A stretch of 64,000 nucleotides of DNA, from NCBI GenBank assembly GCA_963665295.1, contig OY762209.1, positions 3,648,001 to 3,712,000 of the forward strand, given 5' to 3'. The DNA is from Syntrophorhabdaceae bacterium (lineage in GTDB: Bacteria; Desulfobacterota; Syntrophorhabdia; Syntrophorhabdales; Syntrophorhabdaceae). The notes under the pieces are model-generated. The model was not told the origin of the DNA and made no database searches. It worked only from the letters and a program-made list of their open reading frames with translations. A program made the translations under genes and the position numbers. Of this stretch, positions 1 to 64,000 are shown in pieces (position 1 is the first letter of the stretch; every line of letters begins with the position of its first letter).

Positions 1-51
1 TTCCGGGAGATAATCCCTGAAGGCTCCAAAGAGCCTGAGTTCTATTTCCAT
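1..51 (-). CDS. MoaD/ThiS-family sulfur carrier, N-terminus only (runs off window)
   Basis: Manual translation from ATG at 51: MEIELRLFGAFRDYLPE, the typical ubiquitin-like MoaD/ThiS start. Directly downstream of the desulfurase operon; not in the ORF track. Confidence 0.7.
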   Translation of the reverse strand, partial: MEIELRLFGAFRDYLPE

Positions 52-79
52 CAATTCGAGAGACCCGAAGCCTTGAAAT

Positions 80-346
80 TCATTCTTTACCCGGACACGG
101 GAGGGCTTCGAAATCCTTCCCGTCAAAGAGGAAAAGTCTCTCGATCCTGAGGTCGCCGACGAAACGCATAGCTTCTTCCAGTTCGTCGTAGAGCCGTATG
201 CAGGAGCCGCAATCCGAGCTAAGGTTTCTCGGGATAGGCATCAGTTCGAAGCTACACCCTTGCTCGGTGAGTTTTTTCTCCGCCTTGAGTACATCATGGA
301 TTGTGGAGAATAGTAAGTAGTATGAGCGTTCGCTATCCTTGTCCAA
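80..346 (-). CDS. DUF3343-like putative Se/S carrier protein
   Basis: F-S-T-I-H..KAEKKL..MPIPRNLSSDCG pattern; likely TTG start at 346 overlapping the desulfurase stop. Confidence 0.75.
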   Translation of the reverse strand: MDKDSERSYYLLFSTIHDVLKAEKKLTEQGCSFELMPIPRNLSSDCGSCIRLYDELEEAMRFVGDLRIERLFLFDGKDFEALPCPGKE

Positions 347-1466
347 TTGCTTTGACCACCCCCAGAAATGCGGAAATATCCCGTCGTGTTGTGAAATAGC
401 CCGGAGAAACACGTACCGTTCCGTTGGGAAAGGTACCGATCGTTTTGTGAGCCGCGGGTGAGCAGTGAAGCCCCACGCGGACATAGATACCCTTTCTGTT
501 CAGCTCGTAGCCCACTTCAGAGGGCAGCCTGTCCGCCACGTTGAAGGAAATCACCGGGATGTTCGTGCCTTTCCCGTGGTTTCCGTAGACCGTTATGTTC
601 CCCGCATCTTGCAGACCCCGGAGGATACTCTTGACCAGGGTTCTCTCTTTTTTCGCTATTGTCTCCAATCCTGTGTTTTCAATGAAGGTAAGACTGCCCA
701 GAAGGGCGGCTATTCCGGGTGTATTGGGTGTGCCGCTTTCGTACTTGTCGGGAAGGAAAGCGGGCTGTTCCATGGATTCCGATCCGCTCCCCGTCCCTCC
801 GAATCTGAGTGGTGTAGGATCGACCCCTCTGTTCAGGTATAGCGCGCCGAGACCCTGCAAACCGTATAGTGATTTGTGGCAGGAGAAACAGAGGACGTCG
901 ATATGGTCCGCTTCCACGTCGATGGGGATGGACCCGATAGTCTGACAGGCGTCGACGATGAGAAGTATGTCGTTTGCGTACCCTTTGATGGGGTGTAGAT
1001 CCTGAACGGTCCCGGTTACGTTGGAACCATGGTTGACGATTATAGCCCGGGTGTTTTTCCGGATGAGGGCGCGGACACGGTCGGGGTCAAGTTCTCCCGA
1101 GGGTGAGCACCGGGCAATCGACACCTCAACCTTCCTGTGCTGTTGGAGAAAGGTGAGAGGCCTCATGACGGAGTTATGCTCCATTGAAGTGGTAATAACG
1201 TGGTCGGACTCGCCGATCAACCCCAGGATGGCGAGGTTGAGAGAATCCGTACCGTTCTGAGTGAAGATCATCCGTTCCGAATCGTGGCCGTTAACAAGCT
1301 TTGTCAACTTCTCCCTGGCCTGGAAAATGGTCCTTGCAGCGTCCACGGAAGCCTTATGACCGCCCCGGCCGGGATTGCCTCCTACGTTTCTGACGAAATC
1401 GTTCAAATATGTAGTCGTTTGACGCGGCTTTGGGTGCGATGTGGCGGAATTATCGAGATAAATCAT
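333..1466 (-). CDS. Cysteine desulfurase / selenocysteine lyase (aminotransferase class V)
   Basis: IYLDNSATS, EHNSV, PLP lysine in SCHKSL, catalytic RVGLHC. Confidence 0.93.
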   Translation of the reverse strand: MIYLDNSATSHPKPRQTTTYLNDFVRNVGGNPGRGGHKASVDAARTIFQAREKLTKLVNGHDSERMIFTQNGTDSLNLAILGLIGESDHVITTSMEHNSVMRPLTFLQQHRKVEVSIARCSPSGELDPDRVRALIRKNTRAIIVNHGSNVTGTVQDLHPIKGYANDILLIVDACQTIGSIPIDVEADHIDVLCFSCHKSLYGLQGLGALYLNRGVDPTPLRFGGTGSGSESMEQPAFLPDKYESGTPNTPGIAALLGSLTFIENTGLETIAKKERTLVKSILRGLQDAGNITVYGNHGKGTNIPVISFNVADRLPSEVGYELNRKGIYVRVGLHCSPAAHKTIGTFPNGTVRVSPGYFTTRRDISAFLGVVKAIGQG

Positions 1467-1543
1467 AGTTTATTGCGAAATGGGCCAACTCAAAGATACT
1501 GCGGGCGGCCGGGTTTCATGCCCCCTCTTAAAGATTACCTGAA

Positions 1544-2134
1544 TCAGGGTTTGATGACATTCGTGGCCTCGAGAAAGGAGGAGGCTATCTCATACATATT
1601 GCTTATACGGCCAACCGCGACCTTTTCCTTGATGTGGAAGAAATCAAGGCACAGTCCGCAGGCGAGGATATCCGCGCCGAGACCCGCCAATTCAGTGAGA
1701 AGGTTGACACACTCCGACCCTTCCGCAACCAGTTTGACCCCTCCATTCACAAAGACAACCCTCCAGGGTGTAACGTCGAGGTCCTTTAAGGTGCTAAGGA
1801 AGGATTTCATCAGGACTCTGCCTAATTCGTCGTCGCCCCGGCCGATAGTATCGCCATTGATGAAGACCAGGAGCTTTTTGCCCTGGACGCCGGTTTGCGT
1901 GTCGGACGAACCGGTCCTCGCCCCCTTGAGAATGTACTGTTTGCCGCCCCCCTCCTGTCCGGAGGTAACCGAAAAGCCACGGGAGGAAAGGAAACGCGTA
2001 ACGTTTCCCACGGCAACGTCATTGTCGAGGATTATCTCGATTTCGTCGACGGGATTCCCATCAAGGAACTTTTTTGTCTCCAGGACGGGGACGGGACATG
2101 TCATACCTTGCAGGTCAAGTCTGTTCACCTCCAT
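1544..2134 (-). CDS. yedF: Sulfurtransferase-like selenium metabolism protein YedF (TusA + DsrE-like domains)
   Basis: LDLQGMTCPVPV TusA motif; IGRGDDELGRVLMKSF and ACGLCL DsrE-like domain. Confidence 0.88.
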   Translation of the reverse strand: MEVNRLDLQGMTCPVPVLETKKFLDGNPVDEIEIILDNDVAVGNVTRFLSSRGFSVTSGQEGGGKQYILKGARTGSSDTQTGVQGKKLLVFINGDTIGRGDDELGRVLMKSFLSTLKDLDVTPWRVVFVNGGVKLVAEGSECVNLLTELAGLGADILACGLCLDFFHIKEKVAVGRISNMYEIASSFLEATNVIKP

Positions 2135-2558
2135 ATTATAAGGGAATATTTCCCATCACGCAAATGAATAGTACGAATGTGTAGAGACCATTCATGCAAT
2201 GAATGAATTACAACCATCTCCGATGTGTATACAAAAGTCAACAACTTGTTGCTTTTTAACGATTGTTTTGTTATAAATACATTGTTAGACAGGGATCGAA
2301 GGCGCTCCCTGTGTTCAAAATCACAACCGCTTGGCTAAAGAGGACCGGTTGTTGTCATGCGGTGTAAGAGATCTATGGGTCATGGCATTGAGGCCTCAAA
2401 GAAAGAAACGCTTTGAACATTTCGTCCCGGTGGGCGGGATCACCTGCCGACATTCCACAACCATATAACGGAAGACAGCTATAACGCATATCCTGCGTGA
2501 TTCTCGAAGGGGGTCACTGGTACGGATGATGTGCGGATATCTTAATAGGAGGTTAGTC

Positions 2559-3836
2559 ATGAGTAAGGTAGAGGTTTTTGAGAACAGACCGCCCGTTCTG
2601 GGAATTAACGGAATGGGCAGAATCGGAAAGCTGAGTCTGTGGCACCATATCGGCAGGAAGTACTTCAAGGAGATCGTGGTAAACCCGGGTCGGGAGGTAG
2701 GGAAGGACCTGTCTGCAATAGCCCAGCTTATCGAGAAAGATGCCACATATGGACTGCTTCACAAGTTTCTTTATGGCATAAAGGCAGAGCGCCTTATTGA
2801 GATAGTTGATGATAAGAACGGCAAGTTGCTGATCGACGGAATCCCGGTAACGGTGCTCCGGGAAGCAAGGAACCCGAAGGACATCCGATGGCGCGACTAC
2901 GGTGTTGAGATTGTTGCGGAATGTACCGGCAAATTCGGAGACCCTACGGTAGCGCCCGACAGTGAAAAAGGGTCCATCAAGGGGCACCTGGAAAGCGGCG
3001 CGAGGGTAGTCATCAACTCTTCTGCCTTCAAGATCAAGAACAAGGCCCTGTCCATGCCGGATGACGCGGTAACACTCATTTACGGCATCAACCACCACGC
3101 CTTTGACCCGAAAAAGCACAGGCTCATATCGGCTGCCTCCTGCACGACCACTGGACTTGCCCACATGGTAAAACCGCTCCTTGACAACGAGGATACGAGC
3201 ATGATCCTTACCGCCTCCATGTCTACGGTGCATGCGGTGACAAACACCCAGAGCGTGCTCGACAATGTGCCCAAGGCCGGAGAGAAGGACCTGCGGAAAA
3301 ACAGGAGTATTCTGAATAACATCATTCTTACGTCTACCAACGCAGCCGACGCGCTGGCGCAGGTAATCCCACAGGTGAAGGATATAGGCTTTATGGCGGA
3401 TTCCATTCGGGTCCCGACCACCACGGAGTCGCTGATAGTGCTGAACGCCACTTTCCAGCCCAGGATGAGCAAGGATAAAGCCGCGTCTTCGATTACCACG
3501 AAGACGATCAACGACCTTTATAAGCGGGTTTCGGACAACGATCCCGAGCGGTTGGTGCGCTACACGGAGGAACAGAATGTGTCAACCGACCTGATAGGGG
3601 TGAATGCTGCGATTGTCATAGAAGGGCAGTTTAACCATAGCCGTATCGCCTTTATGTCGATCGATCTGTCACAGGTGCCCGACATTCCTGATGCACTGGT
3701 TCAGGCCCTTAAGAGCCAGCAGATCAAGGTTCCTGTGGTCCATGCCAAGATTTTCGGATGGTACGATAACGAATATGGAAGCTATACAAACAGGATGGGC
3801 GACTTGACTGTATACGCCCACAAAACGCTATTGTAA
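2559..3836 (+). CDS. gap: Glyceraldehyde-3-phosphate dehydrogenase family protein, long divergent form (425 aa)
   Basis: GINGMGRIG Rossmann motif, ASCTT catalytic Cys, RVPT, WYDNE; AGGAGG RBS before ATG 2559. Confidence 0.85.
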   Translation: MSKVEVFENRPPVLGINGMGRIGKLSLWHHIGRKYFKEIVVNPGREVGKDLSAIAQLIEKDATYGLLHKFLYGIKAERLIEIVDDKNGKLLIDGIPVTVLREARNPKDIRWRDYGVEIVAECTGKFGDPTVAPDSEKGSIKGHLESGARVVINSSAFKIKNKALSMPDDAVTLIYGINHHAFDPKKHRLISAASCTTTGLAHMVKPLLDNEDTSMILTASMSTVHAVTNTQSVLDNVPKAGEKDLRKNRSILNNIILTSTNAADALAQVIPQVKDIGFMADSIRVPTTTESLIVLNATFQPRMSKDKAASSITTKTINDLYKRVSDNDPERLVRYTEEQNVSTDLIGVNAAIVIEGQFNHSRIAFMSIDLSQVPDIPDALVQALKSQQIKVPVVHAKIFGWYDNEYGSYTNRMGDLTVYAHKTLL

Positions 3837-3843
3837 ATTGAGA

Positions 3844-3888
3844 CCGGGTTTCGTATTTCAGACGCGTCAGGCGTAGTGCGAAACCCGG
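3844..3888. terminator. Hairpin between convergent genes
   Basis: CCGGGTTTCG...CGAAACCCGG perfect 10-bp inverted repeat. Confidence 0.6.
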
Positions 3889-3914
3889 ATACGTGTGCTG
3901 TCGTTGTGGGCCCG

Positions 3915-6900
3915 TCAGAGGGTTATTCTAAAAGGTTCCTCGGATTTGCTTTCGTGACTCCCCAGATAGACCGAACCGCTCCAGCCGTCGATGCTTATGA
4001 AGTCGCCTCCCTTGATAACGTGATTGTCGATCAGGCTGTAGCCCTCAGCCTCGTAGACCCGGAGTTTGTTGAACCCCACCACGCCCACCTTGTTGAGTTG
4101 GGGTATGGTGACGGCCGCATGAGACGTGCCGCCGCCCTTCGCGGTGAGAATACCCTCGACCTGCAGGATAACACCCACGTCTTCCGAAACGGTGTCAGGC
4201 CGTATGAGAATGAGTTTTGTTCCAGGTTCCCGCTGACGGTAGTACTTGATCTCCTCCTCGGAGTAGACAGCCCTCCCTGAGAGCGCTCCGCCGCTCACTC
4301 CTATACCGGCGCCGATCAAGGATTCCTGGAGGGACGGAGCGTCGCGGAATATCCTGAGCCCCCGTGCCTCAGTCTGAGTCATATCCCTGGTCTGGAGAAT
4401 GTGAAGTCCATCCCTCGTGGGGCTTTCAAAAGTGAACTCTATTTCCTGATGGTGGAATCCTTTTTCGTAGATGATAATGTCCGCGAGCCTTACGAGTTCT
4501 TTGTAAATGTCGGGGAAACGTTCCTCAAGGGAGATTGCGGACCCCCTTCGTTCGGCGATCCTCTGGTTCCGGGAAATAGGGTAGGTCTCCACCAGACCCG
4601 ACACGATGTCGTCTCCCTGAACGCCGAAGATAAAATCGCCATACAAGGCGACCTCGGATGAGGACCCTTTCGGGTTCCTGGTGAAGATTACCCCTGACCC
4701 GGAGTCTTCGTTGAGGTTTCCGAATACCATGGCCTGCACTATTACCGCAGTGCCCCATTCATTGGAGAGATGCATTTCACGGCGATAGATCGTCGCCTGC
4801 TCCGAATACCATGACGCAAACACTTGAAGGATCGCTTTTTGGAGCTGCTCCGAAGGGTTATCGGTGACGTCTATCCCCCTTTCGCTCATGGCGCGCTTAT
4901 AGGACAAGGCGATCTGCCTCATTTGCTCGGCGTTGAACTGTATCTTCCTGTCGATATTGTATTTGAATTTGAAATCGCTGATAATCCTGTCGAAAAAGTT
5001 ACGGTCGAGATTCTGGAACATACCCCAGGTCTGGAGAAACCGCCTGTAGGAATCCCATGCGGCCCACTCGAATCCCTTCTTCTTGCTGAGACCTTCCGCA
5101 ATGGCTTCGTTGATACCTACGTTGAGAAATGAATGCATCATGCCCGGAAGAGAGATGGTGGCGCCGCTCCTCACGGAGAGAAGGAGAGGGTTTTCGGGGT
5201 CGCCGTATTTCTTTCCCACCACTTTTTCGAGCTTGAGTATCTCACTGTTGATCCGGTAGGCCATATCATTGAAGATGTACTTGTACCCTAAAACCGCCTC
5301 ATAGCTTCTGAATACCTCGGTGGTGATGATGAAGCCGGGTGGGATAGGGAAATTAAGAGCGGCAAGCTCCTTGAGAAAATACCCTTTGTTCCCGATGAGG
5401 ATCTGGTTGTCGATGTGCACGTTCCTCTTGTAGATGGGGGAGATTGTCAATTCAGGCGTGTAGGCCATCACAAGATTAAGAATCTGTTTGTTATCTTTGA
5501 ATTTTTCAAGCTCTGCATTGAGGGTGCTTATGATTGCGTTGACCAGATTGTCGAGTACCTGCAGGCCGAAGGACGAGGAGATAATCGACCTGAAGAAATC
5601 TTCCGAGGCCTGGTACACTGCCTGCTGGTCTCCACCCGCGGGGGGAGGGGCCGTTTCCGTCTTGCCTGTGAATTCCTGATTCTGACGGATGATAATAGGG
5701 AGATTAAGGCTGTGGGCGTCAATGTAATAGTCTTTTATGATGTCTCGTATCCCTTTCGAGATAAACTGGAAAATGTCGATGTACTGGTCTACGGAGAACT
5801 GCTTGAGTTGAAGGGCACTGGTAATGTATTTCATTTTGGAGACAAGGCCTTCGGTGGCGATGCCTTCAAGTTCCAGGGCCTTCACGTAGAGCCACAGGTA
5901 CCTGTGGATTCTCGTAAGGGTGCTCTTGGTGATGAACTTAAGATTAAGGGACTGTATCAATTCCTCGAAGAGGGTGGTGGCATAGTTCTCAAGGCGGAAA
6001 GAAAGTCCCACGGCTTCGAACTTCTCTTCCTGGTACGTGCCGTACATGGACGGAATACCTGCGGCTATGTGCCGTTTATGGTAGATGTTTTCGAAATAAG
6101 CTGTCTTTTTCGGTGACGTGATTCTCTCCTTCAGGGCGGAAAGGAAGCCGAGGATGATCACGAGGCTCTGATAATAGTTTTTGCCGTGGATGTGCCTCTT
6201 GAGGGAACGGATCTTGGGTAGGCTGAAGATGCCTGTCGTTTCAAGGTCCTTGAGTAAATCGATAGGGAGAAAATTATACTTTTTGTAGAGAAGCTGATAA
6301 AGCCTGATTATGAGTTGTGCACGCTCCCTGTCCCGTTCGGGAGCGCCCTTTATGTGCTGTATCTCCCTTTGAGTCCTGGCCATATCCCAGTTGAGAAATT
6401 CAAGAGGATCGCCGTGTATCTTAGGAAAAACTACTGCAAATATCGTGTGCATCCCGTCGAAATACTCGCCCTCGCTCTCCACCTGATCGAAGACCTCGGA
6501 AGGGAGGTGACCCTTGATGAACTTCTTGTCCCCTGTATCCCAGAACCGGAAAATATCCTCTACAAAGGTTACGAGCAGGCTGTTGCTCTCCACGTGCGAT
6601 TGTTTGCGGAGATAGAAGACCAGTTTGTCGTTTCTCCGGGACAGCTCGTCAACCTTGGTGGAAGTCTCCCGGAGCTCTCCTTCTGCACCTATCTCGCTAA
6701 AATATATGGGGAATATCCTGAGTAGCTGCTTCACGAGATTGTACGCAGGCTGGATGTCGGAATTCAGGAGGCCCGATATATCTTTTTGGAGCAGGTCTGT
6801 GTCCTTTACAAAAACCCCGCCGGTCTTCAGATTGATGATGAGAGCGGACAGCAGTCTTTTGGCCCACCTCGGCCTCAAGGCAATAATGCCGAGCCACGAG

Positions 6901-8135
6901 CGGATGTTCATGATGTGGGAAGGGTTCACCTTTACCTGCCATTCCGTGGTGGAACCCGCAACTTCGGGGTGCTGAAACCCGAAAAGAACCAACTCTTCGA
7001 TCATGGTGTCCACAAGGGGGTGATTCCCTTGATCGAATACCTCCTTGGCTAGGGTGGTGATGCAATCGATTACCGCGCCGCTGTGCTCGGGCGACGTGCT
7101 TCTTTTGAGGAGAGAGAAGACCTTCTTCACAAAATCCTTGAGGTTCCCCTTGTCCTCTTCCTTGAAGACCATTCTGAGACACCTGTTGATCTCCTGGAGA
7201 AGGTGATTGTGCATATCCGAGAGTCCTGAGACGCCCATCATGCTAAAAAGGAAATCAAGTTTCACAATATGCTGGCGGCCGAAGAAGCCCTGGGATCGTT
7301 CGAGCTTGTCGGCGACCAGGAAATAGCCGTTTACTATCTGGGTGTCGTCGGGCATGGCAAGATAGGCTGTGACTCGGTCTGCCTCAACTGGAAAGGTTCC
7401 CGCGGCCGTATCATCCAGTCTGGCAAGAAGGATTTTAAGGTTCTCATGGCTTAAAGGGCGGACAAGGTCCTCGAAGGTGCGCGCCACCTCGTCGTCCTCC
7501 GTCCCCGGCGCGAACCAGCAGGCCGGGTCCGGCTGGGTAAGCCAGAAGAGATATGTTTCCCTGAAGAAATCGTGGAGCAGCAAGTCAAGGGATTCCAGGG
7601 GAATGACAACGTCCGCCTGGGCTGCGGACTTCACGAGGTTCTTCATATAGGTGGAGCTTTTACGAAAGAGAACGCCCCCTTCGCTGTATGCCTTTCGCAG
7701 GGATTGAGTGAAGAGAGGGAAAAGGGCGAGGTTCCGTGGGAGAAGGTCCCGGCTGCCCTCCACGATAGTCACCATGTAGTCAAATGCATAACGAATCGCC
7801 GTGTCCTTGATCCCTTCACCTGGAGCAGAGGCAATGATATCAAAATAGATGTCGAGGATGATGCCCAGGGCCTTCAGCCCGTCGGCATGCATGTTGACTT
7901 CATAGAAGTCGCCTATGGAAAGCGTCCTGAGTTCCTTAAGAACGTACTCCCAGTTGACGTAAGGGTGATTGAGTTCAATGAGGAGGTCGCTTGTGCGCCT
8001 GGAAACACCATAGTGACTTTCCACGGCCTGGAGGAGGGGTCCGTACTTCTCGGGGATTTCCACCTTTGCAGCGGTCCTCTCCAGGTTCACTTCCAAAGCT
8101 GATGACTTCAAGGTCTTCAACTGCGATTCATCCAT
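3915..8135 (-). CDS. Large PPDK-like dikinase (about 900-aa unknown N-terminus + ATP-grasp domain + phospho-His domain, no C-terminal barrel)
   Basis: IGNKG..PIPPGFIITT, PLLLSVRSGATISLPGMM, VQAMVFGN, GGGTSHAAV; protein ends shortly after the His domain. Confidence 0.8.
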   Translation of the reverse strand: MDESQLKTLKSSALEVNLERTAAKVEIPEKYGPLLQAVESHYGVSRRTSDLLIELNHPYVNWEYVLKELRTLSIGDFYEVNMHADGLKALGIILDIYFDIIASAPGEGIKDTAIRYAFDYMVTIVEGSRDLLPRNLALFPLFTQSLRKAYSEGGVLFRKSSTYMKNLVKSAAQADVVIPLESLDLLLHDFFRETYLFWLTQPDPACWFAPGTEDDEVARTFEDLVRPLSHENLKILLARLDDTAAGTFPVEADRVTAYLAMPDDTQIVNGYFLVADKLERSQGFFGRQHIVKLDFLFSMMGVSGLSDMHNHLLQEINRCLRMVFKEEDKGNLKDFVKKVFSLLKRSTSPEHSGAVIDCITTLAKEVFDQGNHPLVDTMIEELVLFGFQHPEVAGSTTEWQVKVNPSHIMNIRSWLGIIALRPRWAKRLLSALIINLKTGGVFVKDTDLLQKDISGLLNSDIQPAYNLVKQLLRIFPIYFSEIGAEGELRETSTKVDELSRRNDKLVFYLRKQSHVESNSLLVTFVEDIFRFWDTGDKKFIKGHLPSEVFDQVESEGEYFDGMHTIFAVVFPKIHGDPLEFLNWDMARTQREIQHIKGAPERDRERAQLIIRLYQLLYKKYNFLPIDLLKDLETTGIFSLPKIRSLKRHIHGKNYYQSLVIILGFLSALKERITSPKKTAYFENIYHKRHIAAGIPSMYGTYQEEKFEAVGLSFRLENYATTLFEELIQSLNLKFITKSTLTRIHRYLWLYVKALELEGIATEGLVSKMKYITSALQLKQFSVDQYIDIFQFISKGIRDIIKDYYIDAHSLNLPIIIRQNQEFTGKTETAPPPAGGDQQAVYQASEDFFRSIISSSFGLQVLDNLVNAIISTLNAELEKFKDNKQILNLVMAYTPELTISPIYKRNVHIDNQILIGNKGYFLKELAALNFPIPPGFIITTEVFRSYEAVLGYKYIFNDMAYRINSEILKLEKVVGKKYGDPENPLLLSVRSGATISLPGMMHSFLNVGINEAIAEGLSKKKGFEWAAWDSYRRFLQTWGMFQNLDRNFFDRIISDFKFKYNIDRKIQFNAEQMRQIALSYKRAMSERGIDVTDNPSEQLQKAILQVFASWYSEQATIYRREMHLSNEWGTAVIVQAMVFGNLNEDSGSGVIFTRNPKGSSSEVALYGDFIFGVQGDDIVSGLVETYPISRNQRIAERRGSAISLEERFPDIYKELVRLADIIIYEKGFHHQEIEFTFESPTRDGLHILQTRDMTQTEARGLRIFRDAPSLQESLIGAGIGVSGGALSGRAVYSEEEIKYYRQREPGTKLILIRPDTVSEDVGVILQVEGILTAKGGGTSHAAVTIPQLNKVGVVGFNKLRVYEAEGYSLIDNHVIKGGDFISIDGWSGSVYLGSHESKSEEPFRITL

Positions 8136-8189
8136 GGGTCCACCTCTTTTGACCGGCAGGTCCACTGCCCGATTGAGTGACCGACAAAG

Positions 8190-8219
8190 AAAAAAAAGGG
8201 GGGTGGTATAGACCACCCC
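8190..8219 (-). terminator. Rho-independent terminator after etfA
   Basis: GGGGTGGT/ACCACCCC stem followed by a T8 tract on the minus strand. Confidence 0.8.
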
Positions 8220-8242
8220 GCCTCATCTCGGTTACTTCACCG

Positions 8243-9229
8243 TTACTTGCTAAGCTTGTTCTTGAAAATCTCAACCAGTTTCGGGACCATCTGGTTGTAG
8301 TCAGCGATAATGCCGAAGCTCGCTGCCTTGAAGATCGGGGCATCGGGATCCTTGTTGATCGCAACGATGTAATCGGATGTCCTCATGCCCGCGAGATGCT
8401 GTATGGCGCCGGAGATGCCGCAAGCGATGTATATCTTCGGTTTTACGGTCTTGCCTGTCTGGCCGACCTGATGTTCCTGAGGTATCCAGCCTGAATCGAC
8501 GGCTGCACGGGAAGCGCCTACTGCGCCGCCGAGTACGTCTGCAAGCTGTCTGATAACGTCAAACCCTTCGGGTTTGCCCAAACCTCTGCCGCCTGACACG
8601 ATAATGTCGGCTTCGACGAGGTTGACTGACGTCGCGGACTTGATGAACTCAAGTACCTTGGTGTTCAGTTCTTCTTCGGCGACTGCGAAGGACTCTTTGA
8701 CCGTCTCGCCGCTCTTGGATGCATCCTTCTCGGCCGGGGCGAATGCTTTCGGCCTGACGGTTGCGATCTGGGGCTGCGCCTTCTCGTTCACTACGGTGAC
8801 GGTGAAGTTTCCGCCAAAGGCTGCTCTCGTCATTTTCAGTTTGCCGCCGTCAACTGCAAGGCCTATGGTGTCGGTGCAAAGCCCGCTCTGAAGCAGCGCG
8901 GCTGCAGCAGCCGAAACATCGGTGCCCTGGCTGGTGGCCCTGAAAAGAGCGACTTCCGGTTTGTACTTCTCAAGCAGGAAGGCCGCGGCTTTGGCATACG
9001 CATCCGGCCTGAATCCTTTGAAGACCGCCCCATCCACGGTGTACACTTTTGAAGCGCCATAGTAGAACGCTTCTGTCGCAATGCTGTCAACGTTTTCCCC
9101 TATGACAAAGGCGCATAGATTGGAGCCCAGGTCACCCGCCAACTTTTTGCCGATGCCCAGAAGCTCAAAGGACATGGGGGAAATATCTTCGTACTTATGT
9201 TCTATATATACCCATACATCGTTAGCCAT
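8243..9229 (-). CDS. etfA: Electron transfer flavoprotein alpha subunit
   Basis: [40 protein letters not shown]. Confidence 0.96.
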
Positions 9230-9247
9230 TGTAGTCCCTCCATCCGG

Positions 9248-10045
9248 TTATTTTATAATTTTCAAGTCTATCAGTTTATCCACGAGTGAAGCTGCCACTT
9301 CATCAATTTCACCCTTAAGAATCTCACCGGCCCCTCTTGGAGGCGGTACGGCGATCTCAACGACCTTCGTAGATGAACCGTCAGTTCCCACCTTGCTCTT
9401 GTCGACTCCGAGATCATCGGCGGTCCACTGGGGAATGGCAATTTTGGAAGCTTTCCTGATGCCCATGAGGTTGGGCAGCCGGGGCTCGTTGATACCCTTG
9501 ATGACCGATACGACTGCGGGCAGTTTCGCCTCGACAACTTCAATACCGCCTTCAATGGCTCTTTCGACAACGATCTTCTTTGCTCCTGCGTCGATGGAAC
9601 GGACCTTGGAGACAAAAGTCAACTGGCTGAAACCGAGAACCGTTGCAAGTGAGGCTCCGAGGACGCCCGTGTTGCCATCAGTCGACTGTTTTCCGCAGAA
9701 GACCACGTCCACATCGCCTATCTTCTTGATGCCGGCGGCAAGCACAAGCGCGGTGGCGTATGTATCCGAACCCGCAAATGCGGGATCCGTAAGCTGATAC
9801 ACTGAATTTACTGTCAGGGCAAGGGCGTTTCTCAGGACGTCGGCGGCCTTTTCCGGACCCATTGTGATTGCGATGATCTCGCCGTCATAGTTTTCCTTTG
9901 TGAGAAGGGCTTCTTCCAGTGCGAACTCATCGAACGGGTTGGTTATTGAATCCATTCCGTCTCTTTTCAGCATGCCCTTTGGAATGTCCCATTTCACCTC
10001 AGCTTCGGTGTCGGGAACCTGTTTTATACACGCTACTATTTTCAC
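9248..10045 (-). CDS. etfB: Electron transfer flavoprotein beta subunit
   Basis: MKIVACIKQVPD, NPFDEFALEEA, GKQSTDG, INEPRLP. Confidence 0.96.
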   Translation of the reverse strand: MKIVACIKQVPDTEAEVKWDIPKGMLKRDGMDSITNPFDEFALEEALLTKENYDGEIIAITMGPEKAADVLRNALALTVNSVYQLTDPAFAGSDTYATALVLAAGIKKIGDVDVVFCGKQSTDGNTGVLGASLATVLGFSQLTFVSKVRSIDAGAKKIVVERAIEGGIEVVEAKLPAVVSVIKGINEPRLPNLMGIRKASKIAIPQWTADDLGVDKSKVGTDGSSTKVVEIAVPPPRGAGEILKGEIDEVAASLVDKLIDLKIIK

Positions 10046-10063
10046 AGTGTCCTCCTTGGTGTT

Positions 10064-10846
10064 TTATTGACCCTTAAAAGTGGGTTTTCTTTTTTCCACA
10101 AAGGCAGTCATGCCTTCCTTTTGATCGTGGGTGGCAAAGCAAAGCCCGAAATCTCTGGCTTCCAGCATGAGCGCCTCATCCATACTCAGATAGAGACTTT
10201 TGTTTATGCACTCTTTGGCAAGTCCCATGGAAAAAGGACCATTCGACCTGATCTGGGCGGCCATGGCCATCACTTCGCTCATGAGCTGATCGTGAGGGAC
10301 CACTTTATTAATGAGACCCATTTCATATGCTTCCTGTGCGCCTATTGTTCTTGCCGTGAATATCAGTTCCTTGGCCTTCGCGAGTCCCGCGAGTTTTGCG
10401 GTTCTCTGAGTGCCGCCGAACCCGGGAAATATACCGAGGGTCGTCTCGGGAAATCCCACCTTTGCCTTGTCGGATGCGTAAATGATGTCGCACGCGAGGG
10501 CAACTTCGAAACCGCCGCCCAGGGCATAGCCGTTTACCGCCGCGATAACGGGTTTCGGCATATTTTCCAGGGTAGCGAAGGCATCGTGGCCTCTCTGGGA
10601 GAAGGCCATGCCTTCGATGGCGGTCAGATCCTTCATCTCAAGTATGTCGGCGCCTGCAATAAATGCCTTGCCGCCTTCCCCTGTCACGATCACTACCCGG
10701 ACATCGGGGTTGCTGCCCAGCTTCTCGCCTGCGTCTTTAATCTCGACGAGTGTTTCCGAGTTGAGCGCGTTTAATGCCTTGGGCCTGTTAATTTTCAGAA
10801 TCCCTATGCCGTCGCTTATCTCAACAATTAAGTTCTTGTAATCCAT
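10064..10846 (-). CDS. crt: Enoyl-CoA hydratase (crotonase)
   Basis: NRPKALNAL, AFIAGADI, GYALGGGFE, PETTLGIFPGFGGTQR. Confidence 0.92.
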   Translation of the reverse strand: MDYKNLIVEISDGIGILKINRPKALNALNSETLVEIKDAGEKLGSNPDVRVVIVTGEGGKAFIAGADILEMKDLTAIEGMAFSQRGHDAFATLENMPKPVIAAVNGYALGGGFEVALACDIIYASDKAKVGFPETTLGIFPGFGGTQRTAKLAGLAKAKELIFTARTIGAQEAYEMGLINKVVPHDQLMSEVMAMAAQIRSNGPFSMGLAKECINKSLYLSMDEALMLEARDFGLCFATHDQKEGMTAFVEKRKPTFKGQ

Positions 10847-10849
10847 GTT

Positions 10850-12133
10850 TTACGCCTCACTCTCGACAATCGCCGCCAGACCCTGCCCACCGCCGATACA
10901 CATGGAGATGAGTCCATACTTGAGGCCGAGCCGCTGCATCTGATAGAGCGCGGTCGTAACGAGCCTTGCGCCTGTGCAGCCGATGGGATGTCCGAGGGAT
11001 ATGCCGCCGCCGAACATGTTGCATTTGTCTGTGTTGACATTCAGTTCTCTTATACACGCGATGGACTGGGATGCGAAAGCCTCATTCAGTTCGATCATGT
11101 CGATCTGATCAAGAGTGAGACCTGCCTTTTTCAAGGCTTTTCTGATGGCCGGTATCGGGCCGAGTCCCATGAACTGGGGGTCTACGCCGCCACCTGCGTA
11201 TGCGATGACCTTTCCCATGGGTTTGATGCCGAGTGCATTTGCTTTCTCCCTTGTCATGAGCACTGCGGCGGAAGCTGCATCGTTCAGGCCGGATGCGTTA
11301 CCGGCGGTCACTGTTCCACCCTTTTTGAAAGCCGTTCCGAGTTTGGCCATCTTTTCCATGCTCGTGTCCATGGGCCTCTCATCGGTGTCGAAGATAATGG
11401 GGTCGCCTTTCTTCTGGGGGATTTTTACCGGAATGATCTCGTTCTTGAAGAGTCCCTCTTTTATGGCCTTTCTTGCCCGCTGATGACTTACAAGGCTGAA
11501 CATATCCTGTTCTTCTCTGGTTATGCCGTAGCGCTCAGCGATGTTCTCGGCGGTTACTCCCATGTGGTATCCGTAGAAAATCTCCCACACGCCGTCAAGG
11601 ACCATAAGGTCGACCATCTTGGTGTCGAACATACGGGCTCCCCATCTGGCGGAGGGTACTATAAAGGGTGCGAGGCTCATGTTTTCCATGCCGCCCGCCA
11701 CAACTACATCGTTATCGCCCGTGGCGATGGACTGGACGCCGTTTATGATGGCCTTCAATCCCGAAGAACAGACTTTGTTGATCGTATAGGCGTTGGTTTC
11801 CTTGGGAACGCCTGCAAAAATGGATGCCTGTCTTGCGGAGTTCTGGCCAAGGCCGCCCTGAAGGACGTTGCCCATGATAACTTCATCGATTTCCACTTCT
11901 TTCAGGCTGCTGTCGAAATCATAATACTTTGCTTCAAGATCCGTATCGGTCTTGCCGCCGAATGTGTCGGGAGCCACATCTTTGTCTTTGGTTTTTGAAG
12001 GCCTTATTCCCGCCCTCTTTATCGCCTCATTAATAGCGAGTCCACCAAGCTTAACAACGGGTACATCCTTTAAAGAAGCTCCGAAGCTGCCGATTGCCGT
12101 TCTTGCACACGATACTATTACTACCTCTCTCAT
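10850..12133 (-). CDS. Acetyl-CoA C-acyltransferase (thiolase)
   Basis: NKVCSSG, ELNEAFA, GHPIGCTG, MCIGGGQG. Confidence 0.95.
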   Translation of the reverse strand: MREVVIVSCARTAIGSFGASLKDVPVVKLGGLAINEAIKRAGIRPSKTKDKDVAPDTFGGKTDTDLEAKYYDFDSSLKEVEIDEVIMGNVLQGGLGQNSARQASIFAGVPKETNAYTINKVCSSGLKAIINGVQSIATGDNDVVVAGGMENMSLAPFIVPSARWGARMFDTKMVDLMVLDGVWEIFYGYHMGVTAENIAERYGITREEQDMFSLVSHQRARKAIKEGLFKNEIIPVKIPQKKGDPIIFDTDERPMDTSMEKMAKLGTAFKKGGTVTAGNASGLNDAASAAVLMTREKANALGIKPMGKVIAYAGGGVDPQFMGLGPIPAIRKALKKAGLTLDQIDMIELNEAFASQSIACIRELNVNTDKCNMFGGGISLGHPIGCTGARLVTTALYQMQRLGLKYGLISMCIGGGQGLAAIVESEA

Positions 12134-12358
12134 AACCCTCTCCTTTCGATCAAGTCAAGTTGAAAAAAAATTCACAATCTTTTTTATCGTAAACGCGACA
12201 GTTTGTCAATGAATTTTAGCGGGTTTGGACTTAATTTCCGACAAGATGGCGATATACAAGGGGCCCGGGCCCGACGGTCCAATTTGTGGTCCCGCGGGAG
12301 TTTATGGTTTACTTTTTATGGGGGTCTGTTAAAATGTAGACGTACAGGAGGTGCGTGG

Positions 12359-12778
12359 ATGAATTGGAAAATAAGTATGCTCTTGGTTATCGCTCTGTGT
12401 ACATTTCCGGCGATCAGCCGCAGCGCGGGCGTAGTGGAGGAGGATGGCCATAAGTGGCAGGAGTACCACAAGAATAATCGCGCCGTGGTATTCTACTATG
12501 AAAAGGATTCCGTAGTCTTCGGCGCCGACGGCGTCATCAAGGTATGGAGGAAGCGTGAGTTCCCCATCAGGTCGCAGCAGAGGAGCATTATTGCCCTTGA
12601 AGAGATAGATTGTTACAAACAACAATATCGATCCGTCCAACTGAAGGTAGTGAACTGGGACGACACGGCCGAGACCTTCGACCGCGTGGGGGACTGGTCC
12701 ACCATCTTTTCGGAGTCCCCGGAGGAGTACTTTCTTGATAATGTCTGCACAGAACTGAAGAAAAAGAAGAAGAAATAG
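12359..12778 (+). CDS. Exported hypothetical protein (surface-adhesin E-like)
   Basis: GGAGG RBS, signal peptide, VKVW..EIDC pattern, poly-Lys tail. Confidence 0.6.
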   Translation: MNWKISMLLVIALCTFPAISRSAGVVEEDGHKWQEYHKNNRAVVFYYEKDSVVFGADGVIKVWRKREFPIRSQQRSIIALEEIDCYKQQYRSVQLKVVNWDDTAETFDRVGDWSTIFSESPEEYFLDNVCTELKKKKKK

Positions 12779-12837
12779 ACGGACATACCGGAGTTGCCCG
12801 AAAAGGGCTCCGGCATGACTGAGCGGTGACGGCAGGC

Positions 12838-14880
12838 ATGGACGAGCTGAACAATGAAGACGACTTAAGAAGGCCCGACCCCGACGCCCTTCTCAGGGAA
12901 ATAAAGCGCGGAGACCAAAAAAGAGGAAGATTGAAGATATTCCTGGGGTATGCCCCGGGAGTGGGGAAGACGTACGCAATGCTCCAGGAAGCCCACGTTC
13001 TGAAAGACCGTGGCGAAGATGTCGTAGTCGGCATTGTGGAAACTCATAAGAGGTCCGAGACCGTGGCATTGACGGAGGGTCTCGAAACTTTGCCGAGGCA
13101 GCGCCTGGAATACGAGGGCATCGAAATTGAGGAGATGGACCTCGACGGGATCCTCGCACGCCGTCCGTGCATAGTCCTCGTGGACGAACTTGCCCATACC
13201 AATGCGCCCGACACCCGCCATCCCAAACGTTATCAGGATGTAGAGGAACTGATCGCCAATGGGATCGACGTCTACACTACCGTCAATATCCAGCACTTCG
13301 AGAGCCAGGTTGACGTGGTGGCGAGGATTACCGGGGTCAGGGTACAGGAGAACGTACCTGATTCCATTCTCGAGTCCGCCGACGAAGTACAGGTCATCGA
13401 TATCCCTCTGGAAGAGCTTTCCCTCAGGCTGAAGGAGGGGAAGGTCTACATACCCGAACAGGCGAAGCTCGCGATGGAGGGCTATTTCCAGCGCGGGAAC
13501 CTTGTGGCGCTCAGGGAACTCACCCTTACTCTTGTTGCCCGTAAAATGGACACCGAGCTTTTGAATTACATGAAGTCGAAGGCTATTGCCGGCCCATGGC
13601 CGGCAGGGGAGAGGCTGGTAGTGTGCATCGCACCTAACCCCTACGCACTTCAACTGCTCAGACGCGCTTACAAGATAGCCACGGATGCCCATGCGGAATG
13701 GTATGCGGTTTACGTTTCCACACCGGGTGTGAAGGACCTGTCGAACGCGGAAAAGGCGTATCTTACTGCGGCACTCAATCTGGCGGAGGAACTGGGGGCA
13801 AAGGCCCTGACCCTTTCGGGAGGCGATGTGGCCGATGAAGTACTTCGCTTTGCCCGGGAATATAATATAACCCGGGTTGTAATCGGCAAGCCCCTGCGCT
13901 CGACGATCAGGTCGCTGTGGAGAGGGTCCCCGGTAAATCGGTTGCTGCGCGCAAGGGCCGATTTCGAGATACATCTTATCACTCCTGCCCGGGAAAAGCC
14001 GGAGGTCCTGGAAAAACAGAAGCACGGTGCATTCAGGCTTGATTTCAAAGGTTATGGGCTGACGCTCGGCATGGTTGCCGCCGTCACCATGCTCAACCTT
14101 CTTCTCCAGACCATTATGGACCCGAAATCACTTGTCTTCATCTATCTGATTGTGACCATCGCGAGCGCCCTGTTCTTCGGGAGGGTAGCGTCGCTGGTCG
14201 GATCTGTGGTCGGTCTGCTGACCTTTGATTTCCTTTTTGTGGAGCCCAGGTACAGGTTTACTATGTACCATGCGAATGATGTGGTGAATGTGCTCATATT
14301 CTTTCTTACTTCTGTTGTGGTAGGGCAGCTTGTGAAAACAACACGCGAGCAGAACCTGACGCTCCAACTCCGGTTGAGACGCATAACGCTTATCGAGGAG
14401 ATGAGCAGGGAATTCATGTCCATGCCCCCTGTTGAGCAGTTGGTGGGCGGTTTTGTCCATGACCCGAAAGAGTGGAGCGGCTTTCTTTCCCTCCTGCGCA
14501 CGACGGTGCTTGATGAAATAAGCCACGTAGCCACAAAATATATCGCGAGGATTATCGACTCCCCCTCTTTTGTGCTCTTTACAGGGGAGGGGGGGAAACT
14601 CAGGGTGTGGGCTCGCAGCAATCCCGACCTGGACCTCAGTTCCCATGAGGTGACAGTGGCGGAGTGGGTCTGCGCCCATGGGGAGATGGCCGGCGCGGGC
14701 ACTCAGACCCTTTCCAATATCGAAACCTTTTTCATACCAATGCAAACTCTTGAGGAAACGGTGGGGGTGATTGGTGTCCGGTGCGATTTCCGGGGCCTTC
14801 TCCTGGACCAGCGCCGCCTTCTGAGCGCCATTTCAAACCTGTCATCCCTTGCCGTGGCGCGGTGGGTAAACGTTAAGTGA
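12838..14880 (+). CDS. kdpD: KdpD sensor part: KdpD N-domain + USP + 4TM (DUF4118) + GAF, no kinase domain
   Basis: GRLKIFLGYAPGVGKTYAML, LVDELAHTN, KRYQDVEEL; ends without an H-box or HATPase domain. Confidence 0.88.
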   Translation: MDELNNEDDLRRPDPDALLREIKRGDQKRGRLKIFLGYAPGVGKTYAMLQEAHVLKDRGEDVVVGIVETHKRSETVALTEGLETLPRQRLEYEGIEIEEMDLDGILARRPCIVLVDELAHTNAPDTRHPKRYQDVEELIANGIDVYTTVNIQHFESQVDVVARITGVRVQENVPDSILESADEVQVIDIPLEELSLRLKEGKVYIPEQAKLAMEGYFQRGNLVALRELTLTLVARKMDTELLNYMKSKAIAGPWPAGERLVVCIAPNPYALQLLRRAYKIATDAHAEWYAVYVSTPGVKDLSNAEKAYLTAALNLAEELGAKALTLSGGDVADEVLRFAREYNITRVVIGKPLRSTIRSLWRGSPVNRLLRARADFEIHLITPAREKPEVLEKQKHGAFRLDFKGYGLTLGMVAAVTMLNLLLQTIMDPKSLVFIYLIVTIASALFFGRVASLVGSVVGLLTFDFLFVEPRYRFTMYHANDVVNVLIFFLTSVVVGQLVKTTREQNLTLQLRLRRITLIEEMSREFMSMPPVEQLVGGFVHDPKEWSGFLSLLRTTVLDEISHVATKYIARIIDSPSFVLFTGEGGKLRVWARSNPDLDLSSHEVTVAEWVCAHGEMAGAGTQTLSNIETFFIPMQTLEETVGVIGVRCDFRGLLLDQRRLLSAISNLSSLAVARWVNVK

Positions 14881-15307
14881 TATTACCGGAACTTTGCCGG
14901 CTCATTAACTCCTCTTCGAATCCCCACATCCTCAGTCGGTCATCCGCCTGGATTTCACTCTCCTGACCTGCAAACCTGTTCTTGTCGTAGTGGCCGAGAT
15001 ATAGATGGGCAAATTCGTGGGCAATGATATACATGATCTCATGGGGAGGACACTTGCTGAAATTGGTGACAAAGACGACGAGCGCCCGATCGCCCCTTCC
15101 CGGAGCATAGAACAGGGAATCAAGGCCTAACACGGTATTTCCCGTGGTCTTGAGTATGTGCACATTCTTCTCGTATACAATCGATTTCAGATCGCGGAAG
15201 GGAATACGCATGAGGCATTCTCTCAGATAATAGATGAAATTGAAATCATCGGAGCCGATGATCCTGTCCGTCATCTGATCTATCAATAGCTCTTTCTCAG
15301 GATTCAT
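14873..15307 (-). CDS. Small HEXXH putative zinc metallopeptidase-like protein
   Basis: IIAHEFAHLYLGH..E.QAD motif; directly downstream of kdpC. Confidence 0.6.
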   Translation of the reverse strand: MNPEKELLIDQMTDRIIGSDDFNFIYYLRECLMRIPFRDLKSIVYEKNVHILKTTGNTVLGLDSLFYAPGRGDRALVVFVTNFSKCPPHEIMYIIAHEFAHLYLGHYDKNRFAGQESEIQADDRLRMWGFEEELMSRQSSGNIT

Positions 15308-15324
15308 CGACGGCCTTCCTATGG

Positions 15325-15924
15325 TCAACGCGGCAGGCCCGTCCTGACATGTTTCCGGCCCAAATCATCGAGGGCCAGGTTGAGGAGGAGCACATTGACC
15401 CTGTCCTCGCCCATGAAGCGAAGGAGGGAAGGTTCAATGTGGCGCTCGACCAGACCCTGGAGTTCCTCTTCCGTGAGCCTTCGCGCTCTCGCTACCCTGC
15501 TTATCTGAACCATTGCCGCTTGAGGGGTGATATGGGGGTCGAGTCCGCTGGCGGAAGCGAGGACGAGGTCGGCAGGGACCGGGACGTCCCGGGGAATGCG
15601 GTTTTCTTCACGGACCTTCAGGACCCGCTTACCCACAAGGTCAAGGAATTTTGCGTTTGAAGGGCCGGAGTTGCTTCCACCGGAATTGCCGGCATCATAC
15701 GGTTTTTCCAAGGCAGAGGGACGGCCGTGGAAGTATCCGACGGTGGTGAACTGCTGTCCGATAAGGGAGGACCCCATTATTTCCTTATCGAATGTGATGA
15801 GACTCCCGTTGGCTTCCTTGCGGAATTCGAGGTGAGCTATTCCTGTAATAACGATTGGATAGGCGATACCTGTGAGAAGTGACATTATAACGAACATGCG
15901 CAGGGACCGGATTAATTCTTTCAT
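15325..15924 (-). CDS. kdpC: K+-transporting ATPase subunit C
   Basis: ANGSL, YFHGRPSA, ASASGLDPHI, VNVLLLNLALD. Confidence 0.95.
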   Translation of the reverse strand: MKELIRSLRMFVIMSLLTGIAYPIVITGIAHLEFRKEANGSLITFDKEIMGSSLIGQQFTTVGYFHGRPSALEKPYDAGNSGGSNSGPSNAKFLDLVGKRVLKVREENRIPRDVPVPADLVLASASGLDPHITPQAAMVQISRVARARRLTEEELQGLVERHIEPSLLRFMGEDRVNVLLLNLALDDLGRKHVRTGLPR

Positions 15925-15933
15925 CTCTTCCTC

Positions 15934-17970
15934 CTATGCAAGATGCAGGAACACGATGAGCAGGTCTATCATCTTTATTCCCACAAAAGGCAGTATGAGT
16001 CCCCCAACGCCATAGATGAGGAGATTGCGCCACAGGAGTGTCATGGCGGCCACGGGACGGTATTTGATGCCCTTGAGTGACAGGGGAATGAGAAGGGGGA
16101 TGATTACGGCGTTAAATATTATCGCCGAGAGGACGGCGCTGTTCGGTGTGGAAAGCCACATGATATTGAGAATGCCCAGCATGGGGAACGAAGGGACAAA
16201 GATAGCGGGTATGATGGCGAAGTATTTTGCCACATCGTTGGCGACGCTGAAGGTAGTAAGGGCCCCTCTGGTCATGAGTATTTGCTTCCCGATCTCGACG
16301 ATATCGAGAAGCTTGGTCGGGTTGGAATCGAGGTCGACCATGTTGGCCGCTTCTCTGGACGCCTGAGTTCCCGCATTCATCGCAACGGCCACGTCGGCCT
16401 GGGCAAGGGCAGGGGCGTCGTTGGTCCCGTCTCCGATCATGGCCACCAGGTTGCCCTCGGCCTGATACTTACGGATCAGGTTCAGTTTCTCCTCAGGGCG
16501 GGCCTGGGCCACGAAATCGTCGATCCCTGCTTCAGCCGCAATCGCGGCGGCGGTAAGGGGGTTGTCCCCTGTTATCATTATGGAGCGTATCCCGAGCAGG
16601 CGAAGCTGGGAGAGTCGTTCTTTTATCCCTTCCTTGAGAACATCTTTGAGATATACCACACCCAGGGCCCTCGCGGAATCGGCCACTACAAGAGGCGTTC
16701 CCCCTTCACGGGCTACTCTGTCCACGGCCTTGGAAATACTTCCGTCCACCACTCCACCCTTTCCCTGCACGAACGCGGTGACTGCGTCCGTGGCCCCCTT
16801 ACGTATCTCCCTGTCATTCCAGGTTATACCGCTCATGCGGAGTTCGGGGGTAAAAGGGATGAACCTTGCGTCGGGTGCCGTCTTGATATCGCGACCTCTG
16901 ATATCGAGACGGTGTTTCGCCAAAGCGACAATGCTTCGTCCTTCGGGTGTTTCGTCGGCAAGAGACCCGAGAAGGGCTGCCTCGATCAATTCTTCATCCC
17001 TAACGCCGGAGGCCGGGATGAAATCCGTCGCCATGCGGTTCCCTAAAGTGATTGTCCCCGTCTTATCCAGGAGAACTACGTTTACATCGCCCGACGCTTC
17101 AACGGCGCGTCCGCTCAAGGCAATCACATTGTGCTGGATGAGACGGTCCATCCCCGCGATGCCGATAGCAGGGAGAAGCCCCCCTATGGTGGTAGGGATA
17201 AGACAGACGAGAAGGGCCACAAGCACGGGCAGCGTAACCACTGCGCCGGTGTATTTTGCGAAAGGCGCCAGGGTGCCCACTACCACGACAAAAAGCACGG
17301 TGAGACCGACCAGAAGAATCTCGAGGGCCCGCTCATTCGGCGTCTTCTGCCGGCTGGCGCTTTCCACCATGGAGATCATGTGGTCAAGAAACGTTTCGCC
17401 CGGGTTGGCCGTAATGCGGATGGTAATGCGTCCGGACAGGATGCGTGTACCGCCGGTCACGCCGGTACGGTCGCCCTTTGCTTCCCGTATCACGGGCGCC
17501 GACTCGCCCGTGACGGCCGATTCATCCACAAGGGCCACTCCTTCCTCTATTTCTCCATCGCCGGGTATGGGGTCGTTGTCTTCCGCGACCACGAGGTCGC
17601 CCTTTCGGAGAGAGAGGGCAGGGATGGTTTCGGTTTGTCCTTCGCAAGTCAGGCGCTTGGCGTATGCCTCGCTTTGAGCGCGTCTCAACGTCTCGGCCTG
17701 CGCTTTGCCCCGGCCTTCGGCGAGAGCTTCGGCAAAATTGGCGAACAAGACGGTAAACCATAGCCAGACGCTGATATGGATGTTGAACCCGAAGGGACCG
17801 CCGTAGATCAGATTGTTGACGGATATCGCCGTGGTGATGACCGACACCATTTCCACCACGAACATGACGGGGTTATGCCACAAGACCCGCGGGTCGAGGC
17901 GGAGAAAGGCCCCTTTTACTGAGGAACTTATCAAGTCGCCCTGCCAGAATTTGATTTTGTCGTTTTCCAC
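15934..17970 (-). CDS. kdpB: K+-transporting P-type ATPase subunit B
   Basis: [31 protein letters not shown]. Confidence 0.97.
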
Positions 17971-17982
17971 AGTTATTTCCTC

Positions 17983-19686
17983 CTAGAAAGTGCGGCCGGC
18001 AAGGATCAGCAGATGTTCGAGAAACGGGCCGAGCACGAGGGATGGAAAAAACGTGAGGGCACCGACAATAAGAACGACCCCTACAAGGAGGGCGGCAAAG
18101 AGCGGGCTTGCCGTGGGAAAGGTGGCCGAGCTCGGAGGCACGCTCTTCTTCGCGGAGAGCGATCCCGCGATGGCCAGGGCGGGCAAAATGGTGAGAAAGC
18201 GTCCTACAAGCATGACAAAGCCCGTGGTAAGGTTATAGAATACCGTGTTGGCGTTGAGTCCCGCGAAGGCCGACCCGTTGTTTCCTGCGGCGGAGAAGAA
18301 AGCGTAGAGAATCTCGGAAAGGCCGTGGGGCCCGGCATTTCCGAGGCTGGAAAGACCCGCGGAGGTGAAAACGGCCACGCTCGCGAAGATAAGGGACGCG
18401 ACGGCAGGGGCGATGACGGCGATCACCGCCATGACCATCTCTCTCACCTCAAGTTTCTTGCCGAGGAACTCCGGGGTGCGTCCTATCATGAGACCTGCGA
18501 GAAACATGGCGAGAATCGCGTACATGAGCATACCGATGAGACCGACACCCACACCGCCGAAGATCACCTCCCCCACAGCCATGTTAAACATGTATATGAG
18601 ACCGGTAAAAGGCATCATGCTGTCGTGCATCGCATTTACCGACCCGTTTGACGTGGCGGAAGTCGCCTGACCCCAGAGGGCGGAAGGGCCCACGCCGAAC
18701 CTTATTTCTTTGCCTTCCAGATTGATGCCGCCCGTAACTCCCGATTTCACGAGAAGCGGATTTCCACTCCACTCGGCCCATTGCGTGACACCTAACCCGA
18801 TCACGAAAAGCACCATCATGGAGGCAAAGATCGCCCAGCCCTGGCGTCGGTTATTGACCATGTGTCCGAAGGTGAAGGGTAGGGCCACGGGTATGAGCAG
18901 GATGGCAAGTATTTCCATAAAACCGGAGAGAGGCGTGGGGTTCTCAAAGGGGTGGGCCGAATTTGCGTTGAAAAAACCGCCTCCATTCGACCCGAGTTGC
19001 TTGACGGCGATCTGTGAGGCTGCGGGGCCCACGGCGATAATCTGCTCAGATCCTTCCAGGGTGTGGGCCTTCACAGAGGGATTGAAGGTCTGCACCACTC
19101 CTTGAGAGAGGAGGAGGACGGCGAAGATAATGGTGAGAGGAAGGAGAATGTAGAGTACGGAACGGGTCATGTCTACCCAGAAATTGCCCACGGTATTTTT
19201 CAGTGTGTATGTGAAGCCCCGTATGAGAGGGATCATGACCGCCATTCCCACTGCCGAGGAGACGAAGTTCTGGACCGTGAGTCCCACCATCTGGGTAAAA
19301 TAACTCATAGTCGATTCGCCCCCGTAAGCCTGCCAATTAGTGTTGGTCACGAAGGATATGGCGGCATTTACCGCCGTATCCCAGCGGACGCCTTCAAACC
19401 CGTTTGGGTTGAGGGGGAGCCGACCCTGCATGACCTGGAGCAGGAAGAGTATGAGGATGCCGATTGCATTGAAGAGAAGAAAAGCGAGGGAATACTGCTT
19501 CCAGGTCATTTCCTCGTTCTTTCTCACCCCTGAGAGACGGTAGATTCCTGACTCGACAGGAAGCAACGCGAAGCTCAGAAGAGTACGCCGTCCTGTATAG
19601 ACCTTTGCCATATAACTGCCCAAAGGTATGGCCAAGGCCATGAGAACGGTAAAAAATACACCCATATACAAAATGTTGCCCGTCAT
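17983..19686 (-). CDS. kdpA: K+-transporting ATPase subunit A
   Basis: SFVTNTNWQ, NGGGFFNANSAHPFENP, NNGSAFAGL; GGAGG RBS before ATG 19686. Confidence 0.96.
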   Translation of the reverse strand: MTGNILYMGVFFTVLMALAIPLGSYMAKVYTGRRTLLSFALLPVESGIYRLSGVRKNEEMTWKQYSLAFLLFNAIGILILFLLQVMQGRLPLNPNGFEGVRWDTAVNAAISFVTNTNWQAYGGESTMSYFTQMVGLTVQNFVSSAVGMAVMIPLIRGFTYTLKNTVGNFWVDMTRSVLYILLPLTIIFAVLLLSQGVVQTFNPSVKAHTLEGSEQIIAVGPAASQIAVKQLGSNGGGFFNANSAHPFENPTPLSGFMEILAILLIPVALPFTFGHMVNNRRQGWAIFASMMVLFVIGLGVTQWAEWSGNPLLVKSGVTGGINLEGKEIRFGVGPSALWGQATSATSNGSVNAMHDSMMPFTGLIYMFNMAVGEVIFGGVGVGLIGMLMYAILAMFLAGLMIGRTPEFLGKKLEVREMVMAVIAVIAPAVASLIFASVAVFTSAGLSSLGNAGPHGLSEILYAFFSAAGNNGSAFAGLNANTVFYNLTTGFVMLVGRFLTILPALAIAGSLSAKKSVPPSSATFPTASPLFAALLVGVVLIVGALTFFPSLVLGPFLEHLLILAGRTF

Positions 19687-19771
19687 TGCGCTGATCCTCC
19701 CTATGGGAAATGCCCATGAAAAGATTTTAAGCATTTCAGTATAAGTTTGGTGTCAAGAGATAGAGGCTAAA

Positions 19772-19789
19772 CGTAAAGAAGAAATAAAG
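19772..19789 (-). promoter_or_regulatory. Putative KdpE binding site upstream of kdpA
   Basis: Minus strand TTTA-TTTCTTC-TTTA, same TTTA-N7-TTTA layout as the E. coli kdpFABC KdpE site. Confidence 0.6.
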
Positions 19790-19808
19790 ATGGCAGCATG
19801 GAGGCGAC

Positions 19809-20501
19809 TCAGTCGCTTGTGACAAGCCTGTACCCTACGCCCGATTCAGTTATGATGAATACGGGCTGTGACGGGTCCGCCTCGATCTTCCTGCGTATCT
19901 GACCGATATAGATGCGGAGGTAATGGGTTTCGTCCTGGAAATTAGGCCCCCATATGGCGCGGAGAAGCTGGCGATGGGTGACTACCCGTCCTGCCTTGAG
20001 GGCGAGATACTTGAGAATGTCGTACTCCGTGGGTGTGAACTTGACCTCTTTCCCTCTAACCAGGACATTGCGACGGGCCATATCGAGGGTCAGTTCTCCG
20101 AAGGTAAGAACCGGTTCATCTTCTGTTTTGGCGGTGTGTCTGAGAGCCACGCGGATCCGGGCGAGAAGTTCTCCCATGCTGAACGGTTTGGTCACATAGT
20201 CGTCTGCGCCGGCATCAAGGGCCTTGATCTTGTCACTCTCGTGCTCTCGCACGGAGAGGACGATGATCGGGGTTGCGGTCCACTCCCGGAGTCTCGTGAT
20301 CACTTCGATGCCGTCTATGTCGAGCAGACCGAGGTCCAAAATAATAAGATCCGGATGGAACATAGTCGTACGGTTCAGGCCTTCGTGGCCCGACGCCGCC
20401 TCGGCGATACCATATCCATAGCCTGACAGGGCTGTGGAGAGCATGCGCCGGATCTGTTTTTCATCATCTATCACCAATATACGGGCGCCATCAGATTCCA
20501 T
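19809..20501 (-). CDS. kdpE: Response regulator KdpE (OmpR family)
   Basis: ILVIDDE, LDLGL, GADDYVTKPF, YLRIYIGQIRRKIE. Confidence 0.94.
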   Translation of the reverse strand: MESDGARILVIDDEKQIRRMLSTALSGYGYGIAEAASGHEGLNRTTMFHPDLIILDLGLLDIDGIEVITRLREWTATPIIVLSVREHESDKIKALDAGADDYVTKPFSMGELLARIRVALRHTAKTEDEPVLTFGELTLDMARRNVLVRGKEVKFTPTEYDILKYLALKAGRVVTHRQLLRAIWGPNFQDETHYLRIYIGQIRRKIEADPSQPVFIITESGVGYRLVTSD

Positions 20502-22083
20502 AATCTGCTCCTTCCTCAGTGTGAGGTCCGCCTGGGGGTTTCCCGATCACGGGCAGGGAAAAGGTAAACCGATTGCCATACTCCGGAGAGGGGTCCACCC
20601 ATATTTTGCCGCCGTGGGCTTCAATAATTCCCTTGCAGATAGAAAGGCCGAGCCCGGTCCCCCCAATCTGTTTCGAGTAATGCAATCGGTAGAATTTGTC
20701 GAATACACGCTCCCGCTCTGTGGCGGGAACAGGCGGACTTTGATCCGTCACGGTAAAACAGAGCGACTCATCCCTGTAAAGGGCGAAGACGGAAATATCG
20801 CTGCCCTGAGGAGAATACTTGGCGGCGTTTTCCAGCAGGTTTATCACCACGTGTTCGATAAGCCCGAAATCTATACTCACAAGAGGAAGGTCCGAAGGGA
20901 TATCGATATGCAACGGGTGGTCCTGAAGGACATCTTTGAGTTCCCTGAGGGCAACTCCCAGGATGTCCTGAATATCGCACCACTGTTTGTTCAGCCTTAA
21001 CATGCCGCCCTCGAGCCTCACCATATCAAGGAGATTTGCCACGAAATGGTTCATGCGCACGGCTTCTTCCTTAATTGTCTGCAATAGAACCGTTTTGGTT
21101 TCCGCGTCGTATGGGGTATCTCCGGAGAGCAGACTCGTCACGGCGCCCGTAATTGAGGCGAGAGGTGTGCGAAGGTCGTGAGAGATGGAATTAAGCAACG
21201 CAGCATGGAGTTTTTCCGATTCAGCGAGCCACTGCGCCTGCTCTGCTTCCTTCGCGAGGTGCACCCTGATTATGGCCACTGCTCCGAGGTTTGCGAAAGC
21301 CTCGATAAGCTGCCTCTGCTCGGAGCCGAACCCGTCGGTATTCGCGTTAAACCGGATGGCAAGGACCGCCAGGGTCTTATCTTCGATGGAGATTGGGAAA
21401 AAGGTCAGGTCCGTTCCCCTGAGAGTGTCCGTCCCCTTTCCCGCGTACCGGCCGTGCTGGAAGACCCAGTGCGCTACGGCCCGCTCTCTGTCGTCAGCCA
21501 GGGCCATACCGGGAGACGAGGAAACTATCTCGCGAAGGGGTCCGACATCGGTTTCAGGCGACAGCACGATCGCCTCGCCGTCCACGGCGTGAGCAATAGT
21601 CGTTACGAAGGTCTCCAGCACCTGAATGAGGTCCGTTTTGGCGGCGATTTCCCGGCTCAAGCTATACAGGGCCAGCGTTCTCCTCTCACGCAGGAGCGCC
21701 TTTTCCGCTTCATCGCGAAGTCGTGTTGCCATCGTTCCTGTCACCAGCGCCACGAGCAGGTAAATGGCAAACACAAAAATATAGCGTATCTCCTCTACTG
21801 CGAAGGTGAGGTAGGGGGGGACGAAAAAGAAATCGAATGCCAGTACCCCGAGGAATGAGGCAAAGAGGGAGGGGCCTCGACCCCATCGCACCGCGCTCAC
21901 GAGCACCGGCAGGAGATATAATAGTGAGATGTTTATCCGGTCAAGGATGGGGTCGAAAGCCTTGCCTAACCCGGTAATGAACGCAACGGCGAGGAAAGAC
22001 CAGAGATAGAGCCTGAGAGAATCAATGAGCGGGCGGGGTGTATCTACCGACACCTTGTTTCCTTTCTTGTCTTCGCCATCCAT
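20491..22083 (-). CDS. kdpD: KdpD kinase part: 4TM (DUF4118) + GAF + HisKA + HATPase, no N-terminal KdpD/USP domains
   Basis: FDFFFVPP, SISHDLRTPL, NLLENAAKYS, GTGLGLSI; overlaps the kdpE start. Confidence 0.88.
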   Translation of the reverse strand: MDGEDKKGNKVSVDTPRPLIDSLRLYLWSFLAVAFITGLGKAFDPILDRINISLLYLLPVLVSAVRWGRGPSLFASFLGVLAFDFFFVPPYLTFAVEEIRYIFVFAIYLLVALVTGTMATRLRDEAEKALLRERRTLALYSLSREIAAKTDLIQVLETFVTTIAHAVDGEAIVLSPETDVGPLREIVSSSPGMALADDRERAVAHWVFQHGRYAGKGTDTLRGTDLTFFPISIEDKTLAVLAIRFNANTDGFGSEQRQLIEAFANLGAVAIIRVHLAKEAEQAQWLAESEKLHAALLNSISHDLRTPLASITGAVTSLLSGDTPYDAETKTVLLQTIKEEAVRMNHFVANLLDMVRLEGGMLRLNKQWCDIQDILGVALRELKDVLQDHPLHIDIPSDLPLVSIDFGLIEHVVINLLENAAKYSPQGSDISVFALYRDESLCFTVTDQSPPVPATERERVFDKFYRLHYSKQIGGTGLGLSICKGIIEAHGGKIWVDPSPEYGNRFTFSLPVIGKPPGGPHTEEGADYGI

Positions 22084-22236
22084 AAAAGTACCGTCTTCGT
22101 TTTTTTCATGATATAACAGTTCCCCGACGGAATCTATGGTTAATTCCGGCAGTCGGTGCGCTGGAAAGGGCGGAACCGCCTTCCTTGCGACAGGTCTGAG
22201 ACAGGGAAGGCGAGGCCATGAAAGCCTCCGAACTAG

Positions 22237-24159
22237 TCTGAAGTTCCCCGCCCAATATTAACCCATCACCTTGATATTCCAATGATTATGGCAGAAATTG
22301 ATTTCCCGTTACTGGCTACAGTCCGAGGAGGGCAAGGGCGCGGGCCTGGAGAGGTGTCGGATCAGTAAGAAGGGTGAAGGCCGGGGCCATGGAGTCCAAA
22401 ACCATCCTGCACCGGTTTTTGCATCGGGTCCCCAGTGCGGCAAGGAGGGTACGGAAGCTCTGGACGGGAAGGCCGTCAGGGGTGAGCTTGGTGGTCTTCT
22501 TTTTCTTTGCGGAAGAAGATGACTCCGCGGGCTTTACCGGGTCTCTCGTCGTTCGTGAGAGGGGAAGCTCCTCATCGTCGAAGAGCAGCGGCGTAAGGGC
22601 CTCCCTCATATGCCACTCTACGTAATAGGCGAGGGTGCAGAGAAAGATGTGGGCTCGCACGTGATCCTCGGTACGGTGGTGAATGGGACGGACGAGAAGA
22701 TCGATGCCCTTCAAGGTCCTGAAGGCCCGCTCTACCCGGGCAAGGTTCTTGTAGTTCCGTACCACATCGGCGGGAGGAAGGGCTGGTTCACTCGTACGGA
22801 TCACATAGATCCCGTCGAGGGCTTCTTCTTCGGTGATTGACTCCTCGTTCCGGGCGAATGAGAAGGACCCGTCTCCGATGGTAAGGATAAAGTGCTTCGC
22901 CATCTTGTGATCGTTGACTACCGCGCCGACTTTCTTCCCTATCTCCGCTGCGGAAAGAGGCGTCCTTGTCCTTCTCCCGACCGCCCGTACAATGGAGGAC
23001 AACTTCTTTTCCGTCACATCGAGGAGCGCGTTTCTTTTCCTCTTTCTCTCTTCGGCAAGAAGGGGGTTGAAGCAAGCGATGAGCCTTTCCCCCGGATACT
23101 CGGGAGAGGTGATTTCCGCAAAGTCCTGGGTATCGAAGAGGGACATCTGGATGCTCCCCTGTCCCACAAGCTCGCGTATGGCGGAAGACCTGAGGGCCGA
23201 TATCCACCCTATGCCGGGCATCTCCTTTATCTTTGTAATCTGTGTCTCCGTAAGCATGCCCCTGTCGCCCACGAGGACGAGGTGATCGAGACCGAATCTT
23301 TCTTTGAGCTTTGCCGTCTGGTCGGGAATGGTAGAGGGATCGCCCGTATTCCCCGGATAGACGGTAACTGCAACAGGTCGGCCTTCGTGATCGGTGAGTA
23401 CTCCATAGACGATGATCCTCTTTCCCTTTTCATCCCGGTCATGGCCGAACTGCGCAAGGGGACAGGTGTGGCCCTCGTAGTAACTGCTCGTCACATCGTA
23501 GAGCACGAGCGAGCCCTCGGTAAGGTGCTTATTCGCCAGCTTCTTCTCGATCCGCTCCTGTCTTGCCAAAAGCCAGTCCAGGGCATCATAGAGTTCGTCC
23601 TCATCGGCATCTGCAACCGAGAGTTCCTCCGCCACCGAAGTAGTATGCCAGAGCCTCGTAGTTGCTAATTTCGATGAGGGGTGGATGAGGCGTTCCACGA
23701 TCATGGCGATTACGAGGTCTCTCTCCCTTCCAGGCTTCGAGGCAATGACCGTATCAAGGCCAAGCTTCTTTATTGTCCCGAGTATGGCCTCCACATGGCC
23801 GTGGGGGAGAGACTGCTCAACCTTAAAGGCTTCCTTCGGAGAGACGAGAGACTCCCCTTTCAATACACGCCTCAAGAGCTCGATCTTCTCTTCCGGCCAA
23901 TCAGTGAGGTTTGCGACTGTCTTCTTCTTTATCTTTTTGCCTTCCCTCCATGCCTCCCTCAAGAGGATGGCGGGCCGGGAGTTGCGGTTGGGGATGCTTT
24001 CGATGTACATGGAACATATATAGCAAATAGCTTACCTACATGTCAAGTACATAATGCACTATTACATGGCAACAAGTAGAAGATATGATTATCACCCTAT
24101 TCCCGTCATTTCAACGGGATAGAGTGATATTGGGGGGATTTCACAGGGGGAACTTCGGA
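22237..24159. mobile_element. IS1634-like insertion sequence (about 1.9 kb)
   Basis: Terminal IRs TCTGAAGTTCCCC (22237-22249) and GGGGAACTTCGGA (24147-24159), 12/13 match; CTAG on both sides (22233-22236, 24160-24163). Confidence 0.88.
22316..24010 (-). CDS. DDE transposase, IS1634 family
   Basis: LYDVTSSY, VGDRGM, VERAFRTLKG..RPIHH..VRAHIFLC. Confidence 0.9.
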   Translation of the reverse strand: MYIESIPNRNSRPAILLREAWREGKKIKKKTVANLTDWPEEKIELLRRVLKGESLVSPKEAFKVEQSLPHGHVEAILGTIKKLGLDTVIASKPGRERDLVIAMIVERLIHPSSKLATTRLWHTTSVAEELSVADADEDELYDALDWLLARQERIEKKLANKHLTEGSLVLYDVTSSYYEGHTCPLAQFGHDRDEKGKRIIVYGVLTDHEGRPVAVTVYPGNTGDPSTIPDQTAKLKERFGLDHLVLVGDRGMLTETQITKIKEMPGIGWISALRSSAIRELVGQGSIQMSLFDTQDFAEITSPEYPGERLIACFNPLLAEERKRKRNALLDVTEKKLSSIVRAVGRRTRTPLSAAEIGKKVGAVVNDHKMAKHFILTIGDGSFSFARNEESITEEEALDGIYVIRTSEPALPPADVVRNYKNLARVERAFRTLKGIDLLVRPIHHRTEDHVRAHIFLCTLAYYVEWHMREALTPLLFDDEELPLSRTTRDPVKPAESSSSAKKKKTTKLTPDGLPVQSFRTLLAALGTRCKNRCRMVLDSMAPAFTLLTDPTPLQARALALLGL

Positions 24160-25083
24160 CTAGTGATCAGGCTCGGGGTGAACGGTAACATCGGAACCGG
24201 GCAGGACCCTACGGATCGCAGCCTCTATCTCCTCCGTCAGGTCGTGGGCCTGTCTCAGCGTCAGGTCGCCACTGATGTATACGTGCAGGTCGACGAAAAA
24301 TTGACTGCCCGCAGTGCGAATGCGGACGCTGTGGCAATTGAGGACGTCCGGCAGTGCTTGCACCGCGTCGACGATCTTCTCTTCAGCGCCGACGGGCGCT
24401 GAATCGAGGAGGGCATTGATGGTCCGAATGCCCAGTTTTGCGCTTATCTGGATTACTATCAGGCCTACTATGATGGCCGCCACCGTGTCCGCATAGTGAA
24501 GAAAGGGGTACGCATTTAACCACTCATGCAACTTTACGCAAAAGAGTCCCAGAAGTACTACCCCGGAACTCCAGATGTCGGTGCCAAAGTGCAGGGCGTC
24601 GGCCTCAAGGGCCTGACTGTTGAATTCTCGCGCGGTACGATAAAGCATGCGGGATCTTGAGAAATCGACTGCAATCGATACGACTATGACGGCGAAAGAC
24701 CATATATTGACCTCAATCTCGATTTTGCCGGAGACGATACGCTGAACTGCGGTATAGATAATCCAGAAACACGTGACAAGCAAAAGGATTGTCTCGATGA
24801 AGGCCGAGATGTTCTCTACCTTGCCGTGGCCGTATGGATGCTCATGATCCGCAGGTTTGTCGGATTTCCTCACCGCCACTGCCGTTATTATGGCTGCCAC
24901 AAGGTCCAAGCCTGAATGGGCGGCTTCAGCAAGCAGACCAAGGCTTCCCGTGATGAGGCCGACGACGAGCTTGAACCCGGTCAGGGCAAAGGCGGCAGCC
25001 ACCGAACTACCCGCGACCCGTTGCTTTTTATGTTGTCCTTTGGTCTTCACTGAACTCTTGGCTCTCATGGGAAAAGCAATCAC
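24160..25083 (-). CDS. Cation diffusion facilitator (FieF-like) transporter
   Basis: AEAAHSGLD, HPYGHGKVE, ADALHFGTD, VTVHPEP; start may be ATG 25068. Confidence 0.92.
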   Translation of the reverse strand: MIAFPMRAKSSVKTKGQHKKQRVAGSSVAAAFALTGFKLVVGLITGSLGLLAEAAHSGLDLVAAIITAVAVRKSDKPADHEHPYGHGKVENISAFIETILLLVTCFWIIYTAVQRIVSGKIEIEVNIWSFAVIVVSIAVDFSRSRMLYRTAREFNSQALEADALHFGTDIWSSGVVLLGLFCVKLHEWLNAYPFLHYADTVAAIIVGLIVIQISAKLGIRTINALLDSAPVGAEEKIVDAVQALPDVLNCHSVRIRTAGSQFFVDLHVYISGDLTLRQAHDLTEEIEAAIRRVLPGSDVTVHPEPDH

Positions 25084-25104
25084 TCCTTATTGCAAGTAAT
25101 CGTT

Positions 25105-25213
25105 GAAACCGTCTTGTCTCCAAAACCGCGACGCGGAGTGAGAGTGTTTCTTCCGGCCGTACAGGTTTGAGCCGGCGCACCTCGTCCGTGCAGGGTGAGC
25201 CTATGGCGGCCAC
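25105..25213 (-). pseudogene. Remnant of a MaoC-family dehydratase
   Basis: GSPCTDEVRRLKPVRPEETLSLRVAVLETRR resembles the MaoC C-terminal motif (GSPG.DE.RW..PVRPGDTL.....V.E.R); no N-terminal part in frame. Confidence 0.55.
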
Positions 25214-25489
25214 GGTACGTAGTCCTCCGGGTATCGTTCATTGACCGGGGCAGCGAAGGGGGCACTACCCAGTTCGGTTCTTCCCTGTTTGAAATAATGG
25301 GCTGTTCCTGTACGCCATAATCCTTCGGACTCCCGGGCATTTGGTGCCTCTATGTTCTTAAAGGAGATTGGGGGCCCGGGTCAAGGAAAAAAGTATTAAA
25401 TAAAAGTTTATTGCAACTTATTTGATAGCGTTTTATAATATAGCAAGGGGATGAGGATCAGGCTCTTGTGATCAAAAGGAGGTACGTCC

Positions 25490-25921
25490 GTGAAGAAATC
25501 TATCCTTTTATCCGTTATAGTGGCAGGGGTCATAGCTGTTTGCGTCGCAGGGACATCATTGTGGTCCGCAACGACCCAACCCGAGAGTGCATCCGCGACG
25601 GCAGGCGAGGTTACGTGTCCCGCAAGCGGATCAAACCCCTATGTGAGTTCGACTTTTCCATCCAATACCTTGTTGCAGGCGATTGTTTTTAATGCGTACC
25701 CCACGGCAAAAGGCGCCCCGATGAAGTTCATGGGGAAGTTTCAGGCCAGCGGCACCGGGGTATATACGTGGAATGCTTACTCCTACGCGAGTGCGACAGG
25801 GGATTTTAACCTTTATTCGATAAACCTCGTAAAGACGGACACGAACTACTGGCTTTACACCTTTACCATTAGTACCACTACGTGTAGCGGACTTCTGCAG
25901 AAAACGTATACTACGAACTGA
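25490..25921 (+). CDS. Secreted hypothetical protein (Ser/Thr/Tyr-rich, two Cys in mature part)
   Basis: AGGAGG RBS, GTG start, signal peptide, AT-rich promoter region upstream. Confidence 0.7.
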   Translation: MKKSILLSVIVAGVIAVCVAGTSLWSATTQPESASATAGEVTCPASGSNPYVSSTFPSNTLLQAIVFNAYPTAKGAPMKFMGKFQASGTGVYTWNAYSYASATGDFNLYSINLVKTDTNYWLYTFTISTTTCSGLLQKTYTTN

Positions 25922-25995
25922 GAGCGAAGGGCCTGAGGCGCCCGCGAATCACGGGGCCCCGGACCGCGCTTCTTTGCAAATGTGCCCCTGAAGGC

Positions 25996-26415
25996 TCACT
26001 CCAGAAAGGGGAGCTTCTCCTTCTTTCTGTATACAAGCGCCTGACACAGCGCGATTAAACCCTCTTCGTCCCTTACCGTGATTTGATACGTGGCAGTCTT
26101 CCGACCCTTGTTCATTTCCCTGGATTCCGCCTGAAGGAGTGAATTCTTTTTCGCGGGTTTGATGTAAGTGATGTTCATGTTGAGGGCGACAGCCATGGTC
26201 CCATGACTGTTTGAGGATATCTCGAAGGCCTCGTCGATCAGGGAAAAGACGGCGCCGCCGTGGGCGATGTTATGGATATTGTCCATTGCGTCGGTGTACA
26301 TCATTTCGCAGAGGGCGTAGCCCTCATCGACGTCGATGAGACGGATATTGAGGAATTTGGCAAAGGGTTCTTCCGTGACCTTCTTGATGAATATCTGTCT
26401 TGTTTCCGTGTCCAT
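25996..26415 (-). CDS. PaaI-family hotdog-fold thioesterase
   Basis: N.H..AHGGAVFSLIDEAF motif. Confidence 0.9.
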   Translation of the reverse strand: MDTETRQIFIKKVTEEPFAKFLNIRLIDVDEGYALCEMMYTDAMDNIHNIAHGGAVFSLIDEAFEISSNSHGTMAVALNMNITYIKPAKKNSLLQAESREMNKGRKTATYQITVRDEEGLIALCQALVYRKKEKLPFLE

Positions 26416-26449
26416 AGTCGATCTCCTTTATTTTTACGTTAGGCCTTTT

Positions 26450-27661
26450 TTAGGCCTTCTTTTTCAATATGAGGGATCCTGCGGCTCCGATGATGGAGAC
26501 AAAGGCGGACAGGAGGAATGCGTTGGTGAAGTTCCCTGTTGCGTCCTTAATCCACCCGGCCACGGCAGGACCGAATGCCTGCCCTATGCCGAAGAAAAGG
26601 GTAATGAACCCCAGTCCGGCAGGCGCGAGCCTTCCTCCTACGGAATCGCCCGCTGCCGCAGCCATGATCGCCGGTATTGAGAACGCGGTGATGCCGAAGA
26701 TGACTGCAGAGAGGTAAAACCCGACGGGACCCTTCCAGAAGGCAAAGATCAGATACGAGAGAGCCAGGGTCAGATACGCGAACATGGCGCCGTACCTCCG
26801 CCCGAGCACGTCGGAAATACCGCCCCAGACGACGCCGCAGAAGATGCTGAAGAAACCGAGCAACGCAAAGATTCCCCCGGCGGCCTTGGGGGCCAGCCCC
26901 ATCTCCTTGGTAAGGTAGGCCACAAAAAAGGTGAGATAAATAATGTAAGAGAACCCATACATGAAGTAGACGCAGCCGAGTTTCCAGATTTCCTTCTCTC
27001 CCACCACGTCCTTCCATGCGGAAAAGAGGGTGACTTTAGGGCCCCCTTTCGATTCTTCCGCGCCGCCGAATACGCTGAGCCCCATCTCTGCGGGGTTATC
27101 CCTGAGGAGGCAATAGCATACGAGGGAAAGGACAAAGACTATGGCACCCATGAGATACCAGGCATACCTCCAGCCTTCCTGGCCGTACCTGGTGATGAAG
27201 AAAGGAAGAATAAGTCCCGATATGGAAAGCCCTATGCCGATGCCTGCGGCAACGATGCCCGTTGCGAGGCCTCTCTTCTTGGCTACGAACCATGCAGCGG
27301 GAAGTGCCATCATGGGGACATAGCTCGCGCCGTTGCCCATACCGGTGATGAGCCGCATAAGAAAAGCAAACCCGAAGGATTCGGAAAGGCCGGTAAGGAA
27401 CAGGCTGATTCCCATGACGAGAAGGGAAACGAGGGTGACTTTTCTTACTCCGAACCGCGCCGCCAGAAACCCTCCGATTACCGCGAGACAGAGATATCCG
27501 ATAAAGTTGCCTGTGGCTATGAGACCTACCTGGGTGTAATCAAGAGACAGGCCTTCCTTCATCGAAGGAAGTATTACGGAATAAGACATCCTGCCGAATC
27601 CGTGAGAAAGGACGACGACCAAAGTTCCCGTAAAAGCCACGATCCACGCGTAATGTACCAT
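26450..27661 (-). CDS. MFS transporter
   Basis: About 12 hydrophobic segments; GFLAARFGVR and GGISDVLGRR motif-A loops. Confidence 0.92.
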   Translation of the reverse strand: MVHYAWIVAFTGTLVVVLSHGFGRMSYSVILPSMKEGLSLDYTQVGLIATGNFIGYLCLAVIGGFLAARFGVRKVTLVSLLVMGISLFLTGLSESFGFAFLMRLITGMGNGASYVPMMALPAAWFVAKKRGLATGIVAAGIGIGLSISGLILPFFITRYGQEGWRYAWYLMGAIVFVLSLVCYCLLRDNPAEMGLSVFGGAEESKGGPKVTLFSAWKDVVGEKEIWKLGCVYFMYGFSYIIYLTFFVAYLTKEMGLAPKAAGGIFALLGFFSIFCGVVWGGISDVLGRRYGAMFAYLTLALSYLIFAFWKGPVGFYLSAVIFGITAFSIPAIMAAAAGDSVGGRLAPAGLGFITLFFGIGQAFGPAVAGWIKDATGNFTNAFLLSAFVSIIGAAGSLILKKKA

Positions 27662-27688
27662 GGATAACCCCCTTGCGTAAGCATTGCA

Positions 27689-28444
27689 TCAGGAAATGCC
27701 TGACAGCATGTCGCTCATACGCTTCGCGGCCTCGCCAAGATGGGCGATTACGGACGGAAGCACCTTGTCGTGAAGCGAATCCGATAATCCTACAACCCAC
27801 AAAAGCCCCCTAAGCTTGCCGTCCCGAAAAACGGGAGCGGTGACGGCCCGCACCCCTTCGCGGAATTCTTCAAGATTGAGGGCATACCCGTACCGCCTTG
27901 CCTTTTCAACTTCGCGAAGAAGCCCGTCTATGTCGGTGATGCTCTTGGCGGTGTAATGGGGAAGAGGTTTGTCTTTCAGGTAATCGCGAATCTCCGGATC
28001 AGTCATGGTACTGAGGTAGACCTTAAGGAGCGCGGGAGTCATAATGGGAAAGAGGGCGCCCACAGGCGTGGCGATGGTGAATTCCTTTTTCCCTTCGACT
28101 ACCTGTACTACCCTCACCCTGTCACCTTCTACAACCCCCAGGCAGATTGTCTCATCCACAAGCTCCGAGAGACTTTCCATAAAAGGCCTCACCAGGATAC
28201 TGAACTCCGTGGCAAGGAGGGTCTCCTTCGAGAACCGGATCAGGCCTTCTGCCACGCGATACTGTTTGGTCGCCCGGTCCTGTTCGAGGAAACCTTCTTC
28301 CTTGAGGGCCCCAAGTATTCCGAAGGCAGTGCTTTTGTTGAGACCGAGGTTCTTCGATATCTCGCTCACTCCCGCGGGTTTTTCGCGGTGGACTATAAAA
28401 CGGAGGACCCCTATGGCCTTTCTTACGGCATCGGCACTATACAT
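27689..28444 (-). CDS. IclR-family transcriptional regulator
   Basis: N-terminal HTH (GVSEIS..LGLNKSTAF), C-terminal R.YGYA...EE...GVRAVTAPVF. Confidence 0.92.
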   Translation of the reverse strand: MYSADAVRKAIGVLRFIVHREKPAGVSEISKNLGLNKSTAFGILGALKEEGFLEQDRATKQYRVAEGLIRFSKETLLATEFSILVRPFMESLSELVDETICLGVVEGDRVRVVQVVEGKKEFTIATPVGALFPIMTPALLKVYLSTMTDPEIRDYLKDKPLPHYTAKSITDIDGLLREVEKARRYGYALNLEEFREGVRAVTAPVFRDGKLRGLLWVVGLSDSLHDKVLPSVIAHLGEAAKRMSDMLSGIS

Positions 28445-28566
28445 GTTCGTTATAGTGAATTATATGCCTTGTATCAAACCTGTCAAGCTAATTATGCTTG
28501 ACATATAACACCATAATGGATAAAGAGTTAAATATGGTATATCGATTAGCGTTCGGTATAAAGAAT
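28445..28566. promoter_or_regulatory. Divergent promoter region with two candidate IclR operators
   Basis: GTTCGTTATAGTGAAT (28445-28460) and GTTCGGTATAAAGAAT (28551-28566). Confidence 0.55.
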
Positions 28567-28577
28567 AGGAGGCCGGC

Positions 28578-29462
28578 ATGACGAAAGAACATCTCGACAT
28601 GAGGGGATTTCTTATAATGGTTATCCTGACCTTGCTGTGGGGAATAAACTATCCCGCAGTCAAGATATCGAACGCGGGGTTCTCTCCCATCTTCAACTCT
28701 TTTCTCAGGTCGTCCATTGCCTCCCTCCTGGGCATTGCATATTGCATAAGGATAAAGGAGCCTTTTTTTCACAAGGACATCCGTCTGTTCCACGGCTTCA
28801 TGGTGGGACTCTTCTTTGGGCTGGAATTCGTCTGTATTTATCTGGGGATGTATTACACCGACTCGGCGCGGGCGGTGATACTTATCAATATCTCCCCCTT
28901 TGTCGTGGTTATAGGGGCGTATGTCTTTCTCAAAGAAAACCTGAGTGTCAGGAAAGTGGCAGGGCTTATACTGGCGTTCGCGGGATTGTATCTGGTATTT
29001 CGCGGGAAACCGAGGACATGGACGCCATCCATGCTGACAGGAGACCTCCTTGAGATAGGTGGGGCAGTCTTCTGGGGGGCGACCACCGTCTATATCAAGA
29101 AGTACCTGGCGGAAAGGGTCCATCCTATTCACACATTTCTCTATCAACTCGTCTTTTCCGTCCCTGTCACCTTTGTGTGCGCCCTTCTCCTTGAGGACAA
29201 GTGGATATTGGACGTCAATGCCACGATACTTGGCGCCCTCTTGTATTCTTCGGTGATTGTGGCCTTTATCTCGTATTTTGTCTGGTTTAAGCTGATCCAC
29301 GTGTACCCTGTGTCGGAACTCGCGGTCTTTACATTTCTTATGCCGGTCTTCGGCGTTGCCGCGGGAGCTCTCATCCTTAAGGAGCAGCTTACCTTCGGGC
29401 TCCTGGCAGGACTTTGTGCTGTCAGTATAGGCATCTATATAACGAACAAACGAGCCCGGTAA
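28578..29462 (+). CDS. EamA/DMT-family transporter
   Basis: LWGINYPAVK, about 10 TM segments in two repeats, GGAGG RBS. Confidence 0.92.
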   Translation: MTKEHLDMRGFLIMVILTLLWGINYPAVKISNAGFSPIFNSFLRSSIASLLGIAYCIRIKEPFFHKDIRLFHGFMVGLFFGLEFVCIYLGMYYTDSARAVILINISPFVVVIGAYVFLKENLSVRKVAGLILAFAGLYLVFRGKPRTWTPSMLTGDLLEIGGAVFWGATTVYIKKYLAERVHPIHTFLYQLVFSVPVTFVCALLLEDKWILDVNATILGALLYSSVIVAFISYFVWFKLIHVYPVSELAVFTFLMPVFGVAAGALILKEQLTFGLLAGLCAVSIGIYITNKRAR

Positions 29463-29770
29463 GGAAGAAACCGCTCCCGCGGTCCGGGCAACCGGCCCTG
29501 CCGGGTATTACCCGAAAACGATCTACAGATCCTCTCGGTCAGCCGTGCTCCATTGACATGCCCGCAGGAGAACACTAAATAGTGACTATGTGGTGCGAGG
29601 CAGCCGGTTAGGGGCAGGGTGGCGCAAAGGGGGCTTTCCGCCGGAAAAAAGGGAATACCGCGCGAGGAGACGGAAGTGATGGGGCACCCCCCGGGGGAAG
29701 AAATCCGATCTTCTTGACGGGGCCATCTGTGTGGGATATCCTGTTGACCAGTGTTTGAGGGGTAAAACGA

Positions 29771-30244
29771 ATGACTTTTCAAATTAAGGCAAATCCGATA
29801 GGTATCATCCATTCTCTCTACACCACAAAAGATGAGACCCCTATACAGGGAGTCATGGCTCCCGACGGGTTCGCCAGGGTCGAGATTTTCCCCGAGTACG
29901 CGGAGGGACTCAAGGACATTGAGGCATTCACTCACATCTTTCTCATCTACGCCTTCGACAGGGCGGGACCGGTCACGCTTGTTCGCCCCACGTTTCTCGA
30001 TGACAAACCGCACGGGGTGTTCGCGTCCCGGCATCCGTGCCGTCCTTCGGGACTTGGCCTCACGGTGGTCAGGCTTGTCGGCCGGGAGGGTAATATCCTC
30101 CACGTGAGCGGGATAGATGTACTGGACAGGACGCCTCTTGTCGACATCAAGCCCTACGTACGGAGATTTGATTGTTTCCCTGAAGCGTCGGAGGGATGGG
30201 TTTCAGGTGTGGTTGAAAGACCGAAACCGGAAGGCAGAGAATAG
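29771..30244 (+). CDS. tsaA: TsaA/TrmO-family SAM-binding tRNA methyltransferase-like protein
   Basis: PIGIIHS, GVFASRHPCRP, GIDVLDRTPLVDIKPY. Confidence 0.88.
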   Translation: MTFQIKANPIGIIHSLYTTKDETPIQGVMAPDGFARVEIFPEYAEGLKDIEAFTHIFLIYAFDRAGPVTLVRPTFLDDKPHGVFASRHPCRPSGLGLTVVRLVGREGNILHVSGIDVLDRTPLVDIKPYVRRFDCFPEASEGWVSGVVERPKPEGRE

Positions 30245-30278
30245 ACCGGCCTGAATCCTGGCCGGGAAGGACTGAAAC

Positions 30279-30695
30279 GTGAATAAAGAAGCGGAGTTGA
30301 TCCATTGCCATACCTTGACGCAGAGTGAAGGCGGCTACGAAATCGGCGCGGTGGTCTATGAACTCGGCAACGACTGTCTTATTATACTCCATGGGGGGTC
30401 AAAGCCCCATATAGGAGCAATAGGGATGGGCCAGGTGAGAGTGAGTTTGAAAGATCCCGGCAAAGTCGCCGCGACAAGTTCGGTCTTTACCTACGTGGGT
30501 CATAAAGAGGATGTAATAGCCAAGGGCTTGTCGGAGGAAATTACCCGCAGGCTCGGAAGAAATACGGTGATCGTGGCCGGGGTTCATTGGGATGATCTGC
30601 CTGAGGAAGGGATAAGGACTGTCACGAATATCTGCCGGTCTTTGAGCGACAGGATAGTGGAGAAATTGGCCCGACCCGGTCGTGAATCTTCGTGA
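30279..30695 (+). CDS. LpdD-like conserved protein
   Basis: GG.KPHIGA, GHKED, AGVHWD conserved His motifs. Confidence 0.6.
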   Translation: MNKEAELIHCHTLTQSEGGYEIGAVVYELGNDCLIILHGGSKPHIGAIGMGQVRVSLKDPGKVAATSSVFTYVGHKEDVIAKGLSEEITRRLGRNTVIVAGVHWDDLPEEGIRTVTNICRSLSDRIVEKLARPGRESS

Positions 30696-30813
30696 CATGG
30701 GGAGAGAACAGCCCTCGAATGATACGAATAAGCGGTAGGTACTCTCCCTGTCCGTAGCGTGAGGAAACAGGAAGTTCGCTGACGGATGCCCGGCGACAAA
30801 AGAATGGTGGCGG

Positions 30814-33507
30814 ATGCTTAACAGGAACTGTGTGGGTAAAACAACACTTATCACAATACAGGCAATTCTCTTCCTCTGGATATTGTCCGTTGCAACGGCC
30901 GCGGCGTCGGCAAGGGACGAAGCCGTCCTTCGTTCCACGCTGCCAAACGGACTCAGGGTGGTCATTGTGCGGAACACCCTTGCCCCCGTTGTCTCCATGG
31001 TCGTTAATTACCTCGTAGGCTCCAACGAGGAACCCGAAGAATTTCCCGGCATGGCCCATGCCCAGGAGCATATGATGTTCCGGGGGAGCCCGGGTCTTAA
31101 CGCGGACCAGCTTGCCAACATTATGTCCGCCCTGGGAGGAATATTCAATGCCCGGACCAGACAGACAGTGACTCAGTATTTCCTCACGGTCCCCTCCAAA
31201 GACCTCGATGTGGCCCTCCATACCGAGGCAGTCCGCATGCGGGGTGTGATTGACAGTGAACCGCTCTGGTGCAGGGAGCGAGGCGCCATTGAACAGGAGG
31301 TGGCCGAGGATGTGTCTGATCCGGAGTATCTCTCCGACGAACATATGCTCTCTCATATATTCAGAGGTACCCCTTACGCGCATACGCCCCTCGGGTCCGT
31401 CTCCTCCTTTGAGAAGACTACCGGAGCCATGCTGAAAGAGTTTCATGATACCTGGTATGTGCCCAACAACGCGATCCTTGTAATTGTAGGTGACGTGAAA
31501 CCCCGGAAGGCACTCAGCCGGGTCCGAAAGTTTTTCGGACCCATCCCCGGAAGAGCGATTCGAAAGCGGCCGGAGGTCTGCCCCGTTCCCGCGGAGCCGG
31601 AGACGTTGTATCTCAAAACGGATCAGTCTTATGGCATGGCCAGGGTCTCTTTCCGCATGCCCGGGAGCGACAGCTCCGATTTTCCCGCGAGCCAGATATT
31701 GGCCGATGTCCTGAACAGTCAGCGGGGAAGTCTCTTCTCTCTGGTACCCGAGGGCAAGGCGTTCTACGCGGGCTTCAGCCTCAACGCGCTGCCCTGCGCC
31801 GGCACGGGCAGTGCCGTTATCGCATTTCCAAAGGGAGCCGATGCCTCAGCCCTGGCGCGAGAGATTCGAAATATCCTTAAGAAAGATGTAGAGAAGGGTT
31901 TTTCGCCTGAGCTTGTGGAGGCTTCCAAACGTGTCCGGCTCACGAAGACGGAGCTGAGGAAGAATTCAATACAGGGTCTGGCGGCTGCGTGGTCAAACTC
32001 CGTGGCCATAAACGGTCATGAGTCACCGGAGGTCGAAGCGGAGGCCTTGAAGCAAGTGTCAGCAGCCGACGTGAATCGGGTGGCGAGGAAGTACCTGGAC
32101 CTGGATCATGCCGTCACAAACATTCTTACGCCTGAACCTTCGGGGAAGCCCGCCGTGTCCGCCGTGTCGCGGACCAGGGGATCTGCCGAGTCTTTGGTGG
32201 TGGAGGAAGGCCGGGCTGTGGCGCTTCCCGGGTGGGCGTCAAAGGCCCTGGGCAAGCTCACCGTTCCGCCTTTCGTAGTAAGGCCGACCATAATGACTCT
32301 CCCTAACGGACTCAGGCTTGTCGTGCAGAGGGTTGCGGTGAGCAATACGGTGAGCCTTTACGGCCATATCAGAAACCGCCCGGAAATGGAGACTCCACCC
32401 GGAAAGGAAGGAGTCGATCAGGCGCTGAACCAACTCTTTCCGTACGGCAGCGTTACCCTCGACCGCCTAAAGTTTCAAAAGGCCCTTGATGACATCGGCG
32501 CCAGGGAGTCGGCGGGTGTGGACTTTACTCTGCAGGTCCTGGACGGACATTTTGAGGAGGGGGTTAGGCTTCTGGCGGAAAACCAACTCAGCCCCGCCCT
32601 TCCTGAAGAGGGTTTCAGGACGGTAAAGAAACAACTCGTCGATGCAATTGCAGGGAAACTCCAGAGTCCCGATCATCTCGCGAGGCACTCCTTAAGGACT
32701 GCCCTATTTCCCCCGGACGATCCGGCGCTACGCAGACCCACTATCGAGTCCGTCTCGTCCCTTACTCTGCAGGATGTGAGGGATTATTACAAAAAGGTTT
32801 TCCGTCCGGACTTGACCGCTGTCGTGATTGTGGGAAAGATCACTCCCGCGAAGGCCCGTAGTGTAATGGAGAAATATTTCGGGTCATGGAAGGCGGTGGG
32901 CACCAAGCCGGAGTTGTTGCTTCCTCCGGTGCCCGCAAGCAAGCCCTCTTGCACCTTTGTCCCGGACGCGACCAGGGTCCAGGAGGAGGTGACCCTTGCC
33001 GAGACGATTGGGGCTCCACGTTCTTATCCTGATTTCTATGCCCTGAACCTTGGAAATCGCGTTCTGGGAGGTTCCACGTGCACGACCAGGTTGTACCGGG
33101 ATTTACGTGAAGAATCAGGGCTCGTCTACTATGTCTCTTCTTCCCTGAGGATACGGAAGACACGCTCAACCTACCAGGTGAGGTACGGCTGCAGCACCCC
33201 GGATGTTGCAAAGGTACGGTCTATCGTGGAGCGTAATCTTATCGCCATGCAGACTTCTCCGGTGAGTGAGGGGGAGCTTGCACGGGCGAAGGCCCTGCTG
33301 CTCAGGCAGATGTCGCTGGCGGAATCGAGTGTTGACGGAATTGCGGCGGGTCTAGCCTACCGGGCCGCCCACGACCCTCCCCTCGAAGACCCGGCGGAGG
33401 CGGCACGGCGTTACGTGAAGCTCACGCCCGAGCACGTTCGGAACGCCTTTGCCAGATGGATCAGACCTGCCGATCTGGCGGAAATAGACAAGGGCCCCCT
33501 TAAATAG
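30814..33507 (+). CDS. M16 (pitrilysin/insulinase) family zinc peptidase, two-lobed
   Basis: TLPNGLRV present twice, inverted zinc motif AHAQEH, signal peptide. Confidence 0.92.
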   Translation: MLNRNCVGKTTLITIQAILFLWILSVATAAASARDEAVLRSTLPNGLRVVIVRNTLAPVVSMVVNYLVGSNEEPEEFPGMAHAQEHMMFRGSPGLNADQLANIMSALGGIFNARTRQTVTQYFLTVPSKDLDVALHTEAVRMRGVIDSEPLWCRERGAIEQEVAEDVSDPEYLSDEHMLSHIFRGTPYAHTPLGSVSSFEKTTGAMLKEFHDTWYVPNNAILVIVGDVKPRKALSRVRKFFGPIPGRAIRKRPEVCPVPAEPETLYLKTDQSYGMARVSFRMPGSDSSDFPASQILADVLNSQRGSLFSLVPEGKAFYAGFSLNALPCAGTGSAVIAFPKGADASALAREIRNILKKDVEKGFSPELVEASKRVRLTKTELRKNSIQGLAAAWSNSVAINGHESPEVEAEALKQVSAADVNRVARKYLDLDHAVTNILTPEPSGKPAVSAVSRTRGSAESLVVEEGRAVALPGWASKALGKLTVPPFVVRPTIMTLPNGLRLVVQRVAVSNTVSLYGHIRNRPEMETPPGKEGVDQALNQLFPYGSVTLDRLKFQKALDDIGARESAGVDFTLQVLDGHFEEGVRLLAENQLSPALPEEGFRTVKKQLVDAIAGKLQSPDHLARHSLRTALFPPDDPALRRPTIESVSSLTLQDVRDYYKKVFRPDLTAVVIVGKITPAKARSVMEKYFGSWKAVGTKPELLLPPVPASKPSCTFVPDATRVQEEVTLAETIGAPRSYPDFYALNLGNRVLGGSTCTTRLYRDLREESGLVYYVSSSLRIRKTRSTYQVRYGCSTPDVAKVRSIVERNLIAMQTSPVSEGELARAKALLLRQMSLAESSVDGIAAGLAYRAAHDPPLEDPAEAARRYVKLTPEHVRNAFARWIRPADLAEIDKGPLK

Positions 33508-33575
33508 CGTGTGTGGCGCAGTGCCCGATTGGCAAGGGCAGGGCGATGGGTGCGAAAGAACCAGAGGGAGGATAT

Positions 33576-34154
33576 ATGGCCCACAAATTCAACCCGGGAA
33601 AGATGTGCAAACTGGATGATCCCGGTCGCATAAAGTTATTGCCGGCCCGGGAGATACTTTTGCGCGCAGGCCTGAAAGGAGGGGACACTTTTCTTGATGT
33701 TGGGGCGGGTACGGGGTATTTCGCCTTTCCTGCGTCCGAAATTGTGGGAAGCGATGGGAAGGTCATAGCCGTCGATGTCTCCGGTGAGATGGTGGCGGAA
33801 CTGCAAGCACGGGCGGCGAAAAGGGGCGCCCGAAACATGGAGATCAGAAAGTCCGCGGAATATGATGTTATGGTCGAGCACGGCGTGGTAGACCTGGCGT
33901 TTATGTGCGCGGTCCTCCACGAGATTGATGAAAAAGCACGATTTCTTGCTCGCATCAAAATAACTCTCAAACCGGCGGGCAGACTTTGCATTGTCGAGTG
34001 GGTGAAAAGGGTCATGGATATGGGGCCACCCGTGGGTGAACGGCTTGAAATGACGGAGACCGAAGAGTTGCTGGGTACGGTTGGGTTGAAGGTGGTCGGC
34101 AGAGATAGGTTGAATGATTTTTTCTATTCTGTGAGCGGTGCAAGATCTGAATAA
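33576..34154 (+). CDS. Class I SAM-dependent methyltransferase
   Basis: FLDVGAGTG, VIAVDVS, VLHEI; GGAGG RBS. Confidence 0.9.
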   Translation: MAHKFNPGKMCKLDDPGRIKLLPAREILLRAGLKGGDTFLDVGAGTGYFAFPASEIVGSDGKVIAVDVSGEMVAELQARAAKRGARNMEIRKSAEYDVMVEHGVVDLAFMCAVLHEIDEKARFLARIKITLKPAGRLCIVEWVKRVMDMGPPVGERLEMTETEELLGTVGLKVVGRDRLNDFFYSVSGARSE

Positions 34155-34184
34155 AGATATCGATTCGAAACCTCGCGATTTGTC

Positions 34185-34221
34185 TTGACAGACGAAACCA
34201 TAATAGTTAGCATACTAACAT
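34185..34221 (+). promoter_or_regulatory. marR promoter with palindromic operator
   Basis: TTGACA-N17-TAGCAT; GTTAG-CATA-CTAAC palindrome over the -10. Confidence 0.7.
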
Positions 34222-34668
34222 ATGGACGGCAAGAACATACCGCGTCTGGATCCCCATGAGAGCCTGGGGTTTCATTGCGGCCTCACATTTAAGGCCTTTA
34301 TGAGTTCTGTGGAGGGAAGGCTGAAGGGCACGGGGGTAAGCCCTGCCCAGTTCCTCGCCCTCGCTCATCTTGTTGCACTGGGCCCGTTGTCCCAGTCGGA
34401 GTTGGTGGACCGGCTCTCCATAACAAAAGCTACCGGGGTACGACTCATCGACCGGATGGAACGCGACGGATGGGTGATGCGGCAGGCCGATGCAACGGAC
34501 GGACGGGTGAAACGGGTGGTACCCACGCGGAAGGCCATGGAAATATGGGAAAAGGTTTCACAGGCGGGACGCGAAGTTCTGGACCAGGCGTACCGGGGAG
34601 TCCATCCGTCGGAGATTGAGACCGTGAAGAGGATACTCGAGCGGGTGAGAAGAAATCTTAAGGCGTAA
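34222..34668 (+). CDS. MarR-family regulator
   Basis: LSQSEL, LIDRMERDGWV.R..DATDGR. Confidence 0.93.
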   Translation: MDGKNIPRLDPHESLGFHCGLTFKAFMSSVEGRLKGTGVSPAQFLALAHLVALGPLSQSELVDRLSITKATGVRLIDRMERDGWVMRQADATDGRVKRVVPTRKAMEIWEKVSQAGREVLDQAYRGVHPSEIETVKRILERVRRNLKA

Positions 34669-34682
34669 TTCTTTTTGGCACC

Positions 34683-34702
34683 ATAGTTAGCATACGAACT
34701 AT
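34683..34702 (+). promoter_or_regulatory. Second MarR-type operator upstream of TauE gene
   Basis: ATAGTTAGCATACGAACTAT, near-identical to the site at 34203-34221. Confidence 0.7.
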
Positions 34703-34727
34703 AGGCAGACCTGAAAGGAGGTACACT

Positions 34728-35565
34728 ATGGGACTTAGCGGTTATAATGTCATGCAGTTCGTTGTAGTCGGTATCGGCGGAGGTATCATGGGCGGATTCT
34801 TCGGCGTAGGGGCGGCCATAATCATGGTGCCTCTGCTTATCTATTGGGTCTTTCCTGCCATGAACGTGCCGGCGGACACTATCGTGCATTTGGCCTTTGG
34901 GACGAGCCTCGCCATCGTCATCCCCACCGCCCTCTCAAGCTCTCTCGCCCATTCAAAAGCAGGGAACGTGACCTTGGCGGGTAGTATTCCACTTAGTCGT
35001 CACAGGATTGGCCGCCTCGTACCTGGGCTCCATGCTTGCGGCAAAATTAAGCGGCCCGCTCCTGAAGTGTCTCTTTGCCCTCCTCTTGACCGGGATCGCT
35101 CTTCAAATGTTATTGCGGAAGAAGGGGCCGGAAGCTACAGGCGGACCCATCACCCGGGAAGTCACGCGGACTCTGGTGGTGGGAGTCCTTGTGGGTTTCT
35201 TTTCAGGTTTTTTCGGGGTCGGAGGAGGAGTGGTGGCTATACCCCTCACGGTCAGATATCTGGGAATTCCCATCCATCGATCGGTGGGGATATCCATTTC
35301 CTTCGTGTTTTTCGCCGCTCTTGCGGGAACAGCGGGATATATCTCCCAGGGCGTGGGAAGAGGCGGTCTTCCGCCTTATTCGCTCGGGTATGTATATATC
35401 TGGGGATGGATTTTTGCAGGGGTTCCGAGCATCTTCCTTGCCAGATGGGGCGCCCTGTGGGCGCGCAATACGAAGCCGGAGCACCTGGAGAAGGCCTTCG
35501 CCCTTTTACTTGCGGTGGTGGGTTTGAGGATGTTGTGGGATACGATCAGAGTTTTGTTCTCGTAG
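34728..35565 (+). pseudogene. TauE/SafE sulfite exporter family gene with a single frameshift
   Basis: N-half (GFFGVGA..MVP, AFGTSLA) and C-half (SGFFGVGGG..IP) in different frames; removing one T at 34974 gives a 278-aa protein. Confidence 0.85.
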
Positions 35566-35714
35566 TTTGGGTAAACGACACGGACAACAGGAGCCCGGGA
35601 AAAAAGGGTTTCGCTTATGGGCGTCCGGCGCCCCTGGAACAAGAGAAAGGCGACGCATATTGGGAAGATGGGGATGGCTCCGACCGGCAGCCCTAAAAAA
35701 CCCGTCCCATGAGG

Positions 35715-38700
35715 TCAAACCGCGGTCATATCCGCCGTAGTGTCATTTGCGCGTCTCTTCAGCAGATAGTAAAGGACCGGTACCATAGTCCTCGAAAGGA
35801 ATGTGGCCGCCACTTCCCCTGCCATGAGGGCAATAGCCATGCCTTGAAAGATGGGATCGAAGAGGATGACCGACGAGCCCACGACCACTGCTGCGGCAGT
35901 GAGAAGCATGGGCCTGAACCGGATGATGCCTGCCTGGACAACCGCTTCTTCGAGAGGAATCCCGTCGGCGATCTTGAGATCTATGAAATCAACGAGGATT
36001 ATGGAGTTCCGTACCACGATACCGGCTCCGGCGATGAACCCAATCATGGATGTGGCAGTGAAGAAGGCCCCCATAAGGGCATGTCCGGGGAGTATTCCGA
36101 TCAAGGACAGAGGGATAGGGGCCATGATGACAAGCGGTACGGTGAAAGACTTGAACCATCCGACCACCATGACATAGATGAGGATCAATACGGCTGCGAA
36201 GGCGATACCCAGGTCTCTGAAGACCTCATAGGTGATGTGCCATTCTCCGTCCCATTTAAGGGCGTACCTGTCTTCCAGCGACGGCTGCATTGATGTGTAC
36301 TGCCTCATTTCGTAGCCCTCAGGGAGTTTGTAATCCTTCAGGATCCGTCCCATCTTCAGTATAGGATAGACCGGACTTTCCTCTCTCCCTGCCACATCCC
36401 CGATCACGTATACCACCCGTTTCAAATTCTTCCGGTAAATGGTCTTGTCCTCTACGCCTTCCCGCAATTCAACCAGATTGCCGAGAGCGACCTGCCGGCC
36501 CGAGGTCCCTGTTATTGCGATCTCTTTCAGTCTTTCCAAACCCGCGCGGTCGACGAGAGGCGCCCGCATAAATAGTTCGGGAGGCTCCCGGTCCTTGTCG
36601 GTGTGGATAAGGCCCGCAACCGTTCCGTCAAGCACCGTTCGGACACTTTCAGCGACGAGAGCCGCGTTGATACCGTTCATGGCGGCTTTTTCTCTATCTA
36701 CGCGGAAGGTAAATTTTTTCTGGTCGCCTTCGACATACCAGTCCACGTCTACCACATCTTTAGTTTTTGAGAAGACATCCCGAATGTGGCGGGCTATTTC
36801 TCTCTGTCTGTCAAAGTCGGGACCGTATATTTCTGCCACCAGGGTGCTGAGTACAGGGGGACCGGGTGGTATTTCCACTACCTTGGTTCTGCCGCCGTAC
36901 TTGTCCCCCATGGCCTTTATGTGCGGCCTGATTCTTTTTGCGATATCGTGACTCTGGGCCTTTCTCTCATCCTTTCCCACGAAGTTTACCTGTATGTCGG
37001 CAACGTTACTCCCTGACCGAAGGAAATAGTGCCTCACCAGGCCGTTGAAGTTGAAGGGGGCGGATGTCCCTACGTAGGACTGGAAGTTGGTCACCTCCGG
37101 AACGCTCTTCAGGAAACCGGCGATCTCCCCGGTGAGGGCCGCAGTCTCTTCAAGGGTTGTACCTTCCGGCATGTCGATGACCACCTGAAGCTCACTTTTG
37201 TTGTCGAAAGGGAGCATCTTGACCCGGGTCAGCTTCAATGGGATGAGAGCGAAGGCCATCACCAGCAGCCCGGCTACAATGAGGAAGAATAGGGTTCTCT
37301 TCTTTCTGTTTTCCAGGAGCCCCCGAAGATTGTTCTCATAAATCCTGTTGAGTCGGCCGAGTATGCCCCTTTCCTTTTCTTCCTCGCGGGAACTTTTGTG
37401 TGTATTTCTGAGGACGATAAAGCTCAACCATGGGCTGATGATAAAGGCGATGAGAAGTGAGATGACCATGGCTGCCGATGCGCCCATGGGGATGGGACGC
37501 ATGTAGGGACCCATGAGACCGGACACAAACGCCATGGGGAGGAGTGCGGCTATTACTGCGAAAGTGGCGAGGATCGTGGGCTGGCCCACCTCTTCTACGG
37601 CGGCGACGGCAGTCGCGTAGTCTACTTTGCCCATCTTGAAGTGACGGTGAATGTTTTCGACTACTACGATGGCGTCATCAACGAGGATACCGATGGAAAA
37701 TATGAGAGCAAAGAGGGTAACCCTGTTCAGGGTATAGCCGTAGAGATATGTGACGAGTATTGTGAGGGCGAGGGTGACGGGAACCGCGACGGCAACAACA
37801 ATGGATTCTCTCCATCCGAGGGCGAGGGCGATGAGGAAGGTCACCGAGAGAGCTGCGATGAACATGTGTTTCAGGAGTTCGTCTGATTTTTCCTTTGCCG
37901 TATCTCCGTAATTCCTGGTCGTCGTGATCTCGATCTCCGACGGTATGGTGTTGCCCTTCAATTTCTCAATGGTCTTACGGCTTCTTTCCGAGATGAGGGT
38001 GGCGTTGGCCCCTTTCTTCTTCGCTATCGAGATCGTCACCGCCTCATTGGCCTCTTGGCCTGAAGAAGGAGACGCGGGGCCGAAACCCATAAACACATAG
38101 CTTGAGGGTTCCTCGGGCCCGTCCGTCAACTCCGCAATATTGCGAAGGTAGACGGGTTTCCCGCCGGAAACGGCGATAACCGTGTTCCCTGCATCGTCCG
38201 CATCCTTTATAAAGTAGCCCGCATCTACAAGGAATTCTCTATTACGGTCGGGAAACTTGCCTGCCGATCCCAGGGTGTTTGCCTTTTGGAGAACGCTCGT
38301 GATTTGAAGGGGAGAAACATTGTATGCCTTGAGACGGAGGGGGTCGATGCGTATTCCTACCTGCCTTCTTTGGCCGCCGGTTATGGTGAATTCCGACACA
38401 TCGGGATCCTTCTTCAGAACGTCACATACCTCGAGTGCCACCTTCCTTAGTTCGTAGCCGGTATAACGAGGGCTCCATAAAGTATAGGTGAGGATAGGTA
38501 CATCGTCTATCGATCTTGGCTTGACGAGCGGCCGGGAGACCCCCGGGGGAATTTTGTCGTAATTGGACATGAGCTTGTTGTACAGGTCGACAATGCTTTT
38601 CTCCATGTTTTCGCCGACGCGGAACCGCACAGTGGCTATGCTCAATCCCGGTTTGGACATGGTGTAGAGATAGTCCACGCCCTTTATCTCCCAGAGGAGC

Positions 38701-38915
38701 CTGGACATGGGTTTCGTCGCCCGTTCGTCTACCTCGGAAGCGGATGCGCCGGGGTAGACGACGAAGACATCGATCATGGGCACAGCGATCTGTGGCTCTT
38801 CTTCCCTTGGAGTCACGATTACCGCAAATACCCCGAGTAGGATGGCGGCGATGACCATGAGGGGTGTGAGCTTGGAATCAATGAATGTTCTGGCTATCTT
38901 CCCCGATATTCCCAT
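35715..38915 (-). CDS. RND (AcrB/CzcA family) efflux permease
   Basis: [35 protein letters not shown]; 1066 aa. Confidence 0.95.
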
Positions 38916-38919
38916 TGGC

Positions 38920-40119
38920 TCAAGAGCGGTCCCTGTCGATCGCGTGTTGTTCCCTTTCCGGCACGGCGCTTCGTTGTTCCCTCACTATGCCGCCGTCCAC
39001 AGCCTTTTCCGTACCGTTGACGATTATCCTGTCACCATCTTTCAGGCCGGACAATACTTCGGTCCCCTTATCAAAGGTTTTGCCCTTTCTGACAAGACGG
39101 TAGGTTGCCACGTCCCGGTCGTCGAGGACATAAACCCCCGAAAGCTGCCCCTTTTCCACCAATGCAGAGGGAGGGACAAGAAGGACTTCTCTTGTTCCGT
39201 CGGGGATGAAGACTTTACCATAGAGGCCGCTTCTCAGATGTGTTCCCTTAATCTCCGCTTCGATAGCAAAAGTTCGGGTCACGGGGTCAACCGCAGGAAC
39301 CACTTTTACTACGGTGCCCGTAACCGTTTCCCGGCGTGCGTCGAGATAGACCTTGAGCGGCGTACCCAACCTCAGTCTTCCTGAGAGCCTTTCATCGACG
39401 GAAGCCCGTATTTTGTAGCGGGAGGTATCTTCAATCGTGATGACCGGGGTACCCGGGACTGCCATGCTGCCCTGTTCGACCTTTCTTTCGGTGACCAACC
39501 CGGAGAAAGGCGCGCGAATCCGGGTATAACTGAAGTGAACGCGCGATTCTTCCAGAAGGGCCTTCGCACGCTCTGAAGCGAGTGAGGCCCTTTCGAACTC
39601 CAGGCTCGCTACGTTCCGCCCGGTTTCTATCTGATCGAACTCCTGACGGGACACGACCTTTTCGCTATACAGATTGCCGTACCTGCGGGAGGTGATATCG
39701 GCAAGACTCGATTGTTTTTCCGCGGCTTCCCTGGCCTTCAAAGCCTCACTGTAGCCGGCCTCTGCTGCATTAAGCCTGTGACGGGCATCCCTGTCGTCTA
39801 TGCTGAGGAGGGTATCTCCGATGCGCGCCACATCGCCTTCCTTTACGTAGACCATGGTGATCGTTCCGAATACCCTGCTTGCAAGGGTACTAGTTGTTTT
39901 CGCGCTTACCGTTCCCGAGGTTTCATAGAGGGAATCAATTGTGGAGGTCACGACTTTTGCGACGGTGACGCCCCTGATTTCGTGTCTCTTAACCTCAGCC
40001 TGCCCTGGTTTTATCTTTTCTTTGCAGCCAGAAAGAGACGCGGCAACAATGGATACCATGACCGCCACAGACAGTATTTTCGTGAGTCGATGTTTCAAGT
40101 TGCCTCTTTGCCGGTTCAT
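38920..40119 (-). CDS. RND periplasmic adaptor (MFP), lipoprotein
   Basis: LSGC lipobox, V.EGD.., [16 protein letters not shown]. Confidence 0.92.
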
Positions 40120-40135
40120 GCTTTTTTTGCTCCTT

Positions 40136-41488
40136 CTATTCGATTCCCAAATCTTTGAGAATGGTCCCGCTTTCGTAACCCAAGGTGATGACGGCAAGAC
40201 TGAATTCATTCTGCCGGGCTGCCACATCCGCTCTGGCGCGATTCACGTGAAGTTGAACGTCAAGAAGGTCGACGATAGGTGAGAGCGAATTTTCATACCG
40301 TTGCTGCACAAGCCTCTTGCCTTCTTCGGCGGACACGAGGGCGCTTCCGGCAAACTCTTCATTTTTTCGCGCCTCATCGACGCCCAGGTATGCCTCTTCA
40401 ACCCTGAAGGATATAAGGTGGGTGAGATTCTTGAGATGTTCCTTTGTCTCTGCCGCTTCATGGTGGGCTTTCTTTCTTTCCGACTCCCTGAGCAGTCCGT
40501 CAAAAAGGTTCCATTTGAAGAAGGCCACGAAGAGCCAACTCTCGCCTTCCGAGCCCAGGAGCCGGGTATGGTCATTAAACTGATAGGAGCCACCCACACC
40601 GATTGACGGGAGATAGAGAGACTCGGCCCGCTTGACGTTTACCATGGCGCTGTCATGGCGCACCTTCATGGCCTTTGCATCTTTGCGCGAGAGGGATGCA
40701 TCGGTGTAATAGGTGAGGTCTTTCAGAGTAAAGTCAAGGCGTTCATCCTCCGGGCCGATGGTATCCTGCGTCCCCAGGACATAGGCGAACCATCGCTTCG
40801 ATACGGTGAGATCTTTCTTAAAACTCACCTGCTTCTGTTGCGCCTCGGTGAGCGATGTCCTGGCCCTTAGGACGTCGGAATAGAGACCGAGGCCGTTTCT
40901 GTATCTCGATTCCGCAATTCTCACGTGTTCTCCGGCATCTTCCACAGCCTTGCCGGCCACCCCTTCATAGGCCCTTGCGGTATGTACCTTGAGGTATGCC
41001 TGTGCCACCTTGAAGGCGATTTCTTCCATTTTTCGTCGCAGCTCTTCGCTTCTGGCCGAATACTGGAGCTTTGCCAGATTGAGGTCCAGATATGAACTCA
41101 TAGTGAAGAGGGGTTGTTCGAAAGAAAACATACTTTGATAATCAGTGATGGGGTCAGGGTTGTTGAGCGAATTAACTGCAAAATCCCCCTGGGTAAACCT
41201 TTGCTGATTGAGCTTCATCATGAATGCGGTGGGCGGGTTGTTGGTACGGGCGGCCCTCTCTTCAAAAGACAATTTTGGCAACAAGTGGCTTCTTGCCACG
41301 CCGATATCCTCTTTCCTGGCTGAGACAGAGTTCCTGAAGGCCTTGATTTCGTAATTACTCTCCAACGCCACCCTGATTGCTTCAGCGAGGGTGATCTTCT
41401 GCTCGGCCGCACCTACCGAGCAGGGAGGCATTACAAGGGATAGGAGCAGTGAACAACAAAGGTAGAAGGCAATTCGTGCCATACCCAT
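40136..41488 (-). CDS. TolC-family outer membrane factor
   Basis: ITLAEAI..AL..N, ARSHLLP.L, RY.NGL, upstream of MFP and RND genes. Confidence 0.92.
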   Translation of the reverse strand: MGMARIAFYLCCSLLLSLVMPPCSVGAAEQKITLAEAIRVALESNYEIKAFRNSVSARKEDIGVARSHLLPKLSFEERAARTNNPPTAFMMKLNQQRFTQGDFAVNSLNNPDPITDYQSMFSFEQPLFTMSSYLDLNLAKLQYSARSEELRRKMEEIAFKVAQAYLKVHTARAYEGVAGKAVEDAGEHVRIAESRYRNGLGLYSDVLRARTSLTEAQQKQVSFKKDLTVSKRWFAYVLGTQDTIGPEDERLDFTLKDLTYYTDASLSRKDAKAMKVRHDSAMVNVKRAESLYLPSIGVGGSYQFNDHTRLLGSEGESWLFVAFFKWNLFDGLLRESERKKAHHEAAETKEHLKNLTHLISFRVEEAYLGVDEARKNEEFAGSALVSAEEGKRLVQQRYENSLSPIVDLLDVQLHVNRARADVAARQNEFSLAVITLGYESGTILKDLGIE

Positions 41489-41699
41489 CCTTCCCCCTAG
41501 ATTGGAGTGGGCACCCGGACTATCGTGCGCGAAGAGGGACTCATTAGGGAAAACGTAATACACATAACCCTGAGGCACAACGGCCTAGTCACGTTTTATT
41601 GTAATCTGTGGAACGGGCACCGGACAAATTGGTTTTGGCAGGGGCAAAATAAATATGAATTCATGGACCAGAAATCTATATTCAGCGTGGTTTTTTCAC

Positions 41700-41731
41700 T
41701 TGACAGTTGGATATAGCTGAATATATATTCA
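41700..41731 (+). promoter_or_regulatory. Promoter with palindromic operator TGAATATATATTCA
   Basis: TTGACA at 41700; perfect 14-bp palindrome at 41718-41731. Confidence 0.65.
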
Positions 41732-41778
41732 TAATATGATGATAATAGGAATCAAAACGGTCTATGGGGGATTGCATA

Positions 41779-42570
41779 ATGACGCGACCTAACAGTCCGA
41801 GGAGAGTGGGGTTTTTACCGCAAGCCATTTATTTCAAGCCCAAGGGCATCAAGACGGGGAAACTGGAAGAAGTGGTGCTGGGAAATGATGAACTCGAAGC
41901 CATCCGGCTCAAGGACCTGCTCGGTATGTCCCAGGGTGAAGCAGCCCAGGAGATGCACATTTCTCAACCCACCTTTCACCGTCTTGTCCTTACCGCCAGG
42001 CAGAAGATAGCCGACGCTTTCGTGAATGGAAAGGCGGTCCGTATCGAGGGGGGCAATATCAATCTGGAAGAGGACTTTTCCCAGCCGTGTCATTGGAGAA
42101 GAAGATGGGGTTGCAAGGCGAGAACAGCGTATGAGGGTGTGTCGGGTACGAATGCGGATAGGGCCCGGGAAGGGAAGATGACGATAATAGCCGTCACGAG
42201 TACGGACGGTACGCTGGAAGGCATGATAGATGAACGCTTCGGAAGGGCAAGGAAGATCATTATTTATGACAAGGAGAGACAGTCCTTCGATGTGGTAGAC
42301 AACACGATAAATATGAATTCGCCTCAGGGCGCAGGCATCGAGACAGCCCGGAATCTGGCAAGAACCCCTGCTCAGGCAGCGATCAGCGGCCATCTCGGAC
42401 CAAATGCATTTCGCGTCTTACAGGACGCCGGCATCGGAGCCTACAGCGCACCCAATATGACGGTGAGGGACGGACTGGCCGCGCTTGAAAAGGGAGATCT
42501 CGCGAGACTGGTGGAAGCCGATGTCGAGGGGTACTGGGGAAAAGGAGGTAGCGGAAATGCCGCGAGGTGA
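41779..42570 (+). CDS. DUF134 (HTH) + NifB/NifX-family domain fusion
   Basis: FKPKG..ELEAIRLKD..SQ.EAA.EM.ISQPTF (DUF134); D.RFGRA, GAGI, SGHLGPNAFRVL (NifX-like). Confidence 0.88.
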   Translation: MTRPNSPRRVGFLPQAIYFKPKGIKTGKLEEVVLGNDELEAIRLKDLLGMSQGEAAQEMHISQPTFHRLVLTARQKIADAFVNGKAVRIEGGNINLEEDFSQPCHWRRRWGCKARTAYEGVSGTNADRAREGKMTIIAVTSTDGTLEGMIDERFGRARKIIIYDKERQSFDVVDNTINMNSPQGAGIETARNLARTPAQAAISGHLGPNAFRVLQDAGIGAYSAPNMTVRDGLAALEKGDLARLVEADVEGYWGKGGSGNAAR

Positions 42571-42802
42571 TGGAACGGGACCGACGGGAAACGGGTCCCG
42601 TATAGGGCAGGGAGCCCTATGTAAAACGAGTGTCGATGGTGGCCGGAGTGCGGGGCGTGGGGGTTGCGTCCGTGACGGTGAATCTGTGCTTGCGCGGTCC
42701 GGGGTAGGGCTGGTCTGCAGTGAATGCGTGCTTCGTTCGAATGGCAGATGTCCCAGCAGCTTCCCCGCAAATAAGGCACATAACAGGAAACAAGGGGCGT
42801 AA
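42557..42802 (+). CDS. DUF5320-like small Gly-rich protein, possibly degenerate
   Basis: MPRGDGTGP start after AGGAGG RBS. Confidence 0.55.
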   Translation: MPRGDGTGPTGNGSRIGQGALCKTSVDGGRSAGRGGCVRDGESVLARSGVGLVCSECVLRSNGRCPSSFPANKAHNRKQGA

Positions 42803-42886
42803 TCAGGGACGTCGGAGCGTGTTGGCGCCGATTGGAGGGGTTGGTGTCCCATATAAATTCTACCTTAAATATATTCTGGAGGAATT

Positions 42887-43735
42887 ATGAACTGTAATGA
42901 GACAATTGGTGACACAAAGGCGGACGAGGTCCTGAAAGCGAGACTTGACAGGATCGGCAATATATTCATCGTACTTTCGGGAAAGGGCGGGGTCGGGAAG
43001 AGTACCGTCGCCGTGAACCTTGCGCTCAGCCTTTCTTTACGCGGGATGCGGACAGGTATACTTGATGTGGATATCCATGGCCCGAGCGTACCGAAATTGC
43101 TTGGCCTTTCAGGCAGGAAGGTGGGCATTTCCAGCGAGGAGATCGTCCCCCTCGAAGTGTACGGAAATCTCAAGGCCGTTTCTATCGGTTTCTTTCTCGA
43201 TGGTAACGAGCGGCCGGTTATCTGGAGGGGGCCCATGAAGGCGAAGATAATACGGGAGTTGGTCCAGGACGTGGCATGGGGAGACCTGGATTGTCTTGTG
43301 GTGGATTGTCCCCCGGGGACGGGTGACGAACCTCTTACCGTGGCGCAGCTCCTGGCTGCGAAAGGCAGGGCAGTCATTGTGACCACTCCGCAAGAGATTG
43401 CCACCATTGATGTGGAAAAATGCATCACCTTCTGCCGCCAGATGGACCTTCCTGTTGCCGGTATCGTGGAGAACATGAGCGGCTTCGTGTGTCCAGATTG
43501 CGGCAAGGAAGTGAACATCTTCGCATCCGGTGGCGGCATGAGGCTGGCGGAGAGATTTGGAATCCCCTTTCTCGGGAAGATACCCCTTGATCCCGATATA
43601 GTAAAGAGCGGGGACGAGGAACAGCCTTACGTACACTTCTATCCCAAAACGAAGACGGCGGAAAGATTCAGTGAAATTGTGGAGCGGATCATCTCTTCAG
43701 GGGATAGCAAAGAGACTGGGGCGGCCGGCGTTTAA
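42887..43735 (+). CDS. mrp: Mrp/NBP35 (ApbC) Fe-S carrier ATPase
   Basis: SGKGGVGKST, DVDIHGPS, WRGP, VDCPPGTGD, ENMS..CPDC. Confidence 0.94.
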   Translation: MNCNETIGDTKADEVLKARLDRIGNIFIVLSGKGGVGKSTVAVNLALSLSLRGMRTGILDVDIHGPSVPKLLGLSGRKVGISSEEIVPLEVYGNLKAVSIGFFLDGNERPVIWRGPMKAKIIRELVQDVAWGDLDCLVVDCPPGTGDEPLTVAQLLAAKGRAVIVTTPQEIATIDVEKCITFCRQMDLPVAGIVENMSGFVCPDCGKEVNIFASGGGMRLAERFGIPFLGKIPLDPDIVKSGDEEQPYVHFYPKTKTAERFSEIVERIISSGDSKETGAAGV

Positions 43736-44102
43736 AGGCCGTGGTGTCCGGCACACCCGGCCGAAGGCCGGTGCGGACAAACAAGTCCCATTCCGGGCCT
43801 GGCGGATTAGATAGGTGCGATATATTGCGAGTCCGGCAGGGGAGTGTCTACCGGAGCAAATCGGATTCGTCGTCCGGATGAGAATGACGGAGGAGACGAG
43901 ACCCCGGTAGCCCCTGGCACGTAAATCTTTTTCCGGCAACAAGAAGGTTGTCATCGAGGCCGTCATGGCCGGCGAGACTCTTGCTGCAGCCGAGTTGCAA
44001 AATAGCTCGGCTGCAGGAACGATTCAAGGGGGGACTCACCTCCAGTTTTGAACATGAAGTATTGAGACCGACACAAAAGTCTGCCAAAATTTGCAGGGCA
44101 TA

Positions 44103-44134
44103 TTGACAAGGGATTGTTGTGAATATACATTCAC
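44103..44134 (+). promoter_or_regulatory. Promoter with palindromic operator GTGAATATACATTCAC
   Basis: TTGACA at 44103; palindrome 44119-44134 matching the 41718 site at 13/14 positions. Confidence 0.65.
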
Positions 44135-44271
44135 TAAATGGATATTTGCAGCCATGGAAGAAGGAGTAGGCATGACCGGCGCGCGGAGCGCACGTATGCC
44201 CTCCGGGACAAGGGGCGCGTGATATGAAATTGAAAGAAGACAAAGATTGTGAGGTCAAAGGAGGCGCAGTT

Positions 44272-44715
44272 ATGAACGTAATCTGTAGAGGGATCTTCAT
44301 GGGCATAATTTTGGCAGGTTTATCCTTCATCGTTTTACCCTTTTGCAGTCCATGCCCCGCGGCTGAGCCGCTTTTCAATTCTATGCAGGCGCCGGGAAAG
44401 AAGATTCCCATGGGGAACGGTCACTACCTGATATACGGCTTCGATAAAAAGCCCAAGCTGGGCATGGTCATTATGAAAGTGGAAATCTTCGACAGCCAGG
44501 GAAAGAAAGATACCTCCTTCCAGGTAAAAGGTGACTCCGGCATGCCCTCCATGAAAGGCGCCCATGAAACGGGAGAACAGGCTTTTACCCTTTCGAAAAA
44601 AGGCGACTACCTCCTGCCTATCAACATTGTCATGCCGGGCGACTGGGAGGTGAGGATTACCGTGATGAAGGATGGAAAGGTGGTGCTGAGGGGAAGGTAT
44701 GACTTCGATGTTTAG
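44272..44715 (+). CDS. YtkA/FixH-like exported protein
   Basis: Signal peptide, GMPSM.GAH, G.Y..P....MPGDWEV.I; AGGAGG RBS. Confidence 0.75.
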   Translation: MNVICRGIFMGIILAGLSFIVLPFCSPCPAAEPLFNSMQAPGKKIPMGNGHYLIYGFDKKPKLGMVIMKVEIFDSQGKKDTSFQVKGDSGMPSMKGAHETGEQAFTLSKKGDYLLPINIVMPGDWEVRITVMKDGKVVLRGRYDFDV

Positions 44716-45703
44716 AGCATTCGTCGCAGGCGTGATTCTTTTGCTCCTCGTCGGTCTAGTGCGCGCTTCCGACCAACTGCTCTATTTTGAGGCGCAAGGA
44801 ATAGGGGGATATTCGTCGGAACTCAGGAAACCCGTTTATTATTCTCAGAATCCTGATGCCGAGATGCAGAAGCCGAGCGTAGGTTTCGATTACTTGAAAC
44901 GGTTCTCCGGCGACTCGGGCGACTGGGGCACTTTTGCCCTCCAGTCCCGCCTCGCCCTCACGGTGAACGGCCTCGATGGGGCCAACTGGGCCAAATGGGA
45001 ACCCCAGGTATACAATGCCTATTTTAAGGTGAAAACCCCGGGCCCCTATGTTTGGGTGGGACACAATCGCCCCGCCTTCGGCATAGGGTCCTATTTCGAT
45101 AGCCATGGCCTTATTCTCAGGACTCTGCCCATCCAGGGTTTCGGCTATGACAGGGATTGGGGGGCGGGCCTTTACAGGGACTTCTCGTGGGGAGACCTCG
45201 CATTCACCCATACCCTGGGGTCGGGCATGCCTGTAATAACCAACGGCAACTACATGAGCGCCGCGAGAGCTTCCTATGGAGTCCTCTCCAGGGATAATTA
45301 CAATGTGGGTTTGTCAGGCGGATATGGTCAGACCCTCGATACCGTCGGCTACAACGTGAATAACCCCAATCCCGAAGCGATGAGGCTCGTGGGAGCCGAC
45401 CTGACCGTTTTGTGGAATCGTTTCGAGCACCGGATTGATACTCTCGCGGGGAGGTGGCAGGACCAGAATACTTACGCCCTCATGTATCGCGTCGGTTTCA
45501 ACGTGGACCCCGAGAACCGACTGAAGCTGGAGTTTCAACCTACATATTGGAAGTTCAATGATCAGACCAACTACCAGCTCGCCTTCTGTGTGTCGAGCCA
45601 GGTTACATCAAACCTGACGGTGCGTCTCATGTACCAGTATGATCAAACTTCCACGGACAGTAGCGTGGTGGTGCAATTCTACTATTACAGGCCTATGTTA
45701 TGA
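44708..45703 (+). CDS. Putative outer-membrane beta-barrel protein
   Basis: Signal peptide, amphipathic Tyr/Gly-rich strands, C-terminal VVVQFYYY. Confidence 0.65.
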   Translation: MFRAFVAGVILLLLVGLVRASDQLLYFEAQGIGGYSSELRKPVYYSQNPDAEMQKPSVGFDYLKRFSGDSGDWGTFALQSRLALTVNGLDGANWAKWEPQVYNAYFKVKTPGPYVWVGHNRPAFGIGSYFDSHGLILRTLPIQGFGYDRDWGAGLYRDFSWGDLAFTHTLGSGMPVITNGNYMSAARASYGVLSRDNYNVGLSGGYGQTLDTVGYNVNNPNPEAMRLVGADLTVLWNRFEHRIDTLAGRWQDQNTYALMYRVGFNVDPENRLKLEFQPTYWKFNDQTNYQLAFCVSSQVTSNLTVRLMYQYDQTSTDSSVVVQFYYYRPML

Positions 45704-45873
45704 GAAAGATGAGGGGGTTTGCCGGAACAGGGTATGTAGTTTCAGTTCTGTTCCTTATTCTCGGAAGCCGTACCGCGGTCTTCGGCACGGTCGGCTGCGG
45801 CCCGAACGACCCTCACCGCAACAGGGCTGCGGGCCGGGCAGTACAACCTACACAGGAGGCACCAAAGAAATGA
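45700..45873 (+). CDS. 57-aa small membrane/exported peptide
   Basis: MRKMRGFAGTGYVVSVLFLILGSRTAVFGTVGCGPNDPHRNRAAGRAVQPTQEAPKK; ATGA overlaps at both ends. Confidence 0.6.
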   Translation: MRKMRGFAGTGYVVSVLFLILGSRTAVFGTVGCGPNDPHRNRAAGRAVQPTQEAPKK

Positions 45874-47063
45874 TTACAAAATTCCAGGTAGCATACAAAA
45901 ACCTTCTCAGGAAGAAGGTAAGGAGTCTCCTGACCATCGTCGGCATAGCCCTGTCCGCCTGGGTACTCGTGAGCCTCCTGGGGTTCAATCAGGGTTACGA
46001 GCATTCGCTCAACAAGGATATAGACAATATGGGGTTTCAACTCATGGTTATGGCAAAAGGCTGTCCTTACGAGGCGGCTACCCTCATGTTGAAGGGGGGG
46101 ACAGGCCTGCGTTATATAGACGAGTCGGTGATGAAGGAAATTATGAAGGAGCCCGAGGTCGATCAGATTACCCCAATCTTCATGTCCGCGGTTTTTGACC
46201 CCAACAAGGGTGAAAGTGGAGGAATAGCGGGTTATTTCGGTATCGAGCCCAAAAGCTTCTCGGAGATGAAGCCCTTCCTCAAGTTCCGGCAGGGAGGGTG
46301 GTTTAAGGGTGAAGACGGGTATGAGGCGGTACTCGGCTTCGAGGCGGCCGAACTTGAACAGCGTGAAGTGGGAGACATGATCCTCATGCCCGAAAAGAAC
46401 GTCCAGTTTAAGGTGGCGGGAATTCTGGAAAGAACAGGAACCCAGGACGATGGGACCATATTCGTGCCCCTCAAAACGGTGCAAAAGATCTTCAAGAAGC
46501 CCACGGAAATCACTACCATAGGCATCAAACTGAAAAAGGGCGTCAACAGCGGTCCCCTTGAAGAGAAGCTTTATCAACTTCCCGACGTCCAGATCGTAAG
46601 CCTGGCTCAGGTTAAGGACACGATCATGAAGCTTATCTCTACGGCAAAGGTGATGGTCCTCTCTATTGCCATCATTGCCATTCTGATCGCCATGGTAGGC
46701 GTTATCAACACGATCCTTACCTCCGTATGGGAAAGGTTCCAGGAGATCGGCATCCTGAAGACCATTGGTGCCATGCCATGGGACGTATTTCAACTGATCT
46801 GGCTGGAGACGCTCATGCTCTGCACCACGGGCGGCATCCTGGGAGTTATCTTTGCCCTGATCCTTTCGCGGGTCACGGACGTACTGATGCGCCGACTCCT
46901 GCCCTACGCCCCGGGAGGCGGCCTGGTGCTCATAGACTTGAAGCTTATCGTTATGACCCTTGTGGGAATTCTTGTGATAGGGCTTTTGAGCGGTGTGTAC
47001 CCCGCCTGGAAGGCGGGAAGGATCAGACCGCTTGAGGCGATAAGGGGGGAGGCGGGAAGATGA
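45870..47063 (+). CDS. MacB/FtsX-type ABC transporter permease
   Basis: KNLLRKKVRSLLT, ERFQEIGILKTIGA, YPAWKA..I.P.EAIR; GGAGG RBS before ATG 45870. Confidence 0.92.
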   Translation: MITKFQVAYKNLLRKKVRSLLTIVGIALSAWVLVSLLGFNQGYEHSLNKDIDNMGFQLMVMAKGCPYEAATLMLKGGTGLRYIDESVMKEIMKEPEVDQITPIFMSAVFDPNKGESGGIAGYFGIEPKSFSEMKPFLKFRQGGWFKGEDGYEAVLGFEAAELEQREVGDMILMPEKNVQFKVAGILERTGTQDDGTIFVPLKTVQKIFKKPTEITTIGIKLKKGVNSGPLEEKLYQLPDVQIVSLAQVKDTIMKLISTAKVMVLSIAIIAILIAMVGVINTILTSVWERFQEIGILKTIGAMPWDVFQLIWLETLMLCTTGGILGVIFALILSRVTDVLMRRLLPYAPGGGLVLIDLKLIVMTLVGILVIGLLSGVYPAWKAGRIRPLEAIRGEAGR

Positions 47064-47800
47064 GCGGGAAATTCGTGTCCATTGAGGCAAAGCGTCTGAC
47101 CAAAGTCTATACCCGGGGCATAGAGGAAGTCATTTCGGTAAATAATGTTTCCTTCGAGATCAACAAAGGGGATTTCATCTCCATTATAGGACCGTCGGGT
47201 TCAGGAAAGACCACTCTTGTCAACCTTCTGGGGTGTCTCGATAACCCCTCGGGGGGAGAGCTTCTTCTCGACGGTAATATGATCTTCGGCGCCAATAGGC
47301 GCCTCTCCGAACGGGCGTTGACGAAGATAAGGAGGGAAGCCTTCGGCTATGTCTTCCAGAATTTCTATCTCATTCCCACGCTGACGGTTATGGAGAACAT
47401 TCTCCTTCCCCTTACCTTTTTCCGCAAGCCGGGAACGGATGACGAGGCGGAAAAGCTCCTTGCTTTGCTCGGAATCGACCATAGGAGGAACCATCTTCCC
47501 GGACAGATCTCGGGAGGCGAGATGCAGAGGGTAGCCATAGCCAGGGCCATGGTAAACAAGCCGGAGATACTCCTTGCTGATGAGCCCACAGGAAACCTCG
47601 ACACGAAGCGGTCCGAAGAGATCGTGGAAGTCCTCCGCGTTCTCAACAGGAGCGTGGGCCTCACGGTAGTCATGGTCACTCACAACCCGGAGTTAGCTCG
47701 CTATGCGGAACGCATGTTCGAGATGAAAGACGGTCATATCAGCGAGATCGAGGTCGATTCCCGCAGGGCTGCTTCTGATGTCTGTCAGGGGAATCAATAA
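47060..47800 (+). CDS. ABC transporter ATP-binding protein (LolD/MacB type)
   Basis: GPSGSGKT, ISGGEMQR, LLADEPTGNLD. Confidence 0.95.
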   Translation: MSGKFVSIEAKRLTKVYTRGIEEVISVNNVSFEINKGDFISIIGPSGSGKTTLVNLLGCLDNPSGGELLLDGNMIFGANRRLSERALTKIRREAFGYVFQNFYLIPTLTVMENILLPLTFFRKPGTDDEAEKLLALLGIDHRRNHLPGQISGGEMQRVAIARAMVNKPEILLADEPTGNLDTKRSEEIVEVLRVLNRSVGLTVVMVTHNPELARYAERMFEMKDGHISEIEVDSRRAASDVCQGNQ

Positions 47801-47849
47801 GAAAAGCGGGAGCTTCGGAGACAGATACCGCCGGACAGGGAGGGATAGC

Positions 47850-48380
47850 ATGAGAAAAAACGGCGCTCTCAGCATTATCGGAGCCCTGTGCGTTGTTTTC
47901 CCCGCCCTCGCATGGGCCGGGACGTATGAAGAATTTACGCTCCCCAGAGTGTGCGTCTATTGTGGGATGGACAGAGGGGTGTACAGCTTCTCGCGCATGC
48001 TCATCCAATACGACGACGGATCGTCGGCCGCGGTCTGCAGCCTTCACTGTGCCGCCATGGATATGGCAAGAAATATGGACAAGACGCCGATGTCGATCAA
48101 AGTGGCTGATTTCAACGGAAAGCAGCTCATCGACGCGGAGGAGGCCTTTTGGGTTGTAGGGGGCAGGAAGCCCGGGGTCACGACAAAGAGGGGAAAATGG
48201 GCCTTCGAAAAGAAGGGTGATGCCGAGAGTTTCATGGAGGCAAACGAGGGACGGATTGTCTCATTCGAAGATGCGGCAAAAATGGCCTATGACGATATGC
48301 ATGAGGACACAAAAGCGATGAGGCAGAAACGAAAGGCGATGCATATGAAGTCGACGGACATGGACGATGAATCCTCCTGA
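47850..48380 (+). CDS. NosL-family metal-binding accessory protein
   Basis: CVYCGMD, CSLHC, IDA..A.WV.G, AF....DA..F....G. Confidence 0.8.
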   Translation: MRKNGALSIIGALCVVFPALAWAGTYEEFTLPRVCVYCGMDRGVYSFSRMLIQYDDGSSAAVCSLHCAAMDMARNMDKTPMSIKVADFNGKQLIDAEEAFWVVGGRKPGVTTKRGKWAFEKKGDAESFMEANEGRIVSFEDAAKMAYDDMHEDTKAMRQKRKAMHMKSTDMDDESS

Positions 48381-48474
48381 GAAGGTCATCGTTTCCCGCC
48401 GAAAGGGGTTTTTCTGTATCGTCGGGACGTGACGGGTGATTCGGCAGCGACAAGGGCCGGAAGTTGCGTGCGGG

Positions 48475-49176
48475 TCAGAGGGTTGTGTAAACGAGGTAGA
48501 CACCGCCTAGTATTACAAGGGCGCCGCAGAGCCTCTTGAGAATGACGGGCCCCCCGGACCGTTCGTTCCACCCGAGGTACCTTTCCACCACCTCGGTGAA
48601 GGTTCCCGCAAACACAATGACAGCGCAGTGGCCGATGCTATAGGAAACGAGGAGCGACACGCCATACCAGGGGCGCGTCGATGCGGTTTGGAACACGACG
48701 GTGAGCATGGGGGCCATGTATGCAAATGTGCAAGGTCCCAGGGCTATTCCAAAGATGAGGCCAAGGGCGAAAGCGGCCCGTGCTCCCTTGCGTGAAAATG
48801 CCATTTGGCCCAGCCCGGACCAGGGCATGGGGATGACGTCCAGAAGATGCAGTCCCACAAGGAAGAAGACGCAAGCCACAAGAATGATGCCCCACCGCCC
48901 CACGTCGCCCATCATTCGGCCGGCAGCACCTGTAACCGCGGCAACCGCGGCGATGCTCACCAGAAGACCGAGCGAAAAGAGGGTAGAGATATAAAAGGCC
49001 CTTCTTGCGGAAATCCGGCCTTGCCCATTGATGAAGCCCACAATAAGGGGTATGCTTGACAAATGACACGGGCTGAGAAGAACACTGAGTATCCCCCAGG
49101 TAAAAGACGCCATTGCCGCAAGGACCCATGTTCCTTCCACCGAATGGCTGAGACCTGAGAGGATGCTCGCCAACAT
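48475..49176 (-). CDS. ccdA: CcdA/DsbD-family transmembrane thiol-disulfide transporter
   Basis: LSPCHL and LGPCTF conserved Cys pair, hydrophobic protein. Confidence 0.85.
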   Translation of the reverse strand: MLASILSGLSHSVEGTWVLAAMASFTWGILSVLLSPCHLSSIPLIVGFINGQGRISARRAFYISTLFSLGLLVSIAAVAAVTGAAGRMMGDVGRWGIILVACVFFLVGLHLLDVIPMPWSGLGQMAFSRKGARAAFALGLIFGIALGPCTFAYMAPMLTVVFQTASTRPWYGVSLLVSYSIGHCAVIVFAGTFTEVVERYLGWNERSGGPVILKRLCGALVILGGVYLVYTTL

Positions 49177-49188
49177 GCTATACCCCGG

Positions 49189-49611
49189 CTACCGCTTCGG
49201 AAGCTTTTTGAGGGGAATGTTCAGTTCCCCCAGTTTCTTCAGGATATCTTCCTTGGACATGAACCCCAAGTGACGATAGAGTTCTTTGCCGGAAGGATCG
49301 TAAAATATTTGGGTGGGTATCATACGAATGCCATACTTAGTGCTTTCCTCCGGGTTCTTCCACACATCAACGAACAACACGTCGAGGCTGCCCGCATATT
49401 CGGACTTCAGTTCCTTCAGAACGGGGGCCATCATTTTGCACGGGATACACTTATCCGCCCCTACATCAACAAGCCGGGGAAGGGCTTTTGAGGCAGCAGG
49501 CGCGTTTGTTGTGGTGGTTTTTTCCGTAGCCGGGGCTGCGTAAACGGCCGCATACCCTGCCCACAGGATGATTGTCAGAGCTGCCGCAAGGAGTGTCGGA
49601 AGGCGTTTCAT
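49189..49611 (-). CDS. Exported thioredoxin-family protein
   Basis: Signal peptide, CIPC, IPTQIF. Confidence 0.9.
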   Translation of the reverse strand: MKRLPTLLAAALTIILWAGYAAVYAAPATEKTTTTNAPAASKALPRLVDVGADKCIPCKMMAPVLKELKSEYAGSLDVLFVDVWKNPEESTKYGIRMIPTQIFYDPSGKELYRHLGFMSKEDILKKLGELNIPLKKLPKR

Positions 49612-49979
49612 GCGTTGCTCATGACCTGGTCGAGGGCTGTCTTCGTTTCCTCACCCAACTTCTCGAATGCGTGTTTCTTTTCGATTCCGAGATCGGTCAC
49701 CACAAAGTACCGGGAAGGTTCGATACCGTGGGCCTCCAGGATCTTCTTCCCGCACGAAACCGGGCAACCGTCTATGAGTATAACCTTTCCCGATTTCGCT
49801 GATTCTACGAAGCCGGATAGACTTGCGCCCAATCCGGCCAGACAATAGGCACTGCCTATGCCCGCTTTGTCCATCTCGACCATGATGCCGTTCGATATCT
49901 GCCCCACATTCGAGCCGCCGGAGCACGCGACGATCAATTTCTTTACCTCACCATTGCAGCATATATTCTTGTCCGACAT
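49608..49979 (-). CDS. DGC-domain putative zinc-binding protein
   Basis: ACSG.SNVGQ, CLAG, IDGCP..C. Confidence 0.85.
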   Translation of the reverse strand: MSDKNICCNGEVKKLIVACSGGSNVGQISNGIMVEMDKAGIGSAYCLAGLGASLSGFVESAKSGKVILIDGCPVSCGKKILEAHGIEPSRYFVVTDLGIEKKHAFEKLGEETKTALDQVMSNA

Positions 49980-49995
49980 AACATCCTCCTTATGG

Positions 49996-50229
49996 TTATA
50001 GAAGCTTCTTGATCTCTTCCACGGACAGGACCTTTCCGACACTCTTTACCTTACCGTCTATCACCAGTCCCGGGGTCATCATGACGCCATAACTCATGAT
50101 TTTCTTTAAATCGGTAACCTTTTCGATCTCAAAGTCCGCCCCTTTGTCCTTTAACGCATCTTCTGCATTCTTCGCGAGTTTTATGCATTTTTGACATCCC
50201 GTTCCCAGTATCTCTATCTTCATCGACAT
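49996..50229 (-). CDS. Small redox-active disulfide protein (MTH895-like thioredoxin)
   Basis: MKIEILGTGCQKC, YGVMMTPGLVIDG. Confidence 0.9.
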   Translation of the reverse strand: MSMKIEILGTGCQKCIKLAKNAEDALKDKGADFEIEKVTDLKKIMSYGVMMTPGLVIDGKVKSVGKVLSVEEIKKLL

Positions 50230-50615
50230 GTACCTCCCTTATTTTTATTACCTTTACCGGAACAGCACCTGCCGGCCATGGGTATTACGTCCGCTTTATT
50301 CCTCAAGAACCCCTCCAGTCGTTCCCGGTCGGTCTTCATGGTCTCCTCCGGGATCCTCTCCATTACCGACATGATAAGAAACCTCTTAAAGAGGTCCGAA
50401 TCGTCGAGTTTGTAATGCATCCACTTTCCTTCCTTTCTGTCCCTGACGAGTCCGGCCGCCTTTAGCGCCGCGAGATGAAAGGAGACTTTCGGCTGGATCA
50501 TGTCAAAAGCCGCAACGATGTCACATACGCAGAGTTCTCCATGTTCGAGGAGCTTAAGCGTCCTCAGTCTCGTTTCATCGGAAAGAGCCTTGAATATGGT
50601 AAGCATATCTTTCAT
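50220..50615 (-). CDS. arsR: ArsR/SmtB-family repressor
   Basis: FKALSDETRL, ELCVCD, SFHL..LK; C-terminal CC. Confidence 0.9.
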   Translation of the reverse strand: MKDMLTIFKALSDETRLRTLKLLEHGELCVCDIVAAFDMIQPKVSFHLAALKAAGLVRDRKEGKWMHYKLDDSDLFKRFLIMSVMERIPEETMKTDRERLEGFLRNKADVIPMAGRCCSGKGNKNKGGTCR

Positions 50616-50663
50616 AAATCATCTTTTCCTTATCACGTCATAAACGGGTGCCGCACGTTTGTT

Positions 50664-51617
50664 TTACAAAATGGCATTGAAAATATAGCCGACAGCCACT
50701 ATCGTAACCGTCATAATCCCTACGAACACGGCGAGAAGGCGGACTTTGAGCACCTTCCTCAGGATGATTATCTCCGGAAGGGACAAGGCCGTGACCGCCA
50801 TCATAAACGCAAGCGTCGTGCCGAGAGAGAGGCCTTTGCTCATGAGTGCGTATACAATCGGGATCACTCCCGCAGCGTTCGAATAGAGCGGTACGCCCAC
50901 CAGTACGGCTATGGGAACCGCAAACCAGTTGCCCTTGCCCGCGTAACGGACAAGAAAGTCCTGGGGCGCGTAGCCATGTATAAAAGCGCCTATCGCGATG
51001 GCCACGATCACGAAGATCCATATCTTCCCGAGGATATCCTTTGTGTTGAGCTTCGCATACTCCAGTCTCTCCTTGAAGGATTGGGCGAAGACGAGATCGG
51101 TCGATTCCCCGAGGTGCATTTCATACACATACTCCTCGACCCATTTTTCGAGTTTGAGCCTGCCTATGATAAAGCCTCCGAAGAGTGCCACAGAAAGCCC
51201 TGTACCGATGTACAGCGCGGTTATCTTCCACCCGAAGAGTCCCCAGAGAAGCACAATGGCTACCTCATTGACCATGGGCGAAGAAATCAGAAAAGAAAAG
51301 GTTACGCCAAGGGGCACGCCGCCCTCGACAAAGCCGATAAACAGGGGTACCGCCGAGCAGGAACAGAAGGGCGTCACTACGCCGAGAAGGGCTGCCAATA
51401 TGTTACCTATAAACTCTTTTTTATGAGACAATATCTTCCTGGTCCTCTCGGGAGGAAAGTAGCTCCTGATGAAGGAGATGGCAAAGATGATTATGGCGAG
51501 GAGGATGAGTATCTTCAGGGTGTCATATATAAAGAAATCGAGTGCCGATGCCAGCCTGGAACCGCGGGACAGTCCGCAAAGGTCGTACAGAACATATCGT
51601 AAAAGCTCATTCAACAT
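50664..51617 (-). CDS. ArsP-like (DUF318) permease
   Basis: TPFCSCSAVP, FLISSPMVNE, GVPLYSN, LSLPE. Confidence 0.88.
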   Translation of the reverse strand: MLNELLRYVLYDLCGLSRGSRLASALDFFIYDTLKILILLAIIIFAISFIRSYFPPERTRKILSHKKEFIGNILAALLGVVTPFCSCSAVPLFIGFVEGGVPLGVTFSFLISSPMVNEVAIVLLWGLFGWKITALYIGTGLSVALFGGFIIGRLKLEKWVEEYVYEMHLGESTDLVFAQSFKERLEYAKLNTKDILGKIWIFVIVAIAIGAFIHGYAPQDFLVRYAGKGNWFAVPIAVLVGVPLYSNAAGVIPIVYALMSKGLSLGTTLAFMMAVTALSLPEIIILRKVLKVRLLAVFVGIMTVTIVAVGYIFNAIL

Positions 51618-51629
51618 ATCTCATCTCCA

Positions 51630-51679
51630 AACATATCAACTTATATTGATATGTTATTATACTCTTTCCGGTTTGTCAA
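51630..51679 (-). promoter_or_regulatory. Promoter with ArsR-type operator
   Basis: AACATATCAA-N6-TTGATATGTT inverted repeat (51630-51655) overlapping TTGACA-N17-TAACAT on the minus strand. Confidence 0.75.
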
Positions 51680-52038
51680 TAGGTATTGTGAAACAAAAGA
51701 TAACGCCCGGCGTCACCGGCCCCGGTGGCCGAAAAGGGCAAGGTGGGCAGTGAAGGCAATGGGGTTTTCAGCAACAGCGATATATGGTGACCCTGCGGCA
51801 GATCGGGCTGTCTGTAAGCTGTCGGTGGATGCGGCCGAGTTGATAGAGCCGTTTTTCATCGCGACAAACGCCGGTGACGGAACGTGGGGCGTTCTGCAAC
51901 GTAGCGATTACTTTGGGCAGGGTGTTACCATAGGAAGCGCCCTGAGAAGTCATAAAGGTAGCAACCGGGTATCAACCGGAATCCCGTATGGTGCGAATGT
52001 TGCGAGTGAGGGGTATTTGTAAGTTGTTGAAATAGAAA

Positions 52039-52085
52039 AGCCGACGATGGGATTCGAACCCGCGGCCTGCTCATTACGAGTGAGC
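52039..52085 (-). other. 3' half of tRNA-Thr(CGT): prophage attachment site
   Basis: GCTCA-CTCGTAA-TGAGC anticodon arm, GGTTCGAATCC T arm, CGTCGGCT acceptor strand; D arm and 5' strand absent; 10 bp from the integrase stop. Confidence 0.88.
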
Positions 52086-52095
52086 CTGAATATTG

Positions 52096-53217
52096 TCAGT
52101 TGTCCTTATTATCATCGATAGTTACAAGCGTGAGATTTCCCCGTGGGTGCATTTTGGGTGCAGTGTGAAAATGTTCTTCTACTGCGTTGCCTAGCTTCTC
52201 CATCTGCTCCTGCATATGCCCGGGGAGAAGATGCCGATAGATTTCAGTCACCTTTTTGTCCTTCTGTCCGAGAATAACCCCTATAGTGTCGAGAGAGACT
52301 CCCTCCATTGCGAGGTAAGAGGCTGCCGTGTGCCGGAGGTCATGGAGCCTGATGGGTTTCATCCCCGCGCCTATGATGCATTTGTGGAACTTCCGGGTAA
52401 CTGTGTCTTTAGACCTCCACTTAGGGAAGACATAACCCTTTTTCGTTCGTTTCAAGCCCGACAGCAACTCTTGTATTGCCTCAGAGATCATAACGACCCG
52501 TTGTTCCTTATTTTTTGTGGCGAGAATCACGATGTAGTTTTGCTTCACTTCCGGCCATTTGAGAGCTACCAGTTCTGCCCGCCTACAACCGGTTATGATG
52601 TAGAGGAGAACCATTGCGCGGAAGTCGGGGTCTTTGATCGCATCAAACATCTTGGGAAACTCGTCAGGCTCCAGAAACCGGGGCAATTTCTTTACCCCCT
52701 TAATAAGAACTTTTCCTCTTCCTTTCTTATCGTACGGGTTGCGCTCCAGGTAGCCCCATTCTACGGCCTTGTTGAACGCCGCACGGAGGCGCCTGATGTA
52801 GGTGTTCAACGTCTCCACGGACCTCTTTGCCTTGAGTATTTTGGCGTTGAAGTCGTCGAGGTCTTTCACGGTGATGGCTGCAAGTTTCTTGTTGCCTATG
52901 CGGTCAATGAAGGTCCGTAAGGATAATTCATCGGATCGTATCGAGTCCGGGGCCTTCTTCATTTCCTCGGACCATTTCTTATAATCTTCCTTAAACACCT
53001 TGAGCGTTATGTCGTTTTTGACGGTGGGTAATCCAAGAAGTTTCTCCCGGAGGATCTCCTCCTTCATGGCGGCGAACAAGTGATTGGCTTTCGTGAGGTT
53101 CTTGGTCTTGAGGGACTTTTTCTTCCCGCGCCCCAACTCAACATAGTAGATTCCGGTATCCTCGCGACGGTATAACCTCATATTGTCTATTGTATAGGTG
53201 TCAATCAAGCGTGTCAA
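52096..53217 (-). CDS. int: Tyrosine recombinase / phage integrase
   Basis: TGCRRAE, KNK, HDLRH, LGQ (usual His replaced by Gln), TEIY. Confidence 0.93.
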   Translation of the reverse strand: MTRLIDTYTIDNMRLYRREDTGIYYVELGRGKKKSLKTKNLTKANHLFAAMKEEILREKLLGLPTVKNDITLKVFKEDYKKWSEEMKKAPDSIRSDELSLRTFIDRIGNKKLAAITVKDLDDFNAKILKAKRSVETLNTYIRRLRAAFNKAVEWGYLERNPYDKKGRGKVLIKGVKKLPRFLEPDEFPKMFDAIKDPDFRAMVLLYIITGCRRAELVALKWPEVKQNYIVILATKNKEQRVVMISEAIQELLSGLKRTKKGYVFPKWRSKDTVTRKFHKCIIGAGMKPIRLHDLRHTAASYLAMEGVSLDTIGVILGQKDKKVTEIYRHLLPGHMQEQMEKLGNAVEEHFHTAPKMHPRGNLTLVTIDDNKDN

Positions 53218-53220
53218 AGT

Positions 53221-53457
53221 TTATTTTCTCCCCGATCTCATGCTCGCAAGGATACTCCTTGCTTCTTCCCTGTAATTCACCACGCCCGCCAATTGATAGC
53301 GGTCTATCGATTCGCGGTCTATACGCCATTTGCCTTCTTTCTTCGCGACGAAATCACCCGAAGCGATGTGTTGCATTATGGTGGTCCGGGACATCGATGC
53401 ATATCGGCTGGCCTGGGAAACGGATAACCAACGGGGGGTAATGTCTGTCATATTCAT
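53221..53457 (-). CDS. xis: Excisionase-like HTH protein
   Basis: WLSVSQASRY..SRTTI...GKWRIDRESID; immediately upstream of the integrase. Confidence 0.82.
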   Translation of the reverse strand: MNMTDITPRWLSVSQASRYASMSRTTIMQHIASGDFVAKKEGKWRIDRESIDRYQLAGVVNYREEARSILASMRSGRK

Positions 53458-53459
53458 AT

Positions 53460-53624
53460 TTATTCTCCAATCTCCCTCAAATTAGGGCTCTCGCACCATT
53501 CAGGTATTGCCATTGGGTTAATATTTCGTTTCCTTTCATCTCTTGCGCAGTAATGGACCTGTCCGTCCTGATTCCACTTAAGGTCACGACAGATGCAGCA
53601 ACTTATAAAGACCAGGGCTTTCAT
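53460..53624 (-). CDS. Small Cys-rich phage protein
   Basis: ATGA-coupled start; CCIC..YC..IPEWC. Confidence 0.6.
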   Translation of the reverse strand: MKALVFISCCICRDLKWNQDGQVHYCARDERKRNINPMAIPEWCESPNLREIGE

Positions 53625-54139
53625 ATATCCCCTTTCATACTCGCCTGTACCTCTGAAAATGATTTCCATCCCCTTTCCGTGAGCTCTGTCGTATAGACCT
53701 CCTTCCTCGGTAGCAGCGGCACCCAGTGCTCATCACAGAAGAGTCGGTAATGCCATACGTCGTTCTTCTTCCCCTCCCCATAATACGGAGGCTCAACCCA
53801 TATCCTTCGTTGATCCTCGGGGGAGAAAAAGGCGTCCAGCCATAACTTGCTGAGCTTCTCATCCTTTGGCAGAAGGCTGCCACTCAAGGGTTCCCGGAAT
53901 GAAAGGGACAAGTGCCAGCACCGCTCATAGTCGGGGTTCTTCCACCATCCACCCGTGTGATAACCGATATCCCTGGTAAAGATGATGATGGTTCCCGTGG
54001 CGCTGTGTTGCGCCGTGCAGTGATTGATTAGCTTCTTATTCTCGGGAGTGTCCGTGCCGCCGAAGAAACCGTGTTTTGCCCTACGATACATCTCGCGGGC
54101 GACCATGGAAGGTAATTCGTGGTGGTCAAAAATGATCAT
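53621..54139 (-). CDS. Phage hypothetical protein
   Basis: ATGA-coupled at both ends; CWHLSLS and VWHYRL motifs. Confidence 0.7.
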   Translation of the reverse strand: MIIFDHHELPSMVAREMYRRAKHGFFGGTDTPENKKLINHCTAQHSATGTIIIFTRDIGYHTGGWWKNPDYERCWHLSLSFREPLSGSLLPKDEKLSKLWLDAFFSPEDQRRIWVEPPYYGEGKKNDVWHYRLFCDEHWVPLLPRKEVYTTELTERGWKSFSEVQASMKGDI

Positions 54140-54744
54140 TCGGCCCTCCCGAACCCGATCCCCCAGTTCCACGGGTTCTGTCCCTTCACCTTTGGGTTCA
54201 GCGCGTAGAAGTAGTCAAGGAACTCCTGGCGACTCTGGAAGCCTTCTCTGTGGGCATCATCCGTCGTGATGTCCAATAGACGTTCCACCTTGGTGTCGGT
54301 GCGGATGAGGTTGTCTATGCGGCTATAACGTCTCTTTAGGAAAAACGATGATTTCCATTTCCCGAAGGCGGGGTAGCTGTCGAGGCTCCATGTGGCTGGG
54401 CATTCCGCCAATATGCCTTCTGTGCCGATGTAGTATGCCTTGTTATCTGCTCTGTAAGCGATAAGAGGAGCGCCATACTCATCGCATGTCTCGGCCCAGG
54501 TTTCTTTCACCCAGAGTGTGTCGCCTTCCATGCCGTATGGACATTTTACGATCCTGCAATATCCGTTGGGTTTACAAAAGAGGGCTTCCAAAACGCCATT
54601 AACAGGCGACAAGCTTATCAATCTCCAGTCGCCCGGGGCCTCATTGATCTCCTTCAGCCCCCTCGTCCTTCTGGTCATATCTTTCAGGTCCTTCTGTATG
54701 CCTACCACCATGGGACCGCTCATGAGTATTGGAATATCCTTCAT
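54136..54744 (-). CDS. Phage ASCH/PUA-like domain protein
   Basis: PILMSGPMV..K.MTRR, CPYG..GD.LWVKETW, VERL.DI...DA..EG, NPW.W.I.F. Confidence 0.72.
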   Translation of the reverse strand: MKDIPILMSGPMVVGIQKDLKDMTRRTRGLKEINEAPGDWRLISLSPVNGVLEALFCKPNGYCRIVKCPYGMEGDTLWVKETWAETCDEYGAPLIAYRADNKAYYIGTEGILAECPATWSLDSYPAFGKWKSSFFLKRRYSRIDNLIRTDTKVERLLDITTDDAHREGFQSRQEFLDYFYALNPKVKGQNPWNWGIGFGRAE

Positions 54745-55670
54745 TGCACCCTCCAGGCCAGTTCCCTATATTCGCTGCCGTCGAGGAGATGACCGGCTCT
54801 GTTCTGGCCGACACGGTACATGGCTTCCTTGCCGAATAGAACCATATCTCTATCCTCCACAATGCCTTTTCCGGCTGGCCACCACTCCCCCCACTGTTTG
54901 AAATAGAAGGCTGTTCCTGCCGCCGCACATTGATCTCTATCCGATCTGAAAACATCTGGATGGGAAGGGCGGGCTTTTGATGATGTCTCGCCTCCAGAAA
55001 CCACGCCCAACACGCGCTTTAGATCGTCTCCATAATCAATGATGCCTAAACCCGGTTCGTGAGAAATCCACAGCTTTCCAGGTATGGACAAGAAGGAGCC
55101 CTTCTTTTTGCCCCACTCGGGTTGATTGCAGACGGTAAGGCCGAGCCACAGGTTAGGGAACGGCCAGGAATCCGAGATTATGGTCCGTTTACCATCTTTT
55201 CCGAAGTTCTTCTCTGAAGTGGTGATTGCGTAGTACTGGTCACAGTGGTATTGGATGGCGCCCGCTCTTGACGTCCATTCATCTCGCGGAGCCGTAATGT
55301 ACCTCAGCGCCCTATCAGGTCTTTTTGTGAGGGCTACGAAAGTGTGATGCTTTGCCATCGCAATGACAGCAAATATGGCATCCCTGAATTCATCGGACAC
55401 CCCTTCATGCCACAGGTCGCCCATGAATTGGACGCCGATGATGGAAGGCTTCCTTAGTTTGAGCGGTGTGAGCAGTTCTGGTTCCTTAAGGACGAAACCT
55501 TCTTGGCCGCCGTATGCTAGCCGCTCGTTGATGCCTATTGTGGGGCTCTTGCTTAGCCGTTCGCACATTCTCAGGTGCCAGCAGTTCTCGCACCCGGGTG
55601 AACACTGCGTACACCTCATGGCGACCGGATTCCAAGTGTGTGTCAAATACTCAATCCCTGTTTTCTGCAT
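54741..55670 (-). CDS. DUF5131 (phage Gp37/Gp68) family protein
   Basis: IEY..HTWNP..CTQCSPGCENC, MGDLWHE, LTKRP, S.EP.LG, GGET, FKQWG; AGGAGG RBS. Confidence 0.88.
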   Translation of the reverse strand: MQKTGIEYLTHTWNPVAMRCTQCSPGCENCWHLRMCERLSKSPTIGINERLAYGGQEGFVLKEPELLTPLKLRKPSIIGVQFMGDLWHEGVSDEFRDAIFAVIAMAKHHTFVALTKRPDRALRYITAPRDEWTSRAGAIQYHCDQYYAITTSEKNFGKDGKRTIISDSWPFPNLWLGLTVCNQPEWGKKKGSFLSIPGKLWISHEPGLGIIDYGDDLKRVLGVVSGGETSSKARPSHPDVFRSDRDQCAAAGTAFYFKQWGEWWPAGKGIVEDRDMVLFGKEAMYRVGQNRAGHLLDGSEYRELAWRVQ

Positions 55671-55753
55671 AAGGGGGTAGCCTCCTTTACTTGACAAATT
55701 GGTACTGAAAATACGTTTTACTTGACATCGATACCGATGGAGCCCAAGGCTTG

Positions 55754-56125
55754 TCAATCCTCTCCAGGTATCCTCGCAATGATAGCCCGCGCCTTTTCAC
55801 GCCAAGCGTGAACACGTGAACCTCCGCCGCACCCGCTTTCGTTGAGTGCCTCTTTCAATATTGCCAGCAACTCAGGCGCAGCCGTTATGAGATCGACATC
55901 ACACTCCGAATTAAACCCGAACCTATCAGCGCCACCATCAAGGTGTGGAACGGCGCGGCGCGAGCCCTGGAATACTTGCGCAATCAGGACCCTGCCATTG
56001 GGATGCTTGGATTCGATATGTTTGGGTCCATATACATAATGTCCGTCCCTAACCCATGGTCCCGGTGTGGGTTTCATGCACGGCGCCCACTCTTCTGTTC
56101 CCGTCTTCTTCGTCTCAATTGGCAC
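55754..56125 (-). CDS. Phage hypothetical protein
   Basis: TPGPW...LI.AAPELL..L signature common in phage early proteins. Confidence 0.72.
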   Translation of the reverse strand: MPIETKKTGTEEWAPCMKPTPGPWVRDGHYVYGPKHIESKHPNGRVLIAQVFQGSRRAVPHLDGGADRFGFNSECDVDLITAAPELLAILKEALNESGCGGGSRVHAWREKARAIIARIPGED

Positions 56126-56630
56126 TGTCCACCCCCGTCTTTTCTTCCAACTCCCCAGGCATTTCCTTGAATTGAAGGTTCCTATGCGCCCCGACCACCG
56201 CGAGTCTGTCCCGTGGGATCGCCATCACCTTCAGTTCCGCCTCCGTAGGATAGACATATTGGACGTTCCGAGCCCTGAGCCGCCGTAAGTATTCGGTGTA
56301 TTCCTCCTCCGTCGAGGGCCGAACTTTAGCGTCTCGTTCCTTGCAACGCTTCAGATATTCTCTATGCTCCTTGCATCTTCCCGGAATGCGCCCGAGACCG
56401 CACTCGCAGGAAGCCGAGGAACCGCCCGAGTGTTTACAATGCGACATGGTGCAGCCCGGGGGCTCAAGGTATCCTATGATCTGCCAAACAAGATTGTTCA
56501 TCTCATGGTCCGCCATGCCTCGCTTTTCCAGGGTATAAAGCAGTTCCTTGATGGACATCTTTTCCGGATCCAGACCTCTGGATTGCAGAGCCTTTTTCAG
56601 TCTTCCAAGCTTCGCGTATGCATTCCACAT
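56115..56630 (-). CDS. Phage hypothetical protein (Cys cluster)
   Basis: Co-oriented, tightly packed ORF; start uncertain. Confidence 0.6.
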   Translation of the reverse strand: MWNAYAKLGRLKKALQSRGLDPEKMSIKELLYTLEKRGMADHEMNNLVWQIIGYLEPPGCTMSHCKHSGGSSASCECGLGRIPGRCKEHREYLKRCKERDAKVRPSTEEEYTEYLRRLRARNVQYVYPTEAELKVMAIPRDRLAVVGAHRNLQFKEMPGELEEKTGVDSAN

Positions 56631-56631
56631 A

Positions 56632-56958
56632 TCAGTCACCCCCGCTTCCCTTTTTCTTCTCGTCCATTTCTTTTGCGACCTCCGCACATACCTCATCCCA
56701 CCGTCTTGACATAAAGGCCTCGCCCAGATCCGTATAAAGCATGTCCAATATCCGTCCGCAGCATTCGTCTACGAGGGGCATACCGAAAAGGGTGCTCAGG
56801 CTGTACCTCTTGTCGCGATCCGTGAGTTCAGGATGGACAGTCCCGCAGACATGACATACCACCTGTTCTCGCGTGCGCGTCGACGTGGTGCACCAATCGA
56901 ACTCTGCCGGACCCGCTGGGGTCTTGACCATCGTTGTTATGTGAGTTACTTTTGACAC
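56632..56958 (-). CDS. Phage hypothetical protein (CxxC...CC)
   Basis: GAGG RBS, GTG start, packed in the operon. Confidence 0.62.
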   Translation of the reverse strand: MSKVTHITTMVKTPAGPAEFDWCTTSTRTREQVVCHVCGTVHPELTDRDKRYSLSTLFGMPLVDECCGRILDMLYTDLGEAFMSRRWDEVCAEVAKEMDEKKKGSGGD

Positions 56959-56969
56959 TTGACCTCCTC

Positions 56970-57437
56970 TCAGGGCATAAGCGCGGGCAACAATGCCGGC
57001 ATTATCCCGATCTCATACGCCTGCTTTATCTGCGGTTTCATCCATGACCCAACGGTCTGTCCATCAGGCAAGACAATGTGCGCCATAAACTCGTCTTCGA
57101 AGACCGTGATTCCCGATTCCACGGCTTCCAACTTGGCCTTAATGACCAGGGCCAGGGCGCGCCAGCGTTGTCGCAGCGCCTGTTCATAGGCTTCATTGGC
57201 TGCCTTTTCTGTTCTCAATGTGTCACGATTTGGGGTGTGCGTGAATTCCCGCAGGTCCCTATCAGGCAAGGGAAGTATGAACTTTACACGCCGGCCTTGC
57301 ATCTCGAAGGCGATTACGGCCGATGAAGCTTGCCAGCCATAAAGGAAGCCTTGCGCGCCATACTTGGTCAGGATACGCTCTATCTCATTGCGGGATTTTT
57401 CAGAACTTACCGTAGTTGACTCGGCATATTTCATCAA
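56970..57437 (-). CDS. Conserved phage hypothetical protein
   Basis: YA..T.VS.EKSR.EIE..L..YGA, RQRWRALALVIKAKLEAV.SGI..FE.EF. Confidence 0.78.
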   Translation of the reverse strand: MMKYAESTTVSSEKSRNEIERILTKYGAQGFLYGWQASSAVIAFEMQGRRVKFILPLPDRDLREFTHTPNRDTLRTEKAANEAYEQALRQRWRALALVIKAKLEAVESGITVFEDEFMAHIVLPDGQTVGSWMKPQIKQAYEIGIMPALLPALMP

Positions 57438-57446
57438 GTGCTCTCC

Positions 57447-57815
57447 TTATCGATAAAGCTTGTACTGTGGGTCCGTTAGAAATGTCTTGAATGTCAGGTC
57501 AGGGCAACAGTCCAGCAGCGATAAGAAACTGTTGTACCGCTTCTTTGCCCTCGATGGCCTTTCTCTATGTTTGGCAACGTAAGCCTTGCCCAGGTCAGTC
57601 ACGCAAAAAACCCTGTCCCCACTCTCGAGGAACCGGGGAGGATCGGCTTCCCGCATCATGCCCACCTCACAGAGACGGAGAAGAGTGGGCATGTCGCTAT
57701 GGTCCTTTCCGGCAACGAAATGATTCCTGTAGGATTCTTCACGGTAAATGTCGGTAAGGCCGAGTGTGTGAAGCATGATGGCAAAATCCGCATTTCTTAT
57801 GGTTATCTTTGGCAT
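57447..57815 (-). CDS. Phage hypothetical protein
   Basis: H.LG..YRNHFV..F.VT..G pattern; AAGGAG RBS. Confidence 0.68.
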   Translation of the reverse strand: MPKITIRNADFAIMLHTLGLTDIYREESYRNHFVAGKDHSDMPTLLRLCEVGMMREADPPRFLESGDRVFCVTDLGKAYVAKHRERPSRAKKRYNSFLSLLDCCPDLTFKTFLTDPQYKLYR

Positions 57816-58684
57816 GAGGACTCCTTAAATAGCGGCATAGTCTTCTCTTCACTCCCATGCCGGTAATCTTCATACGGTATGTGTTCCAGCCATCTGAGCC
57901 GGGAGTAATAACGCACCATGTCCTGCAGCTCTTTCTCAGTCCATCCCGGCGCCACATAGTCGTTTTTGGTCCGGCATTTAAGAGGTTGATATCTCATGGG
58001 CGTGGGCCTGATCTTAAGCGACCGTACCCACTCCAGCTTCTCTCGGGCCTTCGCTGGCGTATCGTCGTAGCCTATGAGGACATAGACGCCTATATCCGTC
58101 ATCCCCTCCGCCCTGGTACGCAAGACCGCATTAAAGACGTCTCCCTGATCGGCCATGGTGTCCAGGGAGAACCGGACCTTCACAGCCTTCAACTCTGCGA
58201 TCCTCTCAGCGTGATGTGAGGTAAACAAACTCGCGTCGAGGCCCTGGTTGAAATCTACAAATGGAAGAGATTTCAACCGGTCAATCACCCTATCGAAGTG
58301 CTTCTCGCTTGCAGCAAGGAGGTTGTTGTCGGATATCAAGGGACGGGTCTCCCAGTCCGTCAATTCCTTCAGGTCGCCCTCTATTTTGGGAACCGCACAG
58401 AAGGGACAGTTGTTGGGGCACCCGCGAGTAGTGAAGGTGGCCAAGGGGTTATGGAAGGCAAGGACCGGGAAATCAGTGTGGCTCAAACTGTCCCTTGTAG
58501 GTACGTGGATTCCAACCGGGAGAGCATCCACGTTATTGACGACCGCAGGTCCTCCCATGATGACCTTTTTCTTGGATGCCTCGGCAATCCTGGCCGCCTC
58601 TGGAATGTCCCAGGAAAAGACCACGGAGATATACAGGGTATCCCTTATGGTCCACTGCACTATGCCCTTGCTCCAGTTATACAT
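57803..58684 (-). CDS. Phage radical SAM protein
   Basis: TTRGCPNNCPFC (CxxxCxxC), DNNLLA, DFNQGLDA, VYVLIGY. Confidence 0.88.
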   Translation of the reverse strand: MYNWSKGIVQWTIRDTLYISVVFSWDIPEAARIAEASKKKVIMGGPAVVNNVDALPVGIHVPTRDSLSHTDFPVLAFHNPLATFTTRGCPNNCPFCAVPKIEGDLKELTDWETRPLISDNNLLAASEKHFDRVIDRLKSLPFVDFNQGLDASLFTSHHAERIAELKAVKVRFSLDTMADQGDVFNAVLRTRAEGMTDIGVYVLIGYDDTPAKAREKLEWVRSLKIRPTPMRYQPLKCRTKNDYVAPGWTEKELQDMVRYYSRLRWLEHIPYEDYRHGSEEKTMPLFKESSCQR

Positions 58685-58991
58685 GCCCCCCCCCTTTCCT
58701 TCTTCTCCGCTGCCAATCTCTCCGCTTCCTTTCGATCCCATATGACCCAAAAAGGCACCCAGGCTTCCTTAAGGAGGTAATGTTCTTCTCCGCAGTCGAC
58801 GCATTTAAAAGTGATGTGCCCGATGTACTCGGTGGGTACGGTCCTGCCTTTGGATTCGTGCCCGTCTCCGCGACAAACTGGACAAACGAAGAGGCGGCAG
58901 GAAATCGCCTCGGTAGGGGAGACTCCCAGGACCAGGTGCAGATTGGGCAATTTTCGGGATGGCATTCAAGGTTCTGATTAGACGGAGTCAC
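58660..58991 (-). CDS. Small Cys-rich phage protein, frame ambiguous
   Basis: Two open frames (58677-58991 and 58660-58965); the latter has CPVC..CVDC. Confidence 0.5.
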
Positions 58992-60325
58992 TTAATCACC
59001 CCCGCCGTCAGCAAAGGTGCATCTCCCTCTATTCGTTTCCTGGCCATGTCGCAATATGTGGGGTTGAGGTCTATACCTATGAAGTTTCTGTTGAGGCGAT
59101 TCGCTACGAGCCCGACCGTTCCAGCGCCGAAGAATGGGTCGAGCACTGCCCCCCCCTCTGGACAACCGGCAAGGATGCATGGTTCTACGAGGGCTGGGGG
59201 GAAGGTGGCAAAATGGGCGTCAGGGAATGGCATTGTTCCGATGGTCCATACAGTGCGCCTGTTCCTTTTCGTGCCTTCCCATGGAACGGATCCTGCAACG
59301 GCACCTGCCGACTTCCCCCCGTCGTCAACTGGGACGCCTCTCAGGCTTGCCGCTTTGCGTTCTTTATTTCCTGATTTTGCTAGGTATCCTGTCTTTCCGG
59401 CCTCTCTGCCCTCTCGATGAAAGGACCCGTGTCCGCCACTACCTTGCGAGGTATCCCAGCCATCGGGGGTCTTCCACCGTGAACCTGTTTGCTTTGGTTG
59501 GCCGGGGGCTTGATAGGGCATGCCTGTAAGATCATGCCAGTTCGTAGCGGTCACCGGTTCCTTGATGGCATCTTGGTCATAGTAATACCTTTCGCTTTTG
59601 CTCATGAGAAATAGATACTCATGCGACTTTGTTGGCCTGTCCGTAACCGACTCGGGCATAGGGTTAGGCTTATGCCAAATGATGTCTGAACGGAGATACC
59701 AGCCGTCGGCCTGAAGGGCGAATGCGACCCTCCAAGGTATGCCCACGAGGTCTTTGGGTTTAAGTCCAGGAAGGGGCATTCGGTTAGGCTGGATCATCGG
59801 CCCTATCGCGGCCGCTTTGGGATCAGGCCCATGCGTCCCTCGGAAGCCAAATGCTCCTTCACGCCATTTCTTACCCTGATCTCCCCCACCAGGGCAGTTG
59901 CCTACCTTGCCCGCCCCGGTTGCGTAACTGTCTCCCAGGTTAAGCCACAACGTCCCGTCCTTCCTCAAGACTCTGTGGAGTACCTGGAATATCTCTACCG
60001 TGTGCTCAACATAGAGTTCGGGCGTAGGTTCCAGCCCATAGGAACCAAGCCATGCACCGCAATGCGCACAGAAGCCGGGCTGGAGGCCGCCTCGCGCGAA
60101 CCATCCGTCCCGATCTCGACGGAAGGATGTTCCGGTACCGTTTCCGTTTGGGGAGATTGTTTCTGCCCACTCGTGTTGGCAGTCTGGATTCCCACCCCAT
60201 ATCTGAGGATCAAGACCATAATCGCGAAGGCCCCAGTAGGGAGGGCTCGTGACGATACAGTTTACTGATTCAGATGGAATAGTTCTCAGGGCGGTGAGCA
60301 CATGCCCGTGAATTATCCTGTTCAT
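58988..60325 (-). CDS. Beta-class amino (N4C/N6A) DNA methyltransferase
   Basis: VTSPPYW catalytic motif near the N-terminus, IIWHKPNPMP, HFATFP, VLDPFFGAGT SAM motif near the C-terminus. Confidence 0.93.
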   Translation of the reverse strand: MNRIIHGHVLTALRTIPSESVNCIVTSPPYWGLRDYGLDPQIWGGNPDCQHEWAETISPNGNGTGTSFRRDRDGWFARGGLQPGFCAHCGAWLGSYGLEPTPELYVEHTVEIFQVLHRVLRKDGTLWLNLGDSYATGAGKVGNCPGGGDQGKKWREGAFGFRGTHGPDPKAAAIGPMIQPNRMPLPGLKPKDLVGIPWRVAFALQADGWYLRSDIIWHKPNPMPESVTDRPTKSHEYLFLMSKSERYYYDQDAIKEPVTATNWHDLTGMPYQAPGQPKQTGSRWKTPDGWDTSQGSGGHGSFHREGREAGKTGYLAKSGNKERKAASLRGVPVDDGGKSAGAVAGSVPWEGTKRNRRTVWTIGTMPFPDAHFATFPPALVEPCILAGCPEGGAVLDPFFGAGTVGLVANRLNRNFIGIDLNPTYCDMARKRIEGDAPLLTAGVIK

Positions 60326-60332
60326 GTTTGCG

Positions 60333-61478
60333 CTATGCCCGATTGAAATCACTTGTCAGAATCCTCCATGCTGTTGCAGCCACTCTTGAAACCTGTCCGT
60401 TTCCAATGGCCTTAAGTCGGTCCACCCTAAAGGCCACCCCATGAGCCACTCGACCCACGTCGGGTTCAACTGGCCACCCAAAGACGCCTGATCCCGTAAG
60501 GGCTTTCCCCTGGTATGTTTCATCCTCTTCAACCCCGCTTCCGTCGCTCCGTACCCAGTCCGATAATCCGTAGTCGAGGGCGTGGCCCATTGCCGCGCTA
60601 CCGTCGTCGCCAGGTCGTCTCCGCCCGATCCTTCCCGGTTCATCCGGGCAAAGTCCGGACCGCTCGGTGATCCCTTCGGCGTCGGCCACATCACTTGCGC
60701 CGACAGATGCAGTCCTCCTTTGCTGCCCCTTGCGTTCGGTCCACCGTGGGTTGCTTCCGTTGCCGACGGGGTTCTCCATAAGGGTCTTCCCAACCTCGCC
60801 GCTTCTCCCAAGCTGTTCGGCCCACATTTCCTGTTGGCCCCAAGTTGCTTCGATTCTGGGGAAAGATTTGGCGTAGGCCAGTATCCATACCCGTTTTCGC
60901 CTGTGCGGCGCTCCGCAATCATCAGCTCCGAGCACACACCACCGAGCATCGTACCCGCTTTCGGCCAAGTCTCCAAGAACTCGTCCGAAGTAGGATGGTA
61001 AGGTAATTTGTACTTCGTGAGCCGCACGGATTGATGCCCATTCTTCGGCTTCATATACTCGGCCTTCATCAACGGCTTCATATAGAGTCTTTCGCTCGGG
61101 AGAAAGGAGCCCTGGGACGTTTTCCAGCCAGACGACGTGCGGTCGTATAATGCGTACGGCTTCGATTGTTGGCGGCCACATGTTCCGTTCATCAGCCTCC
61201 CCCCCCCGCTTGCCTGCGACGCTAAAGGGCTGACAAGGGAAACCGGCAACGATAAGATCAACCATTCCCGTATATGCTCCGGCGTAACCTCCTGAGATGA
61301 ATTCTCGGACGTCTCCGAAGACAGGGGCGGCATGAAGAAAACCGTCTGCGATTCTTTGTCTGATAACTTTTTGGCAGTATGGTTCATAGTCGACATACCC
61401 GCGGCATTTGAAACCGAGAAGGTGCTGCATCGCGAGATCGCCACCGCCCGCTCCGGAGAAGAGAGACAGGTAGTTCAC
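60333..61478 (-). CDS. C5-cytosine DNA methyltransferase, alpha polypeptide (lacks motif IX)
   Basis: Motifs I (LFSGAGG), IV (GFPCQ), VI (ENVPG), VIII (PHRRKRVWI), X (RLKAIGN). Confidence 0.92.
   Translation of the reverse strand: MNYLSLFSGAGGGDLAMQHLLGFKCRGYVDYEPYCQKVIRQRIADGFLHAAPVFGDVREFISGGYAGAYTGMVDLIVAGFPCQPFSVAGKRGGEADERNMWPPTIEAVRIIRPHVVWLENVPGLLSPERKTLYEAVDEGRVYEAEEWASIRAAHEVQITLPSYFGRVLGDLAESGYDARWCVLGADDCGAPHRRKRVWILAYAKSFPRIEATWGQQEMWAEQLGRSGEVGKTLMENPVGNGSNPRWTERKGQQRRTASVGASDVADAEGITERSGLCPDEPGRIGRRRPGDDGSAAMGHALDYGLSDWVRSDGSGVEEDETYQGKALTGSGVFGWPVEPDVGRVAHGVAFRVDRLKAIGNGQVSRVAATAWRILTSDFNRA
60356..61444 (-). CDS. Nested alternative-frame beta polypeptide of the C5 methyltransferase (true start unknown)
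   Basis: 362 open codons inside the alpha gene on the same strand; four WxTP repeats and motif IX-like QLNPTWVEWLMGWPLGWTD. Confidence 0.75.
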   Translation of the reverse strand: MAISRCSTFSVSNAAGMSTMNHTAKKLSDKESQTVFFMPPLSSETSENSSQEVTPEHIREWLILSLPVSLVSPLASQASGGGRLMNGTCGRQQSKPYALYDRTSSGWKTSQGSFLPSERLYMKPLMKAEYMKPKNGHQSVRLTKYKLPYHPTSDEFLETWPKAGTMLGGVCSELMIAERRTGENGYGYWPTPNLSPESKQLGANRKCGPNSLGEAARLGRPLWRTPSATEATHGGPNARGSKGGLHLSAQVMWPTPKGSPSGPDFARMNREGSGGDDLATTVARQWATPSTTDYRTGYGATEAGLKRMKHTRGKPLRDQASLGGQLNPTWVEWLMGWPLGWTDLRPLETDRFQEWLQQHGGF

Positions 61479-61481
61479 TTG

Positions 61482-62069
61482 TCACTCCCCCACCGGCAAT
61501 GCCTTTATCTTGTTCTGCGCGATGGCGACCAGAAAGCCCTCGGCCTTCTCAGGCTCATCAAATATCGCGTGGAGCCGGGCAAAGAGAAGATCAATCTGTT
61601 TCTCTATTTCTCTCAAAGCCATCCATTTTTCATGGGAATAGGCGGTCACGTAATCAAGCGTGCCCGGGGGGCTCTCATGCGAGATGCCCGCGGATCCCTC
61701 TAGCTCGTCGTCTAAACTGTGATTCGTTGGATGAACGGCCCCCTTGGGCAGAAAATTACGGTATATCCATTTGTCATCCTTCCCTTTGGCTCTGAACGCC
61801 CTATGATAGCGCAGATCATTGTCCCATCGTTCTCCTGACCAGTTCGACACAACGATGATTGCCTCGAACTTGAGCGCGTGGCAGGCGTTGAAGTGGTCCA
61901 CGGCCTTTTTTTCAAGGTCCACATATGCTTTATCTTCAAACCGTATGTTGTCATAAAGAACTTTGAAGTAAACCCCTCTGTCGTAGCTGTCAACAACATA
62001 TGCTTGTAAAAGCGTCTTGTCGGGAAGGATTATTGTCTTAAACTTCTTCTGTCCTGGTCTGCCGCCCAT
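61482..62069 (-). CDS. Phage hypothetical protein
   Basis: 195-aa ORF packed within 1-3 nt of its neighbours. Confidence 0.7.
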   Translation of the reverse strand: MGGRPGQKKFKTIILPDKTLLQAYVVDSYDRGVYFKVLYDNIRFEDKAYVDLEKKAVDHFNACHALKFEAIIVVSNWSGERWDNDLRYHRAFRAKGKDDKWIYRNFLPKGAVHPTNHSLDDELEGSAGISHESPPGTLDYVTAYSHEKWMALREIEKQIDLLFARLHAIFDEPEKAEGFLVAIAQNKIKALPVGE

Positions 62070-62070
62070 A

Positions 62071-63531
62071 TTATTCCCCCACCGCCTTACTCATCATAGG
62101 CTGTCCCCCGGGCCCCTTGCACGTATCAGCCTTCAGATAAACCGCGCTGCATACGGCCGCACACTGAGGTTCGCACACTGCGCAGCAAGGCGGCCGGTCT
62201 TTCGGGCTTCCCCACACGCATTTTTCTCTGATGTGGTCACACAAAGTGGTCTCGTCAAACGGGGTCTTCCGGCTTTTCGTCTTCTTTTGAGAGACTTTGG
62301 GGGCGGGCGCTTCGGCCTCCGGGAGGTCCATTATCAGCTTGATAGCCGCGTCGATCTTGGCGATGGTCTTATCGAGTAACTTGCTGTTGCTCGGGTCATC
62401 TTCTTTATCCTCGTCTTTGACATAAAACGCTCTCGCCTCTTTCAGCCCCGCAATAGTTGCCGCGTCTTTGGTGGCATAACCCTGATTACGTATGTTGGGC
62501 GCATAGCCCCTTCCGGCGTAGTCCCCGTACCCCTTTTGGACGCTGGTTGAAAACCGGTATAGGCCGTCCGGCGCGAGCGCGATCCTTATTTCCGTCGCGG
62601 TCTTGTCAACCTTAGTGGTCGTTACTGTAACCGTTTCCGGGTTTATCAACACACCGGCATCATTCACAGAGGAAGGGCCTTCGGTCACTGCTGCCTCTAC
62701 CTCCGCGGCGGTTTCAACTGTCTCAAGGGCCGCAGTCTCCGGCTCCTGTATAGTGTCCGCACTGGGCTCTGCCGCGCCTGTACCCCTCGGTGTCCTTTCT
62801 CCGAAATGAATAACCTGAAGGGTCTCATTGATCTTGCAAATTGCCTCGTCAACAAATTCTTCCTGTGTTGCCGTGAGCTTTCCGCTGTCAAGCTGGTCAA
62901 GGTACCATTCGCGGGCAATGTTTAGCCCTGCTATCTCCGCTTCTTCTACGCTGCCGAACCGAGGGCCGTTTATGTGGGGTTCGATTGCATGTCCTTTGCC
63001 TAGCCCTTCAAGGTACAGCCCGTACCGATATTGCCCGTCATGAGCCAGGGCGACCGTAACGATTGTCTTGCAGCCGTCAACTTCAGTTTCGGTCACGGTG
63101 AGACTCGCACAGGTCGTGACGAGCACGCCGAACTCGTTTACTTCCGACACCACTTCGGCGTCGATAACTTCAGCGTCCCCCGCGGTAATCGCAGGAAGCG
63201 CGGGGCCTATCATCTTCATCTCGGGACGTTCCGGTTCAGGGGGTTTTTCGGTAGGCGCAGGCTGGGGGGCTTCTGCCTTTTTCGAAAAGAGATCGTCTTG
63301 AGCCTCTCTGACCGTCCGGTGAAAAGCGTTCTTGATCCGGTCCGTCACGAAATTGATGGATGTCTCGACTTCTATGTCTCCATCGGCAGGCTTGAACTTC
63401 AAGCCGAGCGCAATGCTCAGAGCGCCGTCTTCTTTGAGGTATGCCTTGTCTATCTTCTCTCGGTAAATTCTGAGGATGTTACCGAGCATTTCCGTTGCTT
63501 CGCTGACTACTTTTTCCGTAATGTTCGACAT
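62071..63531 (-). CDS. Phage protein with internally duplicated ~110-aa domain and Cys-rich tail
   Basis: AGGAGG RBS; repeats at aa 131-241 and 289-400. Confidence 0.75.
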   Translation of the reverse strand: MSNITEKVVSEATEMLGNILRIYREKIDKAYLKEDGALSIALGLKFKPADGDIEVETSINFVTDRIKNAFHRTVREAQDDLFSKKAEAPQPAPTEKPPEPERPEMKMIGPALPAITAGDAEVIDAEVVSEVNEFGVLVTTCASLTVTETEVDGCKTIVTVALAHDGQYRYGLYLEGLGKGHAIEPHINGPRFGSVEEAEIAGLNIAREWYLDQLDSGKLTATQEEFVDEAICKINETLQVIHFGERTPRGTGAAEPSADTIQEPETAALETVETAAEVEAAVTEGPSSVNDAGVLINPETVTVTTTKVDKTATEIRIALAPDGLYRFSTSVQKGYGDYAGRGYAPNIRNQGYATKDAATIAGLKEARAFYVKDEDKEDDPSNSKLLDKTIAKIDAAIKLIMDLPEAEAPAPKVSQKKTKSRKTPFDETTLCDHIREKCVWGSPKDRPPCCAVCEPQCAAVCSAVYLKADTCKGPGGQPMMSKAVGE

Positions 63532-63597
63532 GCTTTATTTCCTCCTCTTTATATTGGGGCCGGCTATCCACTTCGGCCCCGGGTAGCTTATTGCCCC

Positions 63598-63936
63598 TCA
63601 AAACTCGTCTTCATCGTCGTACCCATACCGGCCGCGGTAGTTTTCCTCTTCCACGAGCTTGACGATGGCCTTCTGAGCGGGGTTTCGCTCGGCTTCCGGC
63701 ACCTCCGTGCATATACGCCCCGCTTCAGCCTTCAGACTCTCAGGACTTCGATACATGGCAACGTCGGCGTACATCTTGGCCGTTCTGTACTGCTCAATGG
63801 CGTGGTTCGCGAGCTTCTGCGCGTCCTTGCGCATCTCGTTGATTTCCTTTAAGGTCATCTCCTGATCGCTCGACAAGGCCACTTCGAAGTGGCAATAATT
63901 GTATGACAGCATTACTTTTACGCTTGCCTTTGGCAT
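63598..63936 (-). CDS. Phage hypothetical protein
   Basis: AGGAGG RBS, 112 aa. Confidence 0.72.
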   Translation of the reverse strand: MPKASVKVMLSYNYCHFEVALSSDQEMTLKEINEMRKDAQKLANHAIEQYRTAKMYADVAMYRSPESLKAEAGRICTEVPEAERNPAQKAIVKLVEEENYRGRYGYDDEDEF

Positions 63937-63951
63937 GTCTATATTCCTCCT

Positions 63952-64000
63952 TTATATGAGTCCCTTATCTTCCGCGAGCCACTCGGGGATGACGATGGTG
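63952..64000 (-). CDS. C-terminus of a small phage protein (partial)
   Basis: Manual translation ...TIVIPEWLAEDKGLI*. Confidence 0.6.
   Translation of the reverse strand, partial: TIVIPEWLAEDKGLI

Follow-up and report, generated by a model that had tools for sequence, protein, structure and literature searches.

A prophage gene read in two overlapping frames probably encodes a two-chain DNA C5-methyltransferase

The window, i.e. the whole 64,000-nucleotide stretch of DNA analyzed here, contains on its minus strand a 1.15-kb prophage gene in which two reading frames, alpha and beta, overlap. We assigned the following features (window coordinates):

60333..61478, minus strand: alpha chain with motifs I–VIII, filler, and motif X; 381 aa, GTG start 4 nt past the upstream stop, Shine-Dalgarno (SD) energy −8.4
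60870..61478, minus strand: catalytic large domain of alpha, motifs I–VIII (C82, E119, R194, R196)
60480..60869, minus strand: alpha filler, codons 204–333; residues unconserved, stop-free
60354..60422, minus strand: motif X, alpha frame
60356..61474, minus strand: beta frame (+1), stop to stop; 372 open codons
ATG 61192, minus strand: start of the likely beta CDS (278 aa); alternative start at GTG 61444 (362 aa)
61196..61207, minus strand: SD-like G9-AGG run, 3 nt ahead of beta ATG 61192
60932..60982, minus strand: putative beta association segment around W170, counterpart of W37 in EcoHK31I beta
60779..60880, minus strand: beta module 1 (WPTP, 34 aa)
60689..60778, minus strand: beta module 2 (WRTP, 30 aa)
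60590..60688, minus strand: beta module 3 (WPTP, 33 aa)
60470..60589, minus strand: beta module 4 (WATP, 40 aa)
60419..60469, minus strand: motif IX, beta frame, LNPTWVEWLMGWPLGWT
58988..60352, minus strand: downstream N4/N6 DNA methyltransferase; starts 4 nt past the beta stop, with its SD within the last codons of beta
52066..53217, minus strand: left end of the prophage, with a 20-bp att-like repeat (52066–52085) and a tyrosine integrase (52099–53217)

The alpha chain matches PF00145 (E 2.5e-35, 122.9 bits against a cut-off of 22) as well as phrog_363 (PHROG 363, “DNA methyltransferase”), and its best solved relative is M.HhaI. We labeled its motifs according to the usual nomenclature of C5-methyltransferases (C5-MTases): FSGAGG (I), GFPCQ (IV, with C82), ENV (VI), RRKR (VIII), and KAIGNGQ (X). 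The SAM-binding motif I and the catalytic motifs IV (PC), VI (ENV), and VIII (RxR) are intact, and their residues are invariant across 92 rows. Between motifs VI and VII, the large domain carries a 36-codon insertion that is stop-free in both frames; a comparable insertion is also found in locus L006 and in the single-chain protein P0200. The residues of the variable region are unconserved in alpha, and this filler would be kept free of stops because reading must reach motif X.

Motif IX is found in the beta frame, which has the motif-IX-like stretch QLNPTWVEWLMGWPLGWTD at its end, so that the C5-MTase set of motifs IX and X is complete across the two chains. The beta frame matches phrog_1008 (PHROG 1008, “DNA methyltransferase”) with an E value of 1e-23. 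No match was obtained for beta in Pfam or NCBIfam, nor among solved structures up to E 10, and the ESM Atlas returned unnamed viral clusters only (0.95–0.96), with a recognition value under the mark. The PHROG library lists the alpha and beta families separately, and its entries do not state a nesting or a joint enzyme. A sequence-only reading of this locus had described two frames open on one strand over ∼1.1 kb, a main frame with motifs I, IV, VI, VIII, and X that lacks motif IX and has a filler-like variable region, and a nested frame with a motif-IX-like end. All of these points are borne out by the matches and frame lengths given here. An assembly error was considered and rejected: contigs from two runs of two studies, which may be the window's own source, span the whole stretch unbroken with zero substitutions or indels.

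The gene sits in an early operon of an integrated tailed prophage, with terminase, sheath, and baseplate genes downstream. A second copy of the 20-bp repeat lies ∼80 kb downstream, at a tRNA-Thr. Alpha is the sole C5-MTase match in the genome, and a PADLOC scan of 13 neighbors gave no match to an endonuclease model; one of these neighbors is a second methyltransferase. Judged by these neighbors and by the integrase, att-like repeat, and tail genes, the C5-MTase gene is solitary and located in a prophage, as the sequence-only reading had claimed.

Three further features of the prophage were observed. Over its ∼80 kb (window 52066–64000 and on to contig position ∼3780090), it carries SbcCD-like, contractile-tail, and P1-like head morphogenesis genes. 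The region downstream of the C5 gene (window 54741–60352) encodes the N4/N6 methyltransferase, radical-SAM, and DUF5131 proteins, possibly a wider DNA-modification module. Two of the 21 G/C runs of at least 9 nt in the genome (58686–58694 and 61199–61207) are both situated in the prophage operon.

Selection on the two frames was assessed within this copy and across relatives. When the alpha codons of this copy were resampled synonymously for 200 rounds, the probability of the +1 frame staying open by chance was 0.03, 0.13, 0.025, and 0.135 in the four regions considered. When the beta codons were resampled, the alpha filler remained open in 0 of 200 rounds, with 6.4 stops expected.

A search for relatives with a beta query gave at least 597 in viral contigs, 80 of which were kept; another 20 loci from viral contigs and 15 from genomes came from alpha queries. 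In the resulting set of 115 loci, 80 of which came from the beta query and in which related loci are not independent, automatic motif patterns identified 102 as nested with both frames stop-free (counting L073, which has a frameshift near motif I). The other 13 comprise two split loci, one locus with a stop before motif X, one canonical monomer, and nine unclassified loci; judged by ORF bounds, seven of these nine are nested, one is cut by the contig end, and one is a rearranged fusion. Both frames are open in 33 of the 35 loci found by alpha alone, which are not independent since several are near-identical; the remaining two are a split locus and a canonical monomer. The two split loci of the tally, in which motif X moved to beta, serve as a natural control: their alpha filler contains 6 and 11 stops. 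Separately, L012 carries one TGA in alpha right before motif X (L012:2419–2421), where relatives have arginine, which may be a mutation or a sequencing error.

For a comparison of observed and expected stops, we combined 103 loci with the window and removed seven genes without the motif I pattern and three split ones; the remaining 94 were de-duplicated to 85 genes. This set is filtered for nesting and thereby favors openness, which makes the unfiltered tally of 115 loci the fairer measure. In the 85 genes, a shuffle test found the +1 frame free of stops over motifs V–VIII (218 expected) and in the variable region (135 expected), with 51 stops over motifs I–IV (178 expected). Likewise, the alpha frame has no stops in the variable region of these genes, with 454 expected. 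Across 261 modules, chosen by their beta motif and thus with first and second codon positions fixed by construction, the third positions of beta are nearly free (0.1–0.4 bits at P, T, and P), and the overlying alpha residues scatter. In the variable region, it is beta and not alpha that is conserved. By these sequence comparisons, the two-frame layout is under selection, and the stop avoidance that the sequence-only reading had proposed to look for in the nested frame of homologs is present.

The start signals of beta were compared in the same 85 genes. An ATG in the beta frame lies ahead of motif I in 68 of them, and 57 show a pair of start codons 4 nt apart, in most cases behind a single SD 4–5 nt ahead of the first one. 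This copy has ACT in place of the beta ATG that most relatives have at +5. The SD before ATG 61192 (−10.5 kcal/mol) is the strongest of the candidate beta starts, with a spacing of just 3 nt; GTG 61444 scores −6.2. Locus L084 has stops up to the ATG equivalent to 61192 and a clear SD at that ATG. ATG 61192 is thus most likely the beta start in this copy, as far as its sequence signals indicate. The gap of 4 nt between the beta stop and the next gene equals the gap between the upstream gene and alpha, as would be expected if beta were a true operon member, and beta is probably translated.

The missing +5 start could also mean that this copy is in decay after the loss, or that the second frame is a mere by-product of the alpha codons, and the dominance of alpha in the conservation over motifs I–VIII would suit either case. 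Both are hard to reconcile, however, with the depletion of stops, the third-position freedom dictated by beta, the intact catalytic residues, and the alternative SD and ATG, such as L084 has to rely on, and we regard them as extremely improbable.

A different route to beta would be its expression mainly as an alpha–beta fusion, by +1 frameshifting or by slippage on the G9 run, with motif X provided in trans by full-length alpha. The G9 run at 61199–61207 is one of the 21 G/C runs counted above, and fusions of this type exist among database proteins: alpha is joined to beta after motif III in P0099, P0115, and P0182; after motif IV in P0037, P0149, P0126, P0175, and P0136; and after motif VIII, without motif X, in P0221. 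(These switching proteins, known from protein records alone, are natural re-splits or assembly indels.) Yet the G run is unconserved in relatives and reads as an SD ahead of an in-frame ATG, a shift at this position would lose motifs VI and VIII, a separate ATG for beta stands at the start of the gene in 68 of the 85 relatives, and the contigs over the stretch contain no indel. In addition, EcoHK31I beta is made from its own start codons (PMC2836561, in part). We consider expression through a fusion unlikely, in line with the sequence-only reading, which had placed a +1 frameshift fusion behind two separate chains.

Two chains by separate initiation are indeed known from M.EcoHK31I of Escherichia coli (YGGCCR), an alpha/beta C5-MTase (Lee, Kam and Shaw 1995, via PMC2836561 and PMC3404938, both in part). 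There, alpha without the beta starts gave no protection, and activity drops from beta deletion 37 onward (PMC2836561, in part). The TRD of this enzyme was assigned to alpha (PMC2836561 and PMC3404938, in part). A published primer led us to 81 E. coli loci, among which L110 is an M.EcoHK31I allele. It encodes an alpha chain of 309 aa and, at +1, a beta chain of 176 aa with M17 and M26, agreeing with the available text of PMC2836561, and adjoins a NotI-family endonuclease. By comparison, pECO29 (L108) was rejected as a nested enzyme; it is a monomer with many +1 stops.

As in L110, beta of the prophage gene is nested in the same +1 phase, with motifs I–VIII and X in alpha and motif IX in beta, which agrees with the EcoHK31I-like two-chain layout proposed by the sequence-only reading. 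Motif IX shares 7 of 17 residues with EcoHK31I beta in a gapless alignment, and the distance from motif IX to motif X is 41 nt in L110 versus 35 nt here (35 nt in 75 of the 76 family genes measured). Against the beta profile, the beta chain of the allele reaches 15 bits (single-sequence E 4e-7), compared with 3 bits for the +1 frame of M.Eco29kI. Residues 37–50 of L110 beta align with the W170 segment, a likeness that may partly come from alpha motifs VII–VIII, and W170 itself aligns with residue 37, the onset of activity loss (PMC2836561, in part). A W-x-x-x-G-x-M-type segment is common to both enzymes and is needed for association in M.EcoHK31I, according to the available part of the published work. 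If ATG 61192 is used, beta would also start near alpha codon 100, as in M.EcoHK31I.

In contrast to M.EcoHK31I, the prophage gene has no cognate endonuclease among its neighbors. Whereas the TRD of M.EcoHK31I lies in alpha, the variable region of alpha is filler here and selected modules are found in beta, which contains four WPTP modules where EcoHK31I beta has none. Moreover, the open beta frame spans almost the entire gene, and in most relatives beta starts at +5. The prophage enzyme would work like M.EcoHK31I but departs from it in the TRD-in-alpha and R-M features.

Other C5-MTases resemble the prophage gene in different respects. M.AquI (CYCGRG) consists of two polypeptides and, by its description, carries motifs I–VIII on one chain and the distal variable region with motif IX on the other (PMC3404938, in part). 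According to the same partial description, its motif X is on the small chain, as in L006, L114, Drake94, and DaVinci, whereas motif X is in alpha here. Within the family, motifs IX and X are both in beta in L006, L114, Drake94 gp76/75, and DaVinci gp87/86, and two Streptomyces loci (L126 and L127) have motif IX directly ahead of motif X in alpha and the modules alone in +1. Multispecific C5-MTases with tandem TRDs are known from Bacillus phages. By their description (Trautner et al. as cited in PMC2413257, in part), these are likewise solitary phage enzymes with several PT-type modules of 30–40 residues, variable in number and order, between motifs VIII and IX. They are, however, single chains with a TL motif, whereas TP modules in a second frame are found here (by the same partial description).

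Association of the chains was examined by a complex model of alpha with beta residues 95–372, as the sequence-only reading had suggested. The model scored 0.85, and the best of three controls scored 0.00; of 157 solved complexes, 116 attained the mark for this score, as did 2 of 215 mismatched pairs, and halves of a split enzyme can pass through likeness to solved monomers. At least 47% of the contacts are common to the model runs, with a partner pLDDT of at least 51. Confident contacts connect motif IX with motif X and the helix after motif II, and the W170 segment with the motif VII strand and L125 of alpha; beta M345–W347 pairs with alpha V363–S364, and beta W170 with alpha L125. The modules lie outside the confident interface and fold with low confidence. 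Since the alpha and beta alignments share nucleotides, the position of the 25 best pairs matters: 3 involve shared codons, another 7 are no more than 10 codons away, and the other 15 are distant. The predicted complex supports binding of alpha to beta.

Beta appears to hold more than the motif IX that the sequence-only reading had correctly assigned to it, namely selected modules that fill the TRD slot of single-chain relatives. These WPTP modules comprise 30–40 residues and mostly occur three or four per gene. Among 245 sources enriched for such matches, modules 1–4 of this copy recur in 1, 30, 72, and 6 carriers, respectively, and never are all four together in another source. Modules similar to module 3 are found in mycobacteriophages Drake94 and DaVinci, and the module 4 type takes the last position in 6 of 6 matches. 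By an approximate clustering, which takes in ∼11 false modules from the N-terminal part of beta, ∼76 distinct module arrays are present in the 81 genes considered; among gene pairs with >85% catalytic identity, one in two has no module type in common.

Six database proteins (P0125, P0147, P0168, P0167, P0200, and P0130), known from protein records alone and each possibly the result of an assembly indel, contain motifs I–VIII, modules, motif IX, and motif X on a single chain. Because these proteins carry the modules between motifs VIII and IX, the modules appear to occupy the TRD slot. For TRDs, the consensus P(STCA)PT(ILV) has been published (PMC2413257, in part). The residue after PT in 276 modules is P (263), L (8), or M (5), where the consensus has I, L, or V; with the consensus not matched, the TRD role of the modules rests on position and likeness. 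When folded alone, the last two modules with motif IX gave a pTM of 0.19. In P0200, good predicted folding is confined to the large domain and motif X (best match M.HhaI, Z 21.9, rmsd 2.4, 197 aligned), and most of the module sequence has a pLDDT <50. From their place in the chain, we infer that the WPTP modules of beta fill the target-recognition position.

Alternatively, alpha might be active alone, and beta might be a genuine protein with a function of its own in DNA binding or regulation. This would be compatible with the lack of beta matches in Pfam, NCBIfam, or solved structures and with folding that did not confirm a TRD role of beta. It would leave alpha, however, as an enzyme without motif IX and with an unconserved variable region; the content of beta is found inside single-chain methyltransferases, and EcoHK31I alpha without the beta starts did not protect (PMC2836561, in part). 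Independent activity of alpha is very unlikely in our view.

It is highly probable that the gene encodes a two-chain solitary phage DNA C5-MTase, whose two polypeptides arise by separate initiation on one mRNA. Initiating separately, alpha and beta would be made side by side and would assemble into one C5-MTase. Alpha would supply the SAM-binding and catalytic domain (motifs I–VIII), followed by unselected filler and motif X. Beta, read at +1, would contribute an association segment and, at the place of the TRD, four WPTP modules; its motif IX would pack on motif X of alpha. The beta chain would start at ATG 61192 behind the G-rich SD in this copy, and 4 nt past the alpha start codon in most relatives. 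The assembled enzyme would be active as a C5-MTase. Orphan methyltransferases of phages generally serve against restriction, and the likely role of the enzyme would be 5mC marking of phage DNA against host restriction.

Each WPTP module may further be an independent recognition unit, which would make the enzyme a multispecific two-chain MTase with a specificity cassette shuffled in a hidden frame; we give this extension slightly less than an even chance. It would explain the four layouts observed, i.e. single chain, or only modules, modules with IX, or modules with IX and X in beta. With both frames held open, single indels could move motif IX, motif X, or the cassette between the chains without killing the enzyme.

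The sequence-only reading had taken the nested architecture to be rare, but it is instead what is usual in a large phage family, to judge from the tally of 115 loci. It had also expected gene callers to see one protein. This holds for the RefSeq and PLSDB records examined, whereas metagenome callers call beta, and split forms carry two gene annotations. Records from Ralstonia, Paenibacillus, Salmonella, Leptospira, Nostoc, and Lacticaseibacillus (L104, L105, L106, L107, L128, and L129) contain nested +1 frames with modules, in each case under a single protein annotation. The literature searched, which leaves most subscription papers outside, does not describe the nested phage family. Nor is a nested phage layout described in the available parts of PMC3711429, PMC4991695, PMC4982276, and 10.1101/2024.07.15.603628; the HNH that PMC11855218 (in part) reports out of frame within a phage methylase is a case of another kind.

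Some relatives show further rearrangements. In Burkholderia phage vB_E253 (L103:1147–3267), the beta frame forms the beginning of a protein annotated as “chromosome partitioning protein,” and the alpha frame is unannotated. In L004 (1938–2863), an in-frame fusion links the beta frame with the beginning of an upstream gene, presumably of an adenine-methyltransferase-like family, and the N-terminal half of alpha is missing. In P0071, a beta chain, the N-terminal part is interrupted by a LAGLIDADG-like domain (PF00961).

Compared with M.EcoHK31I, the prophage gene differs in having its recognition modules apparently in beta, in the absence of an endonuclease, and in a layout that is common rather than rare: the nested design has been demonstrated in a single E. 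coli enzyme, and here many phage genes have it. If the two-chain reading is true, a supposed oddity of one E. coli enzyme would be routine in phages across many phyla, and current annotations would point at the wrong frame for DNA recognition. Specificity prediction and cloning would then fail, because the annotated frame is the wrong one and codon optimization would destroy beta. The family would offer, within a single enzyme, a series of split points made by nature together with a library of short exchangeable modules, and both the origin of overlapping genes and a module-to-target code would thereby become directly testable.
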